Both the position numbers and the translations under genes were made by a program. Source: Fibrobacteria bacterium (GTDB lineage Bacteria; Fibrobacterota; Fibrobacteria; UBA11236). From it: 64,000 nucleotides of DNA. How positions within the stretch are numbered: the stretch's first letter is position 1; every line of letters starts with the position of its first letter. Where the stretch lies: assembly GCA_035275285.1 (NCBI GenBank), contig DATENA010000271.1, forward strand, positions 53,354-117,353. Reading direction: 5' to 3'. Under the pieces are notes generated by a model. That model had not been told where the DNA came from and did not search any database. It saw only the letters and a list, made by a program, of their open reading frames with translations. Positions 1-64,000 of the stretch are shown here, piece by piece.

Positions 1-405
1 GTGAAATATGTATTGCTCCCCGCCTTGGCGGAGATCGCCAAGAAGAACGGGATTCCCAAGGCCCTGGGAGGCACCGGCGAGCCGCTCCCCGGCGGGCTTA
101 CCCTCACGTCCGCCGAGGCCGCCATGGCCGAGGCCCTGACCGAGGGGTACAATGCCTATTTGAAGGCCAAGGCCGAAGCCAACCCGGGCCGTCTCACCCT
201 GGTGGACATCAACGCCCTGCTCAAGGACCTCACCGCCGGCGGGATTCCCGGCCTCACGTCCGCCTTCATCGTGCTGGACCCGCAGCATTCGGCCTTCAGC
301 CTGGACGGTATCCATCCCAATGCCAAGGGGCAGAAGGAAATCGCGAACGCGTTCCTCACGGCCATCAACGGCGCCCTGGGCAGGAATTATCCGAAGGTGG
401 AATGA
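1..405 (+). CDS. SGNH/GDSL-family hydrolase, C-terminal fragment (5' end lies outside the window)
   Basis: ORF 1..405 contains the GDSL block V motif DGIHPNAKGQKEIANAF (DGxHP...). The reading frame is open at the window start. Confidence 0.6.
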   Translation: MKYVLLPALAEIAKKNGIPKALGGTGEPLPGGLTLTSAEAAMAEALTEGYNAYLKAKAEANPGRLTLVDINALLKDLTAGGIPGLTSAFIVLDPQHSAFSLDGIHPNAKGQKEIANAFLTAINGALGRNYPKVE

Positions 406-825
406 AGCGGGGAGCGGAAAGCCTGGGCGAGTCCGCCCTGGGACAAGCCGGGATCCTCTCGCAGGGCCTTGAACGTCTTCGCGGCCCTCTCCTTCATCGC
501 GTGACGGGCCCGCATCTCATCATAGCATAGTCAAGTTTTCTTCTGGCCGTGTTTCAAAAGGAATTTTTCCCAAGCTTCGAGGAAACCAGGACCTGGAGAC
601 GCCTCGGAATCCACCGCGGACCGGAATATGCGCTCGGCATATTCATCCAAGGTCAGGCCTTTCCCTGTTGGAGAAGAACCCGATCACCAGGGCGAAATTT
701 CCCCGCCTGGACGAAGACACCATGCTGTCCCTGGAAACTGAACGCGTGCCGGTGAACGATACCCCAAGGGCAACAGGCTGGGTCGATGGCTCCGGAAGCA
801 GAGGATCAAGCATACCCGGGGCACC

Positions 826-1554
826 TTGAAGAAGCCGTTCCAATCCAGGCTCCGGTCCATCGGGTTCCCCTTGAAACCCATCACTCGCCATCATGTCCTG
901 TGGCGGCAGCGGTTCCTGGCCTTGAAGGAATACCGGGAAAAGCATCCGGACCGGTGGCCGATCACCGGTGTTCTGGGCCGATGGTGCTTCTCCCAACGCA
1001 ACAGGCGCGTGACCGGCCGCTTGAACCGCCACCGGACCGGGTTGCTCAACAAGCTGGATTTCGACTGGAATACCAAGGAGACGCAATGGTTCCGACGCTG
1101 TGACCAATTGGCCGACTACATGCTCCGTCATGGGGGCGGCCTGCCCAGGGCGAGCAGCCCGGTTGAATCCGAGAGATTCTTGTCGAGTTGGTTGATACCT
1201 GGTGGAGAAGAACCAGCCCGCGCTTGCGATCCCGCGGTCCGGCCGCGAGGGTTATCCGGCCGGCTCCGCCGCTCCGCTAGGGGCCGGGGGACAAGGGGAT
1301 CACGCGGTGGTACGGGGCGAAGGCCCCGTTGCCAGAACTCACCGTCACCGACAGCATGCGCACCCCCTTGGGCAGCTTCCAGACCGTGCGCCCCGCGGGT
1401 GCGGCTTCGCCGTCTGCGGGCATGCCCACGGTGCGCCCCAGCGGATCGAGCCCGCGCAGGGTCACCAGGCCGGGTCCGGGCAGGTCGAGGGACAGGCGAT
1501 CGCCGGCGATGGCGTAGCCGGCCACCGAGCCGCGGGCCGCGACGGTTCCCGTGA
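826..1554 (+). pseudogene. Helicase-associated (HA) domain remnant; one complete repeat and one truncated repeat, probably a decayed gene
   Basis: WRQRFLALKEYREKHPDRWPITGVLGRWCFSQRNRRVTGRLNRHRTGLLNKLDFDWN fits the HA-domain pattern W..F..L..Y...HG...LG.W...QR...G.L...R...L..LGFxW. A second repeat (WFRRCDQLADYMLRHGG) is truncated. The frame then overlaps the convergent M64 peptidase gene, and the 400 bp upstream has no clean start or partner domain. Confidence 0.3.
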
Positions 1555-2689
1555 TCGGCGCCACATGGATCGTCCAAGCCACCGTATCGGCCAGGAGACC
1601 CTTGTTCTTCCGCACCTCCGGGGTCGTGTCGCGCACCAGGGCCGCGAGCTTGTGGTCCCCGGCGGCGAGATCCCCCAGGGTGAGGCGCCCGGGCGTAGCC
1701 GAGACCACGGCCTTTCCGTCCAGGAACCAATCCACGGCGATCGTGGCCACCGCCAGCGGCTTCACCCTGAACTCGCGGCGTTCCAGGGTCTGCATCGTCA
1801 CCGCGCCCGCCGGCGGGAAGGCCGAATCCACGGGGCGCACCCGCTGGTAGGCCTGCAGGATCATCTCCTCGCCGCAGACGCGGCAGAACTGCACCAGCTT
1901 GCCCTGATCGTAGCCCGTGTAGCTGTGCATGATGCAATCGGCCTGGGGGCGGTAGCAGCCATGCGACATGTAGCCGGCGCCTTCGAAGAGCCCCGTCACG
2001 CCCGCGGTGCCCGCCGGCGTGGGGATGGCCGTGGCGGCCAGCACCCACCGGTTCCATTTCAGGGCCTCGCGCCGCGTCTCGGCGGTGGTGTTGGGCGTCT
2101 CGGGGCAGACCTTGGTGCGACCGTCCTCGACGTACTCGTCCTCCAGATCGCCGAGGCTGTGCCCGAGTTCGTGCTTCACCACGTGGATGTAATCGCCCTC
2201 GGGCATGTAGATCGGTTCGCCGCCCGTCGCGCGCAGGCCGCCTTGATCGTTGAAGACCATGATCAGCGTGGTGTATTCAGGAAGGTACTTGGCCGCGGTC
2301 TTGAGCGCTTGCGAGCGGTTGCAGTTCCCCGTGGTCCAATCGCCCTCGAAGCTGCATCCGTAATAGGTATCGCGCGTGACCTTGCCCGGATGCGTCACCC
2401 CGCTCTGATTCGACGGCGTGCGGACGGCGAAGGCGTTGAACATGGACTTGTGGTCGATATAGAAGCGCGTCGGGTTCTTGGCCTCGAGGAAGAGGGAATC
2501 GAAGGCGGCCTTCGCCCAGTCCGAAAAGCGATCGAGCTCCTTGGGGGTGTAGCCGTCCCCCAGGAACACCAGGTTGATGCGGTTGGCGGTAGGGCCGTTC
2601 CAGGTCAGGGTATCGACCGTGACGGTCTGGGCCCGCAGGCCCGCGGCCAGGGAGAGGCAGGCGGAAAAGGCGGCGAGGCGGAGGCGCAT
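1277..2689 (-). CDS. Secreted zinc metallopeptidase, M64 (IgA-peptidase-like) family
   Basis: N-terminal signal peptide (MRLRLAAFSACLSLAAGLRAQ) and an HExxH zinc site (VVKHELGHSLGDLEDEY). 470 aa. Start codon at 2687-2689. Confidence 0.75.
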   Translation of the reverse strand: MRLRLAAFSACLSLAAGLRAQTVTVDTLTWNGPTANRINLVFLGDGYTPKELDRFSDWAKAAFDSLFLEAKNPTRFYIDHKSMFNAFAVRTPSNQSGVTHPGKVTRDTYYGCSFEGDWTTGNCNRSQALKTAAKYLPEYTTLIMVFNDQGGLRATGGEPIYMPEGDYIHVVKHELGHSLGDLEDEYVEDGRTKVCPETPNTTAETRREALKWNRWVLAATAIPTPAGTAGVTGLFEGAGYMSHGCYRPQADCIMHSYTGYDQGKLVQFCRVCGEEMILQAYQRVRPVDSAFPPAGAVTMQTLERREFRVKPLAVATIAVDWFLDGKAVVSATPGRLTLGDLAAGDHKLAALVRDTTPEVRKNKGLLADTVAWTIHVAPITGTVAARGSVAGYAIAGDRLSLDLPGPGLVTLRGLDPLGRTVGMPADGEAAPAGRTVWKLPKGVRMLSVTVSSGNGAFAPYHRVIPLSPGP

Positions 2690-2690
2690 G

Positions 2691-3158
2691 TCAGGGTCCC
2701 TCGGCGGCGGGAAGCTCGACCGAAAGGATGGGGACGGCGGCCACCTTGGCTCGGGGCGCGGGACCGGACACCGCGGGTCCGGCGGGGCGCGGCCGCAGGA
2801 AATCGGCGCGTAGGAAACCGGGACGGTACGGGATGCGCACCACCGCCAGGGAATCCTCCGCCTCGGGCCCGCCGTTCACGGCGTGGCGCGTGCGCGCGAA
2901 AGGATCGGCCAAGGCCCCGCTCCAAACCACGGTGCCCGCGGCGTTATGGACCGAGCAATCCCAGCGGCGCTCGGGGCGGATCTTGGCCGGGTCCCGCAGC
3001 ATCGGCGCGCGCCCGGGCACCACCGTCACGTCCAAGACGGCGAGGCTATCGCCCCGCTTCACCACCTGGATGAAGGCCATACGCTCGCCCGCGGAGACCT
3101 TCGCCGCAACGAGCAGGCAAAATGCAACGCACACGGCGCGCGCAGCCGCGATGATCAT
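2691..3158 (-). CDS. Hypothetical secreted protein, translationally coupled upstream of the M64 peptidase
   Basis: The ORF track extends to 3278, but the first ATG is followed by a signal-peptide-like segment (MIIAAARAVCVAFCLLVAAKVSA). Its stop codon (2691-2693) lies 1 nt from the peptidase start (2687-2689). Confidence 0.5.
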   Translation of the reverse strand: MIIAAARAVCVAFCLLVAAKVSAGERMAFIQVVKRGDSLAVLDVTVVPGRAPMLRDPAKIRPERRWDCSVHNAAGTVVWSGALADPFARTRHAVNGGPEAEDSLAVVRIPYRPGFLRADFLRPRPAGPAVSGPAPRAKVAAVPILSVELPAAEGP

Positions 3159-3357
3159 GCCGGAATCTCCCGTCCCCCCGGACCACGCCGCGCGTCCTGC
3201 GCGGGGCCCATGGGGTTCCCTCAAGTTAGGGCCGGACGCGGAAACGGCTTTGCGGGATTCGATTGGGTTTTTAACCATTCCGATTATATCGGCTGTTCCA
3301 ATACAGCGAAATCCTTTGAAGATCGCAAAAAAAAGCCCCCCATTTCTGGGAGGCTTT

Positions 3358-3433
3358 TGGAGCGGGTTAAGAGACTCGAACCCTCGACCTTCTCCTTGGC
3401 AAGGAGATGCTCTACCAACTGAGCTAAACCCGC
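3358..3433 (-). tRNA. tRNA-Gly (anticodon GCC)
   Basis: The reverse complement reads GCGGGTTTAGCTCAGTTGGTAGAGCATCTCCTTGCCAAGGAGAAGGTCGAGGGTTCGAGTCTCTTAACCCGCTCCA (76 nt, CCA encoded). Anticodon loop is TTGCCAA, and the T-arm is GGTTCGAGTCT. Confidence 0.9.
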
Positions 3434-3516
3434 ATGTCTCCTGGGCTTACGTCCGCCCTTGGTGAGGCGGAAATTCCCTGAAGAGCGTAATAGTTTAGAA
3501 AAAGGCGCCCGGGGCG

Positions 3517-5514
3517 TCAAGACAACCCCAGCATCTTCTTCAAATCTTCCTCGGAAATGACCTTCACCCCCAGCTTGTTGGCCTTTTCCAGCTTGGAGCC
3601 GGCCGCTTCCCCCGCCAATAGGAAGGAGGTTTTCTTGCTCACCGAGTCCGTGGTTTTGCCCCCGGCCTTCTCGATGAGCTCCTTGGCCTCGTCCCGGGAC
3701 CAGGTGGGCAGGGTCCCCGTGAGAACGAAGGTTTTGCCGGCCAATTCCTCCGAGCCTTCCGCGCCCTTGTATTCCAGGCTGACCCCCGCCTCGGCCAGGC
3801 GATCGATGAGGGCCTCCGTAACGGGGTTGCGGAAGAATTTGAAGATGCTTTCGGCCATGCGATCGCCGATTTCGTGGATGGCCAGCAGATCCTCCAGGGA
3901 GGCCGCGCGCAAGGCGTCCAGGGTCTTGAAACGGCGGGCCAGCAGGGTGGAGCTGGTCTTGCCGATGAAGCGGATGCCGAAGCCGTGGATCAGCCGGTCC
4001 AGGCCCCGGGTCTTGCTTTCCTGGATGGAATCGATCACGTTGGCGGCGGACTTCTCGGCCATGCGCTCCAGGTTCTCCAATTGATCCCGCTTCAGGAAAT
4101 ACAGATCGGCCACGGACTTGATCAGGCCGTCCTTGAGCAGGGTCTCCACCAGGGCCGGGCCGATATGCTCGATGTTCATGGCGGGACGGGCCGCGAAATG
4201 CAGGATGGAGCGGGTGACCTGGGCCGGGCATTGCAGGTTGTCGCAGCGGAGCGCCACCTCGTCTTCTCCCCTGGAGAGATCGAAGCCGCACACCGGGCAT
4301 TGCGCGGGCGGCTCGATGGCCTCGGCGTCGCGGGGACGCTTGGCTTCCACGACGGAAACCACCTTGGGGATGATCTCCCCGCCTTTTTCCACGATCACGT
4401 GGTCCTTGATCCTGAGGCCGAGCCGGCCGATTTCGTCGAAGTTGTGCAGGGTGGCGCGCTTGACCAGGGTGCCGCCCAGCAAGATGGGCTTGAGATGGGC
4501 CACCGGGGTAACCGCGCCGGTACGTCCCACCTGGTAGTTCACGGATTCCAGCACCGTTTCCGCCGCCTCCGTCTTGTACTTGTAGGCGATGACCCATTTG
4601 GGGCTCTTGGAGGTCCTGCCCAGCAGGATCTGCTGGCGCAGATCGTCGACCTTCACCACGACGCCGTCGATATTGTAAGGGATATCGTCGCGGATCCGCA
4701 GCCACTCGGCGCAGACCGCCATGATGCCGGCCACGTCCCTGGCCTTGGCCCGCTTGTCGTTGACGGGGAAGCCGGCCTTGGCCAGGGCGTCCAGGTTGCC
4801 CCAATGGGTGCCTTCCGGCTTGTCCACCAGGATGGCATAGGCGTAGAAATCCAGCTTGCGCAGGGCGCTTTCCTCCGGGTCCTTGAGCTTGAGGCTGCCG
4901 GCGGCGGTATTGCGGGGATTCTGCTGTTCCTTGCCGTAGGTCAGCAGGGAATATTCGTTGAAGGTCTTGAAGTTCCGCCGCGTCATGTAGATTTCCCCGC
5001 GCACTTCCACGCGCCCTTTGGGAAAGGAGGCCGGCAGTCTCACGGGGATGCTCTCGATGTTGCGGACGTTCCGGGTGACTTCGTCGCCCACGGTGCCGTC
5101 CCCGCGGGTGACCGCGAAGGCGAGCTCCCGGTCCTCGTAGACCAGGCTCATCGCCACGCCGTCGATTTTGAGTTCCACCACGTATTCCAGGTCGGCGGGA
5201 TCGATCTTTTCGGTGACCTGCCGGTGCCAATCCGCCAGTTCCCCTTCCGAATAGGTGTTCTGGATGCTGAGCATGGGGTATTTATGCTCGATCTTCCGGA
5301 AGCCCGGAGTCAGATCGCTGCCCACGGAAACGGTGGGCGAAGCTTCCGCGGCGAATTCGGGATGCTCGGCCTCCAGGGCGGCGAGCTCCTTCAGCTTGAG
5401 ATCGTAGTCCTCGTCGGACATGGGGGAACGGCCCAGCCGGTAATACTTGTCGTCGGCATCGGCGAGGACGGCCCGGAGTTCCCGGATTTTTTTCTGGACA
5501 TCCTTTTTGGTCAT
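3517..5514 (-). CDS. ligA: NAD-dependent DNA ligase LigA
   Basis: 665 aa with the hallmark LigA architecture: adenylation KxDG (ELKIDGVAMS), OB fold, a Zn finger (CPVCGFDL...C), HhH motifs and a C-terminal BRCT (GKTFVLTGTL). Confidence 0.95.
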   Translation of the reverse strand: MTKKDVQKKIRELRAVLADADDKYYRLGRSPMSDEDYDLKLKELAALEAEHPEFAAEASPTVSVGSDLTPGFRKIEHKYPMLSIQNTYSEGELADWHRQVTEKIDPADLEYVVELKIDGVAMSLVYEDRELAFAVTRGDGTVGDEVTRNVRNIESIPVRLPASFPKGRVEVRGEIYMTRRNFKTFNEYSLLTYGKEQQNPRNTAAGSLKLKDPEESALRKLDFYAYAILVDKPEGTHWGNLDALAKAGFPVNDKRAKARDVAGIMAVCAEWLRIRDDIPYNIDGVVVKVDDLRQQILLGRTSKSPKWVIAYKYKTEAAETVLESVNYQVGRTGAVTPVAHLKPILLGGTLVKRATLHNFDEIGRLGLRIKDHVIVEKGGEIIPKVVSVVEAKRPRDAEAIEPPAQCPVCGFDLSRGEDEVALRCDNLQCPAQVTRSILHFAARPAMNIEHIGPALVETLLKDGLIKSVADLYFLKRDQLENLERMAEKSAANVIDSIQESKTRGLDRLIHGFGIRFIGKTSSTLLARRFKTLDALRAASLEDLLAIHEIGDRMAESIFKFFRNPVTEALIDRLAEAGVSLEYKGAEGSEELAGKTFVLTGTLPTWSRDEAKELIEKAGGKTTDSVSKKTSFLLAGEAAGSKLEKANKLGVKVISEEDLKKMLGLS

Positions 5515-5651
5515 GCGGGGGCCTGGATTTTATGTGGCAAGGAAACGGCTTCAGCCGGGGAATCGATGCGAAAATAGCAATAATTACTATTTTGGAGACA
5601 TCCCGGAGGCCCGGCCTCCGATGCTTTCGGAAGCGAAGAGGACGGACCACG

Positions 5652-6530
5652 ATGACGCTACTGGACCTGGTCGGCAACACTCCCATGGCGGAGCTCAAGC
5701 GAATCAATCCCAATCCCGGCGTGAAGCTTTTCGCCAAGCTGGAAGGGAACAATCCCGGCGGATCCGTAAAGGACCGTCCCGCGCGCTCCATGATCCTCAA
5801 GGCCATGCAGCGGGGCACGCTCAAGCCGGGCATGAAGCTCATCGAGCCCACCAGCGGCAATACCGGCATCGCCCTGGCCATGATCGCGGCGGTGTCGGGC
5901 TTCGAAATGCACCTGGTGATGCCGGAAAGCGCCACCGCGGAACGCGTCAAGACCATGCGGGCCTACGGCGCCGTCGTGCACCTGACCCCTGCGGAAAAGG
6001 GCATGGAAGGCACCATCGACTACGCCCGCGCCAAGGTGGCCCAAGGCGGCTTCGTCATGCTCGATCAGTTCTCCAACCCGGACAACCCCGCCGCCCATTA
6101 CGAGACCACGGGCCCGGAGATCTGGAAGGACACGGAAGGGCGCGTTTCCCATTTCGTCTCCAGCATGGGCACCACCGGCACCATCATGGGCGTGTCCCGC
6201 TATCTCAAGGAGAAGAATCCCGGCGTGCGCATCATCGGAGCCCAGCCCACCGATGGCTCCTGCATCCCCGGCATCCGCCGCTGGCCGGAGGAATACCTGC
6301 CGAAAATCTACGACAAGAGCCGCGTGGACGAGATCCTGGACGTGAGCCAGGCCAATGCGGAATTCTGGACGCGCGAACTGTCCCACAAAGAGGGCGTATT
6401 CGCGGGGATTTCCTCCGGGGGCACCCTCTATTGCGCCATCGAGATCGCCAAGCGCATCAAGTCCGGGGTGATCGTCGCCATCGTCTGCGACCGCGGCGAT
6501 CGCTACCTTTCGGGGAACGTTTTCGCCTGA
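5652..6530 (+). CDS. cysK: Cysteine synthase (O-acetylserine sulfhydrylase), PLP-dependent CysK/CysM family
   Basis: VGNTPM near the N-terminus, the PLP-lysine region SVKDRPA, and a glycine-rich loop GTTGTIMG. The ATG at 5652 sits inside a longer ORF-track frame. Divergent from ligA. Confidence 0.85.
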   Translation: MTLLDLVGNTPMAELKRINPNPGVKLFAKLEGNNPGGSVKDRPARSMILKAMQRGTLKPGMKLIEPTSGNTGIALAMIAAVSGFEMHLVMPESATAERVKTMRAYGAVVHLTPAEKGMEGTIDYARAKVAQGGFVMLDQFSNPDNPAAHYETTGPEIWKDTEGRVSHFVSSMGTTGTIMGVSRYLKEKNPGVRIIGAQPTDGSCIPGIRRWPEEYLPKIYDKSRVDEILDVSQANAEFWTRELSHKEGVFAGISSGGTLYCAIEIAKRIKSGVIVAIVCDRGDRYLSGNVFA

Positions 6531-6543
6531 GACCGGGCGCCGT

Positions 6544-7218
6544 TCACAGGTGCTCGTCGGGGGCGGTGTCGTAACCCGGCGGCGCCTCCCGCGGCGGTTC
6601 GCCCCCGCCGGGACCGGGCGGATCCGCGTCCGGGGCGTTGATGCCTCCGTCTTCCAGATGCCTTCCCGGCCACGTGAAGAAGCGCTGCATGAGCATTTCC
6701 TTGTACTTGGCCACCTGTTCGACCATGTTGACGTGCACGGTTTCCTTCACGGCCTGCGGCACCACCACGTCGCCCGCCCAGGTATGCAGATAGGCGTCGG
6801 CCACCAGGAGGAACCGGGCGTCGGTTTGCGACCAGATCCCCGGCGGGAGCCGCGCGAACAGGGTATTGGGAAGGTCGAGGCTGGTGCGCACCAGCGCCGA
6901 GTCCTTGGCGGGTACGATCTTCCGCTCCGGGTTCCATCCGGAAAGCAGGGTGTCCGCCTGGTAGAGCAGGGCGTAGCGCATGCGCGTGAGGGTGACATCG
7001 CGGCCGTTGGGATTGGAAACGGCCACGTCCACCTGCCAATGCGTCCGGCCCGCGTCCATGCCCGTGAAGGTGAAGGTCTGGAAGCGGTACTGGCAGGATT
7101 TCAGCCCCTTGCCCGGGCGCGGGGAGCAGCCGCTGGACAGGAAGAGGGCGAGACCGGTGAGAAGGGTCGCAGCGGAAAGGGCGGTCCGGCGGGGGAATCG
7201 GTTGACTTTGGGACTCAT
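6544..7218 (-). CDS. Lipoprotein of unknown function
   Basis: Internal ATG at 7218 gives MSPKVNRFPRRTALSAATLLTGLALFLSSGC, a signal peptide with a lipobox (LSSGC). The C-terminus is proline/glycine-rich. Confidence 0.55.
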   Translation of the reverse strand: MSPKVNRFPRRTALSAATLLTGLALFLSSGCSPRPGKGLKSCQYRFQTFTFTGMDAGRTHWQVDVAVSNPNGRDVTLTRMRYALLYQADTLLSGWNPERKIVPAKDSALVRTSLDLPNTLFARLPPGIWSQTDARFLLVADAYLHTWAGDVVVPQAVKETVHVNMVEQVAKYKEMLMQRFFTWPGRHLEDGGINAPDADPPGPGGGEPPREAPPGYDTAPDEHL

Positions 7219-7265
7219 GGCGAATAACATACTCAAATAAACGATCCACCAGATAGCGAGCCGCA

Positions 7266-8561
7266 TTGCCTTCCCGCGAATTCTATCTCAACGCCGATTT
7301 CGACCTCAGCCTGCGCGGCCGTCCTTCCCTGCTGGAAACCTCCGATCCCACCTTCGTGCATGAAATGGCCTGGCATTTCCTGTTCGCGGGGGGGAGCGGG
7401 GATAGTTTGATCGTCCACCGGCCGCTCCCGGAGGATTTCCTGGAATATCTCCGCGGAAAAGGCCTGGGCCGGGACCTGCCGCGCCTGACGGTGCATCCGG
7501 GGTTCGACCCGGAGTCGGAGTTCACGCCTTTCGGGTGGAACGCCCATGCGGAAAGCCTGGCGCAGCGGTATTCCCGGCCGCCCGCCCACCCGGAGCCGCC
7601 GGCCGTGAAGACCGCGAACTCCCGGGCCTTCGGCTTGGAGCTGGAGCGGGAATGGGGGCGGATTAAAGGCCTGCACCGTCCCGGAGGACCGGAAGGCCGG
7701 GGCGATGGGGAAGGGTCACCGGAGGGCTACGGTAGCCTGTTTGCTTCCCTGGAAGGCCTGGAAAGCTTCCTGCGCGGCCGGACGGAACCGGGAGGCTGGG
7801 TGGTGAAGGGCGATCATGGCCATGCCGGCACCGCCAACCGGCGGGTGCCTTCCGGCATGCTCCCCGAAGAGAGCCGCAAGGCCTTGGCCGATCTGCTGGC
7901 CGGGCATGGGCGCGTGGTTGCGGAACCCTGGGATGAACGGCTGATGGACCTTTCCGTCAACTTCACGGTGGAAAAAGGCGGCTCCCTGCGGGATTTCCGC
8001 GGGCATGAATTGCTGAATTCGCGGGACGGGGCCTTTCTGGGGGTGAAGATCCATCCCTCCCGGCTGCCGCCGGATCCCTGGAGGGAGGAATTGTCCGCCT
8101 CCGCCGCCTTTGCGGCCATGACCCTGGACGCCCTGGGCTATTCCGGTCCCGTCAGCGTGGACGCCTACGTCCGCGCTACTCTCCAGGGCCCGCGTTTGCG
8201 CCCCTTGGTGGACGTGAACGCCCGCCATTCCATGGCCTTGCCCGCCCATGGCCTGGCCCGGCGCCTGCCGGGAAAGAGCCTGCTGTGGATGTGGGCCAAA
8301 CCCCGGAAGCTGGACCTCCCCGCGGACTATGCAGGCCTGGACGCACGCCTGGGCCCCCTGGCCTTCCAGGCCGCCACGGGCCTCGGCATCCTGGCGGCAT
8401 CACCCTTGCGCGCGTCGGACCGCTCGCAGGAGGGGACGGGGGCGGGACGGCGGCCCGACGCCGCCAGGCCGAAACGGGTGGGGTTCCTGTTCAGCGCCGC
8501 GGATGAAGGCGATCTGCGACGCCTGCAGGCGGGATTCGCCCAAGCCCTGGGGCGCGGCTGA
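7266..8561 (+). CDS. Hypothetical ATP-grasp-like enzyme, translationally coupled to miaA
   Basis: ATP-grasp-like motifs GWVVKGDHGHAGTANRRV, SVDAYV and LVDVNARHS. The start is ambiguous (TTG at 7266 or ATG at 7365). Its stop overlaps the miaA start in an ATGA at 8561. Confidence 0.5.
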   Translation: MPSREFYLNADFDLSLRGRPSLLETSDPTFVHEMAWHFLFAGGSGDSLIVHRPLPEDFLEYLRGKGLGRDLPRLTVHPGFDPESEFTPFGWNAHAESLAQRYSRPPAHPEPPAVKTANSRAFGLELEREWGRIKGLHRPGGPEGRGDGEGSPEGYGSLFASLEGLESFLRGRTEPGGWVVKGDHGHAGTANRRVPSGMLPEESRKALADLLAGHGRVVAEPWDERLMDLSVNFTVEKGGSLRDFRGHELLNSRDGAFLGVKIHPSRLPPDPWREELSASAAFAAMTLDALGYSGPVSVDAYVRATLQGPRLRPLVDVNARHSMALPAHGLARRLPGKSLLWMWAKPRKLDLPADYAGLDARLGPLAFQAATGLGILAASPLRASDRSQEGTGAGRRPDAARPKRVGFLFSAADEGDLRRLQAGFAQALGRG

Positions 8562-9496
8562 TGCATTTGCTGGTCCTGTGCGGACCCACCGCCACCGGCA
8601 AGACGGCCCTGGCCGCGGACCTGGCCCATCGCCTGGGGACGGAACTGATCTCCGCCGATTCCCGCCAGGTCTACCGGGGCCTGGATCTGGGCACCGGCAA
8701 GGATTTGGGGGAATACCGGAAGCACGCCCCTCCGGTGCGGTATCATCTGATCGATATCGTGGACCCGGAAGCGGGCTACAGCCTTTTCCAATACCAGCGG
8801 GATTGCTACCGGGTGATGGACCTGCGGGCGGGGGAGGGAGGCCCCGCCTCCCGGGTCATGGTCCTGGCGGGCGGCACGGGCATGTACATCGAAGCGGTGC
8901 TGAGACGGTACCGCATCGCCAACGTGCCGGAGAATCCCGCCTTGCGGGAAAGCCTGGCCGGCCGCTCCCGGGAGGAGCTGGAGGCCGAATTGAAACGCAA
9001 GGACGCGGCCCTGGCCGCGCGCTCGGACCTCAGCAGCGGCAAGCGCATCATCCGCGCCCTGGAGGTGTGGCAGGCGGGCCAGGCGCGCGCCGTGGAATAC
9101 AGCCGGCCGCCGGAGCGGGACTTTTCCTTCACCGTGTTCGGCACCCGCATGGACCGGGCCGCATTGCGGGCCCGCATCGATGCGCGCCTGGAGGCGCGGC
9201 TGGAGGCAGGGATGGTGGAAGAAGTGGCCGGCCTGCTCGCGCGGGGCGTGAGCCGGGAACGCATGCAGGTCCTGGGGATGGAATACCGGGAAATCACCCG
9301 TTACCTGACCGGCGAATGCACCCGGGAGGAGATGGCCGCGACCCTGCGCCATGAAATCCACATGCTGGCCAAGCGGCAGGAAACCTATTTCCGCGGGATG
9401 GAACGGCGCGGCGTTCCCATCACGTGGCTGGACCCGGAGCAAGGCGCGGACGCCCTGCTGCGATCCTGGGACGAGCGGAAAGCGTCCCATGGATGA
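8561..9496 (+). CDS. miaA: tRNA dimethylallyltransferase MiaA
   Basis: P-loop GPTATGKT at the N-terminus, ISADSRQVYRGLDLGTGK, 311 aa. Typical MiaA length and motifs. Confidence 0.9.
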   Translation: MHLLVLCGPTATGKTALAADLAHRLGTELISADSRQVYRGLDLGTGKDLGEYRKHAPPVRYHLIDIVDPEAGYSLFQYQRDCYRVMDLRAGEGGPASRVMVLAGGTGMYIEAVLRRYRIANVPENPALRESLAGRSREELEAELKRKDAALAARSDLSSGKRIIRALEVWQAGQARAVEYSRPPERDFSFTVFGTRMDRAALRARIDARLEARLEAGMVEEVAGLLARGVSRERMQVLGMEYREITRYLTGECTREEMAATLRHEIHMLAKRQETYFRGMERRGVPITWLDPEQGADALLRSWDERKASHG

Positions 9497-9950
9497 AGCC
9501 TCCGGCACGGTCCCGGTATCGGATCCCGGCGGCCCCCGGGAATTCGCGGCCGCCCTCATCGTGGACCGGGCCGGCGCGTTGCTCCTGCTCCGGCGCTCCC
9601 CTTCGACCCTGAGGTGGCCCGGCAAATGGGGGATAGCGGGAGGCGGAGTGGAAGCGGGCGAGACGCCCGAGCAGGGGTTGCGCCGGGAACTCCTGGAAGA
9701 GCTGGGAGCGGATATCCGCTTGCGGATCCTGCGCGGTCCCGATACCTTGAAGGCCATCGGCGGATACGGAGGCTTCATCCATCTCTGGCATATGCTGTGG
9801 GAAGGGGGGGACATCCGCCTGAGCGCGGAACACACCGAATACGCCTGGGTGGACCGGGCGGCCTACGCCGGCCTGGACATCATGCCCGGCGTCGACGAGG
9901 ATTTGACCCATTTCGGGATCTGGCCCGAGCGTGCGAAACGACCCGGTTGA
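9489..9950 (+). CDS. NUDIX hydrolase, overlapping the miaA 3' end
   Basis: Nudix box GGGVEAGETPEQGLRRELLEELG (Gx5Ex7REUxEExGU). The ATG at 9489 overlaps the miaA stop by 8 nt. Confidence 0.8.
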   Translation: MDEASGTVPVSDPGGPREFAAALIVDRAGALLLLRRSPSTLRWPGKWGIAGGGVEAGETPEQGLRRELLEELGADIRLRILRGPDTLKAIGGYGGFIHLWHMLWEGGDIRLSAEHTEYAWVDRAAYAGLDIMPGVDEDLTHFGIWPERAKRPG

Positions 9951-9988
9951 CCATGGTTGACTATATTTCCGCTACCGGAAGGAGCGCG

Positions 9989-10906
9989 ATGAAGATGAAC
10001 AGCAGCAGGGCGGACCGGGCCGCATCGGCGGTCCGCAACGGCGCCCTGATCGTGGCCGCCCTGGGCCTTTTCCAATGCGAGCGCACGGCGGTTTTCAACC
10101 CCAAGCCGCCGGACAAGGCGCATTACCGGGTCCATCACCTGGGCACCTACTCCAGCAAGCTCGACGAGGAAAAGGAAATCGAAGGGACCATCTTCCAGAC
10201 CACCCTTTCCTTCGATCTGGAAAGGCAGGGGACCGGTTGGACCCTGCGCCGCAAGCTGGATACCCTCATGGCCAGGGGCTACCACAAGTTCTCCATGCCC
10301 AATGAACTGGAGAAGAAGGTGGACCTGGTCCTCACCATGGATTCCACCCTCATCCCCGTGCGCGTGGACGGCTACGACTCCCTCAAAGCCGTTCTGGGCC
10401 GCATCCAGCAGAAAGAGGAATACCGGGCCGCCCTGCTCAAGTCCAGCGATACCGCCTTCTACCGCGCCGAGTGGCGCGATTGGTGGCGCATGAACCGGTT
10501 CCTGCCCATAGGGCGGAAGATCGAAGCCTTCCAGCCGCTTCCCGTGGACGCCCTCAACAAGACCCTGGAAACCCTGCAAACCGATTCCGCCCGCTTCGAC
10601 GGCCCCCGGCCGCGGCTCAAGAAGAATTGCCTGGACTATACCCTTTATTACCATCGCACGGACTCCCTGGCCTTGCTGATGGAGCAGTTCTATTTCTCCT
10701 CCATCCAGAACCGCAAGTACCGGAAATACTCCTGGGGCCCGTCCCTGATCAAGGGGACGTTGCAATTTTCCGTGGAACGGGAAACCGGCCTGCCTTGCTT
10801 CGCCTCCAAGTCCGAGATCTCCGATCTGCTGCTGGGGATGAAGGACGAGAAGGCCACCATGCCCATCCACCTCTATCGGTATGAAGAAGACCTGTACGAG
10901 TACTAG
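9989..10906 (+). CDS. Hypothetical secreted protein or lipoprotein
   Basis: RBS GGAAGGAG precedes the ATG at 9989. The N-terminus is MKMNSSRADRAASAVRNGALIVAALGLFQC (signal peptide, Cys after LFQ). No recognisable catalytic motif. Confidence 0.5.
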   Translation: MKMNSSRADRAASAVRNGALIVAALGLFQCERTAVFNPKPPDKAHYRVHHLGTYSSKLDEEKEIEGTIFQTTLSFDLERQGTGWTLRRKLDTLMARGYHKFSMPNELEKKVDLVLTMDSTLIPVRVDGYDSLKAVLGRIQQKEEYRAALLKSSDTAFYRAEWRDWWRMNRFLPIGRKIEAFQPLPVDALNKTLETLQTDSARFDGPRPRLKKNCLDYTLYYHRTDSLALLMEQFYFSSIQNRKYRKYSWGPSLIKGTLQFSVERETGLPCFASKSEISDLLLGMKDEKATMPIHLYRYEEDLYEY

Positions 10907-11306
10907 ACCGCTCTTCCGGCGCGGCGCGGTTCCGTTCCCGCTCGCCGCCCTTCTCCTGTTGTCCGCCTGCGCCTTCACCGAATACGGCAACCGCATCAAC
11001 CAGGAGCAGTTGGACATCGCGCGGCTGGAGGACAAGCGCCATACCCTGGAAACCCAGTACATCATCGTGCTCAACAACCTGGAGCTGCATCCCGACGAGG
11101 AAAAGCTCGTCAAGGAGCGGGACGAGGTGCGCGGCAAGCTCATCGACGTGGCCGGACTGATCGATCAGAAGCGGAAGATGCTGGATCAGTCCTACCGGGA
11201 ATGGGAGCAGAAAATCGTCGAGGAGAAGATCCAGAAGCAGATGATCGACAACGAGATCAGGGAAAACGACGGCAAGAACGAGGACGTCGAGTTCGAGAAC
11301 AAATAG
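10881..11306 (+). CDS. Small coiled-coil lipoprotein
   Basis: N-terminus is MKKTCTSTRPLFRRGAVPFPLAALLLLSAC (lipobox LLSAC), followed by a charged heptad-rich region. It overlaps the upstream gene by 26 nt. Confidence 0.5.
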   Translation: MKKTCTSTRPLFRRGAVPFPLAALLLLSACAFTEYGNRINQEQLDIARLEDKRHTLETQYIIVLNNLELHPDEEKLVKERDEVRGKLIDVAGLIDQKRKMLDQSYREWEQKIVEEKIQKQMIDNEIRENDGKNEDVEFENK

Positions 11307-11318
11307 GGCCGCGCCGCT

Positions 11319-12137
11319 TCAGATCCCGTAGATTTTCAGGGTGTTCTTCCGGGCCGCCGCGAAAATCACCTCCGTGGTCACGCCCTTCAACTCCGCGATT
11401 TTGGCCGCGATCAAAGGGATATGCCCGGGATGCGCGGGTTGGCCGCGATGGGGAACGGGCGCCAGGTAAGGCCCGTCGGTTTCCAGCAGCAGGCGATCCA
11501 GCGGCGTGGCCTTGGCCACCTGCTGCAATTCCAGCGCATTCTTGAACGTCACGATCCCGGTGAAACCCAGGCACAGGTTGGGGAACCCTTCCAGCAAGCG
11601 TTCCGCCATGTCGGGCGAAGACGTGAAGCAATGCACGTGTATTTTCCACTCCCGGGGCGCTTCCCGGCGCAGCACCTCCAGGGTGTCCGCCTCCGCCTCC
11701 CGGGTGTGGATGATGAGGGGCTTGCCGGCTTCCACCCCCAGGCGCACCTGCCGGGCGAAGACTTCGCGTTGCACCTCGGGCGGGGACATGTTGTAATGGT
11801 AATCCAGGCCGATTTCCCCCCAGGCCACGGTTTTCGGATCCGCCATGGCCGCTTTCAGCCTGGCTTCCAATTCCGGTCCGTAGGCCTTGGCGTCATGGGG
11901 ATGGATCCCGAAAGCGCCGTGGACCCCGTCTTCCCGCATCAAGGCCAGGGCCGGCCCGATGGAGTCCGGGTCGCAGGAAATGGTGATGCATCCGCCGAAC
12001 CGGGCCGGTTCCGCGCCCGCGCCGCTTCCCCCGGCCGAGGGGCCGGACAGGTAGGCCGATTTGAATTCCGGGAAGCCGGGGAGTTTCAGCCGCTCCAGGA
12101 TCTGGTCGAGATGGCAGTGGGTGTCGATGAAATCCAT
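11319..12137 (-). CDS. tatD: TatD-family metal-dependent DNase/hydrolase
   Basis: N-terminal DTHCHLD motif with conserved downstream His/Glu/Asp positions of the TatD family. 272 aa. Confidence 0.85.
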   Translation of the reverse strand: MDFIDTHCHLDQILERLKLPGFPEFKSAYLSGPSAGGSGAGAEPARFGGCITISCDPDSIGPALALMREDGVHGAFGIHPHDAKAYGPELEARLKAAMADPKTVAWGEIGLDYHYNMSPPEVQREVFARQVRLGVEAGKPLIIHTREAEADTLEVLRREAPREWKIHVHCFTSSPDMAERLLEGFPNLCLGFTGIVTFKNALELQQVAKATPLDRLLLETDGPYLAPVPHRGQPAHPGHIPLIAAKIAELKGVTTEVIFAAARKNTLKIYGI

Positions 12138-12237
12138 CCGGGAAAGATATATTTATCCGGAGCCGCCGCTTCGGCGCGCGGAACGCCTCCGGACGTCCAG
12201 GATCCGGAGGCCGCCCTTTTTCCGGAAGGATACGATC

Positions 12238-12714
12238 ATGGAAGGCATCGAGAAACGCTTGGAGGCCTTGGGGTTCCGCCTGCCGCCCATTCCCAAGCCG
12301 CAAGGATCCTACGTGCCCGCCGTCCGGACGGGGAACCTGGTGTTCGTCTCCGGGCAGTTGCCCATGCGGGACGGGCAGTTGGTCCATAAAGGCAAGGTGG
12401 GAAAGGACCTGGACCTGGAAAAGGCCCAGGACGCGGCCCGCATCTGCTTCCTGAACATCCTGGCGGCCCTGGCATCCACGGGCGTGCATCCGGATCAGGT
12501 AACCCGGGTAATACGGCTGGGCGGCTTCGTGCAATGCGTGGACGGCTTCCCGGAGCAGCCCAAGGTGATCAACGGCGCCTCGGACCTTTGCCGCGCCGTG
12601 TTCGGGGAAGCGGGAGCGCATGCGCGCGCCGCCGTGGGCGTGAACGCCCTGCCCCTGGACGCCGCCGTGGAGATCGAGGCGCTGTTCGAAGTGGGCGGAG
12701 GCCCGTCCGCTTGA
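12238..12714 (+). CDS. ridA: RidA/YjgF/TdcF-family protein
   Basis: 158 aa from the ATG at 12238 with RidA-like regions VFVSGQLP and GAHARAAVGVNALPLDAAVEIEALFEV. Confidence 0.75.
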   Translation: MEGIEKRLEALGFRLPPIPKPQGSYVPAVRTGNLVFVSGQLPMRDGQLVHKGKVGKDLDLEKAQDAARICFLNILAALASTGVHPDQVTRVIRLGGFVQCVDGFPEQPKVINGASDLCRAVFGEAGAHARAAVGVNALPLDAAVEIEALFEVGGGPSA

Positions 12715-13331
12715 TCCTTTTGATCTTCCCCTTCCAGCTGGAGCTGGAGGCGTTCCTTTCGGGCATGGGCGGCCGCGCCGAAGACAAGGTGCGCGGCATC
12801 CGGGTGTTCAGCCTGGCCGCGGAACCGGAGTGGCGCCTGGCGGTGTGCGGCCAAGGCAAGGTGGAGGCGGCCCTGGCCTGCCAGATATTGTCCGACGCCC
12901 TGGAACCGCGCACCGTGATGCTGCTGGGCTCGGCCACCGCTTTGGATCCGGAGCTCATCGTCGGGGACATCATCCTGGCGGATCCGGGCATCGAATGGGA
13001 TTTCGACGCGGACAAACCCCCGGAGTTCCGGCAGCGGAGGGCCTTTCCGGAATCGCGCCGCGTCATCCCCGGTCCCATCCTGTCCGGGGACAAGGACGTT
13101 TTCGACGCCGCGGAAAAGGCGGCTTTGTTCGAACGGTTCGCGGCCAAGGCTTTGGCCTGGGAGGGGGCGGGCTTCCACCGCTTCCTGAGGCGCAGCGGGA
13201 AAACGGGCTGGGAAGTCCGGGTGATCACGGAAGAAGCGAAAGAGGGGAGGCCCACCCTGGCTTTGCTCAAAGAGCGCATGGCCACGGATTTCCCGTCCCT
13301 GCGGCCGGTGGTGCGGGCGGCCCTTTTCTAG
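12711..13331 (+). CDS. PNP/UDP-phosphorylase-family nucleosidase (MTA/SAH nucleosidase-like or futalosine hydrolase-like)
   Basis: Motifs GKVEAALACQIL and LGSATALDPELIVGDII match the nucleoside phosphorylase fold. The likely TTG start at 12711 overlaps the ridA stop in a TTGA, preceded by GGCGGAGG. There is no in-frame ATG near the N-terminus. Confidence 0.5.
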   Translation: MILLIFPFQLELEAFLSGMGGRAEDKVRGIRVFSLAAEPEWRLAVCGQGKVEAALACQILSDALEPRTVMLLGSATALDPELIVGDIILADPGIEWDFDADKPPEFRQRRAFPESRRVIPGPILSGDKDVFDAAEKAALFERFAAKALAWEGAGFHRFLRRSGKTGWEVRVITEEAKEGRPTLALLKERMATDFPSLRPVVRAALF

Positions 13332-13344
13332 GGCCGGTCAGCCT

Positions 13345-13761
13345 TCAGCAGAATTGATCGAACGCTTCCGTCATCTCCGCGGCGATGTCCTGGGCGCTGC
13401 GTCCGGCGATATTGTGCCGCTCCAGCATGAACACCACCTCGCCGTCCTTCAGCAGCGCGATCTGCGGCGAAGAGGGCTGGTAGCCCACGAAATAGGAGCG
13501 GGCGCGGGCCGTGGCCTCCGCATCGTTGCCCGCGAAAACCGTGATGGCGTTGGCGGGGAGTTTCGCATGGCGCATGGCCAGGCTCACGGCGGGGCGGGCA
13601 TTGGCCGCGGCGCAGCCGCATACGGAGTTCACCACCACCAAGGTGGTGCCCTTGGGTTCCTTCAGGAAGGCATCCACCTCGGGAGCGGTGCGGGTTTCCT
13701 TGATGCCGAGTTCGGTGAGTTCTTCGCGCATCGGAGTGACCATTTCTTCATCGTACATCAT
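13345..13761 (-). CDS. Bacilliredoxin-family thiol-disulfide oxidoreductase (DUF1094, YphP/YqiW = BrxA/BrxB-like)
   Basis: 138 aa with TTLVVVNSVCGCAAANARPA ... VTVFAGND ... YQPSSPQIALLKDGEVVFM ... AFDQFC, matching Bacillus YphP almost motif for motif, including the CGC redox motif. Confidence 0.85.
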   Translation of the reverse strand: MMYDEEMVTPMREELTELGIKETRTAPEVDAFLKEPKGTTLVVVNSVCGCAAANARPAVSLAMRHAKLPANAITVFAGNDAEATARARSYFVGYQPSSPQIALLKDGEVVFMLERHNIAGRSAQDIAAEMTEAFDQFC

Positions 13762-13914
13762 GATTCCGTTTCCTTTGCTGGTCGTCTTCGGGGCCGCCCG
13801 GAACCTCGCTGATCCGCGGGAGGAAAGCCGGCCTTGGAACGATTGTACCTGGGTTTAGCCGACAATATAAAAAGTTTTCGGCCGCATTCACGGCCGCGGG
13901 CGGAAAAGCCGGCT

Positions 13915-15243
13915 TCAGGCCGGGTACAGGGCCGCGGGAGCCCGCTCCGGAAAGGGCCGGAAGCCCTCCAGCGCCTTCAGGCAATTTTCGATTTGCGCGC
14001 CTTTCTTGTCCTTTTTGGAAGCCGTCTCCACCTTGGGCAGCAGCCCGAAATTGAAATTCATGGGCTGGAAATCCGGATTCGCATCGGTCAGATGGCGCGT
14101 CAGGGCGCCCAGGCAGGTGGCCTCCGGCCAGGCGAAGCCGTCGTCCCCGCGGAGATGGGCCAGGATCATGGAAGCGGCGTACATGCCCGTCCCGATGGCC
14201 TCGGTGTAGCCTTCCGCGCCGGTCAGTTGGCCGGCGCAGAATACGCGCGTGCCTTTGATGCGCAAGGACGGTTCCAGCACCTGGGGCGAGTTGAGGAAGG
14301 TGTTGCGGTGCATGGCCCCGAAACGGGCGAAGGCCGCATTCCGCAAGGCCGGCACCAGGGAGAAGATCTCCTTTTGCGTGCCCCATTTGAGCCGTGTCTG
14401 GAAGCCCACCAGGTTGTACAGGGTGCGTTGCCGGTTTTCGGCCCGCAACTGGATCACGGCGAACGGCCTTTTGCCCGTGCGTGGATCGTGCAGCCCGATG
14501 GGCCGCATGGGTCCATAACGCAAGGTCTCCGGGCCCCTACGGGCCATTTCTTCCACGGGCAGGCAGCCTTCGAAGAGTTGGCCCTTTTCGAACGGCTTGG
14601 GTTCCACCGTATCCGCGAGGCGCAAGGCCTCGATGAATGCGAAATAGGTGTCTTTGTCCAGCGGGCAGTTGATGAAGTCCGGCTCGGCGCCTTTGTCCCA
14701 GCGGTTCTTGGCGAAGGTCTGGTCCAGGTCCAGGCTGTCGAACTCCACCACCGGAGCGATGGAGTCGAAGAAATACAGGCGTTCCGAACCGATCAGGGAG
14801 AACAGGGATCGGGTCAGCCGATCCGAGCTCAACGGGCCGGTGGCCAACAGGGTGAGTTCCCCGGGATCGAGATCCCCGGCTTCTTCCCGGCGCAGCGCGA
14901 TGCGCGGATGGGAGGCGATGGCCTTCTCCACCGCCGCGGAGAACAGATCCCGGTCGATGGCCAGGCTCTCGCCCGCGGGCACGCGGGACTCCATGGCCAG
15001 GGCGATGAGGCGCGATCCCATCCGCCGCAACTCTTCCTTGAAGATGCCATGGGCGGAAGTCAGGGCCAGGCCCTTGAACGAGTTGGAGCAGACCAGTTCG
15101 GCGAGGTTCCCGGTCTTATGGGCGGGCGTGGTCACCTGCGGGCGCATTTCCCACAATTCCACCTCGTGCCCCGCGTCCGCGAGCTGCAACGCGGCCTCGC
15201 ATCCCGACAATCCGCCACCGATGACCTTGACCGTCGTTGCCAT
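13915..15243 (-). CDS. trmFO: Methylenetetrahydrofolate--tRNA-(uracil54-C5)-methyltransferase TrmFO (Gid)
   Basis: FAD-binding N-terminus VKVIGGGLSGCEAALQLA, ELVCSNS, and a C-terminal GQLTGAEGYTEA. The ATG at 15243 sits inside a slightly longer ORF-track frame. Confidence 0.9.
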   Translation of the reverse strand: MATTVKVIGGGLSGCEAALQLADAGHEVELWEMRPQVTTPAHKTGNLAELVCSNSFKGLALTSAHGIFKEELRRMGSRLIALAMESRVPAGESLAIDRDLFSAAVEKAIASHPRIALRREEAGDLDPGELTLLATGPLSSDRLTRSLFSLIGSERLYFFDSIAPVVEFDSLDLDQTFAKNRWDKGAEPDFINCPLDKDTYFAFIEALRLADTVEPKPFEKGQLFEGCLPVEEMARRGPETLRYGPMRPIGLHDPRTGKRPFAVIQLRAENRQRTLYNLVGFQTRLKWGTQKEIFSLVPALRNAAFARFGAMHRNTFLNSPQVLEPSLRIKGTRVFCAGQLTGAEGYTEAIGTGMYAASMILAHLRGDDGFAWPEATCLGALTRHLTDANPDFQPMNFNFGLLPKVETASKKDKKGAQIENCLKALEGFRPFPERAPAALYPA

Positions 15244-15249
15244 CAGGAT

Positions 15250-15375
15250 GGAGTGCAAAGTGCAAAAGTCAAAGTGCAAAATTCAAAATCAAGAAACGAA
15301 ACAATACGCATGCACTCTCCCTGGGCGCTCCCCATTTTGCACTTTGACTTTTGCACTTTGACTTTTGAATTTTTC
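15250..15375. repeat. Low-GC inverted-repeat element, copy 1. The arms are built from a tandem CAAAGTGCAAAAGT core; the central spacer is unique
   Basis: Left arm 15250-15293 reads GAGTGCAAAGTGCAAAAGTCAAAGTGCAAAATTCAAAATCAAG. Right arm 15334-15375 reads ATTTTGCACTTTGACTTTTGCACTTTGACTTTTGAATTTTT. The core GTGCAAAAGTCAAAGTGCAAAA is perfectly inverted between arms. It lies between a hypothetical gene's 3' end and the trmFO start, both on the minus strand. Confidence 0.8.
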
Positions 15376-15391
15376 GCAGGGGAACGGCCGG

Positions 15392-15949
15392 CTAGTGGCT
15401 TGATCCCAATCCCTGCATTTCCAGGTTTTCCGAGAAGGCCCGCAAGGCCATCTTCCCGATCTGGACCCGGGTGGCGGGAAGCGAGGTCAGGAAGGCGCAG
15501 TTCTCGATCAATTGCTCCAATTGGGGCGGACCGATCAGGCCCAGGCGGTAGAGCTCCAGCAGATAATCGTAGGCTTCCACGGAGATGAACTCGCGTTCCA
15601 TGGGATGGAGCACGCGGATCTTCACGGGCGATTGCCGGCTTTGCTCCGCCTGGGATGCGGCCCAGGAAACCAGGGCATCCGCCGTGGTCTTGTGCAGTCC
15701 CAAACGGTCCAGGTCCGCCGCCAGGCTGTCCCATAGGGGCGAAGCGGCCACGGCCGGGGATTTCTCCGCGGCGGGCTTGCCGGCCCCGGCCTTCCCGGCG
15801 CCGGGTTTCCCGGCCGCGACCTTGCCGCGCGCGGGCTTGCCCCGGGGCGCGGGGGGGCCGGGAAAACGCTCCCCTTTCCGCTCCGCCTTCATGTGCAGCA
15901 GCAGCGCGTCGAAAATCTTCGACTGCAATTGCGGATTGATATCGATCAT
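15392..15949 (-). CDS. Hypothetical protein with a low-complexity Pro/Ala/Gly/Lys-rich linker
   Basis: 185 aa. An N-terminal helical segment is followed by the repetitive [34 protein letters not shown] and a conserved-looking C-terminal domain. No recognisable motif. Confidence 0.45.
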
Positions 15950-15961
15950 GCCGGCATGCCC

Positions 15962-17644
15962 TCAGTGGCGGAAATGCCGCGTTCCCGTGAAGACCATGGC
16001 CACGCCCAGCCTGTCCGCGGTGGCGATCACCTCCGGATCGCGCAGGGATCCGCCCGGCTGGAGGATATGGCGGATGCCGCCCTGGTGGGCGGCCACCACG
16101 TTGTCGTCGAAAGGGAAGAACGCGTCCGAGGCCATGACGCACTTGGAAAGGGCCGCGTTCACGTAGGCTTCGGCCTCCGCGCCCATGAGGCCGTTGCGCT
16201 CGGCCTGGCGCCCGAGGTTCTCGCGGGCGCGCGGCTGGCACAGCTTGAGATTGGAATCGATGCGGTTGGGCTGGCCCGGGCCCATGCCCACCAGGGTGAA
16301 CCGGCCGGGGGCGTATTCCTGCCCGATCACGATGGCGTTCGACTTGACGTGCTTGCAGGCCTTCCAAGTGAACAAGGCGAGGGCGTTCAGGTTCTCCGGG
16401 AGCTTGGACGCCGTGGGGGATTCCCATTTGCGGTTGAGCTCCACGTCCCGGTCCTGCACCAGCATTCCGCCCAATATGTGCTTGTAGACCTTGCGGTCCG
16501 CGGCCGGGACCAGGGTGCCGATGTCCAGCAGGCGGATGTCCTTGCTCTTCTTCTGCAGGTATTCCAGGGCCTCGGGGGCGAAGCCCGGTGCGATGAGCAA
16601 TTCCACGAAACGGCCCTTGAGCTTCTCGGCCGTGGCCAGGTCCACGGTGCGCGTCACCGCGATCACGGAACCGAACGCCGAGACGGGATCGCCTTCCCAG
16701 GCGGCTTCGAAAGCCTCGGCCAGGGTGGCGCCGGTGGCGTAGCCGCAGGGATTCATGTGCTTGATGATGGAGACGGCAGGGGACTCGCGCAGCTCGCGCG
16801 CCGATTCCAGCGCCGCGTCCGCGTCCACCAGGTTGTTGAAGCTGAGCTCTTTGCCGTGCAATTGCCTGGCCGAGCCGATGTTGGGCTCGCGGCCGGATCG
16901 GGCTTCCTTCTCGAGGAAGAACGTGGCCTTCTGATGGTCGTTCTCGCCGTAGCGCAGCGTCCTGCCTTCGACGAAGGACAGGCGCAGGGAAGGGGATTTC
17001 GCCAGGGTGGCCGACAGGTATTCGTCGATGGCGGAGTCGTAGTCCGCCGTATGGCGGAACACCTTCAGGGCCAAAGCCTGGCGGGTGGCGGGGGAGGTGT
17101 CGCCCTCGCGCTTGAGCTCCTGGACCACCTTGCCGTAATCGGCGGGATCGCAGACCACGGTCACGAAGCGGTGGTTCTTGGCGGAGGAACGCAGCATGGC
17201 GGGGCCGCCGATGTCGATGTTCTCGATGGCCTCTTCCAGCGCCACGTCCGGTTTGGCCACGGTTTCGCGGAAGGGGTAGAGGTTCACGGCCACGATGTCG
17301 ATGGATTCGATGCCGTGCTTGCGCATCTGCTCCCGGTGATCCGCGCTGTCGCGGATCCCGAGCAGGCCCCCGTGGATCTTGGGATGCAGGGTTTTCACCC
17401 GGCCGTCCAGGATTTCCGGCGAACCGGTGTATTCGGATATGGCCACGGCGGGCACGCCCTTTTCCCTCAGGAACTTCAGCGTGCCCCCGGTGCTGAGGAT
17501 GCGGACGTCCATGCCGGCCAGGGCCTGGGCGAACTCCGGCAATCCGGTCTTGTCGGAAACGCTGATCAAGGCGGTTTTCTTGGCGGCTTGTCGCTCGGGA
17601 GTCGCTGATGCAACTCCACGCTCCTCGCTATCAGGGTTGTTCAC
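15962..17644 (-). CDS. purH: Bifunctional AICAR transformylase / IMP cyclohydrolase PurH
   Basis: MGS-like N-terminal domain ([16 protein letters not shown]...GGTL) and the C-terminal AICARFT domain. 560 aa. Confidence 0.92.
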
Positions 17645-18530
17645 GAAATTCCTTTCCGGTCAGGAGCGCATAGGCTTCCAGGTATTTGCGGCGGGTGTTC
17701 TCCACCACCTCCGCGGGCAGCTCGGGACCGGGATAGGTCTTGCCCCAATCGAGCGTGTTGAGATAATCGCGCACGTACTGTTTGTCGAAGCTGTCCTGCT
17801 CGCGCCCTTCCGCATAGCCTGCGGCGGGCCAGAAGCGCGAGGAGTCCGGCGTCAGCACTTCGTCGATGAGGATGGTCTTGCCGTCCACCACCCCGAACTC
17901 GAACTTGGTGTCCGCCAGGATGACCCCTTTTCCCAGGGCATAGGCGCGCGCGCGGGAGTAGATGTCCAGGGTCAGGCCGCGCAGGCGGTCCGCATCGGCC
18001 GGGCCGATCATCTTTTCCATGGCCTTGAAATCGATGTTCTCATCGTGGCCGACGTCGTTCTTGGCGGCGGGGGTGAACAAGGGCGGATCCAGCTTGCCGC
18101 TCAGCTTGAGGCCGGGAGGGAGGGCATGGCCGCACACCGCTCCCGTGGCCTGGTAATCCTTCCAGCCCGACCCCGCCAGGTAGCCGCGCGCCACGCATTC
18201 CACGTCGAAGCGCTTGGCTTTTTTCACCAGCATGAAGCGGCCGCGGAGATAGTCGCGATGGCGATCCAGGGAGGCCGGCAGATCCTTCACGTCCGCGGAC
18301 AGGAAATGGCTGGGCACTCCCAGATGGTTGAACCAGAAAACCGACAGCTGGGTGAGGATCTTGCCTTTGTCCCGGATCGGGGTGGGCAAAACCACGTCGA
18401 AGGCGGAGAGGCGGTCGGTGGCCACCATCAGCAATTTGTCGCCCAAATCATAGACATCCCGCACCTTGCCCCGGGAAAACAGGGGGATTTCGGTAATGGG
18501 CGGAGGGCTCGAGGTGACCGGGTCATGCAT
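17631..18530 (-). CDS. purC: SAICAR synthetase PurC
   Basis: LLMVATDRLSAFD, ADTKFEFG. 299 aa. It overlaps the purH start by 14 nt. Confidence 0.9.
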   Translation of the reverse strand: MHDPVTSSPPPITEIPLFSRGKVRDVYDLGDKLLMVATDRLSAFDVVLPTPIRDKGKILTQLSVFWFNHLGVPSHFLSADVKDLPASLDRHRDYLRGRFMLVKKAKRFDVECVARGYLAGSGWKDYQATGAVCGHALPPGLKLSGKLDPPLFTPAAKNDVGHDENIDFKAMEKMIGPADADRLRGLTLDIYSRARAYALGKGVILADTKFEFGVVDGKTILIDEVLTPDSSRFWPAAGYAEGREQDSFDKQYVRDYLNTLDWGKTYPGPELPAEVVENTRRKYLEAYALLTGKEFREQP

Positions 18531-18609
18531 GGCCCAAAAATAGCCCCGTGGGGGAGGGGCGTCAATTTTGTCCGCGCAGGATCGAGAACGCCGCGGCCCG
18601 GAATGGGGC

Positions 18610-19602
18610 CTATTTGCGCAGGGTGCTGTCGGACGGGGCGGGAATCGATGGGGACCGGGCGCCGAAATGATACCACAGGTTCAGGGAGGCCTGAACGGCG
18701 GAGCTTTCCCAATGCGCGTTTCCCGCGGGAGCACTGTAACGCACGATATCGGTCCAAGGCCGCCGCGACTTGAAATCCTGGCGCAGGAAACCGATGGCTC
18801 CGGCCAATTGCCAGGGACCGGCGAGGGACTGCTGGATGCCGAATTGGATTTCATAGCCGGAGCCGTAGGGCCGGAAGCGCGCCGCGGCGGAACCGTAGGG
18901 CGTGTAGAGTTCCGTGCGGCCCAGGTTCCAGTACAGCACTCCTTGCGCGAACAGGCCCAACCCTCCCGTGACGGAAAGCAGGGCGGGCGGAACGTAATAG
19001 CGCAGGCCGGCGCCGCCGAGATTGGCCTGCACGGCGAACCATTCGTCTCCCACGTGGCGGGAGTTCTTGTCTCCCAGAATGGCCGTTTGTTTATACCAAT
19101 AGGAGTGGGTCTTGACCACCAAATCCACGTAGGCTCCCAGGGGCAGGATGGCTTGCAGGCCTATGGGAAAGGCCAGATGCACGGGATCATAGTCCTGCAA
19201 CACTTTGAGGCTGTCGTTGGCTCTTTCCGTTTCCAGGCCTTCCAGGGCGCTTTTGAAAACCTCTTTGGCGTCCAGATCGAAGAAATCGACCCCCAGGCAG
19301 GCCGAGACGGCGGGATGCCGCTTACGTAGCTTGGCAGTTACGGTGTCGGTCCGGGCCAGGCTGTCCGCGCGGGTCTTGGGCGCCGCGGCCGCGGCGGGAG
19401 CGGCGGACCAGGGCGAGGGCCCGGCCTCCACCTTTCTGAAGGGATCCTCCGCGGCGGAATCCGGCTTGAAGGCGGGCAGGGAGTCGGCCGCGGATTGCGC
19501 ATGGGAAATCCCGGCGGGAAGGGCGATGCAGGCCAGCGCCCAGAACAGGCCCAGGCGAGGGCGGCCGGTCCGGGGCGCGGCCGGCCCCGTCATCCCTTCC
19601 AT
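18610..19602 (-). CDS. Hypothetical secreted protein, possibly an outer-membrane beta-barrel
   Basis: Internal ATG at about 19602 gives MEGMTGPAAPRTGRPRLGLFWALACIALPAGISHAQ (signal peptide). The C-terminus is aromatic (HFGARSP...). The ORF-track extension upstream is probably spurious. Confidence 0.45.
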   Translation of the reverse strand: MEGMTGPAAPRTGRPRLGLFWALACIALPAGISHAQSAADSLPAFKPDSAAEDPFRKVEAGPSPWSAAPAAAAAPKTRADSLARTDTVTAKLRKRHPAVSACLGVDFFDLDAKEVFKSALEGLETERANDSLKVLQDYDPVHLAFPIGLQAILPLGAYVDLVVKTHSYWYKQTAILGDKNSRHVGDEWFAVQANLGGAGLRYYVPPALLSVTGGLGLFAQGVLYWNLGRTELYTPYGSAAARFRPYGSGYEIQFGIQQSLAGPWQLAGAIGFLRQDFKSRRPWTDIVRYSAPAGNAHWESSAVQASLNLWYHFGARSPSIPAPSDSTLRK

Positions 19603-19603
19603 C

Positions 19604-20197
19604 CTACGCGGCCCCCGGGGACCCGATTCCATACAGTCCGTGCTTGGCGATATAGGCGCGGATCTCAAGGAGCACGCCGGCCGCCTCCATGTCCCCGGTT
19701 TTCTCCAGGGTTTCCCGGATGAGCCGGGATTCTCCCGCCACGGGCGACATTTGCAATTCCTGCACGCCGTGGGGGATTTTGCTGCCCATGGCATGCCCTT
19801 GCCGGGGATAGACCAGCATGGTGACTTCCCGGAGCACGTCCTGCCAGCGATGCCAGGTGGGGAAGATGGCCCAGTTGTCGGAGCCGATCAGGAAGAACCA
19901 TTCATGGCCCGCGCCGTTCTCGTGCTTGAGGGCCTTGATGGTGTTGAGGGAGTAGGACGGGCTGGAAAGCTGGGCTTCCACGTCCGATACCGCGTTTCCG
20001 GGCATGCCGGCCACGGCCAGGCGCACCATCGCCAGGCGATGCTCGAAAGGGGTTCCCGGCTTCGATTTGTGGGGCGGATCCTGGGCGGGCACCCAGAGGA
20101 TCTTATCGAGCTGCAAGGCGGAAGCGGCGGATTCGGCCAGATGCCTGTGGCCCTCATGGGGGGGGTCGAAGGAACCGCCGAAAATGCAGTATTTCAC
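19604..20197 (-). CDS. nadD: Nicotinate-nucleotide adenylyltransferase NadD
   Basis: N-terminal IFGGSFDPPHEGH (the (H/T)xGH nucleotidyltransferase motif). The GTG start at 20195-20197 overlaps the bamD stop in a GTGA. About 197 aa. Confidence 0.8.
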   Translation of the reverse strand: MKYCIFGGSFDPPHEGHRHLAESAASALQLDKILWVPAQDPPHKSKPGTPFEHRLAMVRLAVAGMPGNAVSDVEAQLSSPSYSLNTIKALKHENGAGHEWFFLIGSDNWAIFPTWHRWQDVLREVTMLVYPRQGHAMGSKIPHGVQELQMSPVAGESRLIRETLEKTGDMEAAGVLLEIRAYIAKHGLYGIGSPGAA

Positions 20198-21060
20198 ATC
20201 GCTTCCTGGCGCTTGCCTTGCTCCTGCTCGTCTTTCTTCTGCCGGGCCAGCTTGATGCGGGCCTTCTCCAGGTCGCGGTAGGCATCCTTCACCTTTTCCT
20301 TGAACGGATCGTCCTTGGCGATGCCGTCGAATTTGCCGAGATAGGAATCGGCTTCGTCGAATTGGCCCATTTCGATGTAGCACAGCGCCAGGCGGAGATT
20401 GATATCGCGTTGGTTCACCCTTCCGCCGAACTCCTTGAGCAGGTTCTTGTAATAGATGGCGGCGGCTTGGGGTTCCCCCATGCGGCGGTAGAGCTTGGCG
20501 ATCATCATCTGCTTTTCCACCAGCAGGTCGCGCAACTTGTCCACCTCCGCCTTGGCGCTGTCGGCGCGCGGCCCGTCGGGATATTCGTCCAGGAAGTTCT
20601 CGTAGGCGGCGATGGCGTCCAGGGTCTTGGTCTGATCCCGGGACGGGGTCTCCACCTGTTTGGCGGCCACTTCCGCGCTGCGGTAGCCCGCCAGTTCCCC
20701 GTATTTCTTGGAGGAGGGGAACTCCTTGAGGAAGGAGGCGTATTCCTGCTCGGCTTCTTCCCATTCCTTGAGGCCGTAATGGGTTTCCCCCAGGTCGAAC
20801 AAGGCCTCTTCCGTGAACGGAGAGCCCGGGCAGGAGGTCACCAGTTCGGAGAGCAATTCCTTGGCCTGGACGTATTTCTTCTTGTCGAACTTCGGCTTGG
20901 CCTTGTCCCATTTTTCCTGGCAGGATTGCTCCTGGGTCAGCTTTTTGCCCGAGGAGCAGGCGAGGAGGGAGAAGGCGCCCAAAGCGGCGATGGCCAGGAC
21001 GGAGCATTTCCTTCCGGAAGGGAAAACCCCGGGTTTGGCTGAGTCAGCGGAAAAAGGCAT
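20194..21060 (-). CDS. bamD: Outer-membrane protein assembly factor BamD (TPR lipoprotein)
   Basis: From the ATG at 21060: MPFSADSAKPGVFPSGRKCSVLAIAALGAFSLLACSSG (lipobox LLACS), followed by TPR-like repeats and a charged C-terminal tail. The position beside nadD is typical. Confidence 0.75.
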   Translation of the reverse strand: MPFSADSAKPGVFPSGRKCSVLAIAALGAFSLLACSSGKKLTQEQSCQEKWDKAKPKFDKKKYVQAKELLSELVTSCPGSPFTEEALFDLGETHYGLKEWEEAEQEYASFLKEFPSSKKYGELAGYRSAEVAAKQVETPSRDQTKTLDAIAAYENFLDEYPDGPRADSAKAEVDKLRDLLVEKQMMIAKLYRRMGEPQAAAIYYKNLLKEFGGRVNQRDINLRLALCYIEMGQFDEADSYLGKFDGIAKDDPFKEKVKDAYRDLEKARIKLARQKKDEQEQGKRQEAM

Positions 21061-21104
21061 GTGGGCCCCGATTCGAGAATGCATGCGCTTGGCGCCTGCC
21101 CTGT

Positions 21105-22040
21105 TTATTCCAATTTGGCCAATTCTTCTTTAGCCCGTTCGGTATATTCGCTATCGGGGTACAAAGATACAACTTTTTTGAACTCCTCGGCAGCCAGCTT
21201 CTTCTCGCCCAACCGCAGGTAGCAATAGCCCAATTTGAGCTGGGCGTCGTCGGCTTTTTCCGTCTCCGGGAAGGCGAACACCTTGCGGAATCCGGTGATG
21301 GCCTTGGCGTAATTGCCTTGGGCGAATTGGCATTCCCCGATCCAATAATAACAGTTGTCCGCATAGGTGCTGGCGGGGAACTTCTTGAGCAACTCCTCGA
21401 AGCGCCCCACCGCCTGGCCATAGTCGCGCCCATAATAGAGATCGAAGGCTTTCTTGTAGAGCTGCGCTTCCGCATCGCTGGCCGGAGGTTTCCGGGCGGG
21501 CGCTTTGGGGGGGAAAGGCTTGAGGGTGATTTTCGGGGCCGCGTCGGGATCGGCGGGGGCCGTTTCCTTCGAGGCCGCGGAGGTGTCCAGGGAGGTGGGC
21601 GCGAAGGTGGCCATCCCTTTGGGAGCGGGCGCCCCCCGGGCCAGGCGATCTTCCAGGCCGCGCAATTGCTGGGTCATCAGGGCCATTTGCTGGGTGAGTT
21701 CATCGAGCTTGGACACGGGAAGATTGGCGAGCTCGTCCCCCAGGGAGGAAATGCGGCCTTCCAACTCGCGGACCTTGGAGGCGAGGGTCTGCAATTCGAG
21801 CTTGTTCTCCTGGGCCAGCTTGAGGGCTTCGTCCGAATTCTCCTTGAGCTGGAGCACGTCGATTTCCGGCAGAGAAGGATCGCCGGAGCGGGTCTTGGGG
21901 GCGGTGGCGCAAGCGCACAGGAACAGCAGGGCGGCGGCGGCGGAATACGGGCGGAGGGACGGGAAGGAAAGGCGCGCGCGCGGGCCACGAAACGGCGATT
22001 TCGTCGGTATCCGGTTCCCATTTCCCATGTTATATCGCAA
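21105..22040 (-). CDS. cpoB: Tol-Pal system protein CpoB/YbgF (coiled coil plus C-terminal TPR)
   Basis: Signal/lipoprotein-like N-terminus, a long N-terminal coiled coil (LASKVRELEGRISSLGDELANL ... LRGLEDRL), and a C-terminal TPR triplet (YKKAFDLYYGRDYGQAV ... YYWIGECQFAQGNYAKAI ... KLGYCYLRLGEKK). Confidence 0.7.
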   Translation of the reverse strand: MRYNMGNGNRIPTKSPFRGPRARLSFPSLRPYSAAAALLFLCACATAPKTRSGDPSLPEIDVLQLKENSDEALKLAQENKLELQTLASKVRELEGRISSLGDELANLPVSKLDELTQQMALMTQQLRGLEDRLARGAPAPKGMATFAPTSLDTSAASKETAPADPDAAPKITLKPFPPKAPARKPPASDAEAQLYKKAFDLYYGRDYGQAVGRFEELLKKFPASTYADNCYYWIGECQFAQGNYAKAITGFRKVFAFPETEKADDAQLKLGYCYLRLGEKKLAAEEFKKVVSLYPDSEYTERAKEELAKLE

Positions 22041-22080
22041 TCCTGTTTACTTACTTTAAGATGTAGTATATTCAACTGGA

Positions 22081-23487
22081 ATGATACTAGCAAGGTATAT
22101 CCTGAAGGAGCATGTCGCCCCTTTCTTTTATGCCTTGTTCGTGATCACCTTCCTCTTCCTGGTCGACTTCCTCATCCGCATCCTCTCCTCGATCCTCTCC
22201 AAGGGCCTGGGGTGGCGCGTGGTCCTGGAAATCCTGGTGCTGAACCTGGCCTGGATGTTGGCCCTTTCCATCCCCATGGCGGTCCTGGTCGCCACCCTCA
22301 TGGCCTTCGGGCGGTTCTCCTCGGACAACGAGATCACGGCCATGAAGTCCCTGGGGATATCGCCTTTCCGGGCCATGCTCCCGGCCCTGATCGTCGCCTG
22401 CCTGCTGGGGGCGGGCCTGGTCTATTTCAACAACGACATCCTTCCGGAAGCCAACTTCCGCGCGGCCGCCCTCCGCAACGACATCGGCCGCAAGAAACCC
22501 ACGGCCCTGATCACGCCCCGCACCCTGATCCGGGACTTCGAGAACTACCTCATCTGGATCGAAAGGCTGGACCAGGCCACGGGCCAGCTGGGCGGCGTGC
22601 GCATCTACAGCGTGGAACCGGGCAAGCCCGTGCGCTACACCTACGCGGATTCCGCCTCCATGGAATACGCCAACGGGGGCAAGAGCATCCTCATCCACCT
22701 CCAGGCGGGGGAGAACCATTTCGTGGATCCCAAGGAGACCGCCAACTACGTGCGCGTCCGCTTCCGCACCCAGGACGTGGCCATCGACAACGTGGACGCC
22801 ACCCTGGAGCGGCACCAGCGTTCCTACCGCACGGACCGGGAAATGTCCATCCAGGAAATGGCCGGCATCGTCAAGGCCAGCGAGAACCGCCTGACCGGGC
22901 TGCGCCAGGAGTACCGCGAGAAGATCTTCGACGAACTCCGGGCGCTGGACATCGTCCTTTCCGCCGATACCGTCAAGGACGTGCCGCCCCGCCTGCTGCA
23001 GGGGAAATGGTGGAAGGACGACCCCATCGGCACCATCGCCTATGCGGAGGTGAAACGCCAGGAGAAGGACAAGATCTACCTGATCGAGCGCTACGAGCGC
23101 CGGGAGGAGAACGAGCTCAAGGAGATCAGCCAGTTCATGGTGGAAATCCACAAGAAATTCTCCATCCCCGTGGCCTGCCTGGTGTTCGTATTCATCGGCG
23201 TGCCGCTCGGGATCATGGCGCGGCGCGGCGGCATCGGTACGGGCGTCATCTACAGCGTGGCGTTCTACCTGCTGTATTGGGTGTGCATGATCCGCGGGGA
23301 GGTGCTGGCCGACCGGCTCATCATCCGGCCCTGGGTGGCGATGTGGGCGCCCAACATCATCGTGGGGATGGGCGGCCTGTTCCTGGTCTTCCGCATGGCC
23401 CGGGAGAATTACCTCAACAACATCTCCCTGCCGCAGAAGCTCTTCCGCCTGGTCTGGCGCCGGAGCCCCAAGGGGACGGCCGCATGA
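22081..23487 (+). CDS. lptF: LPS export ABC permease, LptF/LptG (YjgP/YjgQ) family
   Basis: 468 aa. Multi-pass membrane N-terminus (ILARYILKEHVAPFFYALFVITFLF), a large periplasmic insert, and C-terminal TM helices. Paired with a second paralog immediately downstream. Confidence 0.8.
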   Translation: MILARYILKEHVAPFFYALFVITFLFLVDFLIRILSSILSKGLGWRVVLEILVLNLAWMLALSIPMAVLVATLMAFGRFSSDNEITAMKSLGISPFRAMLPALIVACLLGAGLVYFNNDILPEANFRAAALRNDIGRKKPTALITPRTLIRDFENYLIWIERLDQATGQLGGVRIYSVEPGKPVRYTYADSASMEYANGGKSILIHLQAGENHFVDPKETANYVRVRFRTQDVAIDNVDATLERHQRSYRTDREMSIQEMAGIVKASENRLTGLRQEYREKIFDELRALDIVLSADTVKDVPPRLLQGKWWKDDPIGTIAYAEVKRQEKDKIYLIERYERREENELKEISQFMVEIHKKFSIPVACLVFVFIGVPLGIMARRGGIGTGVIYSVAFYLLYWVCMIRGEVLADRLIIRPWVAMWAPNIIVGMGGLFLVFRMARENYLNNISLPQKLFRLVWRRSPKGTAA

Positions 23488-24563
23488 AGATCCATACCCG
23501 CCACGTGCTCAAGGCGTTCCTGGGCCTTCTGCTCCTGACCGTGATCTCCATCGTGGTGATCTTCGTGGTCATCGATTTCGTCGGCAACAGCAAGATCTGG
23601 CTGACCCGGACCCCGAAAGAGGTGTTCCGCTATTACCTGGACTTCCTCCCGCACATCCTCTACCTGATCCTGCCCATCGCCATGCTGCTGGCTTCCGTCT
23701 TCTCCATCGGGAACATGTCCCGGAACCTGGAGCTCGTGGCCCTGCGCGCGGCCGGCGTCCCGGTGGTGCGCATTTTGGCGCCGATCCTCCTGTTCGGATT
23801 GATCGCCAGCGGGGTGATGTTCTGGTTCGAGGACGCCGTCCTGCCGGATGCGAACCACCGCCGCTACGAGATCAACGAGCCCAAGTCCCAGGACGGGGAC
23901 CAGGGCGGCGATCCCCTGGAGAAGTTCAATTACCTCTTCACCGCCTCGGACGGCATGGTGCTGTATTTCGATTTCTACTCGGGCCACCGCAACACCGGGC
24001 AGGGCATCACCGTCATCACCCAGCCCAAGCACGGGCCCATGGAAATGCGCATCGACGCCCGTTCCATGGCCTGGGACAAGGATCGCTGGCTGCTGCGGGA
24101 CGGCACCAAGCGGGTCTTCTACAAGGGCGTGCTGGAATCCTTCCCGTTCAAGGAACTGCCCTTTCCGGAGTTCAAGGACAAGCCCATGGACCTGCTGGAC
24201 GACCGCTCCTATCCGGAGGAGATGGGCATCCAGGAACTGGATCGCCGCATCGCCATCCTCAAGCGGTCCGGGGAGTCTTCCCGCGTCCTGGAGACGGAGC
24301 GCCACTTCCGCTTTTCCAGCAGCCTGGTGAACCTGTTCATGGCCCTGATAGGCACCGCCATGTCCGTCCATACGGTGAAATCGGGGTTGGCCCGCAACTT
24401 CGGCGTCGCCCTGCTGATCACCTTCCTGTATTACGTGGCCCTGCGCCTGGGCCTGGTCATGGGCCAGAACGGAAGCCTGTCCCCGGTGATGGGCGCCTGG
24501 CTCGGCAATCTCATCTTCGCGCCCCTGGGATTCCTGCTCCTCTGGAAGGCGGCCCGCGTGTGA
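23484..24563 (+). CDS. lptG: LPS export ABC permease, LptF/LptG family (second paralog)
   Basis: MKIHTRHVLKAFLGLLLLTVISIVVIFVVIDFV. The ATG at 23484 overlaps the upstream stop in an ATGA. 359 aa. Confidence 0.8.
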   Translation: MKIHTRHVLKAFLGLLLLTVISIVVIFVVIDFVGNSKIWLTRTPKEVFRYYLDFLPHILYLILPIAMLLASVFSIGNMSRNLELVALRAAGVPVVRILAPILLFGLIASGVMFWFEDAVLPDANHRRYEINEPKSQDGDQGGDPLEKFNYLFTASDGMVLYFDFYSGHRNTGQGITVITQPKHGPMEMRIDARSMAWDKDRWLLRDGTKRVFYKGVLESFPFKELPFPEFKDKPMDLLDDRSYPEEMGIQELDRRIAILKRSGESSRVLETERHFRFSSSLVNLFMALIGTAMSVHTVKSGLARNFGVALLITFLYYVALRLGLVMGQNGSLSPVMGAWLGNLIFAPLGFLLLWKAARV

Positions 24564-26341
24564 GCGGGCCCTGGTTTTTCCTCGCGGGCGCGTTCGCCGG
24601 CTTGGGATTCCTGGGCGGAAACTGGCGGCTGGCTTTCGTACCCGCGGCGGCCTGCCTCGTGCTCGCCTGGACCGGCGGCCGCGCCGCCCTGGGCCGGAAG
24701 AAAAACGGCGGATCGCCCACCCGCAAGACCTCAGTGGTGCCCCAGCAAGCCTTTCCGGAACCCTCCACGGAGGAGCGCCGCCAGGACACCACCCGCGCGT
24801 TCCTCAAAGGCGATATGGCCTTGGTGGGCAGCGAGGCCCAGGCCCGGGAAGCCCGCAAGCTGGCCCTGCGCGAACTGGAAGACAACATCGACGGCGCCAT
24901 CTTCGACGGGCTCGCGCTCCTGAAGCAGGCCGTTCCGGGCGGGCACACCTACGCGGTGCTGTTCCCGGGGAAGAACGACGGGCTCTACCTGCGCGCCTGG
25001 ATCACGGACAGCGGATCCGTGATTGCCGGGGCCGTGCTGAACAGCAACCAGGGCCTGGTGGGGCAATTGAACAAGGACGGCGTGCGCCGGGTGCTGGAAG
25101 GCGACATCGTGGCCGATTCCGCCCAATTGCACTACTACTCCGGCCACGACGGCGTGCGCTCCCTGGCCGGCGTCCCCATCCTGGTCAAAGGCGTCCGGCG
25201 CGGGGCGGTCATCGTCGACAGCCTGCGGGAGAACGCCTTCGACGCCCGGACCATCGAACGCCTGGATTCCCTGGCCAACCTGCTGGGGCATCTGGCCTAC
25301 CACGCCTACATGGCTTTCGAGCATGCCTATCACAAGGAGCAATTGGCGGCCCTGACCAGCTACCAGCGCAAATTCCTGGAGAACATGTCGGTCGAGAACA
25401 TCGTCACCCACGTGCAGAATTACATGGCCGAATGCCTGGAGGGCGATCGCTTCCTGGTGGTGGAGCGCGTTTCCCGCCAGGGCGACGACGCGCGCATCGT
25501 GAGCTGCATCGGCGCGGACGACAAGGAGATGCAGGGTCTCGGGTTCCGCCTCTCGGAGAAAGGCCTGGCGGCCCTGGCCTTCGAGAAGGAGCAGATCATC
25601 AACCGCGCGTTCCCGCCCACGCCGCACGTGCCCCGCTTCAGCCCCAGGGAAAAGGCCCACGGGCGCATGGCCAGCCTGCTGGCCGTGCCGGTGCCCACGG
25701 ACCAGGGCGTGGACATGGTCCTGATGGTGGAATCCGTCCGCCCCCGGCGTTTTTCCGAGCACCACCAGAACCTGCTTTCCACCATCGCCCGCGCGGCCGG
25801 CTTCGCCCTGTCCCGCGCCCGCCTCTACCAGGAGAAGGAGCAGCTCGCCAGCCGCGACGGGCTCACCGGGGTGGAGAACCACCGCACCTTCCAGGAGCGT
25901 TTCCTCAACGAGATCCTGCGCGCCCAGCGGTACGCTCACCAACTGGCCGTGATGATGATGGACATCGATCTCTTCAAGAAGGTGAACGATACCTACGGCC
26001 ATCCGGTCGGCGACCAGGTCCTCAAGGAAGTGGCCCGGATCATCTCCCAGAACATCCGCGCGGGCACCGATCTGCTGGCGCGCTACGGCGGGGAGGAGTT
26101 CGTGGTCATGCTGGCGGATACGGACCGGACCCGGGCGGGAGAGACCGCGGAGCGGATCCGCGAGAGCATCGCCGCCAAGGTCTTCGAATCCGGCACCGTG
26201 CGCTTCCAGGTCACCATGAGCATCGGCGGGGCCATCTACCCTTCCGATTCCCGCCACGGGCGGGAGATCCTGGAGAAGGCGGACAAGGCTTTGTACCGGG
26301 CCAAGGAGACGGGGCGGAACAGGCTGGTGTTCTACAATTAA
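24560..26341 (+). CDS. Membrane-anchored GAF-GAF-GGDEF diguanylate cyclase
   Basis: GTG start overlaps the lptG stop (GTGTGA). Two N-terminal TM helices, two GAF-like domains, and a C-terminal GGDEF domain with an intact RYGGEEF active site. Confidence 0.85.
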   Translation: MSGPWFFLAGAFAGLGFLGGNWRLAFVPAAACLVLAWTGGRAALGRKKNGGSPTRKTSVVPQQAFPEPSTEERRQDTTRAFLKGDMALVGSEAQAREARKLALRELEDNIDGAIFDGLALLKQAVPGGHTYAVLFPGKNDGLYLRAWITDSGSVIAGAVLNSNQGLVGQLNKDGVRRVLEGDIVADSAQLHYYSGHDGVRSLAGVPILVKGVRRGAVIVDSLRENAFDARTIERLDSLANLLGHLAYHAYMAFEHAYHKEQLAALTSYQRKFLENMSVENIVTHVQNYMAECLEGDRFLVVERVSRQGDDARIVSCIGADDKEMQGLGFRLSEKGLAALAFEKEQIINRAFPPTPHVPRFSPREKAHGRMASLLAVPVPTDQGVDMVLMVESVRPRRFSEHHQNLLSTIARAAGFALSRARLYQEKEQLASRDGLTGVENHRTFQERFLNEILRAQRYAHQLAVMMMDIDLFKKVNDTYGHPVGDQVLKEVARIISQNIRAGTDLLARYGGEEFVVMLADTDRTRAGETAERIRESIAAKVFESGTVRFQVTMSIGGAIYPSDSRHGREILEKADKALYRAKETGRNRLVFYN

Positions 26342-26367
26342 GGCGGTCTGGGGGATCGAGGAGAGAG

Positions 26368-26499
26368 AATTCAAAGTGCAAAAGTCAAAGTTCAAAGTGC
26401 AAAATGAAGAAGGGGGAGGCGACGGCCGATGCCGTACTTCTTTGCGTGCGTTTGTCTTAAATTTCGACTTTTGCACTTTGAACTTTGACTTTTGAACTC
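26368..26499. repeat. Low-GC inverted-repeat element, copy 2 (same family as 15250-15375)
   Basis: Left arm ATTCAAAGTGCAAAAGTCAAAGTTCAAAGTGCAAAATGAAG. Right arm ATTTCGACTTTTGCACTTTGAACTTTGACTTTTGAACTC. The spacer is unique and about 50 nt. It lies between the GGDEF gene stop and the tadA start on the + strand. Confidence 0.8.
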
Positions 26500-26515
26500 C
26501 ACCCGAAAGACCACG

Positions 26516-27007
26516 ATGTTGCTCCCTCCCGACGACGAATACTTCATGCGCCAGGCCCTGCGCGAGGCGCAAGGCGCCTATGAAGAGGGTGAAGTGCCCA
26601 TCGGCTGCGTGATCGTGAAGGCGGGGAAGATCCTGGGCCGCGGCCGCAACCACATGGAAACCCTGCGGGACCCCACCGCGCACGCGGAGATCCTGGCCCT
26701 GGGCGCCGCCAGCGGGGCCCTGGACAATTGGCGCCTGGACGGCTGCACCCTGTACGCCACCCTGGAGCCTTGCCCCATGTGCGCCGGGGCCATCCTCAAC
26801 GGCCGCATCGCCAAGGTGGTCTACGGGTCCAAGGACAAGCGCCTGGGCGCCCTGGGGTCCGCCTACGATATCCTGACGGACAATCCCCTGAACCGCTCCA
26901 TCGAGGTGGTGGGCGGCGTGCTGGCGGAGGAATGCCTGGACCTGTTGCGGTCCTTTTTCCAGGAGAGGCGCAAGCGTCCGGCGAAATCCGCCCCCGAAGA
27001 AGGATAG
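26516..27007 (+). CDS. tadA: tRNA-specific adenosine deaminase TadA
   Basis: CMP/dCMP deaminase zinc motifs HAEILAL and PCPMCAGA. ATG at 26516; the ORF-track start at 26492 is a TTG lying inside the repeat arm. Confidence 0.88.
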   Translation: MLLPPDDEYFMRQALREAQGAYEEGEVPIGCVIVKAGKILGRGRNHMETLRDPTAHAEILALGAASGALDNWRLDGCTLYATLEPCPMCAGAILNGRIAKVVYGSKDKRLGALGSAYDILTDNPLNRSIEVVGGVLAEECLDLLRSFFQERRKRPAKSAPEEG

Positions 27008-27029
27008 GCGCGCAGGCGGGCGTCCAGCG

Positions 27030-27219
27030 CCGCCCGCACGTAGGCTTCCATGTCCCCGGGCCCGTCGACCCGGAAAGGCGCGAACCGCCAGATCTCCGGG
27101 TCGGCGCCGGCCAGGTACAAGGCGGGGGCATGGGCCATTTCCAACGGGACGAGCCGGACATGCCGGCCAGACAACCGGAGATGGGGATCGGACGGTCCGG
27201 GCATGGGAAAAAGGTGCAT
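27030..27219 (-). pseudogene. GNAT (RimL-like) N-acetyltransferase N-terminal remnant
   Basis: HVRLVPLEMAHAPALYLAGADPEIWRFAPF matches the Acetyltransf_3 N-terminal consensus (RLxLRPLxxxDAxALFxxxSDPEVxRY). The frame carries no acetyl-CoA-binding motifs and runs into the 3' end of tadA on the opposite strand. Confidence 0.3.
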
Positions 27220-27375
27220 TCCGGACCGGGGTGCCGCAAGCCTTGGGCGCCGGCCCGCCAATAGGTATATTGGCTCTGCTCATCCTGGAAGGCGCAGACC
27301 TCACGCAATTGACGCGAGCTGAACCCCGCCAGGACGAAAGTAGCAACGGTAGGCATCAACTCAATGTGCCGTGTC

Positions 27376-27475
27376 GAAGTCTGCCGCCAACCGGGATGAG
27401 CACCTCCTTTTAGAACATCCCGGTTGGCGCGCTGACCGGGATGAGCACCCCCTTCTAGAACATCCCGATCAGCGC
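27376..27475. repeat. Two tandem, near-identical hairpin units (13-15 bp stem, 17-nt loop) in the 630-bp region upstream of the hybrid kinase gene
   Basis: Unit 1 is GCCAACCGGGATG-agcacctccttttagaa-CATCCCGGTTGGC. Unit 2 is GCGCTGACCGGGATG-agcacccccttctagaa-CATCCCGATCAGCGC. They share the CCGGGATG / CATCCCGG core. Confidence 0.75.
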
Positions 27476-27641
27476 GCCGGCCGGCGCCTATCCTCCTCGC
27501 CGCATTCCGTTTTTCCTCTTTTGGGTTTTCCCCGGAGCTTTGGGATTCCATCCCCCGGTGAGGAATTTTTTTGTGCGGTCCGAAACGGAAAAAGAATAAT
27601 TAGGGCTTCAGGTCCCGACCCGGGTCCGCCGAAGGGGTTGA

Positions 27642-29579
27642 ATGGCGCTGGAAAGACGGAAACTGCTGCTTGTCGAGGATGAGGCCTTGGTGGCCCTGGA
27701 TTTGAAAAGGCGCTTGGAGGGAATGGGGTTCGAAGTCGCCGGGCAGGCGACCACGGGAGAGGAAGCCATCCAAAAGGCCCTGGCGATCCAGCCTTCCCTG
27801 GTCCTGATGGACATCCGGTTGGGGGGCCTGGTGGACGGGATCGAGGCCACGGAAATCATCCGCCGGCGCCTGGACGTTCCCGTGGTCTATCTCACGGCCA
27901 ATTCGGATGAAGCCACCTTGCGCCGCGCGCGCATCACGGAGCCCCATGGATTCGTCCTCAAGCCCATCCGGGATCGGGAATTGCGCATCGCCATCGAGAT
28001 GGCCCTGTACCGGTTCAGGGCCGAGGCCGCCATGCGCGAGAGCCGGGAGTGGTTTTCCGCCATGCTCAGCACCGTCAGCGAAGCCGTCATCGCCAACGAT
28101 AAGGACGGCGCCGTGCGGCATATGAACCATGCGGCCGAGCGATTGACGGGGTGGAGGGAAGAGGAGGCCCGGGGCCGGCCGCTGACCGAGGTGGTCCGTT
28201 TCCTGGATGAGTCCGCGCGCGCGCCGGCCCAGGAATCGGCTTCCGGGACCAGGATCATGGACCGCACCGTGGTGACCGCCCGGGACGGGGCCGTCCGCGC
28301 CGTCGAAGAGCGCTTCGAAACCGTGCGCGGCCTGGCGGCGGACGTGGAAGGAGGCGTGTCGGCCTTCCGCGACGTGAGCGAACGCCGCAACCTGGAAAGG
28401 CAACTGGCCCAGAAGCACAAGATGGAAGCCATCGGCCGGCTGGCGGCCGGGGTGGCCCACGATTTCAACAACCTGCTCACGGCCATCATCGGATACAGCA
28501 ACCTGGCCTTGCTGAAAGCCGGCGAGCGGGACGCGACGCGCGAAGACCTCTCCCAGATCAAGGAAGCCGGGGAAAGGGCCGCGGAACTGACCCAGCAATT
28601 GCTGGCCTTCAGCCGGCGGCAGATGCTGACTCCCACCGTGGTGGATCTGGGCGTGATGACCCGCAACATGGAAAAGCTCCTGCGGCGGCTCATCGGCGAG
28701 GACGTGGAGATCCTCACCAGCGGCGACCAGCCGCTCTGGGCGGTGATGGCGGATCTGGGCCAGATGGAACAGGTGCTCGTGAACCTGGCCGTGAACGCCC
28801 GCGACGCCATGCCGCAAGGCGGCAAGCTGGTCGTGGACACGCGGAACTTCCGCCTCGACGCGAACGCCGTGCCGCCCCAGGAGGACATGACCCCCGGGGA
28901 CTACGTGGTGCTGGGCGTCGCGGATACGGGCAGCGGGATGGACGAATCCACCCGTTCCCATCTGTTCGAACCCTTCTTCACCACCAAGGCCCCCGGAAAG
29001 GGCGCGGGGCTGGGACTGGCCACCGTGTATGGGATCGTCAAGCAAAGCGACGGTTATCTCACCGTGCAGTCCGAGCCGGAGCGCGGGTCCGTGTTCAAAA
29101 TCTTCCTGCACGCCACCTTCGAACCTGCCCGCCAATCGGCAGGCCCCCGGCCCCAGGCTCCGGCGCCGCGCACGGAGGGCAACGAGACCATCCTGGTGGT
29201 GGAGGACGAAAAAGCCGTGCGCAACTTCCTGCGGGATTCCCTGGAACGCAGCGGATACCGGGTGCTGGAGGCGGGTTGCGGGCAGGAAGCCCTGGAAAAG
29301 GCCGCGGAGGCGGCTTCGCGGGGTGGAACGCTCCCGGGCAACGAGGGCGAGATCCGCCTGCTGCTGACCGACGTGGTGATGGCCGGCCTGAACGGGCAGG
29401 AATTGGCGGAGGAGGTGCTCGGCCTGCTCCCCGGAGTCAAGGTGCTCTACATCTCGGGGTATACGAACCAGGGCATCGTCAACCGGGGTTCCCAGGGCGG
29501 CGGGCCGGACTTCCTGCGCAAACCCTTCACGCCCATGGAACTGTCCCGCAAGGTGAGGAACGTCCTGGACGGGCAGTGA
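27642..29579 (+). CDS. Hybrid sensor histidine kinase (REC - PAS - HisKA - HATPase_c - REC)
   Basis: N-terminal receiver domain (LLLVEDEALVALDL ... LMDIRL), a PAS region, an H-box (AHDFNNLLTAIIGYS), ATPase G-boxes (GSGMD, GLGLA), and a C-terminal receiver (ILVVEDEKAVR ... LLLTDVVM). Confidence 0.88.
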   Translation: MALERRKLLLVEDEALVALDLKRRLEGMGFEVAGQATTGEEAIQKALAIQPSLVLMDIRLGGLVDGIEATEIIRRRLDVPVVYLTANSDEATLRRARITEPHGFVLKPIRDRELRIAIEMALYRFRAEAAMRESREWFSAMLSTVSEAVIANDKDGAVRHMNHAAERLTGWREEEARGRPLTEVVRFLDESARAPAQESASGTRIMDRTVVTARDGAVRAVEERFETVRGLAADVEGGVSAFRDVSERRNLERQLAQKHKMEAIGRLAAGVAHDFNNLLTAIIGYSNLALLKAGERDATREDLSQIKEAGERAAELTQQLLAFSRRQMLTPTVVDLGVMTRNMEKLLRRLIGEDVEILTSGDQPLWAVMADLGQMEQVLVNLAVNARDAMPQGGKLVVDTRNFRLDANAVPPQEDMTPGDYVVLGVADTGSGMDESTRSHLFEPFFTTKAPGKGAGLGLATVYGIVKQSDGYLTVQSEPERGSVFKIFLHATFEPARQSAGPRPQAPAPRTEGNETILVVEDEKAVRNFLRDSLERSGYRVLEAGCGQEALEKAAEAASRGGTLPGNEGEIRLLLTDVVMAGLNGQELAEEVLGLLPGVKVLYISGYTNQGIVNRGSQGGGPDFLRKPFTPMELSRKVRNVLDGQ

Positions 29580-29624
29580 GGCCGCCGCTTCACGCAAGCC
29601 CGATGCAGGAGGAGAGATGCGCAT

Positions 29625-31169
29625 TTGCTGAAGCGTGAGCAATGGATGGATCTGGCGCGGAAACTGGATTGGAACTTTTCCTATGTCGAGGAAAAGGATG
29701 TCTATCCGGAGGAAGCCGCGGGAACCCCCTGGCTCCCCCAGCAGGCCTGGGCCGCTTGGGACGAACCCTATCGCACCTCCTACTCGGAGTACGTGAGGGG
29801 CCAAGCCGCCAAGGAAGCCTCGGTCAAGGCGGTCCGGGAGGCCATCGGCAGGCCGGAAGACTTCGAGCGCCTGCCGCGCCCGTGGCTCAGCGCGCTCAAG
29901 CTCCATGGCGCCACCTTGCCCCTGGCGGAATTCGCGGCCGTGATCGGGAACCTCCGGGCCGGCCGCTTCGCGCGCGCTTCGGCATGGCGCACCACGGCGG
30001 CTTTCGGGGCCCTGGACGAATTCCGCCATACCCAGATCCCTTTGCTGCTCATGCACGGACTGGTGCCATGGGACCGGCAATTCGACTGGACGCACAGGTT
30101 CTTCCATACCGGCAACTGGGTCGCCGTGGCCGGCCGCCATCTCGCGGATGAGCTCCTGCTCTGTTCCAATCCCATCGAATTCGCGGTGGGCACCAACTTC
30201 GTCTTCGAAACCGGCTTCACCAACATGCAATTCATCGGCTTGGGCTCCCTGGCGCGCCGGACCGGGGACCGGATGTTCGAACAGATGGTGAACAGCATCC
30301 AGACCGATGAGGCTCGGCATGCCCAGATCGGCCGGCCGGTGCTGGAAATCCTGAGGAAGCATGATCCGGCGTATGCGCAGCGCCTGGTGGATAAATGGTT
30401 CTGGCGGAGCTGGCATTTCTTCGCCGTGGTCACCGGTTTCGCCATGGATTATCTGACGCCCCTGGAGCACCGGACCGCCTCCTTCAAGGAATTCATGGAA
30501 GAATGGGTGCTGGATCAGTTCCAGCGCTCCCTGGACGAGGCGGGCCTGCGGAAGCCCTGGTATTGGAACGAATTCCTCGCATCCCTCGATCATTACCATC
30601 ACATGGTCTATGCGAGCGCGTACACCTATCGCGCCACCGTCTGGTTCGACATGGCGGTACCCTCGCCGGCCGAGCGGGAATGGCTGGCGGAGAAATACCC
30701 CGCGTCCTGGAGCCAATACGCCCCCATCTGGGATCGCATCGATCAGCGCTGGAAGGAAAGCGGACCGGGGGTGGAATGGCATACCCACGGCGCGACCCCG
30801 GTGGGCTTCTGCGACCTCTGCCAGATGGTGCTGTGCGCGGGCAGCCCGATGGCCAATTCGGCCCGGGTGGTGGGGCACGGAGGCCGGAAATACATCTTCT
30901 GCTCCGATCCTTGCAAGTGGATCTTCGAGGCGGAGCCGGAAAGATACGCTTCCCACAAGGACGTGGTGAAGCGGATCCTCTCCGGCGAGGCCCCGGCCAA
31001 CCTGCTCGAACTCATCAAGCATTTCGGATTGACCGCCGACGAGTGGGGAAAGGACGCGTACCGGGGAGGGTACCCCTGGATGCGCGGGACCGCGGGAAGA
31101 AAGAACGGCGGGGATGGCGACGGGGAGGGACGCTTGAACGGACGTCCCCAGAAGGTCCGGAAGGACTGA
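29625..31169 (+). CDS. tmoA: Soluble diiron monooxygenase hydroxylase alpha subunit (toluene-4-monooxygenase TmoA / alkene monooxygenase-like)
   Basis: Diiron ligand motifs DEFRH and TDEARHAQ, plus FETGFTNMQFIGL. Collinear matches to TmoA include WNFSYV, WDEPYRTSY, MDYLTPLEHRTASFKEFMEEW, KPWYW and the C-terminal KYIFCSDPCKWIFEAEPERY. A TTG at 29625 preceded by AGGAGGA is the likely start; an ATG at 29646 is the alternative. Confidence 0.85.
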   Translation: MLKREQWMDLARKLDWNFSYVEEKDVYPEEAAGTPWLPQQAWAAWDEPYRTSYSEYVRGQAAKEASVKAVREAIGRPEDFERLPRPWLSALKLHGATLPLAEFAAVIGNLRAGRFARASAWRTTAAFGALDEFRHTQIPLLLMHGLVPWDRQFDWTHRFFHTGNWVAVAGRHLADELLLCSNPIEFAVGTNFVFETGFTNMQFIGLGSLARRTGDRMFEQMVNSIQTDEARHAQIGRPVLEILRKHDPAYAQRLVDKWFWRSWHFFAVVTGFAMDYLTPLEHRTASFKEFMEEWVLDQFQRSLDEAGLRKPWYWNEFLASLDHYHHMVYASAYTYRATVWFDMAVPSPAEREWLAEKYPASWSQYAPIWDRIDQRWKESGPGVEWHTHGATPVGFCDLCQMVLCAGSPMANSARVVGHGGRKYIFCSDPCKWIFEAEPERYASHKDVVKRILSGEAPANLLELIKHFGLTADEWGKDAYRGGYPWMRGTAGRKNGGDGDGEGRLNGRPQKVRKD

Positions 31170-31180
31170 AGGACCGGGAG

Positions 31181-31435
31181 ATGCTGGTCCCCCTGTACGG
31201 ATTCATGCGCGGCGACTGCCTGGGACTGATCGTCCTGGTGCACGATACGGATCCGGTGGCCCACATCGCCGAGACCCTGGCCCAGGCCGCGGGCATGCGG
31301 GTGGTCCCGCGGCCGGGAGGCTCCGTGTACGCGGACGGCAAGCGCTTGGATCCGGGGCTCAGCGTGGCCCAGGCGGGACTGACCGCCTTGGACCGGGTGG
31401 ACGTGATCCCGGAGGAGCACGTGTGGCCTGGATGA
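31181..31435 (+). CDS. tmoB: Monooxygenase small subunit, TmoB-like (gamma)
   Basis: 84 aa. IVLVHDTDPVAHIAETLAQAAGMRVVPRPG ... GLTALDRVDVIPEE aligns with the TmoB pattern (VVVDLNDSMDQVAEKVAYHCVNRRVAPREG ... GLNPTEVIDVVFEE). Confidence 0.7.
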   Translation: MLVPLYGFMRGDCLGLIVLVHDTDPVAHIAETLAQAAGMRVVPRPGGSVYADGKRLDPGLSVAQAGLTALDRVDVIPEEHVWPG

Positions 31436-31752
31436 AAGCCGAAGGCATGGGGGATCTGTGGGACGGGGAAATGCGTCCGTGCCTGGTGCTGGGCATGCGC
31501 GTGCTGGTCCTGAAACAGGATGGGGTCGTCCATGCCTATGCGGACGCCTGCGCGCACCTGAAGGTCCCCCTCAGCGAAGGCCGCTTCGAAGGCGGCGTCC
31601 TCACGTGCCGCGCCCACGAATTCCGGTACGATGCCGCCACGGGCGCGGGACTGAACCCCAGGACGGCCAGGCTGGAACCCTATGCGGCGAAACTGGAAGG
31701 AGGCCAGGTGTGGATAGACCTGACCCTGGGAACGCCTCCGGCGCCTCCGTGA
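31432..31752 (+). CDS. tmoC: Rieske [2Fe-2S] ferredoxin component, TmoC-like
   Basis: Rieske CxH...CxxH motifs (CAHLKVPL and CRAHEFRYD). About 106 aa. ATGA overlap with the tmoB stop. Confidence 0.8.
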   Translation: MKAEGMGDLWDGEMRPCLVLGMRVLVLKQDGVVHAYADACAHLKVPLSEGRFEGGVLTCRAHEFRYDAATGAGLNPRTARLEPYAAKLEGGQVWIDLTLGTPPAPP

Positions 31753-32045
31753 CGGCCAAGGAAGGAAGCGGCGCGATCCGGGGACCGGGCCCGGTGCTGA
31801 TCGCCGGGGAAGCCTCCCAGGCGGTGCTGGAGGCGATGAAATCCCTCAACCGCAACCTCTCCGTGCTGGATAGGGGCTCCTATTGGCGCGTATCCTCCGC
31901 TTCCGGCTGCCGGCTCACGCGCGCGGCCGTCGAAAAGCGGCTCGGGAAACCGTTCCTCATGCCGGGCGATCTGGAAGCGCTGATGCCGTCCTTCTCGGGA
32001 CGTTTCCGCGTCACCGAAGAAGAGGCCCGGTGGGAGGAGGGATGA
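31749..32045 (+). CDS. tmoD: Monooxygenase effector/coupling protein, TmoD/MmoB family
   Basis: 98 aa. LTRAAVEKRLGKPFLMPGDLEALMPSFSGRF aligns with the TmoD [30 protein letters not shown]. The GTG start overlaps the tmoC stop in a GTGA. Confidence 0.7.
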   Translation: MTAKEGSGAIRGPGPVLIAGEASQAVLEAMKSLNRNLSVLDRGSYWRVSSASGCRLTRAAVEKRLGKPFLMPGDLEALMPSFSGRFRVTEEEARWEEG

Positions 32046-33019
32046 CGCCGCGCCGGACCTGGTGGAACCTGGAGAGTTCCGCGCGCAAGCCTTCGGACTA
32101 CGAGATCGCCTCCACGGATCTGCTGTACTATCCCAAGCTCGGCTTCGAAGTCAGGACCCCGCTGGAGGAGTGGCACCGCAAATTCCAAGCGGGGTCGCCC
32201 CTGGCTTGCGCCGATTGGGATCGCTTCCGCGATCCCGCCGAGCTGACCTATTCGCGTTACGTAGAAGCGCGCCGGGACAAGGAAATCTACGTGGACGGCC
32301 TCTTCAACGCCGCCGAGGCGACCGGTCACGATCATAAGCTGTCCGGAGAATGGCTGCAGCTGATGGATCGCCTCCTCTGCCCGTTGCGATACCCCTGGCA
32401 CGGGCTGCAGATGGCCTCCTCCTATCTCGGCAGCATGGCCCCGGGCGGGCGCATCGCCATCTGCTTCCTGCTGCAGACCGGCGACGAGATCCGCCGGATC
32501 CAGCGCATCGCCTACCGCATGCGGATGCTGATGGAAACGCGGCCGGGCCTGGGCGCGGAAAGCCGGTATTGCTGGGAATGGGAACCGGCATGGCAACCCC
32601 TGCGGCGCGCCATCGAGCGCCTCCTGGTGACCTACGACTGGGGGGAAGCGTTCGTGGCGCTGAACCTTTCCCTGAAGCCGGCGCTGGACGAAATGTTCCT
32701 GATCCATTTCGCCAGGGCCGCGGCCCGTTCCGGGGACGAGGTGCTGGGAAAGCTGTTCCTCTCCTTCCACGAAGATTCCCGCTGGCAAAGGGAGTGGAGC
32801 GCGGCCCTGGTGCGGATGCTGGTGGCCGGATCCCCCGAGAACGCGAAGTCGCTCCGGGAATGGATCGCCCGCTGGCATCCCATCGCCGAAACGGCCGCCC
32901 TGGCCTTCGCGCCCGCCCTGTGCGCCCCGGGACAGGACGCGGATTTCATCCGCGACGGGATCCGGGGCGCCTTGGGCGTGGCCGGCATGATGCCCAGGGA
33001 GGCGGTCCATGCGGCCTGA
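32042..33019 (+). CDS. tmoE: Monooxygenase hydroxylase beta subunit, TmoE-like
   Basis: 325 aa, all-helical, of typical beta-subunit size and in the position after the effector. The ATG at 32042 overlaps the tmoD stop in an ATGA. It lacks the full diiron ligand set, as expected for a beta subunit. Confidence 0.65.
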   Translation: MTPRRTWWNLESSARKPSDYEIASTDLLYYPKLGFEVRTPLEEWHRKFQAGSPLACADWDRFRDPAELTYSRYVEARRDKEIYVDGLFNAAEATGHDHKLSGEWLQLMDRLLCPLRYPWHGLQMASSYLGSMAPGGRIAICFLLQTGDEIRRIQRIAYRMRMLMETRPGLGAESRYCWEWEPAWQPLRRAIERLLVTYDWGEAFVALNLSLKPALDEMFLIHFARAAARSGDEVLGKLFLSFHEDSRWQREWSAALVRMLVAGSPENAKSLREWIARWHPIAETAALAFAPALCAPGQDADFIRDGIRGALGVAGMMPREAVHAA

Positions 33020-34730
33020 GGCGGGCATTCCGGAAAGCTCGGAAAGCGAGGCGCGCTTCCGCACCATGGCGGACTGCGCCCCCGTGCTCATTTGGATGGC
33101 CGGCGTGGACGCGGAATGCGTCTTCTTCAACCGGGGTTGGCTGGAGTTCACGGGCAGGCCCCTGGAGGCGGAACTGGGCGTGGGATGGGCGGAAGGCGTC
33201 CATTTCGAGGACTTCCAGAATTGCATGCAGGCGTACCTGGGCTCTTTCTCGGCCCGCAAACCCTTCCGCATGGAATACCGCATGCGGCGCGCGGACGGCC
33301 GGTTCCGCTGGGTGCTGGATACGGGCGTGCCCCGGTTCGAAACCGGCGGGATCTTCGCGGGATTCATCGGCTCCTGCATCGACATCACGGACATCCGCGA
33401 GGCCAACGAGGCCCTGTCGCGCAACGCCGGCCAGTTGGAGATACGGGTGCAGGACCGCAACCGCGAGCTGGAGGCCTCGAACCGGGAGTTGGAACGGTTC
33501 AACCGGTTGATGGTGAACCGGGAGCTGAAGATGATCGAGCTCAAGAAACAGGTGAACGCCCTGTCCGCGGAACTGGGACGCGCGGAGCCTTACGGGATCC
33601 CGGCGGACAAGGTTCCGGGCGGCGCGGTCCCGGAAGGGAACGCCCCGGAAGGAAAGGACGCGGCGGAAGAACTGGCCGCGCAAAGGGCCGCGGCCTTGAA
33701 CCTGGCGGGAGACGCCGAAGCCGCGCGCCAGAAAGCCGAGAAGGCCCAGGCCCAGTTCCGGGCCCTGCTGGAGGCCGCCCCGGACGCCATGGTGGTGGCG
33801 GATCGACGGGGGGATATCGTGCTCATCAACGGGCAGACCCGCCGCCTGTTCGGCTTCGAGCGGGAGGAATTGCTGGGCCGATCCGTGGAGCTGCTCATGC
33901 CGGAAAAGCCGCAAGGGGAGGGGAGGCAAGGCGGCCTTTTCAACCAGGCCAGGCTCAAGGAGATGGGAAGCGGCTACGAGGTGACCGCCCTCCGCAAGGA
34001 TGGGGGAGGCTTTCCCGCGGAAGTGTCCCTGAGCCCCATGGAGTCCGAGGACGGCATCCTCGTCATCGCCGCCATCCGGGACATGACGGAGCGCAAGAGC
34101 GCGGAGGAATCCATCCGCAAGTCCCTGCTCGAAAAGGAAGCGCTGCTCAAGGAGATCCACCACCGCGTCAAGAACAACCTGCAGATCATCTCCAGCCTGC
34201 TGCGCTTGCAGGCCGAACGCATCGTGGATAAAAGGGACCTGGCCATGCTCCGCGAGAGCGAGGAACGGGTGAATTCCATGTCCCTGATCCATGAAATGCT
34301 CTACCAGAGCAAGGACCTGGCGCGCGTGAATTTCGGGGGCTACGTCCGCAATCTCACCGCGGAGCTGCTCCAGACCTACGCCACCGGTTCGGCCCGCATC
34401 GATCTGGACCTGCAGGTGGAAACCCTGGAACTGGACATCAACCGGGCCATCCCCTTGGGCCTTATCATCAATGAACTGGTTTCCAACGCGCTCAAGTACG
34501 CTTTTCCCGGGACCCGCTCCGGCACCCTTTCCGTCCGGCTCGCCTCCGCCTCGGGGGAATTGACGCTGGAAGTCCGCGACGATGGCATCGGGCTGCCCCC
34601 GGATTTCCAGGAGCGCCGCAAGTCCTCCCTGGGCCTGCAGATAGTCGAATCCTTGTGCCGGCAAGTGGGCGGGCGGCATGCGTTCGAGGGGGAGAAAGGC
34701 ACGCGCTTCCGGATGAGCGCCCCGATCTGA
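33009..34730 (+). CDS. Cytoplasmic PAS-PAS sensor histidine kinase, HisKA_2/HWE-type
   Basis: Two PAS-like regions (LIWMAGVDAECVFFNRGW..., MVVADRRGDIVLINGQTRRLFGF), then an H-box IHHRVKNNLQIISSLLRLQ and an ATP-binding domain. No receiver or TM segment. Its start overlaps the tmoE 3' end by 11 nt. Confidence 0.85.
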   Translation: MRPEAGIPESSESEARFRTMADCAPVLIWMAGVDAECVFFNRGWLEFTGRPLEAELGVGWAEGVHFEDFQNCMQAYLGSFSARKPFRMEYRMRRADGRFRWVLDTGVPRFETGGIFAGFIGSCIDITDIREANEALSRNAGQLEIRVQDRNRELEASNRELERFNRLMVNRELKMIELKKQVNALSAELGRAEPYGIPADKVPGGAVPEGNAPEGKDAAEELAAQRAAALNLAGDAEAARQKAEKAQAQFRALLEAAPDAMVVADRRGDIVLINGQTRRLFGFEREELLGRSVELLMPEKPQGEGRQGGLFNQARLKEMGSGYEVTALRKDGGGFPAEVSLSPMESEDGILVIAAIRDMTERKSAEESIRKSLLEKEALLKEIHHRVKNNLQIISSLLRLQAERIVDKRDLAMLRESEERVNSMSLIHEMLYQSKDLARVNFGGYVRNLTAELLQTYATGSARIDLDLQVETLELDINRAIPLGLIINELVSNALKYAFPGTRSGTLSVRLASASGELTLEVRDDGIGLPPDFQERRKSSLGLQIVESLCRQVGGRHAFEGEKGTRFRMSAPI

Positions 34731-34744
34731 AGGCGGGAGCGCGC

Positions 34745-35296
34745 TCAGCGCGGAACGACGATGCCGGTGCGGGCGGTGAATTCTTCCAAGGTGATCAACG
34801 CCTCGCCCTTGTCCAGGCGCTCGGGATAGAGGATCCCTTCCAGGTGATCGAACTCGTGCTGGAACAGGCGCGCCGGGAATCCGCTGAACCGTTCCGTGCG
34901 CGCGAGCCCCCGGCGATCGGTGAAGGCCACGTCGATTTCGAAATGCCTGGGGACCCGGGCCCGGAACCCGGGGACGCTGAGGCAGCCTTCCCAGCCGGTC
35001 TCCTTCTCCTCCGAGACGCGCAGGATCTCCGGATTGACGATGGCGGTGGGTTCCATGAGAGGCGCGTCCGGATAACGCGGGTTCGGTTGCGGCGCCATGA
35101 TGAAAAGGCGGAGGGACTTTCCCACCTGGGGCGCGGCGATGCCGACGCCGAGGTTTTCCCGCCCGCAGCGGATCAACTCGTCGATGAATGCCTGGAAGTC
35201 CGGATCGGCGACGTCCAGGATGCGCCCGGCCTTGAAGGTCAGGCGTTCGTCCCCGCGGTCCAGCAGGGAAAGGGTCTTGATCGGTTCCACTCCCAT
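34745..35296 (-). CDS. def: Peptide deformylase
   Basis: All three Def motifs are present: GIAAPQVG, EGCLSVPG and HEFDHLEG. Confidence 0.92.
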   Translation of the reverse strand: MGVEPIKTLSLLDRGDERLTFKAGRILDVADPDFQAFIDELIRCGRENLGVGIAAPQVGKSLRLFIMAPQPNPRYPDAPLMEPTAIVNPEILRVSEEKETGWEGCLSVPGFRARVPRHFEIDVAFTDRRGLARTERFSGFPARLFQHEFDHLEGILYPERLDKGEALITLEEFTARTGIVVPR

Positions 35297-35369
35297 AATA
35301 TAAACAGTATAAACAGGCGCGCGCCGGCCCGGCAGCCCCGGGGTCCGCGCGGACCCCGTCGCGAGGGGC

Positions 35370-36407
35370 TCAATCCGGGGGAGGGACGGGCTTTACGCCC
35401 AGGCCGGGCAGGAAATTGGGTTGGATGCGGCCTTGCTCCAGGCTCAGGCCTTCGAAGGGATCGTCCCGCAGCAGCCAGCTTCCGTCCAGGTCCGCGTATT
35501 CGGCGTCCTGGGCCACCACGGCCCCGGCGGAAATGAGCAGGCTGCTTTCGAGCATGCAACCCACCATGATCTTGAGGCCCAGGCGCTTGCCTTCGCGCAG
35601 CATGGCCAGGCCCGGGGTGATGCCGCCGCATTTGACCAGCTTGATGTTGAACCCGCTGAACCGCCCCGGCAGCCGGGCGACGTCTTCCGGACCGGCGCAG
35701 CTTTCATCCGCGAAGATGGGCAGGCGCGAATCGCGCAGGATGGATTCCATGCGGGCGTCCTCCGCGGGCAAGAGCGGTTGTTCGATGAATTCCACGCCCA
35801 GGGATTCCAGCCGGGCGCTGATGGCGGCGATGTCCAATCCGGACCAGGCCCCGTTCGCATCCACCCGCAGCGCGGCTTGCGACCTTTGGCGGATGGCCCG
35901 GAGCAGTTCCGTATCGACGCCGGCGTCGAGCTTGACCTTGATCGCCGGGAACCCGGCCGCTTCCTCGATCCGCCCGGGCCACTCCTCGCGCGGGCAGATG
36001 CCCAAGGTGGCCGAGGTGGCGACCGCATGGGCCGGCCGGCCCATGGCCGCTTCCGCAGCGCTCTTGCCGATCGATTTGGAGTGGAGATCCCAAAGCGCCA
36101 CGTCCACGGCGCATTGGCAGGCCCGGGAAGGCGCCACGCGCTCCCAGATCTCGTTCCAGATGCGGCCTATGTCCTCGGGCCCCTCCAGGGTCTGCCTGCG
36201 GAAATAATCGTTGAGCCCTGCCAGGCGCATGTCGACGTCGCAGGCTTCCTCCCCGAAGAAGGCGTTGGGGGACGCTTCGCCGTACCCGAGCACGCCGTTC
36301 TGTTCCAGCACCAGGAACACGTTGTCGACCCGTGGGCGGCTGGCGCGGGAAATCCGGAACACGTGCCTGGGATGGAGAGCTTTGCCGACGTGATAGATGC
36401 GTATCAT
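35370..36407 (-). CDS. Enolase-superfamily enzyme, L-Ala-D/L-Glu epimerase (YcjG-like) or MR/MLE-type
   Basis: 345 aa with MR/MLE catalytic residue spacing (KVKLD, DANGAW, FIEQP, DES, KLVKCGG). It sits divergent to an MpaA-like amidase, the same pairing as E. coli ycjG/mpaA. Confidence 0.7.
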   Translation of the reverse strand: MIRIYHVGKALHPRHVFRISRASRPRVDNVFLVLEQNGVLGYGEASPNAFFGEEACDVDMRLAGLNDYFRRQTLEGPEDIGRIWNEIWERVAPSRACQCAVDVALWDLHSKSIGKSAAEAAMGRPAHAVATSATLGICPREEWPGRIEEAAGFPAIKVKLDAGVDTELLRAIRQRSQAALRVDANGAWSGLDIAAISARLESLGVEFIEQPLLPAEDARMESILRDSRLPIFADESCAGPEDVARLPGRFSGFNIKLVKCGGITPGLAMLREGKRLGLKIMVGCMLESSLLISAGAVVAQDAEYADLDGSWLLRDDPFEGLSLEQGRIQPNFLPGLGVKPVPPPD

Positions 36408-36505
36408 GGGTGCACTGGATCGACAGCTTGAATATACATCGAAATCCCTTTATCGCGATATGCGCTTTTTTATGATATTATGGACCGGGGAAGACACGAG
36501 AAGCC

Positions 36506-37339
36506 ATGCGCAGCATCATCGGCAGATCCGTCGAAGGCAGGGAAATGGTCCTGCTCGCCAACTTCCCCCTGCGCGGCGATCCCGCCGCCGTCCGCTCCGA
36601 TCCCCGGAGCACCCTGCTGATCGGGGGCACGCACGGGGACGAGCGCGCCACCGTGGCCATCCTGGACAACTTCGCCGCCTCCCGTCTCGGCCCCGGCGGC
36701 CTCGCCCATCCCGTCGCCGTCCTCAGCCTGCACAATCCGGACGGCCATGCCGCGGACATGCGCTACAACGCCCGCGGCGTGGATCTGAACCGCAACTTCA
36801 CGCATAACTGGAGCCCGGATTCGGAAGAACCCGCCGGGCCGGTGCCCCTCTCGGAACCGGAGACGGCGGCCCTGCACGCCTTCATCCTGGCCCGCCGTCC
36901 CGCGAAAATCGTGAGCCTGCATTGGGCCCTTTCCGAGATCGACGCGGACGGACCGCAAAGCACCGCCCTGGCGCTCGCCATGTGGGGGGCGCTTTCCGAG
37001 GAGGAGCGGAAACCCTACCGGCTCCGCGTGCACCGGCCGGAAGCGCCCGCCGCGTCTTTCTGTCCCGGATCCCTGGGGCAATGGTGCGGCAACGGACTGG
37101 TCTACCCGGACGGCAGCCGCCCTGCCATGGTAACCTTGGAGCTTCCGTATCACGCGCAGGCCTATGAGCGGCCGGATTCCCTGCCCGACGGCCATCTGGA
37201 AAGCGTGCGCGCCCTGTGGCGCGCGCGGCCGGAGGCCTATCTGGCCGGGGTGCAGGGCCCGGTCCATCGCATGCTGGAAGCCGCTTGCCGCCTGGGCCAC
37301 GCTTCCGGCGCGCCGGCCCCCGCGGCGGAAGCCGGTTGA
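36506..37339 (+). CDS. mpaA: M14-family zinc carboxypeptidase/amidase (MpaA-like murein peptide amidase)
   Basis: LLIGGTHGDERA and NPDGHA ... RYNARGVDLNRNF motifs of the succinylglutamate desuccinylase/aspartoacylase-type M14 fold. 277 aa. Confidence 0.7.
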   Translation: MRSIIGRSVEGREMVLLANFPLRGDPAAVRSDPRSTLLIGGTHGDERATVAILDNFAASRLGPGGLAHPVAVLSLHNPDGHAADMRYNARGVDLNRNFTHNWSPDSEEPAGPVPLSEPETAALHAFILARRPAKIVSLHWALSEIDADGPQSTALALAMWGALSEEERKPYRLRVHRPEAPAASFCPGSLGQWCGNGLVYPDGSRPAMVTLELPYHAQAYERPDSLPDGHLESVRALWRARPEAYLAGVQGPVHRMLEAACRLGHASGAPAPAAEAG

Positions 37340-38571
37340 TGCGCATCCTGATCTGCCCCTTGGATTGGGGCCTGGGGCATGCCACCCGCTGCATCCCCTT
37401 GATCCGCGCCCTGCTCGCCAACGGCCACCAGGTGCGCGTCGGCGCCGCGGGCGGGGGCTTGCGCCTGTTGCGGAACGAGTTCCCCGGCCTGGAAACGTTC
37501 GAATATCCGGGATACCCGGTGCGCTATTCCCGTTCCCCGGCCTGCTTCCTCCCCGTCCTGCTGGCGCAAGCGCCCCGCGTGCTGATCGGCCTGTTCGCGG
37601 AGTCGCGGCGGTTGCGCGGCATCCTGGCCGCCCACCCCTGCGACCTGATCATCTCGGACGGCCGCTACGGCGTATACGCTTCCGGCATTCCCGCCATTTT
37701 CATCACCCATCAGGTGTTCATCCGCGTCCCCGGCCGCTTCCCCGGAGCGGGTCTCGCCGAAAAGGCCATCCTGGCGCTGAACCTGCGCCTGTTGCGGCGG
37801 TACACGCGGGTGTGGGTCCCCGATTTCCCCGGCGCGGACTCCCTGTCCGGGGACTTGAGCCACAAACCCTGCGGCCTGGCGAACCTGGAGTTCATCCACC
37901 CCTTATCCCGCTTTTCCGGCCCGGGGCCTTCCGCCGGGACGGGAGCGGAAGGCGAGGCCGCCGCGTCCGGCGATCTTCCGGTTCCGTCCGTGGACATCCT
38001 GGCGGTGGTGAGCGGACCGGAACCGCAGCGCGGGCTTTTCGAAACCGCCTTGCGCGGGGAACTGCTCCGCTTGCAGGGGACCCGGGTCCTGGTGCGGGGA
38101 CTTCCCGGAGCGCAAGCGCCGGCCGCGGCCCCTGCCGGGCTCCTCTCCATCCGGCCCGGCGCCTTGACCGAGTTCGCCCATCTCTCCGGCGGGGAATTGT
38201 CCCGGCTCTTCGCGGGCGCGGCCCTGATCGTGGCCCGGTCCGGATACACGACGGTCATGGAACTGGCGGGATTGGGATGCCGCGCGGTGGTACTGGTCCC
38301 CACCCCCGGCCAATCGGAGCAGGAATACCTCGCCGATCACCTGGACCGGGCGGGGGCGGGGATCCGGATGGACCAGCATGCCCTGGACCTGGAGGGGGCG
38401 CGCGAACGCTTGCGGGACAGGCCCGGCTTCGCACGGTGGAAACGGGACGCGTGGAAGTCCCCGGAAGGCGGGGCGTTCTCCTTGTCCGGCTTCCTGTCCG
38501 GACATCCCGTATTTGCCGGAGCGGGCGCGTGGAAAGATGCGATGGACGTGCGGAAGGTCCGCCAACTATAG
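37339..38571 (+). CDS. Glycosyltransferase, GT1/GT28 (MurG/UDP-glycosyltransferase-like) family
   Basis: N-terminus MRILICPLDWGLGHATRCIPLIRAL (the GT-B G-loop). The C-terminal nucleotide-sugar-binding region reads ARSGYTTVMELAGLGCRAVVLVPTPGQSEQ. Confidence 0.7.
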   Translation: MRILICPLDWGLGHATRCIPLIRALLANGHQVRVGAAGGGLRLLRNEFPGLETFEYPGYPVRYSRSPACFLPVLLAQAPRVLIGLFAESRRLRGILAAHPCDLIISDGRYGVYASGIPAIFITHQVFIRVPGRFPGAGLAEKAILALNLRLLRRYTRVWVPDFPGADSLSGDLSHKPCGLANLEFIHPLSRFSGPGPSAGTGAEGEAAASGDLPVPSVDILAVVSGPEPQRGLFETALRGELLRLQGTRVLVRGLPGAQAPAAAPAGLLSIRPGALTEFAHLSGGELSRLFAGAALIVARSGYTTVMELAGLGCRAVVLVPTPGQSEQEYLADHLDRAGAGIRMDQHALDLEGARERLRDRPGFARWKRDAWKSPEGGAFSLSGFLSGHPVFAGAGAWKDAMDVRKVRQL

Positions 38572-38591
38572 TAGATTGTGCAAAGGGTTGC

Positions 38592-40382
38592 ATGAATTCC
38601 ATCCGCGTCCATAGATCCCCCCCGCGCCATTCCCCCCCGTGCTTCCGGCCACGCCTTTCCGCGGCCTTCTCCGCGCTCCGCTTGCTGGCGGCGCTGATCC
38701 TCCTGGGCGCGCACGGAGCCCATTGCGCGACGGCGGGGGAGAGGGGCGGCAAGACGGAGGATCGCCTCCGTTTCTACCAGGATCACCTCCGGAAGTACCT
38801 TTCCATCCTGCAGAAATCCGATTCCATCAAACCGTATTTCCTGGCCTACCGGATCAACGACACCTTGTACCATAGTTTCCTCGCCAACAACGGCGGCGTC
38901 ATCGAGGACAAGAGCGGCGCGTCCCGGTACCTGGGCGTGGAGGCGCGCGTCGGCACCGGCAAGTTCGACAATACCCATCCCATGCGGGAGAACCTCGACT
39001 TCACGGCCTGGGACGGCTACCAGAACATCCGCCTGCCCTTCGAGCCGGAAGGCAAGGCGGCCGAGCAGGCCTTGAAGGTGGCCACGGATTTCGCCTTCCG
39101 GGCCGCCAAGGATCAATTCATCAAGATCAAGGCCAACGTGGACGTGCGCCCCGCCGAGGACGATACCGGCCTCGATTTCGCTTCCGCCGCGCCCGTCCGG
39201 CACCGCGATCCGCCCTCCCTCCCGCCGCCGCCCCGGGACAGCCTGGACGGCCTTTACGCCAAGATCCGGAAAGCCTCCCTGCTTTTCGCCAACCGCCGGC
39301 ATCTTTACTCCAGCCAGATCGATTTCAACTACCGCAAGGTGAAGAAGCTGCTGGTCAATTCGGACGGCACGTCCCTGGCGCATACGGAAACCCTGGGCAA
39401 CATCGGCATTTACGTGGAGACCAAGGCCCAGGACGGGATGATCCTCTGGCTCACCAGGGATTTCTTCTTCAAAGAGGTCCCGCGGGATTTCCCGTACGAC
39501 ACCCTGGCGCAGGCCACGGAAGCCTTGTTGCGCCGCCTGGACACCTTGCGCGCCGCTCCCGTGATGGAAACCTACGTGGGCCCGGTCATCCTCCAGAACA
39601 TCGCCGCCGCCGTTTTCACCCACGAGGTCTTCGGCCATCGCGTGGAGGGCCATCGCCAGAAGGCGGTGGACGAGGGACAGACCTTCGTCACCAAGATCAA
39701 CCAAGGGCTCGCGGCGCCTTTCATCTCCATCCTGGACGATCCCACCCGGGAGTTCGCCGGCGGCGTTCCCCTGAACGGATATTACCGCTTCGACGATGAA
39801 GGCGTGCCTTCGCGCCCCACGCCGCTGATGGCAGAGGGCGTGTTCCGGGACTTCCTGTTCAGCCGTTCGGTGATTTCCCCCAAGGGCGCCTCCAACGGCC
39901 ACGGCCGCGGGGTGCTGGGCATGGCGCCCACCGCCCGCATGGGGAACACCATCCTGCAAGTCTCCCGCACCGTGCCCGCTTCCGCCCTGCGCGACAGCTT
40001 GCGGGCCCTCCTGAAGAAGTCCGGCAAGCCTTACGGCCTGCTTCTCCACGATATCTCCGGCGGTTTCACGTATACTGGCCGGGACCTGCCGCAATCCTTC
40101 CGCGTGGAACCCCTGTACGTCTCGCAGATTTTCGCCGATGGCCGTCCGGACAAGGTGGTGCGCGGCGTGGATGCGGTGGGTACGCCCCTGGTCAGCCTCC
40201 GGCAGGTGGCCCTGGCCGGGGACGATCCCGCCGTATTCAACGGGTACTGCGGCGCCGAATCGGGCTGGATCCCCGTATCCGCGGTCGCGCCTTCCCTCTT
40301 GCTGGAATCGATGGAATTCGAAAGCCGGGCCAAGGATCAGAACATGCCGCCCATCCTGCCGCCCCCGGAGGTCAGGCCATGA
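38592..40382 (+). CDS. tldD: Secreted TldD-like metallopeptidase
   Basis: HExxxH motif HEVFGHRVEGH as in TldD, a signal peptide (LRLLAALILLGAHGAHC), and a glycine-rich C-terminal region typical of PmbA/TldD. 596 aa. Confidence 0.75.
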   Translation: MNSIRVHRSPPRHSPPCFRPRLSAAFSALRLLAALILLGAHGAHCATAGERGGKTEDRLRFYQDHLRKYLSILQKSDSIKPYFLAYRINDTLYHSFLANNGGVIEDKSGASRYLGVEARVGTGKFDNTHPMRENLDFTAWDGYQNIRLPFEPEGKAAEQALKVATDFAFRAAKDQFIKIKANVDVRPAEDDTGLDFASAAPVRHRDPPSLPPPPRDSLDGLYAKIRKASLLFANRRHLYSSQIDFNYRKVKKLLVNSDGTSLAHTETLGNIGIYVETKAQDGMILWLTRDFFFKEVPRDFPYDTLAQATEALLRRLDTLRAAPVMETYVGPVILQNIAAAVFTHEVFGHRVEGHRQKAVDEGQTFVTKINQGLAAPFISILDDPTREFAGGVPLNGYYRFDDEGVPSRPTPLMAEGVFRDFLFSRSVISPKGASNGHGRGVLGMAPTARMGNTILQVSRTVPASALRDSLRALLKKSGKPYGLLLHDISGGFTYTGRDLPQSFRVEPLYVSQIFADGRPDKVVRGVDAVGTPLVSLRQVALAGDDPAVFNGYCGAESGWIPVSAVAPSLLLESMEFESRAKDQNMPPILPPPEVRP

Positions 40383-42193
40383 TCCGGCTTCCGATGAAGG
40401 TTTCCGCAATGGCCTGCATCCTGTCGCTGGCCGTCATGGCCCAGGCTTCCCCCAAGGCCAAGACCGCTCCGGCCCGCGCTCCCGGGCCCCACGTGCCCGT
40501 GGACGTGCCCGGCGTCCCGCCCATCCAGTCCCGCTCCAGCAACCTGTCCGATACCTCCGTGGCCTCGCTGGAGGCTTCGCCGGTGCTCAAGGCCATGGGA
40601 CATGAGCTCAAGCGATCCATGGACAGCCTGCGCATCAAGGGCCGTCCCCGGCCTTACTTCCTCTCCTACCTGCTCTGGGACGTGGAGTCCCACCATATGC
40701 AGGCCTCCCTGGGGTCCTGCGAGATGGCGGACGACGATCGCCAGCACATGGCGGAAATCGATCTGCGGGTGGGCGGCTTCGACGAGGACAACACCAATTT
40801 CCAGGGCGGCATCGTTTTCGGCCCGCGCCTGCGCCTTCCCTTGCCCCAGGAGAACGATACCAACCTCCTGCGCCTTTCCCTGTGGGCCGCCACGGACGCC
40901 AAATACAAGGTGGCGGTGGAAATGCTGGCCCAGAAGCGAGCCTTCCTGGCCAACCACAGCGGCCGGGACAGCCTCCCGGATTTCTCCCGGCAAAAGGTGC
41001 TGACGCGCTACCGCGCCGAGCCCAGGACGCCTCCGGACACCGCCCTGACCACCGCCCTGGGGAGGGATCTCAGCGGTTACCTGGCGGGCTTCCCCTGGCT
41101 GCTGGAGTCCCGCGTCGGCTACCAGTATTACTACACCACCTTCCATTACGTGGATTCGGACGGGGCCCGCTTCATCGAAACCGTGAAAGAGCATACCCTC
41201 ACCGTGGCCCTCTTCACCCAGGCCAAGGACGGTTCCCCCTTATGGGACTACCTGCGGATTTCCACCCGCGATCCGCTGGTCCTGGGCCAAGGCGCGGTGA
41301 GCCTCGCCGCGCTCAAGGATTCCCTGGCGCCGCTCCTCAAGCGCATGGACTATCTCCGCACCGCGGCCCCCTTGGCCAATTACCGCGGACCGGTGCTCTT
41401 CACGGGGCGGGCGGCGGGCGAACTGCTCAACAAATCCCTGCTGGCTCCGCAAGCGCGCCTGCGGGAGCCGGCCGGGACCGGAGCGGAACCCAATTTCATG
41501 ATCAGCCTCGCCGGCCGCAAATTGTTCCCCAGCGAGGTCACCGTCATCGACACGCCTTCCATGGCGGCCTGGCAGGGCCGCTCCCTGTTCGGGAATTACG
41601 TCCTCGATCAGCAGGGCCAGCCCGCGGAGGATATCGTGCTGGTCAAGGACGGACGCGTGAAGGATTTCTTCCAGGGCAAAGTGCCGGTGCTCAAGGCCAA
41701 GGGGCACAAGAGCAACGGGCATTGGCGCTACGGGGGAGGGTTCCCGGGAGTCACCCTGTTGCGGTCTTCCCATCCCCTTTCCGAAGCGGATCTGCGGAGC
41801 AGGCTGGGGGCCATGGGCGCCGACGAGGGCACCGGCTACGGCCTCATCGTTTCCAAGGTGGTGGACGAGGACGCGTTCAAGCTGTTGCGCCATCCCCTGG
41901 CGGCGCATTTGGCGGTCACGGACGGCCTGGACGGCCGCGGCTCGTTCTCCCTGGCGCCCCCCTGCGAGGTGGACATGTACGATTCGCGCACGGGCAAGGT
42001 CACCCCGGTGCGGGGGCTTTCCTTTCCGGTGCTGGACACCAAGTCCCTGCGCGATATCGCCGCGGTCGGCGATCGGCCCTTCCTGCACGAACCGCAGGCG
42101 GCCTATTCGGTCCTGTGCCCGTCCCTGCTTTTCACCTTGCTGGATCTCAAGGGCGGCCGCAACACCCAGCCGCGCCTGCCTTATCTTCCCTGA
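40379..42193 (+). CDS. Secreted PmbA/TldE-like partner protein (no HExxxH), coupled to the tldD-like gene
   Basis: Signal peptide MKVSAMACILSLAVMAQASP and the PmbA/TldD fold pattern, but no HExxxH. The start overlaps the tldD-like stop in an ATGA. Confidence 0.7.
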   Translation: MIRLPMKVSAMACILSLAVMAQASPKAKTAPARAPGPHVPVDVPGVPPIQSRSSNLSDTSVASLEASPVLKAMGHELKRSMDSLRIKGRPRPYFLSYLLWDVESHHMQASLGSCEMADDDRQHMAEIDLRVGGFDEDNTNFQGGIVFGPRLRLPLPQENDTNLLRLSLWAATDAKYKVAVEMLAQKRAFLANHSGRDSLPDFSRQKVLTRYRAEPRTPPDTALTTALGRDLSGYLAGFPWLLESRVGYQYYYTTFHYVDSDGARFIETVKEHTLTVALFTQAKDGSPLWDYLRISTRDPLVLGQGAVSLAALKDSLAPLLKRMDYLRTAAPLANYRGPVLFTGRAAGELLNKSLLAPQARLREPAGTGAEPNFMISLAGRKLFPSEVTVIDTPSMAAWQGRSLFGNYVLDQQGQPAEDIVLVKDGRVKDFFQGKVPVLKAKGHKSNGHWRYGGGFPGVTLLRSSHPLSEADLRSRLGAMGADEGTGYGLIVSKVVDEDAFKLLRHPLAAHLAVTDGLDGRGSFSLAPPCEVDMYDSRTGKVTPVRGLSFPVLDTKSLRDIAAVGDRPFLHEPQAAYSVLCPSLLFTLLDLKGGRNTQPRLPYLP

Positions 42194-42262
42194 GTCGCTC
42201 GCATTCCCGGGCCGCCGGCATTTCCCGGACCTTGCATTCCCTGGATTGCTCCCGGGCCCGGC

Positions 42263-44731
42263 CTATTCCCGCGTCGCGCCCGGTGCTTCCCACCAGCCCG
42301 CCAATTCCGGACTGATGGCCCACAGGCCCGGTTCCGTCAGGGAGCGGATGCGGGAAGCCTCCCCCCGTAACGCCTCCAATACCGGGGCCGATTCCGCGCG
42401 GGCCCAATCGCCTCCCATCACGGACACCACGTCCACTTCCCCGGCGGCGGAATAGGGCGCCACGTCCACGTTCCGGAGCGGGCCCAGCTTGGCGAGCCCG
42501 GCGGCCTCTTCCAGGGCGTCCTGCAGGCCTCCCAGGCGGTCCACCAGCCCGTTCCCCAGGGCCTGCGTCCCGGTGAAGATGCGGCCCTGGCCCAGGCTGT
42601 CCACCTCCGCCTTGGTCTTCTTGCGCCCGGCGGCGACCTTGGCGATGAAATCGTCGTAGAACCGATCCATGTGCTTCTGCAGCATTTCCGTTTCCGTCGA
42701 GTCCCAGGGGCGCGCCATGGAGTTGGCGTCCGCATGGGGCGAGGTCTTCACCGCTTCCGTATTCAAGCCCAGTTTTTCATACAGGCCCTTCAGCACGAAC
42801 TTACCCCAGAGCACGCCGATGCTCCCGACCACCGAGTTGGGCGCGGCGAGGATCCGGTCCGCGCCGCAGATCAGGTAGTAGCCGCCGGACGCCGCGTCAT
42901 GGCCCACCGAGGCCACCACGGGCTTGCCGGCTTTCTTCAGCAGTTCCACTTCCCGCCACATGATGTCCGCCGCCTGCGCGGATCCGCCCGGGGAATCCAC
43001 CCGCAGCACCACCGCTTTCACGGAAGGGGAAAGGCGGGCTTTGCGCAATTGGGCCGCCACGGTTTCCGAGCCCGCCAGGTCCGGACCCGCCAACCAGGCC
43101 CGCACGCTCTTGCCCAACACCATGTCCCCGGTCACGATCACCAGCGCGATCCGCGGAGGGATGTCCCAGGTCTCCCGGACGTTCGCCTCCGGGACGTCGT
43201 GGTTCAGCACCGCGTGCTTGCCGCCCGCCAGCTTCAGCGCCTGATCCTGATAGATGAGGGTGTCGATCAGGCCGGCCTGCACCGCGTGCTCCAGGCCTAT
43301 CTCCCCGGACTCCAGGGCCGCGCGCAGCATGTCCTTGGGCATGCCCCGGCCCTGGGCCACCGCGTCCAGGTAATGGTCCCAGAGCGCGTCCAGGAGGCTT
43401 TCCAGGTCGGCCCGCATGGGCGCGGACATCTCCTTGCGGGTGAAGGGCTCCTCGAAGGATTTGTATTTCCCGTGGCGCAGGAATTGCGGCTCCACGCCCA
43501 GCTTGTCCAGCAGCCCGCGGTAGAACATCACCTCGGCGGCGAACCCGTTCACGGCGAAAAAGCCCCGGGGCTGCATCGCCACCACGTCCGCGGCGGAGGC
43601 CAGGAAATAGTTGAGCGGAGAGACCTGCTCCAGGTACGCCGTCACGCGGATCTTCCGGTCGCGCAGGCGCAGGATGCGCCCGCGGATCTCCTCGCCCATG
43701 GCCCATCCGCACCGGGCCTTTCCCAGCTTGATCAGCACGGCCTTGATGCGGGGATTGGATTCTATCACGTCGAAGCGCTTCTGCACGTCCAGGAAACCGA
43801 TCCGGCCGCCGGCGGCCAGCCAGCCCGCCGGCGTCCCTCCCTCCACGATGGTGCGGTTGAGGTCGATCTCCGCGACGTTTCCGGCCGAGACCAGGAAAGG
43901 CGTTTTCTGATCGACGCGGAATTGCAGGGACGCTTGCCGGTGTCCTTTGTCGGCCAGGCCCGAAGCCAGGCGGCCTTCCATCCCACCCGTCCCCTGGGAA
44001 CCGCCCTTGGCCCATCCGAAGGCCCCCGCCACCCGCGGGAAAGCCTGCAGGCTCAGGCCCAGGAAACCTTCCCGGTGCCATAGGTCCACTTGCGATTCGA
44101 GCTTGAAGCCCAAGCCCAAGGGCACTTGGGTGAACAGGAAACCGCGGCGTTTCCCCCCTTCCTCCTTTTCCAGGCCCAGGCCCAGGTTGAAATCCCCCAA
44201 GGCGCCCGGGCGGGAACCCCAGGGCCGCACGGCGGCGGCGAACCGGTGCACCCTGTTTTCGTCGCTGCCCGACCACAGGTTCTCCCCCCAATATCCGGCC
44301 AGCAACCGAGGCAAGGGGCGGAAGTCGAGGCCTGCGTCCAAAAGCAGATGATCCGGTCCGGCTCCGTCCCAGACGAAGGCAGGGCGCACTCCCGGTGAAA
44401 ACAATCCCAACACATTGCCGGCCAGGGCCAGGTCGAAACGCGCCAGATATGGCCCCTTTCCTTCCCAATAGCGGAAGCCCTCCGCATGGCCGGGCCCCTG
44501 GTTCTGCGCGGCCCAGAGGCGTTGCGGCCCGCCGGTAAGCGCCTCCCATTCCGACCAGCCCAGGTCGACCCGATCGTCGGATCCGAACGCGGCGGCGGCG
44601 GGATTGGCGAAGGCGGCCAGCCCCGTATTGGCGGCGATACCGTTCGAAAAGGGTAAAGCGGAATCCCAGGCCTGGAGGACCGCGGGCAGCAGGGCGAGGG
44701 ACGTTAAAAGCGGACTAAACCGGAATTTCAT
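42263..44731 (-). CDS. sppA: Signal peptide peptidase SppA (S49, two-domain 67K type) with an extra roughly 290-aa N-terminal secreted domain
   Basis: The C-terminal 520 aa carry tandem S49/ClpP-fold domains (IKAVLIKLG ..., KAVVLRVDSPGGSA ..., VASVGHDAASGGYYL). The N-terminal 300 aa, after the signal peptide MKFRFSPLLTSLALLPAVLQA, has no recognisable family but is Gly/Trp/Phe-rich. Confidence 0.8.
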   Translation of the reverse strand: MKFRFSPLLTSLALLPAVLQAWDSALPFSNGIAANTGLAAFANPAAAAFGSDDRVDLGWSEWEALTGGPQRLWAAQNQGPGHAEGFRYWEGKGPYLARFDLALAGNVLGLFSPGVRPAFVWDGAGPDHLLLDAGLDFRPLPRLLAGYWGENLWSGSDENRVHRFAAAVRPWGSRPGALGDFNLGLGLEKEEGGKRRGFLFTQVPLGLGFKLESQVDLWHREGFLGLSLQAFPRVAGAFGWAKGGSQGTGGMEGRLASGLADKGHRQASLQFRVDQKTPFLVSAGNVAEIDLNRTIVEGGTPAGWLAAGGRIGFLDVQKRFDVIESNPRIKAVLIKLGKARCGWAMGEEIRGRILRLRDRKIRVTAYLEQVSPLNYFLASAADVVAMQPRGFFAVNGFAAEVMFYRGLLDKLGVEPQFLRHGKYKSFEEPFTRKEMSAPMRADLESLLDALWDHYLDAVAQGRGMPKDMLRAALESGEIGLEHAVQAGLIDTLIYQDQALKLAGGKHAVLNHDVPEANVRETWDIPPRIALVIVTGDMVLGKSVRAWLAGPDLAGSETVAAQLRKARLSPSVKAVVLRVDSPGGSAQAADIMWREVELLKKAGKPVVASVGHDAASGGYYLICGADRILAAPNSVVGSIGVLWGKFVLKGLYEKLGLNTEAVKTSPHADANSMARPWDSTETEMLQKHMDRFYDDFIAKVAAGRKKTKAEVDSLGQGRIFTGTQALGNGLVDRLGGLQDALEEAAGLAKLGPLRNVDVAPYSAAGEVDVVSVMGGDWARAESAPVLEALRGEASRIRSLTEPGLWAISPELAGWWEAPGATRE

Positions 44732-44888
44732 CGATTATACTCATTTTCCCGAAAAAAAGATCGTGTCCGACCCTTCTACTTCGTAAATTAAAGGATAGAG
44801 GGTTTACGTTTATTGGAGCCCAGGAAAATCCGCCCAGGCTCTTGGATTTTGCCGCTATTTTTCTTTCTTTGAAAAAAGAGGAACCAAA

Positions 44889-45140
44889 TTGGATAACGAA
44901 AAAGCCAAACTAATCAAGGGAATTATCGCCGAGGTGGTGGGCTTCGATCTCGAAGACATCAGTGACGAAGATAAGTTCATTGTCGACTATAAGATCACCT
45001 ATGGCGAACGCAAAGCCTTGCTGGAAAAGCTGAATCAGACTTTCCAAAAAGAGTTCGGTTTTGATGAGTTCTGCAAAATGGACAAAGTGGCCGATGTTAT
45101 TGAAGCCTACAATGTCAGCTCGGTAGGCCAGTCAGGCTGA
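44889..45140 (+). CDS. Small acidic ACP-fold (acyl-carrier-protein-like) protein lacking the conserved Ser; encoded in a roughly 45%-GC islet
   Basis: TTG start with the SD AAGAGG 6 nt upstream. IIAEVVGFDLEDISDEDKFIVDYKITYGERKALLEKLNQTFQKEFGFDEFCKMDKVADVIEAY aligns with the ACP IIAEQLGV...[45 protein letters not shown], with DSL replaced by TYG. Codon usage is AT-rich, unlike the neighbouring genes. Confidence 0.55.
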   Translation: MDNEKAKLIKGIIAEVVGFDLEDISDEDKFIVDYKITYGERKALLEKLNQTFQKEFGFDEFCKMDKVADVIEAYNVSSVGQSG

Positions 45141-45159
45141 ATTTCCCCGCTTCCGGTCT

Positions 45160-45927
45160 TCATCGGCCGGAATCCTTCCCCACTCCCGGTTTTCCGACTT
45201 CTTGCGAAGCTGGCTCCCCAGGGTAGGGCTGCGATTTATCAGTGTCCGGTTTTCCGCCACCCTCCTTCTGCGAGGCCGTTTTGAGCCGCAGGAAATCCGC
45301 GCACTCGAGCGGTTCCAGCCTTCCCGCATATCCGGCTTTGCGCTGCACCGTGGTCGGCCCCGATTCGACGGTGTAACATAAGGATTTCTCCCCCCCTATG
45401 TCCAGGGGAATGTCCAGTTTGATGATGCGCAGCCGTTCCGTGGCGTTTTCCGGGAAGAACTCGCAATAGTCCAGCTTGGATTTGATGAAGGTGCGCCGCT
45501 TCTTCTCATCGAAAAGCAATTTGCCCCCCAAGTCCGGCGGCAGGCCGATCGGGAGGGTGTTCTGCAACCGCAGTTCGAGCTCCTGGCCCTTGCGCACGAT
45601 TTTGGCGCCCTTGGGCAGCAGGAGATTGCGATGCTCGGGGATGTTCTTATAGGCGCGGTAATTGCGGGTCTGCACTCCGCATTCCTTCTTGATGTCCGCG
45701 CCGGCCTGGTTGAAATCGATGTCCTGGCAGATCTCGGGCATGTCCTCGGGGGCGTAGACTTTGGGCTGGGAGGAGGATGGGGCTGCGCCGCCGCAACCCG
45801 TCAGCGCCACCGAACAGGCGAGAACGCTCCAGAATCCGGTTGCATGCCTAGCGTATCGATCGATCAGACCGCACTCCCCCGGTGAAGCGTTGCATGGGAA
45901 AAATGAGCTAAATTGGAAATATAACAA
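45160..45927 (-). CDS. Lipoprotein of unknown function
   Basis: Signal/lipobox ATGFWSVLACSVALTGCGG. The only in-frame start upstream of the signal peptide is a TTG at 45927 with no SD, so the true start is uncertain. Convergent with the ACP-like gene. Confidence 0.4.
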   Translation of the reverse strand: MLYFQFSSFFPCNASPGECGLIDRYARHATGFWSVLACSVALTGCGGAAPSSSQPKVYAPEDMPEICQDIDFNQAGADIKKECGVQTRNYRAYKNIPEHRNLLLPKGAKIVRKGQELELRLQNTLPIGLPPDLGGKLLFDEKKRRTFIKSKLDYCEFFPENATERLRIIKLDIPLDIGGEKSLCYTVESGPTTVQRKAGYAGRLEPLECADFLRLKTASQKEGGGKPDTDKSQPYPGEPASQEVGKPGVGKDSGR

Positions 45928-45941
45928 GCGAAAGGAGGGGC

Positions 45942-46514
45942 ATGTCCGACGAACGGCACCGCGCGCTCAAACGCTGGGAGCGGGCCAGGCAACTCGCCGG
46001 CGTCCGCGGCGATCCGGACCTGGTGGGTCCGCCGGCCTATTGCCGGGTGCGCACCGCCTCGGGCGGGCCCGATCGGATCGCCGTCTTCCTCGTCGCCCTG
46101 TTCGCCAAGGATTTGACCTGCGTCAAGGCCTGCCGCGAGCCCCTTCCGGAAGGCATGCGGAACGCGTGGTGGCTGGTGCGCGGAGGCATCCGCTGGGAGG
46201 AATACCTGCGCGGCGTGGTGCGCCATTACGGCGCCGGCCTGCCGGTGCCGGCCCAATTCCAGCCCTTGCGGAAAATCGGCTCCGGAATCGTGGACCAGCT
46301 CGCGTCCCTGCCCGACGCGGCATTGCCTTCCGTATTCGCCAAAATGCGGGATTCGGGCCTGCTTCCCGCCCTTCCCGCCCTCAGCCGGGAAACCTGCCCG
46401 CAAGCCCTTCCCTGGGAGCATATCCGCGCCTGTTTCCAGGACTTCGCCGGGGAAGAAGCGACCGGGAGCCCCGCGGAGACGCCAGCGGGGATTAAGGATA
46501 GTCCACCTCGATGA
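45942..46514 (+). CDS. Hypothetical protein
   Basis: Strong SD AAAGGAGGGG sits 4 nt before the ATG at 45942. 190 aa with several Cys; no recognisable motif. Confidence 0.5.
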   Translation: MSDERHRALKRWERARQLAGVRGDPDLVGPPAYCRVRTASGGPDRIAVFLVALFAKDLTCVKACREPLPEGMRNAWWLVRGGIRWEEYLRGVVRHYGAGLPVPAQFQPLRKIGSGIVDQLASLPDAALPSVFAKMRDSGLLPALPALSRETCPQALPWEHIRACFQDFAGEEATGSPAETPAGIKDSPPR

Positions 46515-46962
46515 TGTCGTAGGCCACCGGTCCTTTCGGGGTCTGGACTTCAACGCGCCCTTCGGGCGGCATCCCCATCAGGGATTTGCCGATGGGTGAA
46601 TCCATGGAAATGCGCCCTTCCACCGGATTGATTTCGTCGACGCCGACGATTTGCACCACCATTTCCCTTCCATCCGCGCGGCGCAACCGGATGCGCGCCC
46701 CGAACACGATCTTGCCCGTTTCCCGGCCGCCCTCGACGACGGTGCTCCGGGAGATTTTCTCATCCAATTGCCGCAGGCGCCGATCGATTTCCCGCAACTT
46801 GCGCTTTCCATAGATATACTCGGCGTTCTCCGAGCGATCCCCTTGCGCGGCGGCCGCGGCGATTTCTTCCAGGAGTTTGGGACGGACCTCCCGCCAGAGA
46901 TGCTCCCACTCCTGTTTCAGGCTTTCCATGCCGTCCGGGCTGATAGGTCTCGATGCAGTCAT
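46492..46962 (-). CDS. greA: Transcription elongation factor GreA
   Basis: 156 aa with an N-terminal coiled-coil finger (MTASRPISPDGMESLKQEWEHLWREVRPKLLEEIAAAAAQGDRSENAEY) and a C-terminal FKBP-like domain. Confidence 0.9.
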   Translation of the reverse strand: MTASRPISPDGMESLKQEWEHLWREVRPKLLEEIAAAAAQGDRSENAEYIYGKRKLREIDRRLRQLDEKISRSTVVEGGRETGKIVFGARIRLRRADGREMVVQIVGVDEINPVEGRISMDSPIGKSLMGMPPEGRVEVQTPKGPVAYDIIEVDYP

Positions 46963-47097
46963 GGGTTTCCGTTCGGGAAGGAGGCGCCGTCACCGGGAAA
47001 TGGTAGTCTTGAAGAGTCGCCTAAGACAAGAGCCGCGCGCATGGAAGTATCGACGGGGGGGAGCCGTTCCGGCGGGAAGGGAGGAAAAAATTTTAGC

Positions 47098-47173
<76 letters not shown>

Positions 47174-47269
47174 ATCAGCGGGACAAAATTTAAGCCAAGC
47201 CGGCGCCTATGTCAACGATTCCCTGCGAATAGGCCGGATCCGGCGTCCGGAAAACCGGCAATCGGGGGC

Positions 47270-47869
47270 TCAACCCTTATGCGCGGCATGCTTGGGCAAG
47301 CGGAAATGGATTAAGGTGCGGTCCAGGGTGTCCCTGAACCTGAGATCCGCTTTTTCATGCATGAAAAGCGTCAGCCGGACCATGCGCTTGATGCGGGCCG
47401 GCCCGGCGACTCCCGCCTTGGCATTGCCGTCTTTGTAATAGAACTCGTCCACGGAGCTGGCTTCCACCGCGCCTCCGCGGATTTTGGACAAGCGCATGGA
47501 AGGCTTGCCGGTATCGAGGAAGTCGATCTCCACCCGGTCGGAGAGCATGCGCACCGCCCGGTCCGAGGGCTTTCCGCGGAACAGGACCTGCACCATGTAG
47601 GATTCGTATTCGCCTTTGTCCTGGCGGTCCAGGAGCACTTGCACCACCTGGCTGGAGGGATCATCGATGGTTTCCCCCGGCTTGGGAAGGAAGGTGCGGA
47701 AGCTGCGCGGCCGGACTTTCGGGGGCGCATGGTCCACCGCACCGGGCGCGGGCTTGGGAGCGGCGGGCGTATCGGTTTTGCCGTCCCCGGCGCGGGCGAA
47801 GCCGGCAGGCAGGATGGACAAAGCCGCCAGGATCCAAAGGGCCCTGAAGGGCTTTGGGATTAGGGCCAT
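47270..47869 (-). CDS. Hypothetical secreted protein
   Basis: Internal ATG at 47869 gives MALIPKPFRALWILAALSILPAGFARA (signal peptide), then a proline-rich linker and a beta-rich C-terminal domain. Confidence 0.5.
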   Translation of the reverse strand: MALIPKPFRALWILAALSILPAGFARAGDGKTDTPAAPKPAPGAVDHAPPKVRPRSFRTFLPKPGETIDDPSSQVVQVLLDRQDKGEYESYMVQVLFRGKPSDRAVRMLSDRVEIDFLDTGKPSMRLSKIRGGAVEASSVDEFYYKDGNAKAGVAGPARIKRMVRLTLFMHEKADLRFRDTLDRTLIHFRLPKHAAHKG

Positions 47870-48047
47870 CGTCGATACTCCGCGAAAGTCGAATCCGTCC
47901 GAAAAATCCCGAGGGAGTCCGATTATATACATTTTTAGGTGCGGGGAGGCTAGGAAGCCCGGCTCGGCTTGGAGCCCGGGCGCGCAGGCATGGCGGGACG
48001 AAAAAACCGCCGCCCCGCAACAAGATGATTACACTGCAACGGGACCC

Positions 48048-48812
48048 ATGGGCATAGCGATTCAAAACATGTTCGACGGCATCGCCCGCCGCTACGACTT
48101 TCTCAACCACTTCCTCAGCGCCGGACGCGATAAGGCCTGGCGCCGCAAGGCCGCCGGCTGCCTGCGGGGAGGCGGCTCGCTCAAGGTATTGGATCTATGC
48201 GGCGGCACCGGGGACTTCTGGAAAACCTGGCATGACCTGCACTCCGGATCCGCGGGAGGAACCCGCGGGACCCGGCCGGGAGCGGAGGATCAAAAATCCC
48301 AAGCCGTAATCGCGGATTTCTCCTTGGGCATGCTCCTGCAGGCGCGCAAAAAGTTCCGCTCGCCCGCGGCGGAAGGAGAGGCCGCGGCCTTCCCCGCACA
48401 CGGACCCGCCCTGGTGCGCATGGACGCCCTCAAGCCTTGCTTCAAGGAAGGAAGCTTCGATGCCGTCCTGTGCGCGTACGGCATGCGCAACCTGGATTCC
48501 ATCGCATCCGGCATCGATGAGATAGGACGATTGCTCAAGCCGGGAGGGATGTTCGTCACCTTGGAATTCTTCCGGCCCACCACGGCGTTCACGCGCCTCT
48601 TCTACAACGGCCTGGCCCCGCTTTCCATCCCGTTCCTGGGCTGGTTCTTCTCGTCGCGCCGGCAGGCCTACGCGTACCTGGTGCAATCCATCCGGGGGTT
48701 CAAATCGGTGGGGGAGTACCGCGAATGTTTCCGGGACCGCGGCTTCCGCGACGTGGACGTCATCCCCTGCGACTTCGGCATTTCCCACATCGTCACCGCA
48801 GTGAAAGGCTAG
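48048..48812 (+). CDS. ubiE: Demethylmenaquinone/ubiquinone C-methyltransferase UbiE/MenG
   Basis: N-terminal FDGIARRYDFLN signature of UbiE and SAM motif I VLDLCGGTGD. There is a 25-aa insertion after motif I. Confidence 0.8.
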   Translation: MGIAIQNMFDGIARRYDFLNHFLSAGRDKAWRRKAAGCLRGGGSLKVLDLCGGTGDFWKTWHDLHSGSAGGTRGTRPGAEDQKSQAVIADFSLGMLLQARKKFRSPAAEGEAAAFPAHGPALVRMDALKPCFKEGSFDAVLCAYGMRNLDSIASGIDEIGRLLKPGGMFVTLEFFRPTTAFTRLFYNGLAPLSIPFLGWFFSSRRQAYAYLVQSIRGFKSVGEYRECFRDRGFRDVDVIPCDFGISHIVTAVKG

Positions 48813-48818
48813 GCGCGC

Positions 48819-49373
48819 ATGGGGCGTTACGTCATCGGAGTGACCGGAGCCTCCGGCGCCGTCTACGCGGACCGGCTGGTTTCCCACCTCAAGGATCTGG
48901 ATCAGGAAGTGCATCTGGTCCTCACCGACATGGGCAAGAAGGTGTGCGCCTACGAGGGCTTCCCGGACCTGGCCAAGCGGGCCGACAGGGTGTACGACAA
49001 CAGGGACTTCTTCGCGCCGATTTCCAGCGGCTCTTATCTCCACCAGGGAATGGCCGTCGTGCCCTGTTCCATGGGGACCCTGGGAAAGATGGCCCACGGC
49101 ATAGGGGACTCGCTCCTGACCCGCGCCGCGGACGTTTGCCTGAAGGAGAAGCGGAAACTGATCATCGTGCCCCGGGAAACCCCCATGAGCGCGTTGCACC
49201 TCCAGAACCAGAAGACCCTGGCCGAGTACGGCGGCGTCATCATTCCCGCCAATCCGTCCTTCTACCACAAGCCGGCGACCATCGAGGAGCTGGTGGATAC
49301 GGTTCTGGCCCGGGTGCTGGACCACCTCGGGCTGGAGCGGCACCAGGTGGGGAAACGCTGGAAAGATCCCTAG
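48819..49373 (+). CDS. ubiX: Flavin prenyltransferase UbiX (or MqnL-like)
   Basis: YVIGVTGASGAVYA ... AVVPCSMGTLGKMAHGIGDSLLTRAADVCLKEKRKLIIVPRETP, matching the UbiX/Pad1 flavoprotein signature. 184 aa. Confidence 0.85.
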   Translation: MGRYVIGVTGASGAVYADRLVSHLKDLDQEVHLVLTDMGKKVCAYEGFPDLAKRADRVYDNRDFFAPISSGSYLHQGMAVVPCSMGTLGKMAHGIGDSLLTRAADVCLKEKRKLIIVPRETPMSALHLQNQKTLAEYGGVIIPANPSFYHKPATIEELVDTVLARVLDHLGLERHQVGKRWKDP

Positions 49374-49624
49374 CACACCCATGCGCTCCGGGCCTTCCCC
49401 GGGGCCGGAAACGCCATATTTGGTTTTCATTCCGAAAACGACCGGAACGCGCGCCTTCCGGGTCCGTTTCCATAACACCTTGTTCATTGGATAGTTATGG
49501 GAACTTTGGAATCCAAGAGTTTTCAACCGGCATCGTAAATGCCCCGGTTGATGTCCCATGCTGAAAACGCCTGCCCAAGAGGTGGATTGGGGGGTAGATT
49601 GGAACAGGGGATGGAGAGCGGCAT

Positions 49625-50464
49625 ATGGTGAACATCTTCGAATACATGGACTACCGGCAGTTCCTGCAGGAGTATTACACCGAACGCAAGGCCCAGAATC
49701 CCGCTTTCTCCTACGAGGTGTTCGCCCGCAAGGCCGGGTTCAAATCCAAGGGCTTCCTCCACCATATCCTGACGGGCAAACGCAACCTGTCGAAGAACGC
49801 CATGTTCGCCATCTCGACGGCCATGGGATTGGATGAAAAGGCCTTCTCCTTCTTCCAGAACATGGTCGCGTTCAATCAGGCCAAATCCCAAGGCGAGAAG
49901 GCTTTCTTCTTCAAGAAGCTCATGGAAACGAGCCCCAAAAGCCCCGCCAAGCTCCTGCAGGAAGGCTTTTACGAATTCTATTCGCATTGGTATTACAACA
50001 CCGTTCGGGAATTGATTACCTTGGTACGGTTCAAAGAGGACTACGCGCTTTTGGGAAGCCTGCTCAACCCGCCTATTTCCGCCGCCCAGGCCAAGAAAGC
50101 CGTGCAGCTCCTGCTCCAATTGGGGTTGGTGGAAAAGACCCGCACCGGATACAACGCCACCCATCAGGCCATCACCACGGGCGACGAGGCCCAAACCATG
50201 GCCACGCGGGACTTCCACGGCCAGAACATGGACCTGGCCAGGACGGCCATGGACACGGCGGATCCGGAGGAGCGCGATCTGTCCTGCCTGATAGTCGCCC
50301 TGCCGGAAGCGGGATTCCAATCCTTGAAATCCGAGATCCAGGCCTTCCGCAAGAAGCTCATGCGCATGGCGGACGGAATGACCGGCCCCAACCGCATCTA
50401 CCATATCAACTTCCAGTTTTTCCCCACCACCAAGAACCTGGCGGGCAAAGAGGGAGGGTCATGA
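49625..50464 (+). CDS. TIGR02147-family protein (Fibrobacter succinogenes major paralogous family-like)
   Basis: N-terminus MVNIFEYMDYRQFLQEYYTERKAQNPAFSYEVFARKAGFKSKGFLHHILTGKRNLS matches my recollection of the family's opening block (IFxYxDYRxFLxDYY...FSYRxFxxKAGFxS). 279 aa. Confidence 0.55.
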   Translation: MVNIFEYMDYRQFLQEYYTERKAQNPAFSYEVFARKAGFKSKGFLHHILTGKRNLSKNAMFAISTAMGLDEKAFSFFQNMVAFNQAKSQGEKAFFFKKLMETSPKSPAKLLQEGFYEFYSHWYYNTVRELITLVRFKEDYALLGSLLNPPISAAQAKKAVQLLLQLGLVEKTRTGYNATHQAITTGDEAQTMATRDFHGQNMDLARTAMDTADPEERDLSCLIVALPEAGFQSLKSEIQAFRKKLMRMADGMTGPNRIYHINFQFFPTTKNLAGKEGGS

Positions 50465-52182
50465 AAAGGAGCTTCCTTTCCCGGGCTTTCCGCCCGCGGG
50501 CCCTCGCCTGGACGGGAGCCGCTTTGCTCCTCGCCTGCGGTTCGGACCGGCTCGCCTCGTCCGAAATCGGGAACCCTCCCAAACGCGGCACGGTCTTGGG
50601 GATCATCTACAAGGAGAACGGGGAACCCGCGCCCGGGACGCGCGTGGGGCTGCTCCGCACCAACTACGATCCGGTCCGGGACACGGGATCCCGCATCCGG
50701 TTCGATACCACGGACGAGGAAGGGGCCTTCTCGATCGATAGCGTGGATTCCGGCAGCTACAATATCCAGGCCCTCCAGCTTTCCGCCCGCACCCGGCTGC
50801 TCATCCAGGGCGTGGAGGTGCGTTCCGACACCACCGTGGCCTCCGCGCGCCGGTACCTGCAGGAGCCCGGCACCATCTCGATCCTGATCCCGGACTCGGT
50901 TCCGACCAAGAATGCCTATGTCTACCTGCAGGGAACCGATGTATACGCGCCCACCTCATCCTTGAAGGGGGAATCCCGCCTGGTCCTTCTGGATTCGGTG
51001 CCCGCGGGCATGAGTCCCGAGATCACCTACCGCTCTTCCCCCGCGGACTCCGCGGCGCCGGGCAACCGCGTCCGCCTTTCCGAAGGCGTGAACGTGATGT
51101 CCGGAGACACCGTTCCGGCCTCGATCCTGCAGGAATGGCCTTACTCCTCCCGTATCTTCCTCAACACCACTTCCACGGGCGCGAACATGAAGACCTTGCC
51201 CGTCCACGGCTTTCCCGCCCTCGTGCGCCTTGGGCCGGGCGCTTCGGTCTTCGCCGCGGCGGCCGAAGACGGCCGCGACGTCCGCTTCACGAAACCGGAC
51301 GGGGCGTCGCTCCGCCATGAGATCGAAAGCTGGGACAGGGCCGCTTCCCAGGCGGCCATCTGGGTCTGGCTGGATACGGTCCGGCACAACGACAGCGGCC
51401 AGTATATCCGCATGTACTGGGGCAACCCCTCCGCTCCTGCGCCCGCGATGAAGCCGGTGTTCGACACGGCTTCCGGCTATCAGAGCGTCTGGCACATGGA
51501 GGCCATGAAGGCGGGGAGCCCGCCCACGCTCAGGGACCATTCCCCTTCCGGAAACACGCTTTCGGCCGGGGGCGGACTGTCCGCGGCGAACCTGACCGCG
51601 TCGCCCATGGGAACGGGCCTGGAACTGAGCGGGGATTCCACCACCCTGTACACGTCCAAGAGTTTCGAAAGTCCCCGGTTTTTCACCATTTCCTTGTGGT
51701 TCAAGACCGCCACCAGCGGCGGGGGAAAGCTGATCGGATTCGGGGAGGACCCCTTGATGGTCGATACGTCCCGGGACCGCCATCTCTGGATGGACACCTT
51801 GGGCAAGGTCCATTTCGGCGTCTATTCCAAGGTGGGCAAAGGGCCGCCGGACATCCTCAGCGGCTCCAAGGCCCTCAATGACGGCCAATGGCACATGGTG
51901 GCCGGGGTGCTCTGGCCCGGAGGCATGGTGCTTTACGTGGACGGGAACAAGGCAGAGGAGACTCCGGACGTGACCTCCGCGCAAGCGTACCCCAGGGGAT
52001 ATTGGAAGCTGGGTTTCGATTTCAAATTCTACGATTGGCCCTTCGCCCCCAAGGATCTGTATTTCAAAGGCGTCCTGGACGAGGTGCGCGTGACCAACAA
52101 GTCGCTTCCCAAGGAGTGGTTCAAACTGGCCTACGAAAGCCAAAAGCCGGACAGCCGTTTCCTGCGTTTCGATAAACGCTGA
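50461..52182 (+). CDS. Lipoprotein with a carboxypeptidase-regulatory-like Ig domain and a C-terminal LamG/concanavalin-like domain
   Basis: ATG at 50461 in an ATGA overlap with the TIGR02147 gene stop. Signal/lipobox ALLLACGS, then GTVLGIIYKENGEPAPGTRVGLL (CarbopepD_reg-like). The C-terminal roughly 200 aa resembles a LamG/DUF2341-type jelly-roll (GGGKLIGFG ... WHMVAGVL ... LYVDGN). Confidence 0.6.
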   Translation: MKRSFLSRAFRPRALAWTGAALLLACGSDRLASSEIGNPPKRGTVLGIIYKENGEPAPGTRVGLLRTNYDPVRDTGSRIRFDTTDEEGAFSIDSVDSGSYNIQALQLSARTRLLIQGVEVRSDTTVASARRYLQEPGTISILIPDSVPTKNAYVYLQGTDVYAPTSSLKGESRLVLLDSVPAGMSPEITYRSSPADSAAPGNRVRLSEGVNVMSGDTVPASILQEWPYSSRIFLNTTSTGANMKTLPVHGFPALVRLGPGASVFAAAAEDGRDVRFTKPDGASLRHEIESWDRAASQAAIWVWLDTVRHNDSGQYIRMYWGNPSAPAPAMKPVFDTASGYQSVWHMEAMKAGSPPTLRDHSPSGNTLSAGGGLSAANLTASPMGTGLELSGDSTTLYTSKSFESPRFFTISLWFKTATSGGGKLIGFGEDPLMVDTSRDRHLWMDTLGKVHFGVYSKVGKGPPDILSGSKALNDGQWHMVAGVLWPGGMVLYVDGNKAEETPDVTSAQAYPRGYWKLGFDFKFYDWPFAPKDLYFKGVLDEVRVTNKSLPKEWFKLAYESQKPDSRFLRFDKR

Positions 52183-52204
52183 GGGGAATGCTACTTTTCC
52201 GCCC

Positions 52205-53065
52205 ATGCCCATCGCCAACGCCCTGAACCCCAGGCATTACCTGGGGCTCGTCCGCTTTTCCCACACCCTCTTCGCCATGCCGTTCGCCCTGGCCTCCATG
52301 GTCTGGGCGGCCCAAGGCCTCCCGACCCTGCGGGTCTTCCTGCTCATCGTGCTCTGCATGATCACGTGCCGCAACGCCGCCATGGCCTTCAACCGCCTCA
52401 TCGACGCGGACATCGACAAGGACAATCCCCGCACCGCCCGGCGCCATCTGCCCGCCGGCATCCTGAGCCGGGGCCAGGTCGCGGCGTTCCTCGTCCTCAA
52501 TGCCCTGGTCTTCATCGCCGCCACCTGGTTCGTGAACCGGCTCGCCTTCGCCCTGGCCGTTCCCGCCTTGATCGTCGTATGCGGGTATTCCCTCACCAAA
52601 CGGTTCACGTCCCTGTCCCACTTCTTCCTGGGACTGGCCATCGGCATTTCCCCGGTGGGGGCGTGGATAGCCGTCCGGGGAGGCTTCGCCTGGGAGCCCA
52701 TTCTCCTGTGCCTGGCCCTGCTGCTGTGGATCGGCGGGTTCGACATCATCTACGCCACCCAGGATCATGAATTCGACAAGCAACGGGGACTGCACTCCCT
52801 GGTGGTCCGCTTCGGAGTGAAGGGGGGGCTCCTGGTTTCCAAGCTGTCCCATTCGGCGATGTGGGGGGTGCTGCTCGGCTTGGGTTGGTACGGAGGCTTG
52901 GGCATGCCGTATCGCATCTGCCTGGCGGTGGTGGGGGCCATGCTCCTCTATCTCCACCTGTTCCGCCGCAGCGATTCCCTGGACTCGATGAACCAGGATT
53001 TCTTCCTGGCCAATATCGCCGTGAGCCTGTGCGTGATGGTGGGAATCGGGGGGTGTTTCCTTTAG
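52205..53065 (+). CDS. UbiA-family aromatic prenyltransferase (UbiA/MenA/MqnP-like)
   Basis: Asp-rich motifs NRLIDADIDKDNPRTARR and YATQDHEFD, and about 8 predicted TM helices. 286 aa. Confidence 0.8.
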   Translation: MPIANALNPRHYLGLVRFSHTLFAMPFALASMVWAAQGLPTLRVFLLIVLCMITCRNAAMAFNRLIDADIDKDNPRTARRHLPAGILSRGQVAAFLVLNALVFIAATWFVNRLAFALAVPALIVVCGYSLTKRFTSLSHFFLGLAIGISPVGAWIAVRGGFAWEPILLCLALLLWIGGFDIIYATQDHEFDKQRGLHSLVVRFGVKGGLLVSKLSHSAMWGVLLGLGWYGGLGMPYRICLAVVGAMLLYLHLFRRSDSLDSMNQDFFLANIAVSLCVMVGIGGCFL

Positions 53066-53183
53066 ACCGGTCTTGTATAAGACCTACAGTCCAAAGAGCG
53101 GTTGGATCGGAAACGTTGTCACTTCGTCAGGGTGATCCCGTCGGGAGTACGGGCCAGGCCCTGGTATCGCTGCTGCGCCCCTC

Positions 53184-53285
53184 GGAGTCGGGAGTCGGGA
53201 GTTGAAGAAAAGAGAAAGCATGCCGGGCATGCTCCCAGGCCGGTTTTCACGGCCTCTTTTCTTCAACTCCCGACCCCCGACTCCC
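53184..53285. terminator. Very long imperfect hairpin (about 31-bp stem, 39-nt loop with an inner palindrome) between convergent genes
   Basis: Left arm GGAGTCGGGAGTCGGGAGTTGAAGAAAAGAG (53184-53214). Right arm CTCTTTTCTTCAACTCCCGACCCCCGACTCCC (53254-53285). There is one mismatch, and the loop contains GCATGCCGGGCATGC. It lies between the ubiA-family gene (+) and a small outer-membrane-protein (OMP) gene (-). Confidence 0.45.
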
Positions 53286-53349
53286 GACTTGATGCCGCCC
53301 CAAGCTCCAGCTTCTCACTCCCCCAACAAGCTTCCCACATGGCTCTCTT

Positions 53350-53895
53350 TCAGAATGGGATTCCCACCGCAAAATGCCCCATCGGCACCAACCCGCTGGT
53401 GTGGTTGTCCCGGGAGCTCCAATTCCCCCGCGTGACATCGGCCTTGTAGAAGGCCATGCCGACTCCCGTTTCCATGGCGGCCACGCTCCAGCGCCATTTG
53501 TAGCCCATGCGCAGGCTGGGGACGGCCACCACCAGGTTCGCGGGTTCATCGGGGCCCGAGGCGAAGCGATGGATGTTGACGACTTCGATTTCCGGCGATA
53601 CGAAGGTGCCTTTCCCCGCGTCCACCAGGTAGCGGCGCACGCCGAACCCGGAACCGGTGAACAAGGTGGCGTTATCGTAGACGCGCTCGGAGTACCCCAG
53701 GTAGAAGGGGATTTCCATGGCCCAGCGATCGTCGCCGAAGGATTTCTCATAGGCCACGTGCAGGCCGGAAATGGCCAGGCTCAGGATGGGATGCACCATG
53801 AAGGCATCGGTCTTGGGCTGCGCGGCCCCAGGGGAGGCCAGCAGGCCGGCCAGGGCGGTGGCGGAGAACAGGGAACTGAGGGGATGCATATTCAT
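53350..53895 (-). CDS. Small outer-membrane beta-barrel-like protein (paralog A)
   Basis: From the ATG at 53895: MNMHPLSSLFSATALAGLLASPGAAQ (signal peptide). Alternating hydrophobic strands and an aromatic C-terminus (HFAVGIPF). About 181 aa. Confidence 0.55.
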   Translation of the reverse strand: MNMHPLSSLFSATALAGLLASPGAAQPKTDAFMVHPILSLAISGLHVAYEKSFGDDRWAMEIPFYLGYSERVYDNATLFTGSGFGVRRYLVDAGKGTFVSPEIEVVNIHRFASGPDEPANLVVAVPSLRMGYKWRWSVAAMETGVGMAFYKADVTRGNWSSRDNHTSGLVPMGHFAVGIPF

Positions 53896-53912
53896 TGCCT
53901 TTCCTGCGGATC

Positions 53913-54512
53913 CTAGAAGCCGAACGTTTGCGCGCTGAAAGGGAAGCCTACGTTGGCGGAGCCGATGAAGTTGGTGTACTTCTCGGCATCCTGGGCATAG
54001 AAAGCGCCGCCACCGCTCAGGTCCAGCGTGAATTGCCGCCAACCCCATTTGTATCCGAAGGAGAGCTGGGTGATGGACAGGAAGTCCCTTTTGACGGAAT
54101 TGCCGTCGGGATGGTAGATGGAATTGCCGTTGATGTCGTACGAGTAATAGCCGCCGTCATGGTTGCGCGCGTAGCTTTTGATGTAATCCGTCTGGCCCGT
54201 GATATAGCTGCCCTTGAAGGGGTTGCCGAAGTATTTGCGGATGCCCAGGCCGGCGCCGATCCCCACGTCCTTTTCGAACTCGTCTTCCAGGTATCCCGCG
54301 TGCAATGGAATGAGCAGGGAGTACCCGCTTTCCGAGAGGGAGCGTTCGTAGGCCACCGAGATGATGGGGAAGTCCAGCATTCCCGAACTCGCGAACATGG
54401 TGAGCGGAGACGCGAAGATGGCGTTCCGGTTGTTGTCCGGGACCGCCTCGCCGAACGCCATCGCCGAACATACGGTGAGGGCGGCGAGGGGGGAAATCAG
54501 CTTGAGTTTCAT
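53913..54512 (-). CDS. Small outer-membrane beta-barrel-like protein (paralog B)
   Basis: From the ATG at 54512: MKLKLISPLAALTVCSAMAFGE (signal peptide). It shares blocks with paralog A (SFGYKWGW vs RMGYKWRW) and has a C-terminal Phe. Confidence 0.55.
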   Translation of the reverse strand: MKLKLISPLAALTVCSAMAFGEAVPDNNRNAIFASPLTMFASSGMLDFPIISVAYERSLSESGYSLLIPLHAGYLEDEFEKDVGIGAGLGIRKYFGNPFKGSYITGQTDYIKSYARNHDGGYYSYDINGNSIYHPDGNSVKRDFLSITQLSFGYKWGWRQFTLDLSGGGAFYAQDAEKYTNFIGSANVGFPFSAQTFGF

Positions 54513-54714
54513 GGGAACTCTCCTTCTGGAGGGAAAGGCAATGCAAATGCCGGGCCAGGCCGAATCCGGCGCGCCTCGGCCCGGAATGAAGGAATCCGGA
54601 GCGGCGCCGGAAGCGACTGCGCAGGGATTTGCGCGCTCCGGGCAGATTCGGTAAAGGGTATTGCGCAATACGGACCGGGGTGTCCGGTTGTCCCGGCAGA
54701 CCGCCGTCCCGGAA

Positions 54715-55521
54715 TCAAGCCGCCGGCTGCCAGCCCCGCTGCCGCTTGTAGTTGATCCATTTCATATAGCCCTGGGCGATGACCTTCCAGCCGATGACGC
54801 CCATTTCCGCCGCGCCCAGGGAACGGCCCGCTACCCGGGCGCGGCCGGCCTTGATGGCCCGCAGGATGCTGACGGCATCTTTGGCGCATTCCACCTCGCT
54901 CCAGGTCTTGCCGAATTGCTCCAGGGTATGGGTGTCCGAGTTGCCGACCAGGGGCAGGCCGAGCGTGCGGGCGGCCGCCACCGCCTTGGCATTGGGGTTC
55001 CAATAGCGGTGGAAGAAACCGGATACCTCCACGGCATCGAACAGCTCCTTGTGGTCCCAGAACTTCTCCTGCAGGGCCACGCCGCTGGGGAAGAAGGGAT
55101 GAGGGGCGATGACCAGGCTCTCCGGCGCGCCCGAACGGGCCAGCTCGGCCTTGACCCGGGCCAGGTCCGCGAAGGTGCGGATGCCTTCGGAAGCCTCCCG
55201 GGGGAAATTGAGGAGCAGGACATGGCTGTTCTCGATATCCTGCTCCACTCCGGGGACGAGAAGGATGCCGCGCTCGGAAGCATATCGCTCCGCCTCACGG
55301 CTGTAAAACTGCCTGGTATGCAGGGTTATGGACAAGGCATCATATCCCAGTCCGGCCGCTTTGTCCAAAAGTTCGAAAACCGTATGGTACACGTGATGAT
55401 CGACGGGATCGTCCAAAGTGTGCAGGTGGAAATCGAATTTGAGGCGCTTTGGGGTGGATACCGGGGGTGCCAAGACGTCCAAGGCTCCGGCAGGCGCTTC
55501 CGGAGGGGGCGATCCGCTCAT
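54715..55521 (-). CDS. PHP-domain metal-dependent phosphoesterase
   Basis: N-terminal HxH metal site (FDFHLHTLDD), the further conserved His/Asp residues of the PHP fold, and NSDTHTLE near the C-terminus. Confidence 0.7.
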   Translation of the reverse strand: MSGSPPPEAPAGALDVLAPPVSTPKRLKFDFHLHTLDDPVDHHVYHTVFELLDKAAGLGYDALSITLHTRQFYSREAERYASERGILLVPGVEQDIENSHVLLLNFPREASEGIRTFADLARVKAELARSGAPESLVIAPHPFFPSGVALQEKFWDHKELFDAVEVSGFFHRYWNPNAKAVAAARTLGLPLVGNSDTHTLEQFGKTWSEVECAKDAVSILRAIKAGRARVAGRSLGAAEMGVIGWKVIAQGYMKWINYKRQRGWQPAA

Positions 55522-55553
55522 ATGCGTTTCAAATCTATTTTATAAGACGAGCA

Positions 55554-55582
55554 TTGCCAATAACTTAATGAAGGTATAAATT
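55554..55582 (+). promoter_or_regulatory. Candidate sigma70-type promoter (TTGCCA-17-TAAATT) abutting the der start; possibly a leaderless transcript
   Basis: TTGCCA at 55554-55559, a 17-nt spacer, TAAATT at 55577-55582. The der ATG is at 55590 with no SD in between, in an AT-rich patch within GC-rich DNA. Confidence 0.35.
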
Positions 55583-55589
55583 TTCCGCC

Positions 55590-57239
55590 ATGAATCTCGC
55601 AACCGTCGTTATCGTGGGCCGTCCCAACGTGGGCAAGTCCAGCTTTTTCAACCGCGTCCTGGGCAGAAGGGCGGCCGTCGTCGCCAATCGCGAAGGCGTG
55701 ACCCGCGATCGGCACTACCAAACCGCCGAATGGAACGGGGTGCATTTCCAGATCGTGGATACCGGCGGGTTCCTGTCCAAGGACCTGGATGCTCTCAACG
55801 CCTCCGTGCGGGATCAGATCCTGGTCGCCGTGGAAGAAGCCGATCTGGTCCTCTTCCTGGTGGACGGCCGCGTAGGCATCACGGAAATGGATCTGAATTT
55901 CGCCCGCCTGATCCAGAAGACCGGCCAACCCACCTTGCTGGTGGTGAACAAGGCCGAATCCCGTTCCGTGGCCCTGGAAGCCTCGCAATACTGGTCCCTG
56001 GGCCTGGGCGAACCGCTTCCCATCTCCGCCCTGCAGGGCGACAATGTGGCCGACCTGCTGGACGCGGTGGTGGAACGCCTGCCGAGCAAGCCCCGCCACG
56101 TGGCCAGGGAAGACAAGATCCGGGTCGCCATCCTGGGGCGTCCCAACGCGGGCAAGAGCACCATGGTGAACTCCTTGGTGGGGGAGGAGCGGGTCATCAC
56201 CTCGGAGATCGCCGGCACCACCCGGGACGCCATCGATACGGAGTTCGAATACCAGGGGCACAAGATCGTCCTCACCGATACCGCCGGCCTGCGCCGCAAG
56301 GCGCGGGTCAAGGACGAGGTGGAGTATTTCTCCAACATGCGGGCCCTGGAGGCGATACGGCGCAGCGACGTATGCGTGCTTCTGGTGGACGCCAAACGCG
56401 GCATGGAAATCCAGGACTTCCGCATTTGCACCATGATCCAGGAAATCGGCAAGGGCCTGATCATCGCGCTGAACAAATGGGACATCATGGAGCCGGACAG
56501 CAAGACCTTCGACCACGTGGTCAAGGAACTGCGCACCAAGAACCCCGATCTGGCGGAGTTCCCCTTTCTCTCCACTTCGGCGCTGACGGGCAAGAGGCTG
56601 GTCCGCGTCCTGGACGAGATCGTCAAGGTGAAGGCCAACCTGTCCAGGGTGCTGGGCCGCGACAACGTCATCAAGTTCTTCGAAGAAGCCATCGTAAAGC
56701 ATCCCCATCCCGCCACGTCCCTGGGTCCCGTCATCCTCACCCGCTGCTGCCAGGTGCTGGTCAATCCGCCCGCCCTGGCCTTCGAAGTGAGCCACCCGGA
56801 GCGGGTCACCACCAGCTATACCCGCTATCTGCGCCGCCAGGCCTACGATTTCTTCCAATTGGAAGGCGCGCCGCTCCGCATCTGGTTCCGGAGCCGCTTC
56901 AAGCTGCGCACCGATGAGGACCTGTTGTCCTGGATCCATTGGGGCGACGTGCCCGCCGAACTCAAGGAAGAATGGTTGGGCGAAGAGGGAGACCACGAGG
57001 AAGCGGACCTGGACGAGGGGGATGAATTGGAAGCCGAGGAAGCCGTGGCGGAAACCGGCGCATCCGTGAAAGCCGATGGCGATACCCCGGCCAAACCGGA
57101 TCCGAAGCCGCGGAGTCCGAAGGCGCAAGGTCCGAAAAAGCCGGAACCGGAAGCGGAGGCGGAAAAAAACGGGGACGACGACGAGGAGGATTTCTGGGAA
57201 GATGAGCTCCCCGAGAACGAAATCGGGGACGCCAGGTAA
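55590..57239 (+). CDS. der: Ribosome-biogenesis GTPase Der (EngA) with a roughly 100-aa acidic/Lys-Pro-rich C-terminal extension
   Basis: Two tandem GTPase domains (GRPNVGKSSFFN ... DTGG; GRPNAGKSTMVN ... DTAG) and a KH-like domain. The C-terminal tail EEGDHEEADLDEGDELEAEEA ... KPDPKPRSPKAQGPKKPEPEAEAEKNGDDDEEDFWEDEL is atypical. Confidence 0.9.
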   Translation: MNLATVVIVGRPNVGKSSFFNRVLGRRAAVVANREGVTRDRHYQTAEWNGVHFQIVDTGGFLSKDLDALNASVRDQILVAVEEADLVLFLVDGRVGITEMDLNFARLIQKTGQPTLLVVNKAESRSVALEASQYWSLGLGEPLPISALQGDNVADLLDAVVERLPSKPRHVAREDKIRVAILGRPNAGKSTMVNSLVGEERVITSEIAGTTRDAIDTEFEYQGHKIVLTDTAGLRRKARVKDEVEYFSNMRALEAIRRSDVCVLLVDAKRGMEIQDFRICTMIQEIGKGLIIALNKWDIMEPDSKTFDHVVKELRTKNPDLAEFPFLSTSALTGKRLVRVLDEIVKVKANLSRVLGRDNVIKFFEEAIVKHPHPATSLGPVILTRCCQVLVNPPALAFEVSHPERVTTSYTRYLRRQAYDFFQLEGAPLRIWFRSRFKLRTDEDLLSWIHWGDVPAELKEEWLGEEGDHEEADLDEGDELEAEEAVAETGASVKADGDTPAKPDPKPRSPKAQGPKKPEPEAEAEKNGDDDEEDFWEDELPENEIGDAR

Positions 57240-57865
57240 TGGACGGGATGCCGGGGTTCCGGATAGGCGCGGCCTTGGCGGCGGCCTATTTCCTGGGTTC
57301 GCTGCCTTTCGCGGCCTGGGTCGCCCGCCTGCACGGAGTGGACATCACCAAGGTGGGCAGCGGCAATCCCGGCATGACGAACGTCTGGCGCACCCTGGGC
57401 TGGAAACCCGCCCTGCCCGTGGCCCTGCTCGATGCGGGCAAAGGCTATCTGGCCGCCTGGCTGGCCATGTACCTCACCGGTTCCCTGAACTGGGCCCTGG
57501 CTGCGGGCCTGGTCGCCGTCCTGGGCCATTCCTTCACTTGTTTCGCCGCCTTCAAGGGCGGCAAGGGCGTGCTCACCGGGTTCGGCGTGTTCCTGTACTT
57601 CACGCCCCTGAGCGCTTTGGCGGGGCTGGCCGCCTGGGCCGCCGTGGTGGCCAAGACCCGTTACGTGAGCTTGGGATCGATCATCGCCTCCGTGGTGATG
57701 CCCATGGGGATCTTCCTGGAAGCCCTTTACCGCCGCAATGGCGAATTGTATCCCGCATTGACGGTGGCCATCCTCGTGGGAGTCTTCGTACTTTACCGTC
57801 ACCGCGCCAACATCGCCCGGCTGACGCAAGGGACCGAAAACAAGATAGGGAGCAAGGCCGGATGA
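57239..57865 (+). CDS. plsY: Glycerol-3-phosphate acyltransferase PlsY
   Basis: [12 protein letters not shown] signature, [15 protein letters not shown], and 5 TM helices. The der-plsY arrangement is common. Confidence 0.9.
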
Positions 57866-58347
57866 CCAAAGCGAACTTGAAAAGGCTCGAAGAAGGCAAG
57901 CTTTACTACTCCATTTCCGAAGTCTGCTCCATGACCGGATTGGAACAGCACGTGCTCCGCTATTGGGAATCCGAGTTCCCCCAATTGCGGCCCAAGAAGA
58001 ACCGCTCCGGGAACCGCGCGTACCGCGCGAAGGAGATCAAGATCATCCGCTACATCAAATACCTCCTGTACGAGGAGATGTACACCATTCCCGGCGCCAA
58101 GAAGAAAATGGCCGACGCCGACATGTCGGACCTGGACGGGCAATTGACCTTGCTGCGCGTTCCGCCCACGCCGCAACCGGTCCCGGCCCCGCAGGCGGTT
58201 TCCGGGCCCGCTCCCGCCCCGGAAGATTCCGCGCCCGTCAATGGGCGCGCCGCCGCGGACAGGCTGAGGGAGGAATTGAAGCGCGTCAAGCAGGAGTTGC
58301 AATCCCTGCTCACGGCCCTGGCGACGTCGGGGAGGGAATCCCCCTGA
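57862..58347 (+). CDS. MerR-family transcriptional regulator
   Basis: N-terminal HTH (YYSISEVCSMTGLEQHVLRYWESEF) and a C-terminal coiled coil. The start overlaps the plsY stop in an ATGA. Confidence 0.7.
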   Translation: MTKANLKRLEEGKLYYSISEVCSMTGLEQHVLRYWESEFPQLRPKKNRSGNRAYRAKEIKIIRYIKYLLYEEMYTIPGAKKKMADADMSDLDGQLTLLRVPPTPQPVPAPQAVSGPAPAPEDSAPVNGRAAADRLREELKRVKQELQSLLTALATSGRESP

Positions 58348-59705
58348 ACCTGCTTCCCGCTTCGCACCTGGTATCCACCCATATCCAGGGTCTGGGCTAC
58401 GCCCTGTTCCACGTCCGCGACAACCGGCTCGAATTCCGCCGCCGTTCCGCGGATGAATTCGCCGTGGACGGCGCCTGGATCAACAAGACCGGCCTGGTCG
58501 CGGAAGGCCTGGCCCGCAAACCTTACATCCATCTCGACATCCGCACGCCTTTCGGCGAAACCGTGGGCGAGAGCCAGGTGCAGGAAGCCCTGGCGGAAAG
58601 CCTTGGCCCGCGCAAGGACAAATACCGCCTCGGGGGCTGGCACATCCAGTTCGTCGAAGACACCAATCTGGGCTCCAACCATCGCGTCTTCGCGGATTTG
58701 ATCGAGACCACCGCCTCCTCCGGGGGGCTTGCGGGCATGGACGCGGGCCTGTCCCTGGAACTGGCCATCGAAGCCTTGGGCGAGCTGGTCGCGGCGGAGA
58801 AGGGCGAGCAGAACTTCCAGCTTCTCTACGGGGGGGCGCAATTCTGCTACTCCCTGCTCTACCTCAACGGGTCGCCGTTCCACGTCCTGCGCGTGGACGA
58901 AGGCGCCGGAGACAAGGCCGCCGCGCGCCTGCGCCGGCACCGGGAATTCGCCCCCGGGAACCGGGATTCGGCCCAGACCAACGGCCGTTCAGGCCTGAAG
59001 ACTTTCCTTCCGGAAGGCGATCCGCTCCGGGAAACGGCCACGGTCCGGGATCTGCGCCCTGACGCGATCGGATTGGGGGCCGCGGACGGCTCCGCCGAAA
59101 CCGGCAATGCCTGGCCGCTGCATCTGGGCCTGGCCCATGCGGCGCGGCAAAGGGATTTCTCCCCGCACAACCGCGTCGCCGCGGACGCCCGGCGGCGCAA
59201 CGAAGGGATCCGCACCCGTTTCCGGTTCTTCCTGGCGATGGGGGCCGCCGCCGTCCTATGCGCCCTGGCCGCGGCCGTTTTCGCCATCGCCATCCACCGT
59301 TCCCAATCCGAGTTGCGCACCCTGAAAGAGAAGGCTTCGGCCTACCAGGCCCAGGTGGATTCCATCCGCGCCTTGCGCAAGGAACGGGCCCGCCTCGAAG
59401 CCGCCGTCGGGGATCTCCAGCCCTTGTGGCATGGAGCCATGGACTGGAATTCCGTGCTGGGATCCATCGCTTCCGCCTTGCCCAAAGAGGCGGGCATGGA
59501 CGGCTTGTCCGTTTCCCGGCAGGCGGACGGCAGCCTGGAGCTTTCCTTCCGCGCCTGGGTGCGGGATTGGAACCAGGTGCAGGGGATCCAGAAAAAGCTT
59601 TCCGCCTCGCGCCGGTTTTCCGGCGTCACGCTTTCGGAACAGCGCAAAGACATGCAGACCGGGGTCGTCGTCTTCCACGTCACCGGCAAGTTGGGGAGGG
59701 ACTGA
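58344..59705 (+). CDS. GspL-like / PilM-PilN fusion-like assembly protein (cytoplasmic domain, single TM helix, periplasmic coiled coil); start codon unresolved
   Basis: A roughly 290-aa cytoplasmic domain, one TM helix (FFLAMGAAAVLCALAAAVFAIAI), then a PilN/GspL-like periplasmic coiled coil (LRTLKEKASAYQAQVDSIRALRKERARLEAA). The frame is open from upstream of the merR stop, but there is no in-frame ATG/GTG/TTG before 58480; the first GTG falls at FAVDG. Confidence 0.5.
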   Translation: MNLLPASHLVSTHIQGLGYALFHVRDNRLEFRRRSADEFAVDGAWINKTGLVAEGLARKPYIHLDIRTPFGETVGESQVQEALAESLGPRKDKYRLGGWHIQFVEDTNLGSNHRVFADLIETTASSGGLAGMDAGLSLELAIEALGELVAAEKGEQNFQLLYGGAQFCYSLLYLNGSPFHVLRVDEGAGDKAAARLRRHREFAPGNRDSAQTNGRSGLKTFLPEGDPLRETATVRDLRPDAIGLGAADGSAETGNAWPLHLGLAHAARQRDFSPHNRVAADARRRNEGIRTRFRFFLAMGAAAVLCALAAAVFAIAIHRSQSELRTLKEKASAYQAQVDSIRALRKERARLEAAVGDLQPLWHGAMDWNSVLGSIASALPKEAGMDGLSVSRQADGSLELSFRAWVRDWNQVQGIQKKLSASRRFSGVTLSEQRKDMQTGVVVFHVTGKLGRD

Positions 59706-60271
59706 TGGAACACGGCCTGCCCACCCGCATCTGGGAGGATCGCTGGCGCATCCTCGCCTGGGTGCTTCCGGCCTGCCTGCTGGTGCTGTTCGCGGACCGG
59801 GTGGCCTTGCCCTTGGCGGTGCGGCTCCGGGACTCCCGCTCCCAACTGGCTTCGTTGCGGGAAAACACCTATGAGCCTGCCTGGCTCGACTCGACGCGGG
59901 ACGCGCTGCGGAAGGACGTGGAGGCTCTGCGGGCCTTCCAGGTTTCCCGCGAAGGCGCCCTCAACCGGGACAGCAGCATCCAGGCCACCGTGGACCGCGT
60001 GCGACGCCTGGCCCAGGGTTCCGGAATGGAAGTGGTGAAGACCACGCCCATCCTGGCCAAAGCCGATTCCCTCCGGTTGCTCAAGGTCCGGATCGAAGGA
60101 TTCTCCCGCTATGCGGGCCTGATGGAGCTTTTCCGCGTCCTCAAGGACGGCCATCCCGATCTCTTTCCCGAGGAAATGCTGATCCGCCAGGGCGGCGATC
60201 GCGCCGACGGACGGCTGGAAGGGCAATTGGTCATCCACGTCTACGATCGCAGGAAGGACGGCGCCCCATGA
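59704..60271 (+). CDS. GspM / PilO-like inner-membrane pilus or secretion assembly protein
   Basis: ATGA overlap with the upstream stop. N-terminal TM helix (WRILAWVLPACLLVLFA) and a periplasmic domain with an N-terminal coiled coil. 189 aa. Confidence 0.55.
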
Positions 60272-60729
60272 AGGAAAGGCTCTGGGATTGGTGGCCGGCC
60301 TTGCCGGCCTGCCTGATCCTCTACCTGGGCGGGGCTTCTTTCCTGGAGAAATATCCCCAGGCCACCGAGCGCCGCGCGGATCGCTTCGCCGGCGCGGGCG
60401 GCCCCGATTCCCTGCTGGCCTTCGTCCGCAAGGGAACCGATCCGGCCGCGTCCCGTGATTCCGCCGCCGCGGACAATCCCTTCCGGCCCATCCGGGCGCC
60501 CCTGTCCGAGTCCCGGGGCCAGGCCGTCAAGGCCGAACCCCCGCCCAGGCGTTACGTGCTGAAAGGCACCGTCGGGACCAACGTGGCCACCATCGCCAAC
60601 AATTCCGGATTGAAGCAGATCGTAAAGGTAGGGGACAGCATCGATTCCGCCGAAGTGGTCTCCATCGAGACCAACAAGGTCGTTCTCAGGGATCGCGGCG
60701 GCAAGTTCGAACTCATTTTCCAGAAGTGA
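60268..60729 (+). CDS. PilP / GspC-like periplasmic protein
   Basis: N-terminal TM helix and a C-terminal beta domain (RYVLKGTVGTNVATIANNSGLKQIVKVGDSIDSAEVVSIETNKVVLRDRGGKFELIF), matching the PilP/GspC HR-domain pattern. ATGA overlap. Confidence 0.55.
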   Translation: MKERLWDWWPALPACLILYLGGASFLEKYPQATERRADRFAGAGGPDSLLAFVRKGTDPAASRDSAAADNPFRPIRAPLSESRGQAVKAEPPPRRYVLKGTVGTNVATIANNSGLKQIVKVGDSIDSAEVVSIETNKVVLRDRGGKFELIFQK

Positions 60730-62126
60730 TGGGACGGATGCGGGTGCGCGCGCGGGGGGAAAGGGGCGCGGCCCTGCTCACCGTGCTCACCGTATTGGCG
60801 GTTCTCGGCATCGCCGTTTCCATCCTCATCGATCGCACCCGGGGCGACATCAAGCCCTGGGCCCGGGAAATGGAGACCACCCAGGCGGTGTACGCGGCCG
60901 AATCCGGCATCGCCTTCCAATTGTACCTGGAGCGCTTCTCCGATTCCGCGGAACCGTCGTTCGGAAGCAAGGCGGCGGATAGCGGGGCGGATCCGTTCCT
61001 GCGCCCCGCCGCTCCCACGGACACCTTCGCATACCGCCTGGACACCTCCCTGGGAGTGCCGGAAGTCCGGGTGGACCGCACGCACGCCTTCCTGGACATC
61101 ACGTCCAAGGCCGTGTACCGCGGCACGGAAGCCATCGTCTTCGCCCGTTTCGGCAAAGCGCTGGACGACAGCATTTTCGGCCCGGCCCTGACCATGGAGA
61201 ACAACGAACCCCTGGAGCCTTTCCCGCCCGATCGCATATTCGGCGCCGTCAGGTTGAGGACCCCTTCCGAAAACATCCCCAGCGTTCCCTGGCCCCAAGG
61301 GTTTTCCATGGCCGCCTACACGGCCGAATTCACGGACAAGAAATACTACGCCCTGGAATCCCTGCTGCAGAAGAAGCTGGGGGAACAGGGAGGGCAGAGC
61401 GGCAACGGCAACTATTCGCCTTCCGACCCTCCGGACTTCCGGAAATCGGAAGACATCTTCTTCCCCCTGGGCAGCGCGGAACTGATCAACGATGGCGACC
61501 GGCCCTGGGTCATCAAAGGGCCCGGCCGCATCTTCTGCGAAGGGGCGATCCGCGTCAAGGGACTGATCCGCCTGGAAAACGTCCAGCTCCTCTCCGCCAA
61601 GGAAATCACCTTCGAGGACAGCGTCACCGGGGACGGGATTTCCGTCTTCGCGCGCAAAAGCGTCTTCATCAACGACCGTTGCAAACTGGGCATCGAGGCG
61701 TTGGCGGGCAAGGATATCATTCTCCGGGACAAGGCCCAGACCACCCTGGGTTCGGTGCTCCTGTCCGTGGGAGGCAAGAACGCGGCCAAGGGGCCGGACT
61801 CCCTGAACGCCATCCGCATCGTAAACCAGGCGGTGGCGCGGGGATTCCTGATCGCCGGGGGCGCGAACGGGCGCATCGCCCTGGCCACGCCGGAGAACGT
61901 GGTGGAAGGGGTGGTCATGGCCGCTTCGGTCTGGCTGGCCGGGGAAGTGCGGGGTCCGGTCCTGACCGGCAAGCTCCTGTGCGAAGGCACCAATACCCAT
62001 AATTGCCTGGGCACGGGGAAAATCGATCGCAGCCGCCTCCCCGCCAATTTCGTGCAGCCCCTGCAGCTGGGTTCGCAGGACCGCCGCCAGTACACTTTCA
62101 AGCTGCTGGAATGGAAGCGGTCATGA
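60726..62126 (+). CDS. GspK-like minor pseudopilin (large)
   Basis: N-terminus RGERGAALLTVLTVLAVLGIAVSILI resembles the GspK pseudopilin-like helix (GxALLxVLxxxALL). 466 aa with a large periplasmic body. GTG/ATG start overlaps the upstream stop. Confidence 0.5.
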   Translation: MMGRMRVRARGERGAALLTVLTVLAVLGIAVSILIDRTRGDIKPWAREMETTQAVYAAESGIAFQLYLERFSDSAEPSFGSKAADSGADPFLRPAAPTDTFAYRLDTSLGVPEVRVDRTHAFLDITSKAVYRGTEAIVFARFGKALDDSIFGPALTMENNEPLEPFPPDRIFGAVRLRTPSENIPSVPWPQGFSMAAYTAEFTDKKYYALESLLQKKLGEQGGQSGNGNYSPSDPPDFRKSEDIFFPLGSAELINDGDRPWVIKGPGRIFCEGAIRVKGLIRLENVQLLSAKEITFEDSVTGDGISVFARKSVFINDRCKLGIEALAGKDIILRDKAQTTLGSVLLSVGGKNAAKGPDSLNAIRIVNQAVARGFLIAGGANGRIALATPENVVEGVVMAASVWLAGEVRGPVLTGKLLCEGTNTHNCLGTGKIDRSRLPANFVQPLQLGSQDRRQYTFKLLEWKRS

Positions 62127-62722
62127 GCGCTTCGCGAATGACCGCCGCGTTCCTGAGCGCCTCGCGAATGACCGCCTCGGTCACGGCGCCTGCGGGCCTT
62201 AGGCGCGAACGGGGCTTCACGGTGGTGGAAATCGTCATGGCCCTGACCGTCCTGTCCGCCGGATCCGCCGTCCTCTGGTACGGCTTGCGCTCCTCGGCGA
62301 AAATGGACCGGCTGAACCGGTTGCACCATGCCGCCGCCCTGGTGGCGCGTTCGGACCTGGAGTCCCTCCGCAGCGTTCCCAAGGAAGACATCCACGACAC
62401 CCTGTACCTGTCCTCCGGAGGCAGCGGGGAATCCCTGCTGGTGGTGCGCCGCGTGATGGACAGCGCCCGCATCGTGAACACCCTGGAAGAGGTGGTGCTG
62501 GACGACAAGCTGGCTCCCAAGGAGGCTAAAAAGCCCCTGGAAGTGCGGGTGAAGGTCTATCGCCTCCCATTGCGCGAAGAGGGCGAGGCCCCGGACCCGT
62601 CCATGCTCAGGGATCCGGAGGACGATCGGGACGAAGCGCCCCCGGACGAGGACGGAGGGGACGGAAAGCCGCGCAACCTGGCCACTTTCGTCCTCAAGCT
62701 CCCGGAGTACAAATGGTACTGA
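62123..62722 (+). CDS. Pseudopilin with a type IV prepilin-like N-terminus
   Basis: GFTVVEIVMALTVLSAGSAVL follows a short basic leader (class III signal). The 5' end has a 30-nt tandem duplication (SASRMTAAFL / SASRMTASVT). ATGA overlap. Confidence 0.6.
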   Translation: MSASRMTAAFLSASRMTASVTAPAGLRRERGFTVVEIVMALTVLSAGSAVLWYGLRSSAKMDRLNRLHHAAALVARSDLESLRSVPKEDIHDTLYLSSGGSGESLLVVRRVMDSARIVNTLEEVVLDDKLAPKEAKKPLEVRVKVYRLPLREEGEAPDPSMLRDPEDDRDEAPPDEDGGDGKPRNLATFVLKLPEYKWY

Positions 62723-63390
62723 AACGGGGGAGGCGCGCCCCCCGCGCACGCGGCCCCGGGGGTAGCCCGGGTGTTACCTTGATCGAACTCTTGATCGCCA
62801 TCTCCCTGTCCGCCATGATCGTCGGCATGGCCATGGCCCTGTTCAAGGACGCGGGGACCGCCGCGCGGCTGGGGCGGAACCGCCGCGACGCCGCCTTCCA
62901 GGCCCAGGCCATGTTCGTCTCCCTGAGCAACAACCTCATGGCCGGGCGCGGCATCTTGCGCCTGGGACCCGGGCGCCTGGACGTCCTGAACGCGCGCAAC
63001 CGCAGGGTGGAATATGCCTGGGAGGACTCCACTTTGACCGTGAACGGCAAGCCCTGGAATTTCCGTCTGGCTTCCCTGGCGGTGGAACCGGAGGGTCCCA
63101 TGCGGCCAGATTGGAAGGGGTTTGCCGGAGAGTCGCCCTGGGACCTGGACAGCCTGGACGGAAACCGGGACGGCGCCATCGATTTCGAGGAACTGGACCG
63201 GGACCGCAGCGGCCAATTGGAACCGGAGGAGTGCCGTTTCATCGCCCGCATCCGGATCACCCTGATCACGGTGAATCGAGGCGTCACGGCGACGCAGACC
63301 TGCGTGGTCCACCCTCGCAACCGCGTTCCCGCGGCGGCCGGAGAAGAGGCCGAAGAGGTCCTGGAGTCCGGAGGGATTCCCGAACCCTAG
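62713..63390 (+). CDS. Pseudopilin with paired EF-hand-like calcium-binding loops
   Basis: Prepilin motif PGVTLIELLIAISLSAMIVGMA. The C-terminal region has two consecutive 12-residue loops, DGNRDGAIDFEE and DRDRSGQLEPEE, both matching the DxNxDGxIxxxE EF-hand/dockerin-like consensus. Confidence 0.6.
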   Translation: MVLKRGRRAPRARGPGGSPGVTLIELLIAISLSAMIVGMAMALFKDAGTAARLGRNRRDAAFQAQAMFVSLSNNLMAGRGILRLGPGRLDVLNARNRRVEYAWEDSTLTVNGKPWNFRLASLAVEPEGPMRPDWKGFAGESPWDLDSLDGNRDGAIDFEELDRDRSGQLEPEECRFIARIRITLITVNRGVTATQTCVVHPRNRVPAAAGEEAEEVLESGGIPEP

Positions 63391-63549
63391 CGCCGTCCCG
63401 CCGTTTCCCGGCGTAACCATCGGCTGAACCCTGCCTTGAAATGCCCGGAACGGGGTTCATCTGTCCGATTTTTGTTATTTTCCGGGGGCTTTCAAAGTCC
63501 GGCCTGCGCCCCGCGTTCTCCGATGCGCTGCGACCCTGGAAGGAAAGGA

Positions 63550-64000
63550 TTGTCCGCATTGGATGAATTGGCTCTCAACCCGGCCTTGCTCGACGAAGTG
63601 GGACGGGATATCTGCATCCGCTGCCGGACCTATCCCGTGGCGTCCGCCGGCAACGTATTGTTCTTCGCGGCCCAGAACGTGAACGATGAGCTGCTGCGGG
63701 AAGCGCTGCAATTGCGCTCCGGCAAGGACGTGGAATTCCGCAAAGCGGACGGCCCGACCCTGGAATACCAGATCAAACGGATCAGCGGCAAGGCGGGGGC
63801 CCTGGAAGAAGGCGGCATCCTCTCGGATCTGATCAAATCCGAGGTGTCCATCCAGGAAGGTTCCTCCCTGGAGGAAATCAAGAAGAAGAGCCAGAGCGAA
63901 CCCGTCATCAAGCTGGTCAACAACCTGGTGAACCAGGCCATCCTGGAAATCGCCACGGACATCCATATCGAACCGGGCGAGAACCTGGTGAAGGTCCGCT
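63550..64000 (+). CDS. Type II secretion / type IV pilus assembly ATPase (GspE/PilB family), N-terminal part; 3' end outside the window
   Basis: TTG at 63550 (or 63559), with GGAAGGAAAGGA immediately upstream. The translation contains EPVIKLVNNLVNQAILEIATDIHIEPGENLVKVR, the conserved T2SSE N-domain block (PVVKLVN...A...ASDIHIEP). The frame is open to the window end. Confidence 0.7.
   Translation, partial: MSALDELALNPALLDEVGRDICIRCRTYPVASAGNVLFFAAQNVNDELLREALQLRSGKDVEFRKADGPTLEYQIKRISGKAGALEEGGILSDLIKSEVSIQEGSSLEEIKKKSQSEPVIKLVNNLVNQAILEIATDIHIEPGENLVKVR

Follow-up and report, generated by a model that had tools for sequence, protein, structure and literature searches.

Among the small hairpin repeats of bacteria, REP, BIME and REPIN elements often lie as inverted doublets between co-transcribed genes, without target-site duplication. 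The REP unit is in itself imperfectly palindromic, measures 20-40 nt, carries a conserved 5' GTAG and is linked to the RAYT transposase, and REP and BIME hairpins stabilise the upstream mRNA and attenuate downstream expression. Correia hairpins of Neisseria are co-transcribed and processed by RNase III. For heptanucleotide repeats we know of no accepted origin or function. As summarised in a later article, in most bacterial genomes no long simple-sequence repeats are as abundant as those with heptanucleotide units (Mrazek 2007, via PMC4679880). TAACTGA direct repeats are common to Beggiatoaceae, cyanobacteria and Bacteroidetes, and S1, Csp or CsrA have been proposed as their binders (MacGregor 2015, PMC4679880). 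The closest published parallel to the element described here is formed by the GGGAATC heptamer arrays of Xanthomonas, which are intergenic, consist mostly of ~4 units and form 70-75 convergent inverted pairs per genome; such pairs separate the same genes in two species and vary in length, could form stem-loops or cruciforms, and are rarer between divergent genes (PMC4692102). These repeats are transcribed and no function was found for them (Rehm et al. 2015, PMC4692102).

In this study, we analysed an element of related architecture that occurs twice in a 64-kb stretch of DNA from a Fibrobacteria genome (hereafter the window; Table 1). It is a member of the inverted-pair type of intergenic heptanucleotide simple-sequence repeats: its arms are short A/T-rich arrays of TTTGCAY-family heptamers, which converge in inverted order on a free loop of higher GC content. 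We read it, with moderate confidence, as a REP/MITE-like palindromic repeat that derives from a heptanucleotide simple-sequence repeat and is co-transcribed as an intercistronic RNA hairpin.

Table 1. Positions in the window of the two heptamer-pair elements and of the genes next to them.
Feature	Position	Strand	Description
Copy 1 A-rich arm	15252..15288		+ strand AGTGCAA AGTGCAA AAGTCAA AGTGCAA AATTCAA; GC 0.32
Copy 1 spacer (loop)	15289..15332		unique sequence, 54.5% GC, unconserved in orthologous copies
Copy 1 T-rich arm	15333..15373		+ strand units TTTGCAC / TTTGACT / TTTGAAT; GC 0.29; reverse complement of A-rich arm
Copy 2 A-rich arm	26367..26405		AATTCAA AGTGCAA AAGTCAA AGTTCAA AGTGCAA AATG
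Copy 2 spacer	26406..26460		56% GC; contains small GC hairpin ACGGCCGATGCCGT
Copy 2 T-rich arm	26461..26499		partner of 26367..26405 arm
trmFO, downstream of copy 1	13915..15243	-	PF01134; TrmFO per NCBI naming
DUF494/Smg-like, 185 aa, upstream of copy 1	15392..15949	-	PF04361, weak
GAF-GGDEF diguanylate cyclase, upstream of copy 2	24560..26341	+	GAF and GGDEF domains
tadA-like tRNA adenosine deaminase, downstream of copy 2	26516..27007	+	PF00383, PF14437 in orthologues

The inverted repeat that a first-pass annotation had placed at 15250-15375 (copy 1, ~125 nt) is borne out by two arms of 27 nt (15256-15282 and 15334-15360, 51 nt apart) with 100% complementarity, while in a second register the pairing reaches 31 nt at 90%. 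It is also borne out by shuffling, since the window contains the 22-nt core five times, whereas 100 dinucleotide shuffles do not contain it at all; for the 14-mer, seven matches compare with a shuffle mean of 0.16. The arms had further been described as tandem duplications of a 13-14-nt unit. They are indeed tandem, but this unit consists of two heptamers and the basic period is 7: TRF reports periods of 7, 14 and 21, with 3.9-4.4 copies of period 7 per arm in both copies of the element, and parsing gives five units per arm, the A-strand units being GTGCAAA, AGTCAAA, ATTCAAA and GTTCAAA. Likewise, a GC content of about 30% holds for the arms (29-32%) but not for the whole element, which stands at 40.5% over 15250-15375, between flanks of 64-67% and in a window of 64.4% GC.

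As first annotated, the upstream gene of copy 1 and trmFO share a strand; both lie on the minus strand and are read leftward in the order purC, purH, DUF494/Smg-like, element, trmFO. The stop codon of the DUF494/Smg-like gene is 18 nt from the nearer arm end (15373), the trmFO ATG (15243-15241) follows 8 nt past the element, and the plus-strand A-rich arm becomes the 3' U-rich arm in the trmFO transcript. The extra matches of the 22-nt core mark copy 2 (26367-26499), whose arms pair over 30 nt at 97% complementarity, 64 nt apart, and which ends 16 nt before the tadA-like ATG. Beyond these two copies, no further A/T-rich heptamer arrays were found in the 64-kb window. The window also contains an inverted pair built from GGGAGTC units (53184-53289), closer to the Xanthomonas type, which folds at -77.7 kcal/mol and has a 12-nt non-repeat segment mirrored in both arms.

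Many other bacteria are rich in elements of this architecture, usually located between co-directional genes and just past the upstream stop. A collection of species-representative genomes, scanned with a degenerate four-unit pattern (CAAARKB three times, then CAAA), gave at least 119 loci. The exact gapped pattern of the window element (GTGCAAAATG, 45-75 nt, TTTTGCACTTTG) gave at least 120 loci in metagenomes, on contigs of 37-70% GC. The first-pass annotation had named a restriction of the arm sequence to copies 1 and 2 as an outcome that would speak against its reading, and the arms are clearly not so restricted. Among the genome matches listed, 27 of 131 arrays, which represent ~23 distinct elements, are accompanied by an inverted array no more than 400 nt away, with the A-rich array first in 22 of the 27 paired hits; unpaired single arrays are common, and arrays are also frequent in cyanobacteria. 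Inverted pairs among these listed matches are hosted by Acidobacteriota, Planctomycetota, Verrucomicrobiota, Chloroflexota, Cyanobacteria, Bacteroidota, Eubacteriales and a lineage of the candidate phyla radiation (CPR).

Removal of duplicates and chance hits from the metagenome matches listed left 88 clean elements, with a median stem of 32 bp at 87% identity, a median loop of 36 nt and a median length of ~101 nt. Their GC content is 32% in the arms and 47% in the loop, in contigs of 58%. Each arm holds 4-6 units with the logo TTTGCAY among the metagenome matches listed. According to our own heuristic ORF calls, the gene context among the matches listed is co-directional in 43 cases, convergent in 12 and divergent in 6, the median gap being 13 nt on the side of the upstream stop and 35 nt on that of the downstream start. 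The two arms of an element pair with each other better than with foreign arms (score 21.5 vs 18.3), but the own partner ranks in the top 5% for only 26% of elements, and much of the arm complementarity is simply due to the unit family that the two arms have in common.

Several metagenomic contigs carry near-identical whole elements, loop included, within unrelated flanks (L150/L217 vs L216; L233 vs L234; L212/L221/L182), and L212 has six copies within 2.9 kb, two of them in tandem. Whole elements would seem to be copied, presumably by a mechanism that leaves no target-site duplication. A classical MITE, i.e., a deletion derivative of an insertion sequence that is moved in trans by a transposase recognising the heptamer arrays as terminal inverted repeats, is a related explanation that we consider unlikely. 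It accommodates the terminal inverted repeats, the length of ~100-135 nt, the filled and empty sites among relatives (see below) and the multi-copy families with conserved loops and unrelated flanks found elsewhere. Yet, no target-site duplication is visible at either site of the window or at the ends of L150/L216, where the ends are ambiguous and A/T-rich, and the arms vary in heptamer order and number instead of presenting a fixed terminal sequence. The fetched loci yielded no autonomous partner, in which these ends would enclose an ORF or transposase gene within a longer element; the widely spaced array pairs that were checked (0.8-1.8 kb) enclose ordinary genes for an RfbD-like reductase, AccC and a hypothetical protein. 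In addition, the occurrence of one unit family across phyla and over 37-70% GC would not be explained by any single family of insertion sequences. The MITE-like or REP-like nature suggested in the first-pass annotation is thus retained in part: the element is a dispersed, non-coding hairpin repeat, present or absent at the same site and forming multi-copy families in other genomes, but it has neither a visible target-site duplication nor, among the fetched loci, an autonomous partner, and its arms are heptamer arrays and not palindromic REP units.

Vehicles of spread were sought among plasmids and viruses. Copy 1 had no plasmid match by blastn, and the gapped pattern had no match in IMG/VR. 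A looser array pattern was found in 24 viral contigs, mostly as plain (CAAAATG)n microsatellites, several of them in giant-virus MAGs; true inverted pairs occur in only three viral contigs (L255, L271 and L256/L264).

Syntenic regions from eight further Fibrobacteria assemblies, found via TrmFO and GGDEF homologues, show that the elements are recent gains in one sub-clade and are patchy even among close relatives. Site 1 (smg-trmFO) is filled in the window and in the L122/L123/L126 lineage (TrmFO 88% identical), while in L124/L125/L127 (TrmFO 87%) it holds an element that is degenerate, its left arm having decayed. In L121 (TrmFO 94% identical) there are no arrays and the genes are separated by a 69-nt T-rich spacer; the gap is 37 nt in L129, and L130-L132 show a 4-nt overlap (TTGA) of the two genes. 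Site 2 (GGDEF-tadA) is filled in the window and in L126, and unfilled in L127 (TGATG overlap), L128 (56 nt) and L129-L132 (6-67 nt). Counted by lineage, site 1 is occupied in three and site 2 in two, with differing unit orders. A third copy is present in L126 between def and an MR_MLE gene, in an orientation opposite to the flanking genes, and is absent from L127, where 19 nt separate the two genes. No period-7 arrays were found in ~99 kb of L128-L132. The recent gain follows from the same gene pairs of more distant relatives, which overlap or nearly abut where ~130 nt now intervene. When filled and empty sites were compared, direct repeats flanking the element were seen at neither of the two sites. 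The elements, recently gained and patchy as they are, do not represent conserved control sites of either trmFO or tadA.

In orthologous copies the arms are still recognisable, while the loops have diverged beyond alignment, and copies 1, 2 and 3 show no relationship to one another in their loops. Since these three copies share no loop, copy-and-paste within this lineage is deduced from the filled and empty sites and not seen directly. At site 2 the unit types match across the two arms of each copy, being GTG/GTT/AGT-CAAA in the window and ATG/AGT-CAAA in L126. Such a joint change of units in both arms fits concerted evolution of a quasi-palindrome, whereby template switching or gene conversion would maintain arm complementarity; independent insertion of different family members at one site may also account for it.

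The unrelated loops of copies 1, 2 and 3 would also be expected if the elements grew in place, without mobility, through slippage that expands a 7-nt seed and template switching that makes the inverted partner. This alternative is in line with heptanucleotide repeats being the most over-represented long type, for which polymerase slippage has been suggested (Mrazek 2007, as reported in PMC4692102 and PMC4679880). The frequent unpaired single arrays and the occurrence of a pair with a different unit, GGGAGTC, in the same window also agree with it. Nevertheless, we regard growth in place as distinctly improbable. It would have to produce ~130 nt, including a non-repetitive loop of 44-55 nt, from nothing at junctions of 0-6 nt, and it does not account for near-identical whole elements with different flanks elsewhere. 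Pairs of the same locus from different samples differ by substitutions only, without unit-number polymorphism, and slippage is thus not visibly active. Finally, the 12-nt non-repeat segment mirrored in the GGGAGTC arms requires an inverted duplication, and not two separate expansions.

Read as RNA in the direction of the genes, both copies are predicted to form hairpins of ~27-30 bp with a long A-U-rich stem and a branched apical loop. The long stem-loop anticipated for copy 1 is supported by predicted folds of -53.7 to -57.2 kcal/mol (z -5.2 to -6.3); copy 2 gives -57.4 to -68.8 kcal/mol (z -5.2 to -6.5), and the folds of orthologous copies have z values of -2.8 to -6.5. Judging from the gene order, the element would be transcribed with its operon and fold into an AU-rich stem of ~30 bp. 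By analogy with REP and BIME hairpins, any effect may consist of shielding the upstream cistron from 3' exonucleases; alternatively, the hairpin could serve as a site for a double-strand RNase. The element would also break the former translational coupling to trmFO or tadA. Among the sense-strand mismatches of 43 elements, G.U-type pairs number 51 and A.C-type pairs 38 (p = 0.2), and this lack of a significant G.U excess gives no specific pointer to selection at the RNA level.

Known signals and families were also searched at both elements. No Rfam family was found at gathering thresholds; at a loose E-value, the overlapping matches are nearly all to microRNA precursor models, mainly from plants, with 15-31 bits against thresholds of 54-211, and are read as a generic long hairpin. 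A sigma-70 promoter scan gave no site at copy 1 or copy 2. A Bacteroidetes-type promoter (-33 TTTG / -7 TAnnTTTG) within the TTTG arrays was rejected by eye because the TA is missing, and integron attC sites, RSS-like heptamers and sigma-54 boxes were dropped as the sequences do not fit. In every Fibrobacteria copy the inner end of the A-rich arm supplies an ATG that opens a short ORF. A leader peptide or uORF was nevertheless rejected: the peptides (MGSAQGEC..., MKKGEATADA..., MGTYAPANY..., MENGPCRS...) end at different places and are unrelated, and the short ORFs are for this reason taken to arise incidentally from the CAAAATG unit.

A transcription terminator or attenuator, governing read-through into trmFO and tadA, had been listed among the possible functions. 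Its layout is suggestive of a bidirectional terminator, as both strands read A-rich arm, GC-richer loop and U-rich arm; the elements lie close to upstream stop codons (the median of 13 nt), the divergent gene context is the rarest, and copy 2 has two weak terminator-like sites, both inside the loop, against 0.7 expected. However, copy 1 has no terminator-like site, and across the class such a site is found in 14 of the 88 elements against 9.3 (maximum 15) in loop-shuffled controls, i.e., without enrichment. The stem adjoining the U-rich arm consists of A-U and not of G-C pairs, and neither leader-peptide nor antiterminator logic is apparent, the short ORFs of the loop being unconserved. The genomic history points in the same direction: the elements were gained inside tight operons, copy 1 at a junction where more distant relatives have a 4-nt gene overlap and copy 2 upstream of tadA, which is generally essential. 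Their absence from close relatives implies that they are not a conserved control point. The terminator or attenuator proposed in the first-pass annotation is thus not supported, and we hold it to be very unlikely.

Another possibility, to which we give a slim chance and which the first-pass annotation had listed as a protein-binding site, is that the arms are putative arrays of sites bound by a protein that covers 7 nt, for example a cold-shock-domain protein on the U/T-rich single strand or a DNA-binding protein, and that the hairpin competes with binding. A universal protein of this kind would explain the recurrence of one unit family across phyla, and a similar idea has been proposed for the TAACTGA repeats (PMC4679880). 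One cold-shock domain spans a heptanucleotide, and B. subtilis CspB prefers GTCTTTG/T, with the hexamer GCACTT as a bright spot on arrays (PMC1904285). In our own comparison, the window unit GACTTTT matches the CspB preference at 6/7 positions and the window unit GCACTTT contains GCACTT exactly, whereas the class consensus in the CspB register, CAYTTTG, fits the CspB consensus only at positions 3-7; the resemblance is purely one of motifs in T-rich sequence. The patchy presence of the elements is at odds with a required regulatory site. Moreover, arrays are frequent in cyanobacteria too, and these, to our knowledge, largely lack CspA-type proteins. A bolder version, which we consider a long shot, would make the TTTGCAY palindromes a cross-phylum RNA device whose U-rich arm offers predicted phased heptamer sites for one cold-shock domain each. 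If so, the chaperone level, and hence temperature or growth state, would set whether the hairpin is closed or melted, and mRNA decay, processing or downstream translation would be tuned at hundreds of operon junctions.

Returning to the preferred reading of a REP/MITE-like palindromic repeat, the element most probably represents selfish DNA of nearly neutral effect, and not a regulator dedicated to trmFO. A literature search for the unit strings found no bacterial paper, and the A/T-rich variant of heptamer pairs appears undescribed. This work adds an A/T-rich TTTGCAY family whose convergent arrays make up hairpin pairs; these were found on metagenome contigs spanning 37-70% GC, and those of related CAAA-type units in MAGs from a wide range of assigned phyla. 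It also adds examples of near-identical copies in dissimilar surroundings, as well as clean filled and empty orthologous sites, in which whole elements appear at formerly overlapping junctions. The defined sequences make both a spread without transposase signature and an action on mRNA testable. In genome annotation, such elements commonly give rise to odd low-GC blocks between genes and to spurious short ORFs in high-GC MAGs.

Compared to known systems, the elements resemble bidirectional intrinsic terminators in their order of A-rich tract, hairpin and U-rich tract, alike on both strands, but differ by the absence of a G+C-rich stem abutting the U tract and of enriched terminator-like sites. 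With MITEs such as Correia and ERIC they share a length of ~100-150 nt, terminal inverted repeats and insertion polymorphism; Correia and ERIC have fixed ends, and Correia has TA duplications, whereas the heptamer ends described here are variable and no duplication was found. Similar to REP, BIME and REPIN, they are small non-coding intergenic repeats that form a long inverted hairpin between co-directional genes without target-site duplication, yet, in contrast to REP and REPIN, their arms are non-palindromic tandem heptamers and only the doublet pairs. The period of 7, the intergenic position and the sporadic occurrence across phyla are features in common with the repeats of Mrazek, the cyanobacterial STRR heptamers and TAACTGA. 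Those repeats, however, are mainly direct arrays, with TAACTGA placed just before start codons, while the present arrays form an inverted pair nearer to the upstream stop. The likeness to the Xanthomonas pairs extends to the 7-nt unit, the close convergent arrays and the presence at the same non-coding site in relatives with variation. Here, the unit is A/T-rich (TTTGCAY family) in a Fibrobacteria host with a genome of 64% GC, and since the units have no G tracts they form no G-quadruplex, which makes this variant distinct from the Xanthomonas type. Beyond the Xanthomonas case, the present elements include gains at formerly overlapping gene junctions, occurrence in MAGs assigned to many phyla and dispersed near-identical copies in some metagenomic contigs.

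The clearest multi-copy family observed is that of L212, a metagenome contig on which six near-identical TTTGCAY-armed elements lie within 2.9 kb, amid small ORFs. Both loop and arms are conserved across the six, which include a 112-nt tandem pair. Inverted pairs of the TGCAAAR type are also found among the IMG/VR matches. Two true pairs are carried by a single contig classed as viral (98 kb, 64% GC), and L255 and L271 have one apiece, while the remaining viral matches are mostly plain (CAAAATG)n microsatellites, several of them from giant-virus MAGs.

Coordinates of the repeats, frame, gene features and low-GC zones described here
Feature	Location	Contig or strand
Six TTTGCAY-armed elements	L212 1-2900	JGI Ga0316610_1000662
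112-nt tandem pair	L212 ~2600-2830	JGI Ga0316610_1000662
True inverted TGCAAAR-type pair	L256 2861-2960	IMG/VR contig 3300033121_001564
True inverted TGCAAAR-type pair	L264 11128-11258	IMG/VR contig 3300033121_001564
30-codon frame	window 15243-15335	minus strand
trmFO 5' end	L121 10001-10030	
15/30-nt tandem repeat	window 15767-15838	
SRP RNA gene	window 27292-27389	
45-nt repeat	window 27385-27484	
Low-GC zone	window 44500-45500	
Low-GC zone	window 49500-50000	
G-rich inverted heptamer pair	window 53184-53289	

At the smg-trmFO junction, a frame of 30 codons (MGSAQGECMRIVSFLDFEFCTLTFALCTPS) begins with the ATG that the innermost heptamer of copy 1 supplies, and the TGA of this frame overlaps the trmFO ATG as TGATG. 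Such an overlap could re-establish the termination-reinitiation coupling that the insertion of copy 1 would have removed. The arrangement is not kept in the compared relatives L122 and L124 or in copy 2. In L121, a relative without the element at this site, trmFO starts with ATGGCAAAAGTCAAAATC (MAKVKI), and its opening codons resemble two heptamer units, probably by coincidence.

Two further repeats are present in the window. The tandem repeat within the DUF494/Smg gene codes for a P/A/G/K-rich linker that differs in length between relatives (products of 149-206 aa), and a 45-nt unit (2.2 copies, 83% match) starts in the final nucleotides of the SRP RNA gene. Local GC falls to ~0.53 in two zones with several A/T-rich intergenic stretches, compared to 64% for the contig; these zones may be acquired DNA.

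The contig of copies 1 and 2 also bears a second type of inverted heptamer pair, composed of the G-rich unit GGGAGTC (three times) and a mirrored non-repeat segment, TGAAGAAAAGAG. Its loop contains two small GC hairpins, and the RNA fold reaches -77.7 kcal/mol with a z-score of -8.3. In sequence, GGGAGTC closely resembles the GGGANTN/GGGAATC repeats of Xanthomonas, of which GGGAATC has been published as convergent heptamer pairs (Rehm et al., 2015).

Follow-up and report, generated by a model that had tools for sequence, protein, structure and literature searches.

Intergenic repeats built of tandem heptamers have been on record for decades in cyanobacteria, Xanthomonas and Beggiatoaceae and are still unexplained. 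Xanthomonas genomes each carry 70-75 convergent inverted pairs of heptamer repeats that are intergenic, close to the upstream ORF and mostly transcribed (PMC4692102). These pairs consist of two arrays of the G-rich, quadruplex-forming unit GGGAATC, placed on opposite strands at a short spacing, with typically about four or more units per array and a range of 2 to 26. About 90% are intergenic, mostly between co-directional genes and nearer to the upstream ORF, and at a given locus related species differ in their length and sequence. They have no known function (Rehm et al. 2015, PMC4692102). The cyanobacterial STRR and the TAACTGA repeats of Beggiatoaceae, cyanobacteria and Bacteroidetes are likewise intergenic tandem heptamers, patchily distributed across phyla and functionally unexplained, but the TAACTGA repeats are nearly all direct (169 direct, 1 inverted) and lie in forward orientation just upstream of starts (MacGregor 2015, PMC4679880). 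Two further groups of small extragenic elements share some of these traits. REPINs and BIMEs are elements of about 100-140 nt, dispersed in many copies, in which a pair of conserved inverted arms encloses a more variable spacer and folds into one long hairpin; they lack target-site duplications and come and go between relatives (Bertels and Rainey 2011, PMC3116915); the REP arms are imperfect palindromes of 20-40 nt with a GTAG/CGTC tetranucleotide and are tied to a RAYT transposase gene (PMC3733652, PMC3116915). MITEs such as Correia/NEMIS, ERIC and Nezha are small, non-coding and intergenic, with terminal inverted repeats, common internal sequence, flanking target-site duplications and insertion polymorphism, and can form an RNA hairpin when co-transcribed.

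Here we describe a heptamer-armed palindrome, copy 2, in the gap between a GGDEF gene and tadA in a 64,000-nt stretch of DNA (the window) from a Fibrobacterota MAG. The palindrome measures about 130-140 nt and occupies positions 26360-26500 (Table 1). Its core arms, 26375-26404 and 26469-26498, are 30 nt each, 29/30 (97%) complementary and separated by 64 nt, which confirms the inverted repeat reported in a preliminary description of this DNA. Each arm is a tandem run of some six imperfect heptamers, of the form NNCAAAR in the left arm and YTTTGNN in the right, detected as period-7 arrays at 26373-26404 and 26470-26498. The left arm starts with the terminal GGAGAGAGAA and continues with TTCAAAG, TGCAAAA, GTCAAAG, TTCAAAG, TGCAAAA and TGAAGAA; the right arm reads TGTCTTAAATTTCGAC, TTTTGCA, CTTTGAA, CTTTGAC, TTTTGAA and CTCC. 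In the predicted fold of 26342-26520 the two arms pair with each other (-68.8 kcal/mol, z = -5.09). The preliminary description, which had missed the heptamer make-up and the further outward and inward reach of the palindrome, gave copy 2 arms near-identical to those of copy 1 and a differing centre of about 50 nt. The arms are indeed 87-91% identical between the copies; the unrelated centre is only about 40 nt, because the palindrome reaches further inward to the limits given in Table 1. This centre matches nothing else in the window or in the 180 examined loci, except in the contigs of the same sequence (L048, L049), and no donor sequence for it was found in either set.

Table 1. Positions, strands and supporting evidence for the features discussed here, numbered from the first nucleotide of the window
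Feature	Positions	Strand	Basis
Copy 1, fills the DUF494(smg)-trmFO gap	15251..15375	-	inverted repeat, fold
GAF-GGDEF diguanylate cyclase, upstream gene	24560..26341	+	Pfam GGDEF 1.9e-49, GAF_2 4.4e-20
Copy 2 left arm (stop-proximal, A-rich)	26360..26411	+	sequence, period-7 array, inverted repeat, 12-copy alignment
Copy 2 variable centre GGGGGAGGCGACGGCCGATGCCGTACTTCTTTGCGTGCGTT	26412..26452	+	host-like G+C, unique
Copy 2 right arm (start-proximal, T-rich)	26453..26500	+	pairs with left arm in predicted fold
tadA (tRNA adenosine-34 deaminase), downstream gene	26516..27007	+	163-aa gene call on public contigs, Pfam deaminase domains
Third palindrome, like architecture, different unit	53184..53284		31-nt arms 97% complementary, period-7 arrays

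Pfam bears out the gene context proposed earlier for the two copies (GGDEF/GAF protein, TadA, DUF494, TrmFO). The palindrome begins 18 nt beyond the TAA stop (26339-26341) of the GGDEF gene, which is syntenic in six relatives. A TTG at 26492 had been given as the start of the tadA ORF inside the right arm. It does lie within the arm, but the database call and six orthologues begin at ATG 26516, from which the orthologues share the conserved N-terminus ML(L/T/Q)PPDDEYFMRQALREA. With this start, copy 2 ends 15 nt upstream of tadA and, since the TTG does not initiate the gene, has no overlap with coding sequence. The TTG "start" is therefore spurious, and annotators should mask elements of this kind ahead of any prediction of starts, promoters or small RNAs. 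A leader peptide or small ORF in the centre was considered and rejected: the ATG/GTG ORFs of the four tadA and trmFO copies (18, 30, 9 and 6 codons) are unconserved in length, frame and sequence.

Like the Xanthomonas repeats, copy 2 has arms of tandem 7-nt units, here about six, in two convergent arrays on opposite strands at short spacing, lies between genes close behind the upstream stop, and differs in length and sequence between related species at the same locus. Unlike them, it resides in a different phylum, its units (TTCAAAG, TGCAAAA, GTCAAAG) are of the A/T-rich type NNCAAAR, and the unit number is fixed at about six in 12 Fibrobacterota copies. The unit is neither GGGAATC nor a published STRR and therefore defines a different family of the same kind; the inverted pairing also sets it apart from TAACTGA. 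A literature search with the repeat sequences returned no matching paper. Copy 2 belongs to a known but unexplained kind of repeat. The general plan of REPINs and BIMEs, in size, extragenic position, arm-spacer-arm hairpin, dispersal and gain or loss with no target-site duplication, is also that of copy 2, whose arms, in contrast to REP sequences, are heptamer arrays that are not self-complementary and carry no GTAG/CGTC at their ends. With MITEs it shares small size, lack of coding sequence, terminal inverted repeats, intergenic position, insertion polymorphism and the possibility of an RNA hairpin upon co-transcription, whereas neither a common internal sequence nor flanking target-site duplications were seen in these elements.

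Copy 1 has 27-nt arms (15256-15282 and 15334-15360) that are 100% complementary at a spacing of 51 nt, with a predicted fold of -57.2 kcal/mol (z = -5.24). With no more than 2 mismatches allowed, the window holds 7 matches to the 14-mer CAAAGTGCAAAAGT where 0.16 would be expected, a count reached by 0 of 100 shuffles, and CAAARNNCAAAR occurs 15 times against 0.33 expected, with 15/15 inside copies 1 and 2. The third palindrome, composed of (GGAGTCG)x3, TGAAGAA AAGAG, a 39-nt centre and then the complement, lies downstream of a UbiA-family gene (52205-53065, Pfam UbiA). Further copies at other loci in related Fibrobacterota genomes uphold the earlier view of a real element family, neither chance nor local duplication.

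Twelve Fibrobacterota copies from at least nine loci align with no indels in the arms and with the same unit number. CAAA/TTTG is invariant in every unit at a 7-nt phase, and the copies have in common the end motifs AGAGTTC...GAACTCT and the inner motifs TGAAGAG...TCTTCAA around unrelated centres of about 20-95 nt. Pairing occurs in 92.3% of the alignment cells against 87.8% after shuffling, and two-sided changes in 20 cells against 10.0 expected (0/500 shuffles reach the observed value in either case), although this shuffle test is inflated because the alignment holds three orthologous pairs. Variable arm positions thus covary; slid controls drop to 52-55% paired. Arms also match better within than between elements (19.4 vs 17.5 of 21), a comparison that is biased because the elements were found by complementarity. 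Arm-to-arm gene conversion or template switching, acting with no selection, could also be the source of the covariation and of the arm conservation. The invariance of CAAA/TTTG goes beyond what pairing needs, which suggests an additional, sequence-specific constraint.

A weak polarity distinguishes the two arms in the Fibrobacterota subfamily. The inner junction reads CAAAATG-AAGA on the left and TCTT-C-AATTTTG on the right, with a G:U at column 57/135 in 11 of the 12 copies, and the stop-proximal arm is better conserved than the start-proximal arm in orthologous pairs. This polarity is real but weak, as the loci are few and partly dependent. A shared orientation relative to the gene was discarded as a signal because an A-first palindrome reads the same on both strands.

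Comparison of orthologous sites dates the gain of copy 2. The GGDEF-tadA gap measures 174 nt in the window and 150 nt in its closest sampled relative (L050), both with the element, and 44, 57, 3, 21 and 6 nt in the five relatives that lack it (L051-L055 respectively). Copy 2 was gained in the common ancestor of the window organism and L050. Since then its arms have hardly changed and still complement each other, whereas drift has left its centre unrecognisable: between the two organisms the left arm is identical at 46/47 positions (98%) and the right arm at 53/60 (88%), against 0.57-0.69 identity at four-fold degenerate sites and an unalignable centre. In the remaining orthologous pairs conservation is lowest in the centre, higher in the flanks and equal to that or higher again in the arms. 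The arms thus stay almost constant while synonymous sites are near saturation and the centre is free to drift, in agreement with the conserved arms and variable centre of the preliminary description. The trmFO locus carries the element in the window and in L058; L056 and L057 retain no more than arm-like remnants, and in L059 the genes overlap. Copies at other loci were gained, decayed and lost over the same timescale as copy 2. The window therefore offers a clean case, with dated orthologous comparisons, of a gain in an operon-internal gap.

The same architecture recurs far beyond Fibrobacterota, in 47 genome contigs from many phyla, including Acidobacteriota, Nitrospirota and ANME-1 archaea (about 4 expected), and in at least 120 metagenome contigs. 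Unit vocabulary and A-first polarity recur across many phyla and archaea, and the A-rich array comes first in 19/19 unbiased cases. Families with different heptamer units, GGAGTCG and CTGCCTA among them, are found alongside in these genomes and have the architecture in common but not the motif. Class-wide, elements lie a median of 18 nt past the upstream stop codon and 30 nt ahead of the downstream start codon. Gaps with an element are co-directional in 63 cases, convergent in 6 and divergent in 6, compared with 493, 70 and 85 for gaps with no element at the same loci (Fisher p = 0.15; context statistics come from a simple custom gene caller with GC1>GC2 and purine filters, checked on known cases only). 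The shared insertion context, which had been put forward as an argument for a mobile or selected element, therefore carries no weight, because co-directional gaps are simply the common kind. An apparent excess of gene starts beside elements proved to be a shadow-ORF artefact that was gone after the filters and the same-loci baseline. Across 142 oriented elements, wobble mismatches show no sense-strand bias (G:T 101 vs A:C 85, p = 0.27) and the loops no skew, so there is no sign that selection acts on the sense RNA, as opposed to the DNA or to neither of them. Rfam 15 gave no match at the gathering threshold; in E-value mode the only hits were eukaryotic miRNA-precursor look-alikes (15-31 bits vs thresholds of 54-211), and a known RNA family was rejected because such look-alikes reflect generic long-hairpin behaviour.

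Taken together, the gain, the arm constancy, the free drift of the centre, the fixed arm length, the covariation and the recurrence across phyla argue that some process acts on these hairpins, be it selection or a mechanism that actively copies or corrects them. The reading we favour, and to which we give about an even chance, is that copy 2 is one copy of a dispersed, REPIN-like family of palindromic intergenic hairpins, co-transcribed, with heptamer-block arms around an unconstrained centre. The element would most likely be transcribed together with its neighbouring genes, since the gap in the relatives is too short for a promoter and terminator of its own. In the mRNA it would form an A-U-rich hairpin of about 30-40 bp whose end lies 15 nt before the tadA start codon, and in the DNA the same sequence could extrude as a cruciform. 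Its behaviour would be of the REP/REPIN type, that of a structural repeat that largely maintains itself, that the cell tolerates or slightly benefits from as an mRNA hairpin between cistrons where transcripts are processed or stabilised, and that would have spread through copying of the hairpin-forming unit. Nothing ties copy 2 specifically to control of the adjoining gene, and we infer that copies 2 and 1 are not dedicated regulators of tadA and trmFO. Neither a mobilising enzyme nor a master copy was found in the examined loci. The family supplies concrete sequences for experiments.

Among the alternatives, it is unlikely that copy 2 is a classical MITE, that is, a non-autonomous element whose heptamer arms are terminal inverted repeats to which a DDE transposase from another locus would bind, perhaps at multiple sites in each end. 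Comparison of filled (window, L050) with empty (L051-L055) tadA sites revealed no target-site duplication, nor did the trmFO locus; the flanks of filled sites extend the palindrome rather than form a direct duplication. The centres show no relationship among any of the Fibrobacterota copies and do not recur in the window, lone arrays and half-elements occur often, and no convincing arm pair 0.3-3 kb apart encloses a transposase candidate in the examined loci. What a MITE would explain is the insertion polymorphism at orthologous sites, the fixed arm length and conserved terminal motifs at many loci, the constant A-first order (19 to 0), expected from a single inherited end structure, and the many near-identical copies, centre included, in ANME-1 MAGs.

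Nested heptamer palindromes and many different units also occur in the same contigs, and together with the lone arrays they would be expected if the elements arose in situ and never moved, by heptamer slippage and inverted duplication through template switching, with arm-to-arm correction keeping the symmetry. The over-representation of heptamers in bacteria has been attributed to polymerase slippage (PMC4692102), remnants persist at orthologous sites (in L057, GCAAAAGTCAAAACTCAA adjoins the ATG at the trmFO locus) and orthologous arms are able to pair in shifted registers. Such an origin is nevertheless improbable in our estimation: an element of about 130 nt appeared in a gap that spans 3-57 nt in five relatives with no precursor array, and copies at loci unrelated to each other have the same number of units, free of indels, and the same non-repeat motifs at their ends and inner junctions, which would be unexpected from free slippage.

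In a bidirectional intrinsic terminator or operon insulator, a core hairpin of higher G+C would follow an A-rich block and precede a U-rich one, in the same order on both strands, and the A-first, T-last order is what a bidirectional terminator requires; elements also lie nearer to the upstream stop than to the downstream start. We consider it quite improbable. The only terminator-like feature in the centre of copy 2 is a weak 5-bp sub-hairpin (26422-26435) that is not above chance, terminator-like sites in the region number 22 against 15.9 +/- 4.1 by chance, and consensus scans found neither a terminator nor a sigma-70 promoter signature above chance in the arms. Across the class, loops fold like shuffled sequence (mean z = -0.49) with G+C not above that of the genome. 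Convergent gaps are not enriched (6/75 vs 70/648). An A-U-rich stem of 30-40 bp around a centre of 40-64 nt is also unlike the short G+C-rich stem-loop and U tract of an intrinsic terminator, and the element sits upstream of the generally essential tadA, where the gap in the relatives leaves no room for a separate promoter.

The unit vocabulary shared, invariant at a 7-nt phase, from Fibrobacterota to Acidobacteriota, cyanobacteria and ANME-1 archaea could conceivably reflect a universal host factor that recognises single-stranded nucleic acid in steps of seven bases and so imposes NNCAAAR/YTTTGNN, rather than descent from one mobile ancestor, an idea we rate as very unlikely. A cold-shock-domain or OB-fold protein would be the candidate factor, because the T-arm units (G)ACTTTTG, CACTTTG and AACTTTG resemble the heptamer preferred by Bacillus subtilis CspB, 5'-GTCTTTG/T-3' (PMC1904285). 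If true, the hairpins would form a genome-wide class of chaperone-titrated intercistronic switches, and the factor would account for the over-representation of heptamers in prokaryotic genomes.

It is highly improbable that the T-rich arm, with TTTG phased every 7 nt (21 nt being three units), serves as an outward promoter of the FCB-group type for the downstream gene. Promoters of the Bacteroidota/FCB type have the consensus TTTG at -33 and TAnnTTTG at -7. The host does belong to Fibrobacterota, TTTG blocks face outward on both strands and arms end 15-30 nt ahead of start codons; however, the same arms are shared by Acidobacteriota, Nitrospirota and archaea, groups with promoters of other types, divergent gaps are not enriched (6/75 vs 85/648), the arms hold no sigma-70-like site, and copy 1 would have almost no leader ahead of the start codon.

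A phased cold-shock-domain/OB-fold binding array, in which a protein on the U-rich arm would compete with the A-rich arm to give a chaperone- or temperature-sensitive switch, draws on the CspB likeness, the invariance of CAAA/TTTG beyond pairing need and the report of one protein bound per heptamer of a direct repeat (PMC4679880), but is scarcely probable, since it rests purely on resemblance, GGAGTCG, CTGCCTA and other families in the same genomes have the architecture and not the motif, and the broad class lacks sense-strand bias.

The architecture also extends to a Calothrix plasmid, recovered by phage/plasmid BLAST, in which (TTCAAAA)n arms enclose a centre; the search further returned a single phage contig, which is unannotated.

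The gap between the GGDEF cyclase gene and tadA contains an inverted repeat (copy 2) where the preliminary description had located it, and a sister element (copy 1) occupies the DUF494-trmFO gap. Both inverted repeats are far from chance: in the window, CAAAGTGCAAAAGT with up to two mismatches occurs 7 times versus 0.16 expected, and the relaxed pattern CAAARNNCAAAR 15 times versus 0.33 expected, with 15 of 15 falling within the two copies. Each arm of both copies is called as a period-7 array by Tandem Repeats Finder, the left arm of copy 2 consisting of the imperfect tandem heptamers TTCAAAG, TGCAAAA, GTCAAAG, TTCAAAG, TGCAAAA and TGAAGAA. Pairing in copy 2 extends beyond the core on the outside, with GGAGAGAGAA ... 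GAACTCC, and on the inside, with TGAAGAA ... TCTTAAA, so that the element spans about 26360-26500. The preliminary description, which had missed the heptamers, was right that the centres of the two copies differ, but the truly unrelated part shrinks to about 40 nt once the inward pairing is counted. The predicted folds reach -68.8 kcal/mol for the copy 2 region (z = -5.09 versus shuffled sequence) and -57.2 kcal/mol for copy 1 (z = -5.24). A third palindrome, alike in build but based on another heptamer, has a centre holding two small G+C-rich hairpins; its inner TGAAGAR unit is common to the CAAAR family (left-arm heptamers NNCAAAR, right-arm YTTTGNN) and to many elements from other phyla.

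Palindromes of the window and the GGDEF-tadA gap in the window and its relatives (L050-L055)
Feature or locus	Coordinates	Context	Arms and centre	TadA identity	Stop-to-start gap	Element
Copy 2 core arms	26375-26404 + 26469-26498		30 nt, 29/30 complementary, 64 nt between
Copy 1 core arms	15256-15282 + 15334-15360	minus-strand gap	27/27 complementary, 51 nt between
Third palindrome	53184-53284	downstream of UbiA-family gene	(GGAGTCG)x3, TGAAGAA AAGAG, 39-nt centre, complement
Window		GGDEF-tadA			174 nt	present
L050		GGDEF-tadA		92%	150 nt	present
L051		GGDEF-tadA		87%	44 nt	absent
L052		GGDEF-tadA		86%	57 nt	absent
L053		GGDEF-tadA		82%	3 nt	absent
L054		GGDEF-tadA		81%	21 nt	absent
L055		GGDEF-tadA		80%	6 nt	absent

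Pfam identifies the gene upstream of copy 2 as encoding a GAF-GGDEF protein (end 26341) and the downstream one as TadA; copy 1, on the minus strand, has a DUF494 (smg-like) gene on one side and trmFO on the other. TadA and TrmFO of the window are 100% identical to NCBI-labelled Fibrobacteria MAG proteins, and the element sequence recurs on two independent public assemblies, which excludes an assembly artefact. The tadA start, initially placed at TTG 26492, is instead the ATG at 26516, as in the 163-aa database gene call, with an N-terminus common to six orthologues.

The feature is a dispersed palindromic-element family with fixed heptamer-repeat arms, in agreement with the earlier argument for an element family rather than chance. 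Twelve Fibrobacterota copies at nine or more loci have arms that align without indels, with the consensus AGAaTTCAAAgtgCAAAgttCAAAGTtCAAAGTGCAAAaTGAAGAg on the left and TCTTcAAtTTTGaatTTTGCACTTTGaaCTTTGActTTTGcAcTCTccC on the right, invariant CAAA and TTTG at 7-nt phase, and mutually unrelated centres of about 20-95 nt. The fixed unit number and the shared non-repeat end motifs are not expected of a freely slipping microsatellite and point to a defined, copied unit. The window carries two CAAAR-type elements and one GGAGTCG-type per about 64 kb, versus none in about 150 kb examined from eight related genomes; abundance is therefore lineage-specific.

Close relatives differ in which copies they have gained or lost. 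GGDEF-tadA synteny is kept in six related genomes, and the short element-free gaps in L051-L055 indicate that copy 2 was gained within a short, operon-like gap. The trmFO locus (relatives L056-L059) shows the same patchy distribution. L058 (TrmFO 88%) has an element whose arms are about 92% and 85% identical to those of the window and whose centre is about 62% identical, and in L059 (86%) the genes overlap. The sole trace in L056 (94%) is a degenerate, T-rich right-arm-like piece (9932-10000), and in L057 (90%) a lone A-rich array, GCAAAAGTCAAAACTCAA, adjoins the ATG (9970-10000). Such half-elements suggest decay via loss of one arm and the centre, not precise excision.

Arm conservation exceeds the neutral rate: the arms stay constant and complementary, and the centres drift freely. 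Between the window and L050, 46 of 47 left-arm positions and 53 of 60 in the right arm and flank are identical, and the centres (41 nt versus 36 nt) are unalignable; at four-fold degenerate sites, the flanking genes are only 0.57-0.69 identical. Neutral drift predicts a divergent centre; arm conservation is the point needing explanation. In other orthologous pairs among the fetched loci, arms are conserved at least as well as flanking coding sequence, and both exceed the centre. Variable arm positions covary: among the Fibrobacterota copies, 92.3% of cells are paired versus 87.8% in shuffles, and 20 cells have changed on both sides versus 10.0 expected (0/500 shuffles reach either value, a test somewhat inflated because the set includes three orthologous pairs). 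The covariation score of the variable heptamer positions is 0.200 versus 0.126, and sliding the partner by one column lowers pairing to 52-55%. This subfamily also has a weak polarity relative to genes, seen as a single asymmetric base where arm and centre meet and as stronger conservation of the arm nearer the stop codon; we record this polarity and build no conclusion on it.

The wider class crosses phyla. In a one-genome-per-species collection, an exact arm 19-mer matched 47 contigs versus about 4 expected, from Fibrobacteria, Acidobacteriota/Terriglobia, Bacteroidales, Nitrospirae, Thermodesulfobacteriota, WOR-3, Saccharibacteria and several independent ANME-1/Methanophagales MAGs, most with the arm-centre-arm build. 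The two-arm pattern occurs in at least 120 metagenome contigs, with G+C from 0.31 to 0.71 among the matches listed. Nested heptamer palindromes with potential 60-70 bp stems occur in Acidobacteriota/Terriglobia (L013 about 280-480, L015 about 760-900, L007 about 1020-1200), where outer arrays such as GGCAGAT/ATCTGCC or GCAGAGA/TCTCTGC surround inner (GCAAAAG)n/(CTTTTGC)n. A cyanobacterial case of this architecture, unannotated in its record, lies on the Calothrix sp. NIES-4105 plasmid AP018292.1 (L180, 39.87-40.0 kb) and reads (TTCAAAA)n, ATTGAAGAAG, centre, (TTTTGAA)n, with GGCGCCACTC...GAGTGGCGCC as a further inverted repeat around it. In the set collected by a single arm on either strand, part of its copies being mutually related, all 19 cases have the A-rich array ahead of the T-rich one (p = 4e-6). 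With so small a unit vocabulary, identical 19-mers can turn up in different phyla without recent transfer; it is the common vocabulary and polarity that call for explanation. Separately, ANME-1/Methanophagales contigs (L003, L005, L020, L023, L026, L027, L041, L042) carry a multi-copy element with the same ATGCAAAGTGCAAAAGTCAAAG arm, a conserved centre of about 75 nt and a flanking GCTCAAAAACC...GGTTTTTGAGC hairpin; several independent archaeal MAGs have it in near-identical form, suggesting a genuine MITE or small RNA gene.

Copy 2 is probably co-transcribed with its neighbours, the gap in relatives being too short for separate transcription signals. In the RNA it would then fold into an A-U-rich hairpin of 30-40 bp, 15 nt ahead of tadA, and by analogy this hairpin may be an intercistronic processing or stability point. 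We infer that the closest working analogy is REPIN/BIME, a self-maintaining hairpin repeat; the element is not itself a REP, its arms being non-palindromic and devoid of GTAG/CGTC. Class-wide, sense-orientation mismatches (G:T 101 versus A:C 85, p = 0.27) and null loop skews give no sign of sense-RNA selection, and loop structure is not above shuffled sequence. Small ORFs in the centres were rejected as genes as they are not conserved. Alternatively, the arms may be a phased protein-binding array, their T-arm units being similar to GTCTTTG/T, the heptamer consensus of CspB (PMC1904285; PMC4679880), or may have arisen in situ by slippage and template switching. The element may be a true MITE, but neither a target-site duplication nor a shared interior is found. 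Gap orientation, which had been argued to be the same for both copies, carries no information: by a corrected classifier (the first was biased), 63 of the element-bearing gaps are co-directional, 6 convergent and 6 divergent, versus 493, 70 and 85 of those without an element at the same loci (Fisher p = 0.15). Median distances are 18 nt from the upstream stop codon to the element and 30 nt from the element to the downstream start codon. A bidirectional terminator or an outward TTTG promoter may be proposed, but element-bearing gaps show no terminator-like or promoter-like bias over element-free ones at these loci, and the consensus scan finds no promoter within the arms and a sole terminator-like site, a weak sub-hairpin at chance level; the element matches neither intrinsic terminators nor any Rfam family.

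Xanthomonas GGGAATC heptamers have matching architecture, forming convergent inverted pairs (70-75 per genome) in intergenic sequence close to the upstream ORF. These pairs are reported to be transcribed, and no function has been found for them (PMC4692102). We group the element with these and with cyanobacterial STRR and TAACTGA heptamer repeats (PMC4679880). Our literature search found no paper with these repeat strings. The unit family and its hosts are new here; the element is ordinary in kind, and the kind is already known, though unexplained. To it we add three testable points: arm conservation above the neutral rate, fixed arm length with covarying variable positions, and a polarity and unit vocabulary common to several phyla.

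Beyond tadA, 2.2 tandem copies of a 45-nt unit (27385-27484), each a 14-bp hairpin (CGCCAACCGGGATG...CATCCCGGTTGGCG), start at the 3' end of the SRP RNA gene (Rfam match 27292-27389) and could be a terminator or integration site. The tadA/SRP RNA genes are separated from the peptide deformylase gene by a block (about 27642-34730) encoding a hybrid histidine kinase, a phenol/toluene-type multicomponent monooxygenase (Phenol_Hydrox, TmoB, Rieske, MmoB) and a PAS kinase. In relatives L052-L055 def directly follows tadA, and in L050 a kinase alone intervenes; the block looks like an accessory island inserted beside the SRP RNA gene and the 45-nt repeats.

Follow-up and report, generated by a model that had tools for sequence, protein, structure and literature searches.

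What are the two long hairpins that stand in tandem at positions 27376 to 27475 of a Fibrobacteria contig, within the 630 bp that separate tadA from a gene for a hybrid sensor kinase? The earlier note that drew attention to them treated the interval as a leader of a kinase/monooxygenase locus and offered several readings: a structured 5' leader or sRNA, paired operator sites for a regulator, or a REP-type element, with a loop resembling an anti-Shine-Dalgarno (anti-SD) sequence. We analyzed the whole 64-kb stretch of DNA (hereafter, the window) together with related loci, and we are highly confident that the region consists of the 3' end of ffs, the gene for the small SRP RNA, and of trailer units derived from ffs itself.

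The hairpin pair and the small SRP RNA gene

The tandem hairpin pair was confirmed as two 45-nt units with 14- to 15-bp stems and 17-nt loops that outperform shuffled sequences. The arms of the first hairpin (HP1; 27385-27398 and 27416-27429) are 14 nt long and 100% complementary around a 17-nt loop. The second (HP2; 27430-27443 and 27461-27474) has one C.A mismatch and again a 17-nt loop, and it can be extended to arms of 24 nt (27420-27443 and 27461-27484) that are 88% complementary. The units are direct repeats of 45 nt, placed head to tail and 84% identical. When each unit was folded alone as RNA, the folding energies were -28.3 and -33.1 kcal/mol, with z-scores of -6.6 and -7.4, and none of 200 shuffles was as stable. 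The 32-nt stem-loop pattern occurs at two sites only within the 64-kb window, where the shuffle expectation is 0, and no other stem-loop with a near-perfect stem of at least 13 bp and a sizeable loop was reported among the inverted repeats of the window.

Two other readings of the letters were tried and rejected. The open reading frames that cross the hairpins (27371-27682 on the plus strand and 26796-27551 on the minus strand) had no family match, and conservation of a peptide is impossible given that units have been gained and lost. Likewise, a Shine-Dalgarno sequence on the opposite strand (AAGGAGGUG) had no start codon at a usable distance, and the motif was not conserved.

An Rfam scan of the intergenic region by E value gave, for the hairpins themselves, only meaningless sub-threshold matches to microRNA-precursor models. 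Directly beside them, however, the Rfam scan suggested in the earlier note found a model above its threshold: in the window-wide scan, RF00169 (bacterial small SRP RNA) matched 27292-27389 on the plus strand with 42.8 bits against a gathering threshold of 40 (E value, 7e-6). This is the single RF00169 match in the 64-kb window, and its 3' end coincides with the start of HP1. The same model was found directly after tadA in all six relatives scanned with Rfam, at 39.9 to 45.1 bits; the model barely reaches threshold in this Fibrobacterota lineage.

The marks of domain IV are readable in the sequence: CAGG, a GAAA tetraloop, and AGCA are present, and CCAGGAC-GAAA-GUAGCAAC aligns to the apical region of the model. 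The domain IV sequence, whose loops would bind Ffh, is invariant across an alignment of 13 sequences. In the RNAalifold consensus of these 13 sequences, 36 pairs were found, 10 of them with changes on both sides. The terminal helix occupies alignment columns 5-15 and 119-129, that is, 27278-27288 and 27391-27401 in the window, and compensatory changes were seen at pairs 7:127, 8:126, 11:123, and 12:122 (U-A to C-G, C-G to G-C, and, twice, C-G to U-A). The SRP 5' strand at 27278-27288 pairs with 27391-27401, so that what was read as the 5' arm of HP1 turns out to be the SRP RNA 3' strand. We annotate ffs, a small (4.5S-type) SRP RNA gene closed by this terminal helix and ending in an ACC tail, at approximately 27278 to 27404 on the plus strand.

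A promoter-like element lies just upstream, at 27243-27271 on the plus strand (TTGGGC at 27243-27248, a 17-nt spacer, and TATATT at 27266-27271). The pattern CTTGG-N17-TATATT is kept in seven relatives (loci L082, L083, L085, L087, L090, L095, and L096) and ends 7 nt before the conserved RNA; a scan with the sigma-70 consensus gave no confirmation of the element. Because the motif ends 7 nt before 27278, the ffs transcript probably starts at about 27277 to 27278, without a leader.

The upstream gene, tadA (tRNA adenosine-34 deaminase; 26492-27007, plus strand; Pfam MafB19-deam and dCMP_cyt_deam_1), encodes a product 100% identical to a protein named TadA from a Fibrobacteria metagenome-assembled genome, and it is the conserved upstream neighbor of ffs. 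Between the two lies the truncated remnant of a GNAT acetyltransferase gene on the minus strand (ORF 26863-27261, overlapping the 3' end of tadA; homologous part, about 27010-27220). The remnant ORF itself had no Pfam match, and the fragment described earlier as a decayed GNAT gene is real: it shows 52% identity over 71 amino acids (E value, 1e-18) to the N terminus of an intact 281-amino-acid Acetyltransf_3 gene at the same position in L096. The accompanying statement that the intergenic region (27008-27641) is otherwise noncoding has to be corrected, as the region holds the SRP RNA gene. The annotation of the 630-bp "leader" changes accordingly: what lies in it is the SRP RNA gene, an essential one, of a Fibrobacterota lineage that has not been cultured.

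Anatomy of the trailer and maintenance of its pairing

The order of elements on the plus strand is S5 (the SRP 5' strand), core, A1, AGCACC plus spacer, B1, A2, AGCACC plus spacer, and B2. A1 (CCGGGAUGAGC; 27385-27398), the 5' arm of HP1, lies inside ffs as part of the 3' strand of the SRP helix, and the ACC tail follows it. The first loop, or linker (27399-27415), consists of AGCACC, the SRP 3' tail, and then UCCUUUUAGAA. B1 (27416-27429) is an exact inverted copy of A1, complementary over all 14 nt, and its complementarity to A1 extends to the positions of the A.A/A.A internal loop and the U.G pair in the true S5:A1 helix. A2 (27430-27443) repeats the SRP 3' end once more in direct orientation, with its own AGCACC tail at 27444-27449; it is followed by the second loop (27444-27460; AGCACCCCCUUCUAGAA) and by B2 (27461-27474), an inverted copy of A2 that carries the one C.A mismatch. 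Units 1 and 2 differ by two compensatory stem-pair changes (C-G to U-A and A-U to G-C). We suppose that the units would have originated by local inverted and tandem duplication and slippage.

The two hairpins would not both form in the complete RNA. In the fold of the whole transcript, the 5' arm of HP1 pairs upstream within the SRP RNA and not with the 3' arm of HP1. When 27280-27520 was folded as one RNA, 27280-27288 paired with 27393-27401, lengthening the SRP helix, and HP1 was absent; its "loop" was single stranded, as is also the case in the minimum-free-energy (MFE) structure of the full transcript, and the extended HP2 formed. The full-transcript MFE of -101.9 kcal/mol corresponds to the SRP helix, an 18-nt linker, and a 24-bp trailer stem, namely, the extended hairpin at 27420-27484 (plus strand) with its 24-nt arms, which is predicted once the SRP RNA has folded.

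Folding the RNA and looking for covariation in related genomes had been proposed in the earlier note, and the outcome is positive: the hairpins are kept in several relatives, with compensatory changes. The units of L082, L083, L085, L087, and L090 fold as hairpins. In an alignment of ten units, 80.5% of the cells pair, against 31 to 45% when the partner is slid by 1 to 3 columns, and four pairs change on both sides (10 cells), giving a covariation score reached by 5 of 500 shuffles; as the units are related by recent duplication, these numbers are not probabilities. The non-Watson-Crick cells comprise 13 G.U pairs on the ffs strand and 6 C.A (which correspond to G.U on the other strand), a strand asymmetry that is modest and, for the same reason, is not to be read as a probability. 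In L087, the SRP terminal helix is altered (CCGGGAUG to CUGAGGUG; strands CAUCUCGG / CUGAGGUG), and each of the three units downstream contains the new sequence along with its complement. This pairing pattern favors structure in the plus-strand RNA, and the hairpins are more likely to be an RNA-level feature than a protein-binding site.

Relatives and alternative explanations

The window derives from a metagenome, and its kinase is found on an ENA contig as well. Relatives were collected by a TadA protein search followed by contig look-ups and by scanning metagenomes for a 24-nt motif of the SRP core, which gave 13 distinct loci in all. TadA loci from GTDB species representatives showed at most 62% identity and came from many phyla; an Rfam scan of 40 of them found a tRNA after tadA, or a large SRP RNA in two Bacillota, and was uninformative on the hairpins. 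In the TadA-derived loci that cover the upstream genes (L082, L083, L085, L087, and L093 to L095), the gene order is LptFG-GGDEF-tadA-ffs.

Between zero and three units are present in the relatives, and the units are limited to one sub-lineage. L085 carries a pair of good units, identical in their loops, along with a third that has decayed; L087 has three units whose loops differ only in the length of a T run; L082 has one unit and one degenerate unit; the units of L083 and L090 are degenerate; and a remnant is left in L095. In the fairly close relatives L093, L094, and L096, there is no unit and no substitute structure, and ffs runs at its 3' end straight into the stop codon of def, which is convergent. 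Units are likewise missing from L089, L091, and L092, which are more distantly related, the SRP helix of L092 being followed directly by UUUUAUU, and ffs of Escherichia coli has none. The same distribution emerged when A-like and B-like 14-mers were counted in a uniform way. The loops themselves (CACCUCCUU in unit 1, CACCCCCUU in unit 2, CACCCACAG in L082, CACCUGGAA in L085, CACCUUUUU in L087, and CACCCAAGA in L090) differ; of the first loop, only AGCACC and a loose TTAGA/TTGAC motif are found again in relatives.

Downstream, def directly follows ffs in L085, L087, L093, L094, and L096. In the window, 7.3 kb (27642-34730) lie between the ffs trailer and def, and the genes called there are kinases and monooxygenase subunits, beginning with the hybrid sensor kinase (RR-PAS-HisKA-HATPase-RR; 27642-29579, plus strand). 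The ancestral arrangement is ffs and then def, and the 7.3 kb are an insertion in the window. Upstream of the kinase, a promoter-like block at 27565-27612 on the plus strand (TTTTTTGTGCGG...GGAAAAAGAATAATTA) is conserved in an alignment with L082, L090, and L095; it may act as the kinase promoter and is separate from the hairpin element.

These comparisons bear directly on whether the hairpins serve the kinase/monooxygenase operon as a DNA operator, a 5' leader, or an sRNA, including an anti-SD-like loop that would sequester a ribosome-binding site. The kinase does start 170 nt downstream of the element and is read from the same strand, and the loop of unit 1 contains CACCUCCUU. However, in L085 and L087 the units stand before the convergent def with no kinase at all, whereas L095 has the same kinase and monooxygenase and yet its units have decayed to a remnant. 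Since the units are present whether the next gene is the kinase or the convergent def, they belong to ffs. Moreover, the kinase has its own conserved block about 30 to 80 nt before its start, and the spacer between hairpins and block, ranging from about 40 to about 170 nt, is not conserved. Half-sites of 14 bp that lie 17 bp apart and covary with an RNA helix are unlike operators; indeed, the arms covary with the SRP terminal helix across species, for which a protein-binding site offers no reason, so that the paired-operator interpretation falls. Nor does the anti-SD-like (16S 3'-end-like) loop survive comparison, because only CACC, belonging to the SRP 3' tail, is conserved, CCUCC is absent from the loops of all relatives, and the motif is not kept even in unit 2 (CACCCCCUU). 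Of the proposed structured 5' leader or sRNA of the kinase locus, the RNA structure stands, as it is kept in relatives, and the assignment to the kinase does not, as units follow ffs before def. To the extent that comparative sequence data can refute it, the kinase leader/operator reading is refuted, and we regard it as highly improbable. The hairpins should not be taken as regulation of the aromatic monooxygenase locus.

It is scarcely credible that the element is a member of a dispersed REP/BIME- or MITE-like palindrome family that landed next to ffs. Tandem GC-rich imperfect palindromes in an intergenic position at a gene 3' end do recall such families, but no further copy was found in the 64-kb window even with three mismatches allowed, similar stem-loops are absent elsewhere in the window, and the exact loop/stem pattern (ATGAGCACCNCCTTNTAGAACAT) had 0 matches in genome and metagenome contig collections. 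The sequence of the arms is that of the neighboring ffs 3' strand and tracks ffs across species. The REP-type interpretation is thus contradicted by units that copy the end of the adjacent gene.

Another explanation starts from ffs as a site of integration, with the duplicated ffs ends being att-type repeats left by integrating elements and the kinase/monooxygenase block having entered there. The small SRP RNA gene is a documented attachment site: phage phiEf11 has its attachment core of 27 nt within ffs (PMC12540744), and ffs is also the homing target of type I-F3b CRISPR-associated Tn7-like transposons (CASTs; PMC11406308). In this light, the 7.3 kb before def in the window, compared with the adjacency of ffs and def in other relatives, could be an inserted element, and there is a weak ffs-end-like string (TTCCGGATGAGCGCCCC) at 34705-34721, 24 nt from the def stop. 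This string, however, scores 25 in a Smith-Waterman comparison against background values of 24 and 23 and codes for a conserved HATPase_c end, and the shorter insertions of L082 and L090 have no far-end remnant. L085 and L087 carry units with nothing inserted, no integrase or transposase domain was found in the called genes of the inserted block, and an att duplication would leave the inverted copies B1 and B2 unexplained. An IMG/VR contig that lacks the SRP core does match the ffs end exactly over 21 nt, but the match lies inside an unannotated ORF of 659 amino acids, and a scan of the 10 largest ORFs in 14.6 kb of that locus found no integrase; the match is probably due to chance. We consider the att explanation weakly refuted and quite unlikely.

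A serious rival to a 3'-end role is that the units are a neutral by-product of duplication, and we give this an appreciable chance of being correct. The palindromic ffs end would be prone to snap-back or template-switch errors and to slippage, the resulting copies would be functionless and tolerated in a gene-free spacer, and the covariation would arise because the SRP RNA end was recently copied or served as donor in gene conversion. Such an origin accords with the presence of zero to three units among relatives whose TadA proteins are 78 to 92% identical, with the stages of decay in L082, L083, L090, and L095, and with the lack of units or any substitute in L093, L094, and L096. Units are also most alike within one genome (the L085 loops are identical, and those of L087 differ in the T run), and the exact complementarity of B1 opposite the A.A internal loop is what fresh copying gives. 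On the other hand, units 1 and 2 of the window differ at two stem pairs on both sides with pairing kept, G.U pairs are biased to the transcribed strand (13 versus 6), and hairpins persist in at least five diverged genomes despite fully diverged loops.

Possible role of the trailer and comparison with known systems

We favor, as rather probable, the reading in which the region is the ffs 3' end with a self-copied trailer that takes part in 3'-end formation of the ffs transcript; the most likely role of the units, we infer, is termination, insulation, or RNase III-type processing at that end. The units would act on the ffs transcript as follows. The SRP helix would close first; the trailer would then fold into a single stem of 20 to 24 bp (27420-27484), and this stem would help to set the 3' end of the SRP RNA precursor. 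It might do so by termination or pausing that needs no U tract, thereby insulating the next gene, or by offering the stem to an RNase III-type cut, with exonucleases then trimming the RNA as far as the SRP helix.

The hairpins begin within and directly after the ffs 3' end, that is, at the 3' end of a transcription unit, as terminators do. The lowest-energy folds of L083, L085, and L090 keep the SRP terminal helix, and trailer stems of 20 to 24 bp, comparable to that of the window, occur in L085 and L087. In L082 and L087, an alternative fold in which A1 pairs with a B-type segment farther downstream (B1 in the case of L082) is better by 1 to 5 kcal/mol. The predicted trailer stem would provide at least about 20 bp of near-continuous double-stranded RNA flanking the mature RNA, as in an RNase III processing stem. 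The pattern of a classic intrinsic terminator is not matched: no terminator-like site was called at 27385-27490, there is no U tract (the sequences after the stems are CGCGCUGACC and CGCCUAUCCUCC), and the loops of 17 nt are longer than the short loops of about 3 to 8 nt expected of terminators. The same genome does have a classic terminator after a tRNA at 3361-3433, with a 5- to 6-bp stem, a 7-nt loop, and a T8 run. Since L093, L094, L096, and the distant relatives have no units, any function of the units is dispensable.

More elaborate possibilities can be envisaged, although we hold them to be unlikely. The trailer units might constitute a functional, self-templated 3'-end cassette, in which each unit would mimic the closed SRP end, with the 3' strand and its ACC tail pairing to a stand-in for the 5' strand, so that the enzyme or enzymes that recognize or mature the true SRP end would also act on the trailer. 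Or they might form a switch in which the 5' strand would choose among alternative 3' strands, coupling SRP RNA maturation to downstream read-through. In a related view, the palindromic ffs end would be a recombination hot spot that brought in the kinase/monooxygenase block. We know of no description of a device of this kind, made from copies of the end of the stable RNA itself.

What the locus presents is a common housekeeping RNA gene whose tail is slightly unusual. It is a clean case of a stable-RNA 3' trailer assembled from copies of the gene's end, both inverted and tandem, that have been gained and lost rapidly among close relatives. If the copies do act in termination or RNase III processing as we favor, the locus would exemplify the de novo origin of stable-RNA 3'-end signals by local duplication; if the copies are functionless, palindrome-driven tandem duplication would here be mimicking "conserved structure."

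The gene itself resembles the E. coli-type 4.5S RNA described by RF00169: one long hairpin with a GAAA (GNRA) tetraloop and CAGG/AGCA loops, a terminal helix in which the 5' and 3' ends pair, and a short 3' tail of the ACC type. It differs in a score barely above threshold (42.8 versus 40), in a terminal helix a few pairs longer than that of E. coli, and in the self-complementary trailing units, which E. coli lacks. With enterobacterial REP/BIME elements, the trailer shares imperfect tandem palindromes in alternating orientation, a 3' intergenic position, and the ability to stabilize an upstream RNA; REPs, however, occur in hundreds of dispersed copies with a family consensus, whereas the element here is confined to a single locus and comes from the end of its neighbor. 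The attachment sites of phiEf11 (attB; PMC12540744) and of the I-F3b CASTs (PMC11406308) are similar in the direct repeat of the 3' part of ffs and in the variable gene content downstream. Here, in contrast, there is no integrase or transposase, the repeats lie 45 nt apart with nothing between them and each with an inverted partner, and units are present where nothing has been inserted.

The closest parallels concern the 3' ends of stable RNAs. In Bacillus subtilis, the SRP RNA (scRNA) arises from a longer precursor, which Bs-RNase III cuts at sites on both strands of a stem (PMC1935012). The likeness lies in an SRP RNA with extra 3' sequence and a long double-stranded stem as a candidate substrate. 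The stem cleaved in B. subtilis is formed from the 5' and 3' flanks of the precursor, whereas the stem here is wholly in the 3' trailer; the promoter position here would leave essentially no 5' leader, and cleavage is a prediction. Intrinsic or tandem terminators after stable-RNA genes likewise place tandem GC-rich stem-loops right behind a highly expressed stable-RNA gene and before the next transcription unit; the present trailer departs from them in having no U tract, loops of 17 nt, and stems of 14 to 24 bp. Trailer stem-loops of stable-RNA genes are known, and what is new in this locus is that the trailer is built from the gene's own end and varies in copy number.

Gene block between the ffs trailer and def

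Between the ffs trailer (the two tandem hairpins at 27385-27484, built from the 3' end of the small SRP RNA gene and copies of it) and the convergent def gene (34745-35296) lies a 7.3-kb block (27642-34730), which comprises genes for a hybrid kinase, a multicomponent monooxygenase of the toluene/phenol type, and a HisKA_2 kinase. In five related Fibrobacterota loci (L085, L087, L093, L094, and L096), def is the next gene after ffs, and in two others (L082 and L090) a shorter kinase stands there alone. The hybrid kinase is preceded by a conserved block (27565-27641; TTTTTTGTGCGG..GGAAAAAGAATAATTA, then AAGGGGTTGAATG), which alignment showed to be common to the window, L082, and L090 and partly present in L095. 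This stretch resembles a promoter and ribosome-binding site belonging to the kinase itself.

Sequences resembling the ffs end

A rival reading, considered unlikely, holds that the duplicated ffs ends were left by integrating elements. No mobility gene was seen among the genes called in the 7.3-kb block (27642-34730). At its far border, 15 to 40 nt from the def stop codon, TTCCGGATGAGCGCCCCGATCTGA (34705-34730) resembles the copied ffs 3' end plus the loop; it is the top non-self match in the window by a slim margin (score of 25 versus 24 and 23), and the same stretch codes for GTRFRMSAPI, the C-terminal residues of a HATPase_c domain. The SRP RNA 3' end (CCGCCAACCGGGATGAGCACC) also has a 21-nt exact match in a viral contig, L099 (IMG/VR UViG_3300045952_000180; positions 4937-4957), located within a 659-amino-acid open reading frame (ORF) without an assigned function and near HNH endonuclease genes. 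The SRP core is absent beside this match, and a scan of the 10 largest ORFs in 14.6 kb of L099 detected no integrase. The viral match is probably due to chance.

Two short, perfect GC palindromes were also observed: GCGCCGGCCGGCGC (27474-27487), directly 3' of hairpin 2 and forming part of its extended stem, and CGGGGTCCGCGCGGACCCCG (35339-35358), between def and an MR_MLE gene.

Neighborhood of tadA and stable RNA genes

A truncated GNAT acetyltransferase gene (26863-27261, minus strand) lies between tadA and ffs. In protein comparison, this remnant aligns to only the N-terminal ~71 residues of its L096 counterpart (52% identity; E value of 1e-18), where an intact 281-amino-acid acetyltransferase gene occupies the same position. 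L082 carries a 50-amino-acid ORF at this position, and another relative has a 111-amino-acid Acetyltransf_3 gene.

A tRNA gene followed by an intrinsic terminator (3336-3433, minus strand; GCCUCCC-AGAAAUG-GGGGGC plus U8) provides a textbook example, which indicates that classic terminators, unlike the ffs trailer, are in use in this lineage. Among 40 tadA loci from other phyla (L003-L042), a tRNA of 85 to 91 nt lies within ~150 nt 3' of tadA in at least 11, and two Bacillota loci (L018 and L032) carry a large SRP RNA gene after tadA. Thus, a stable-RNA gene after tadA is a recurrent arrangement.
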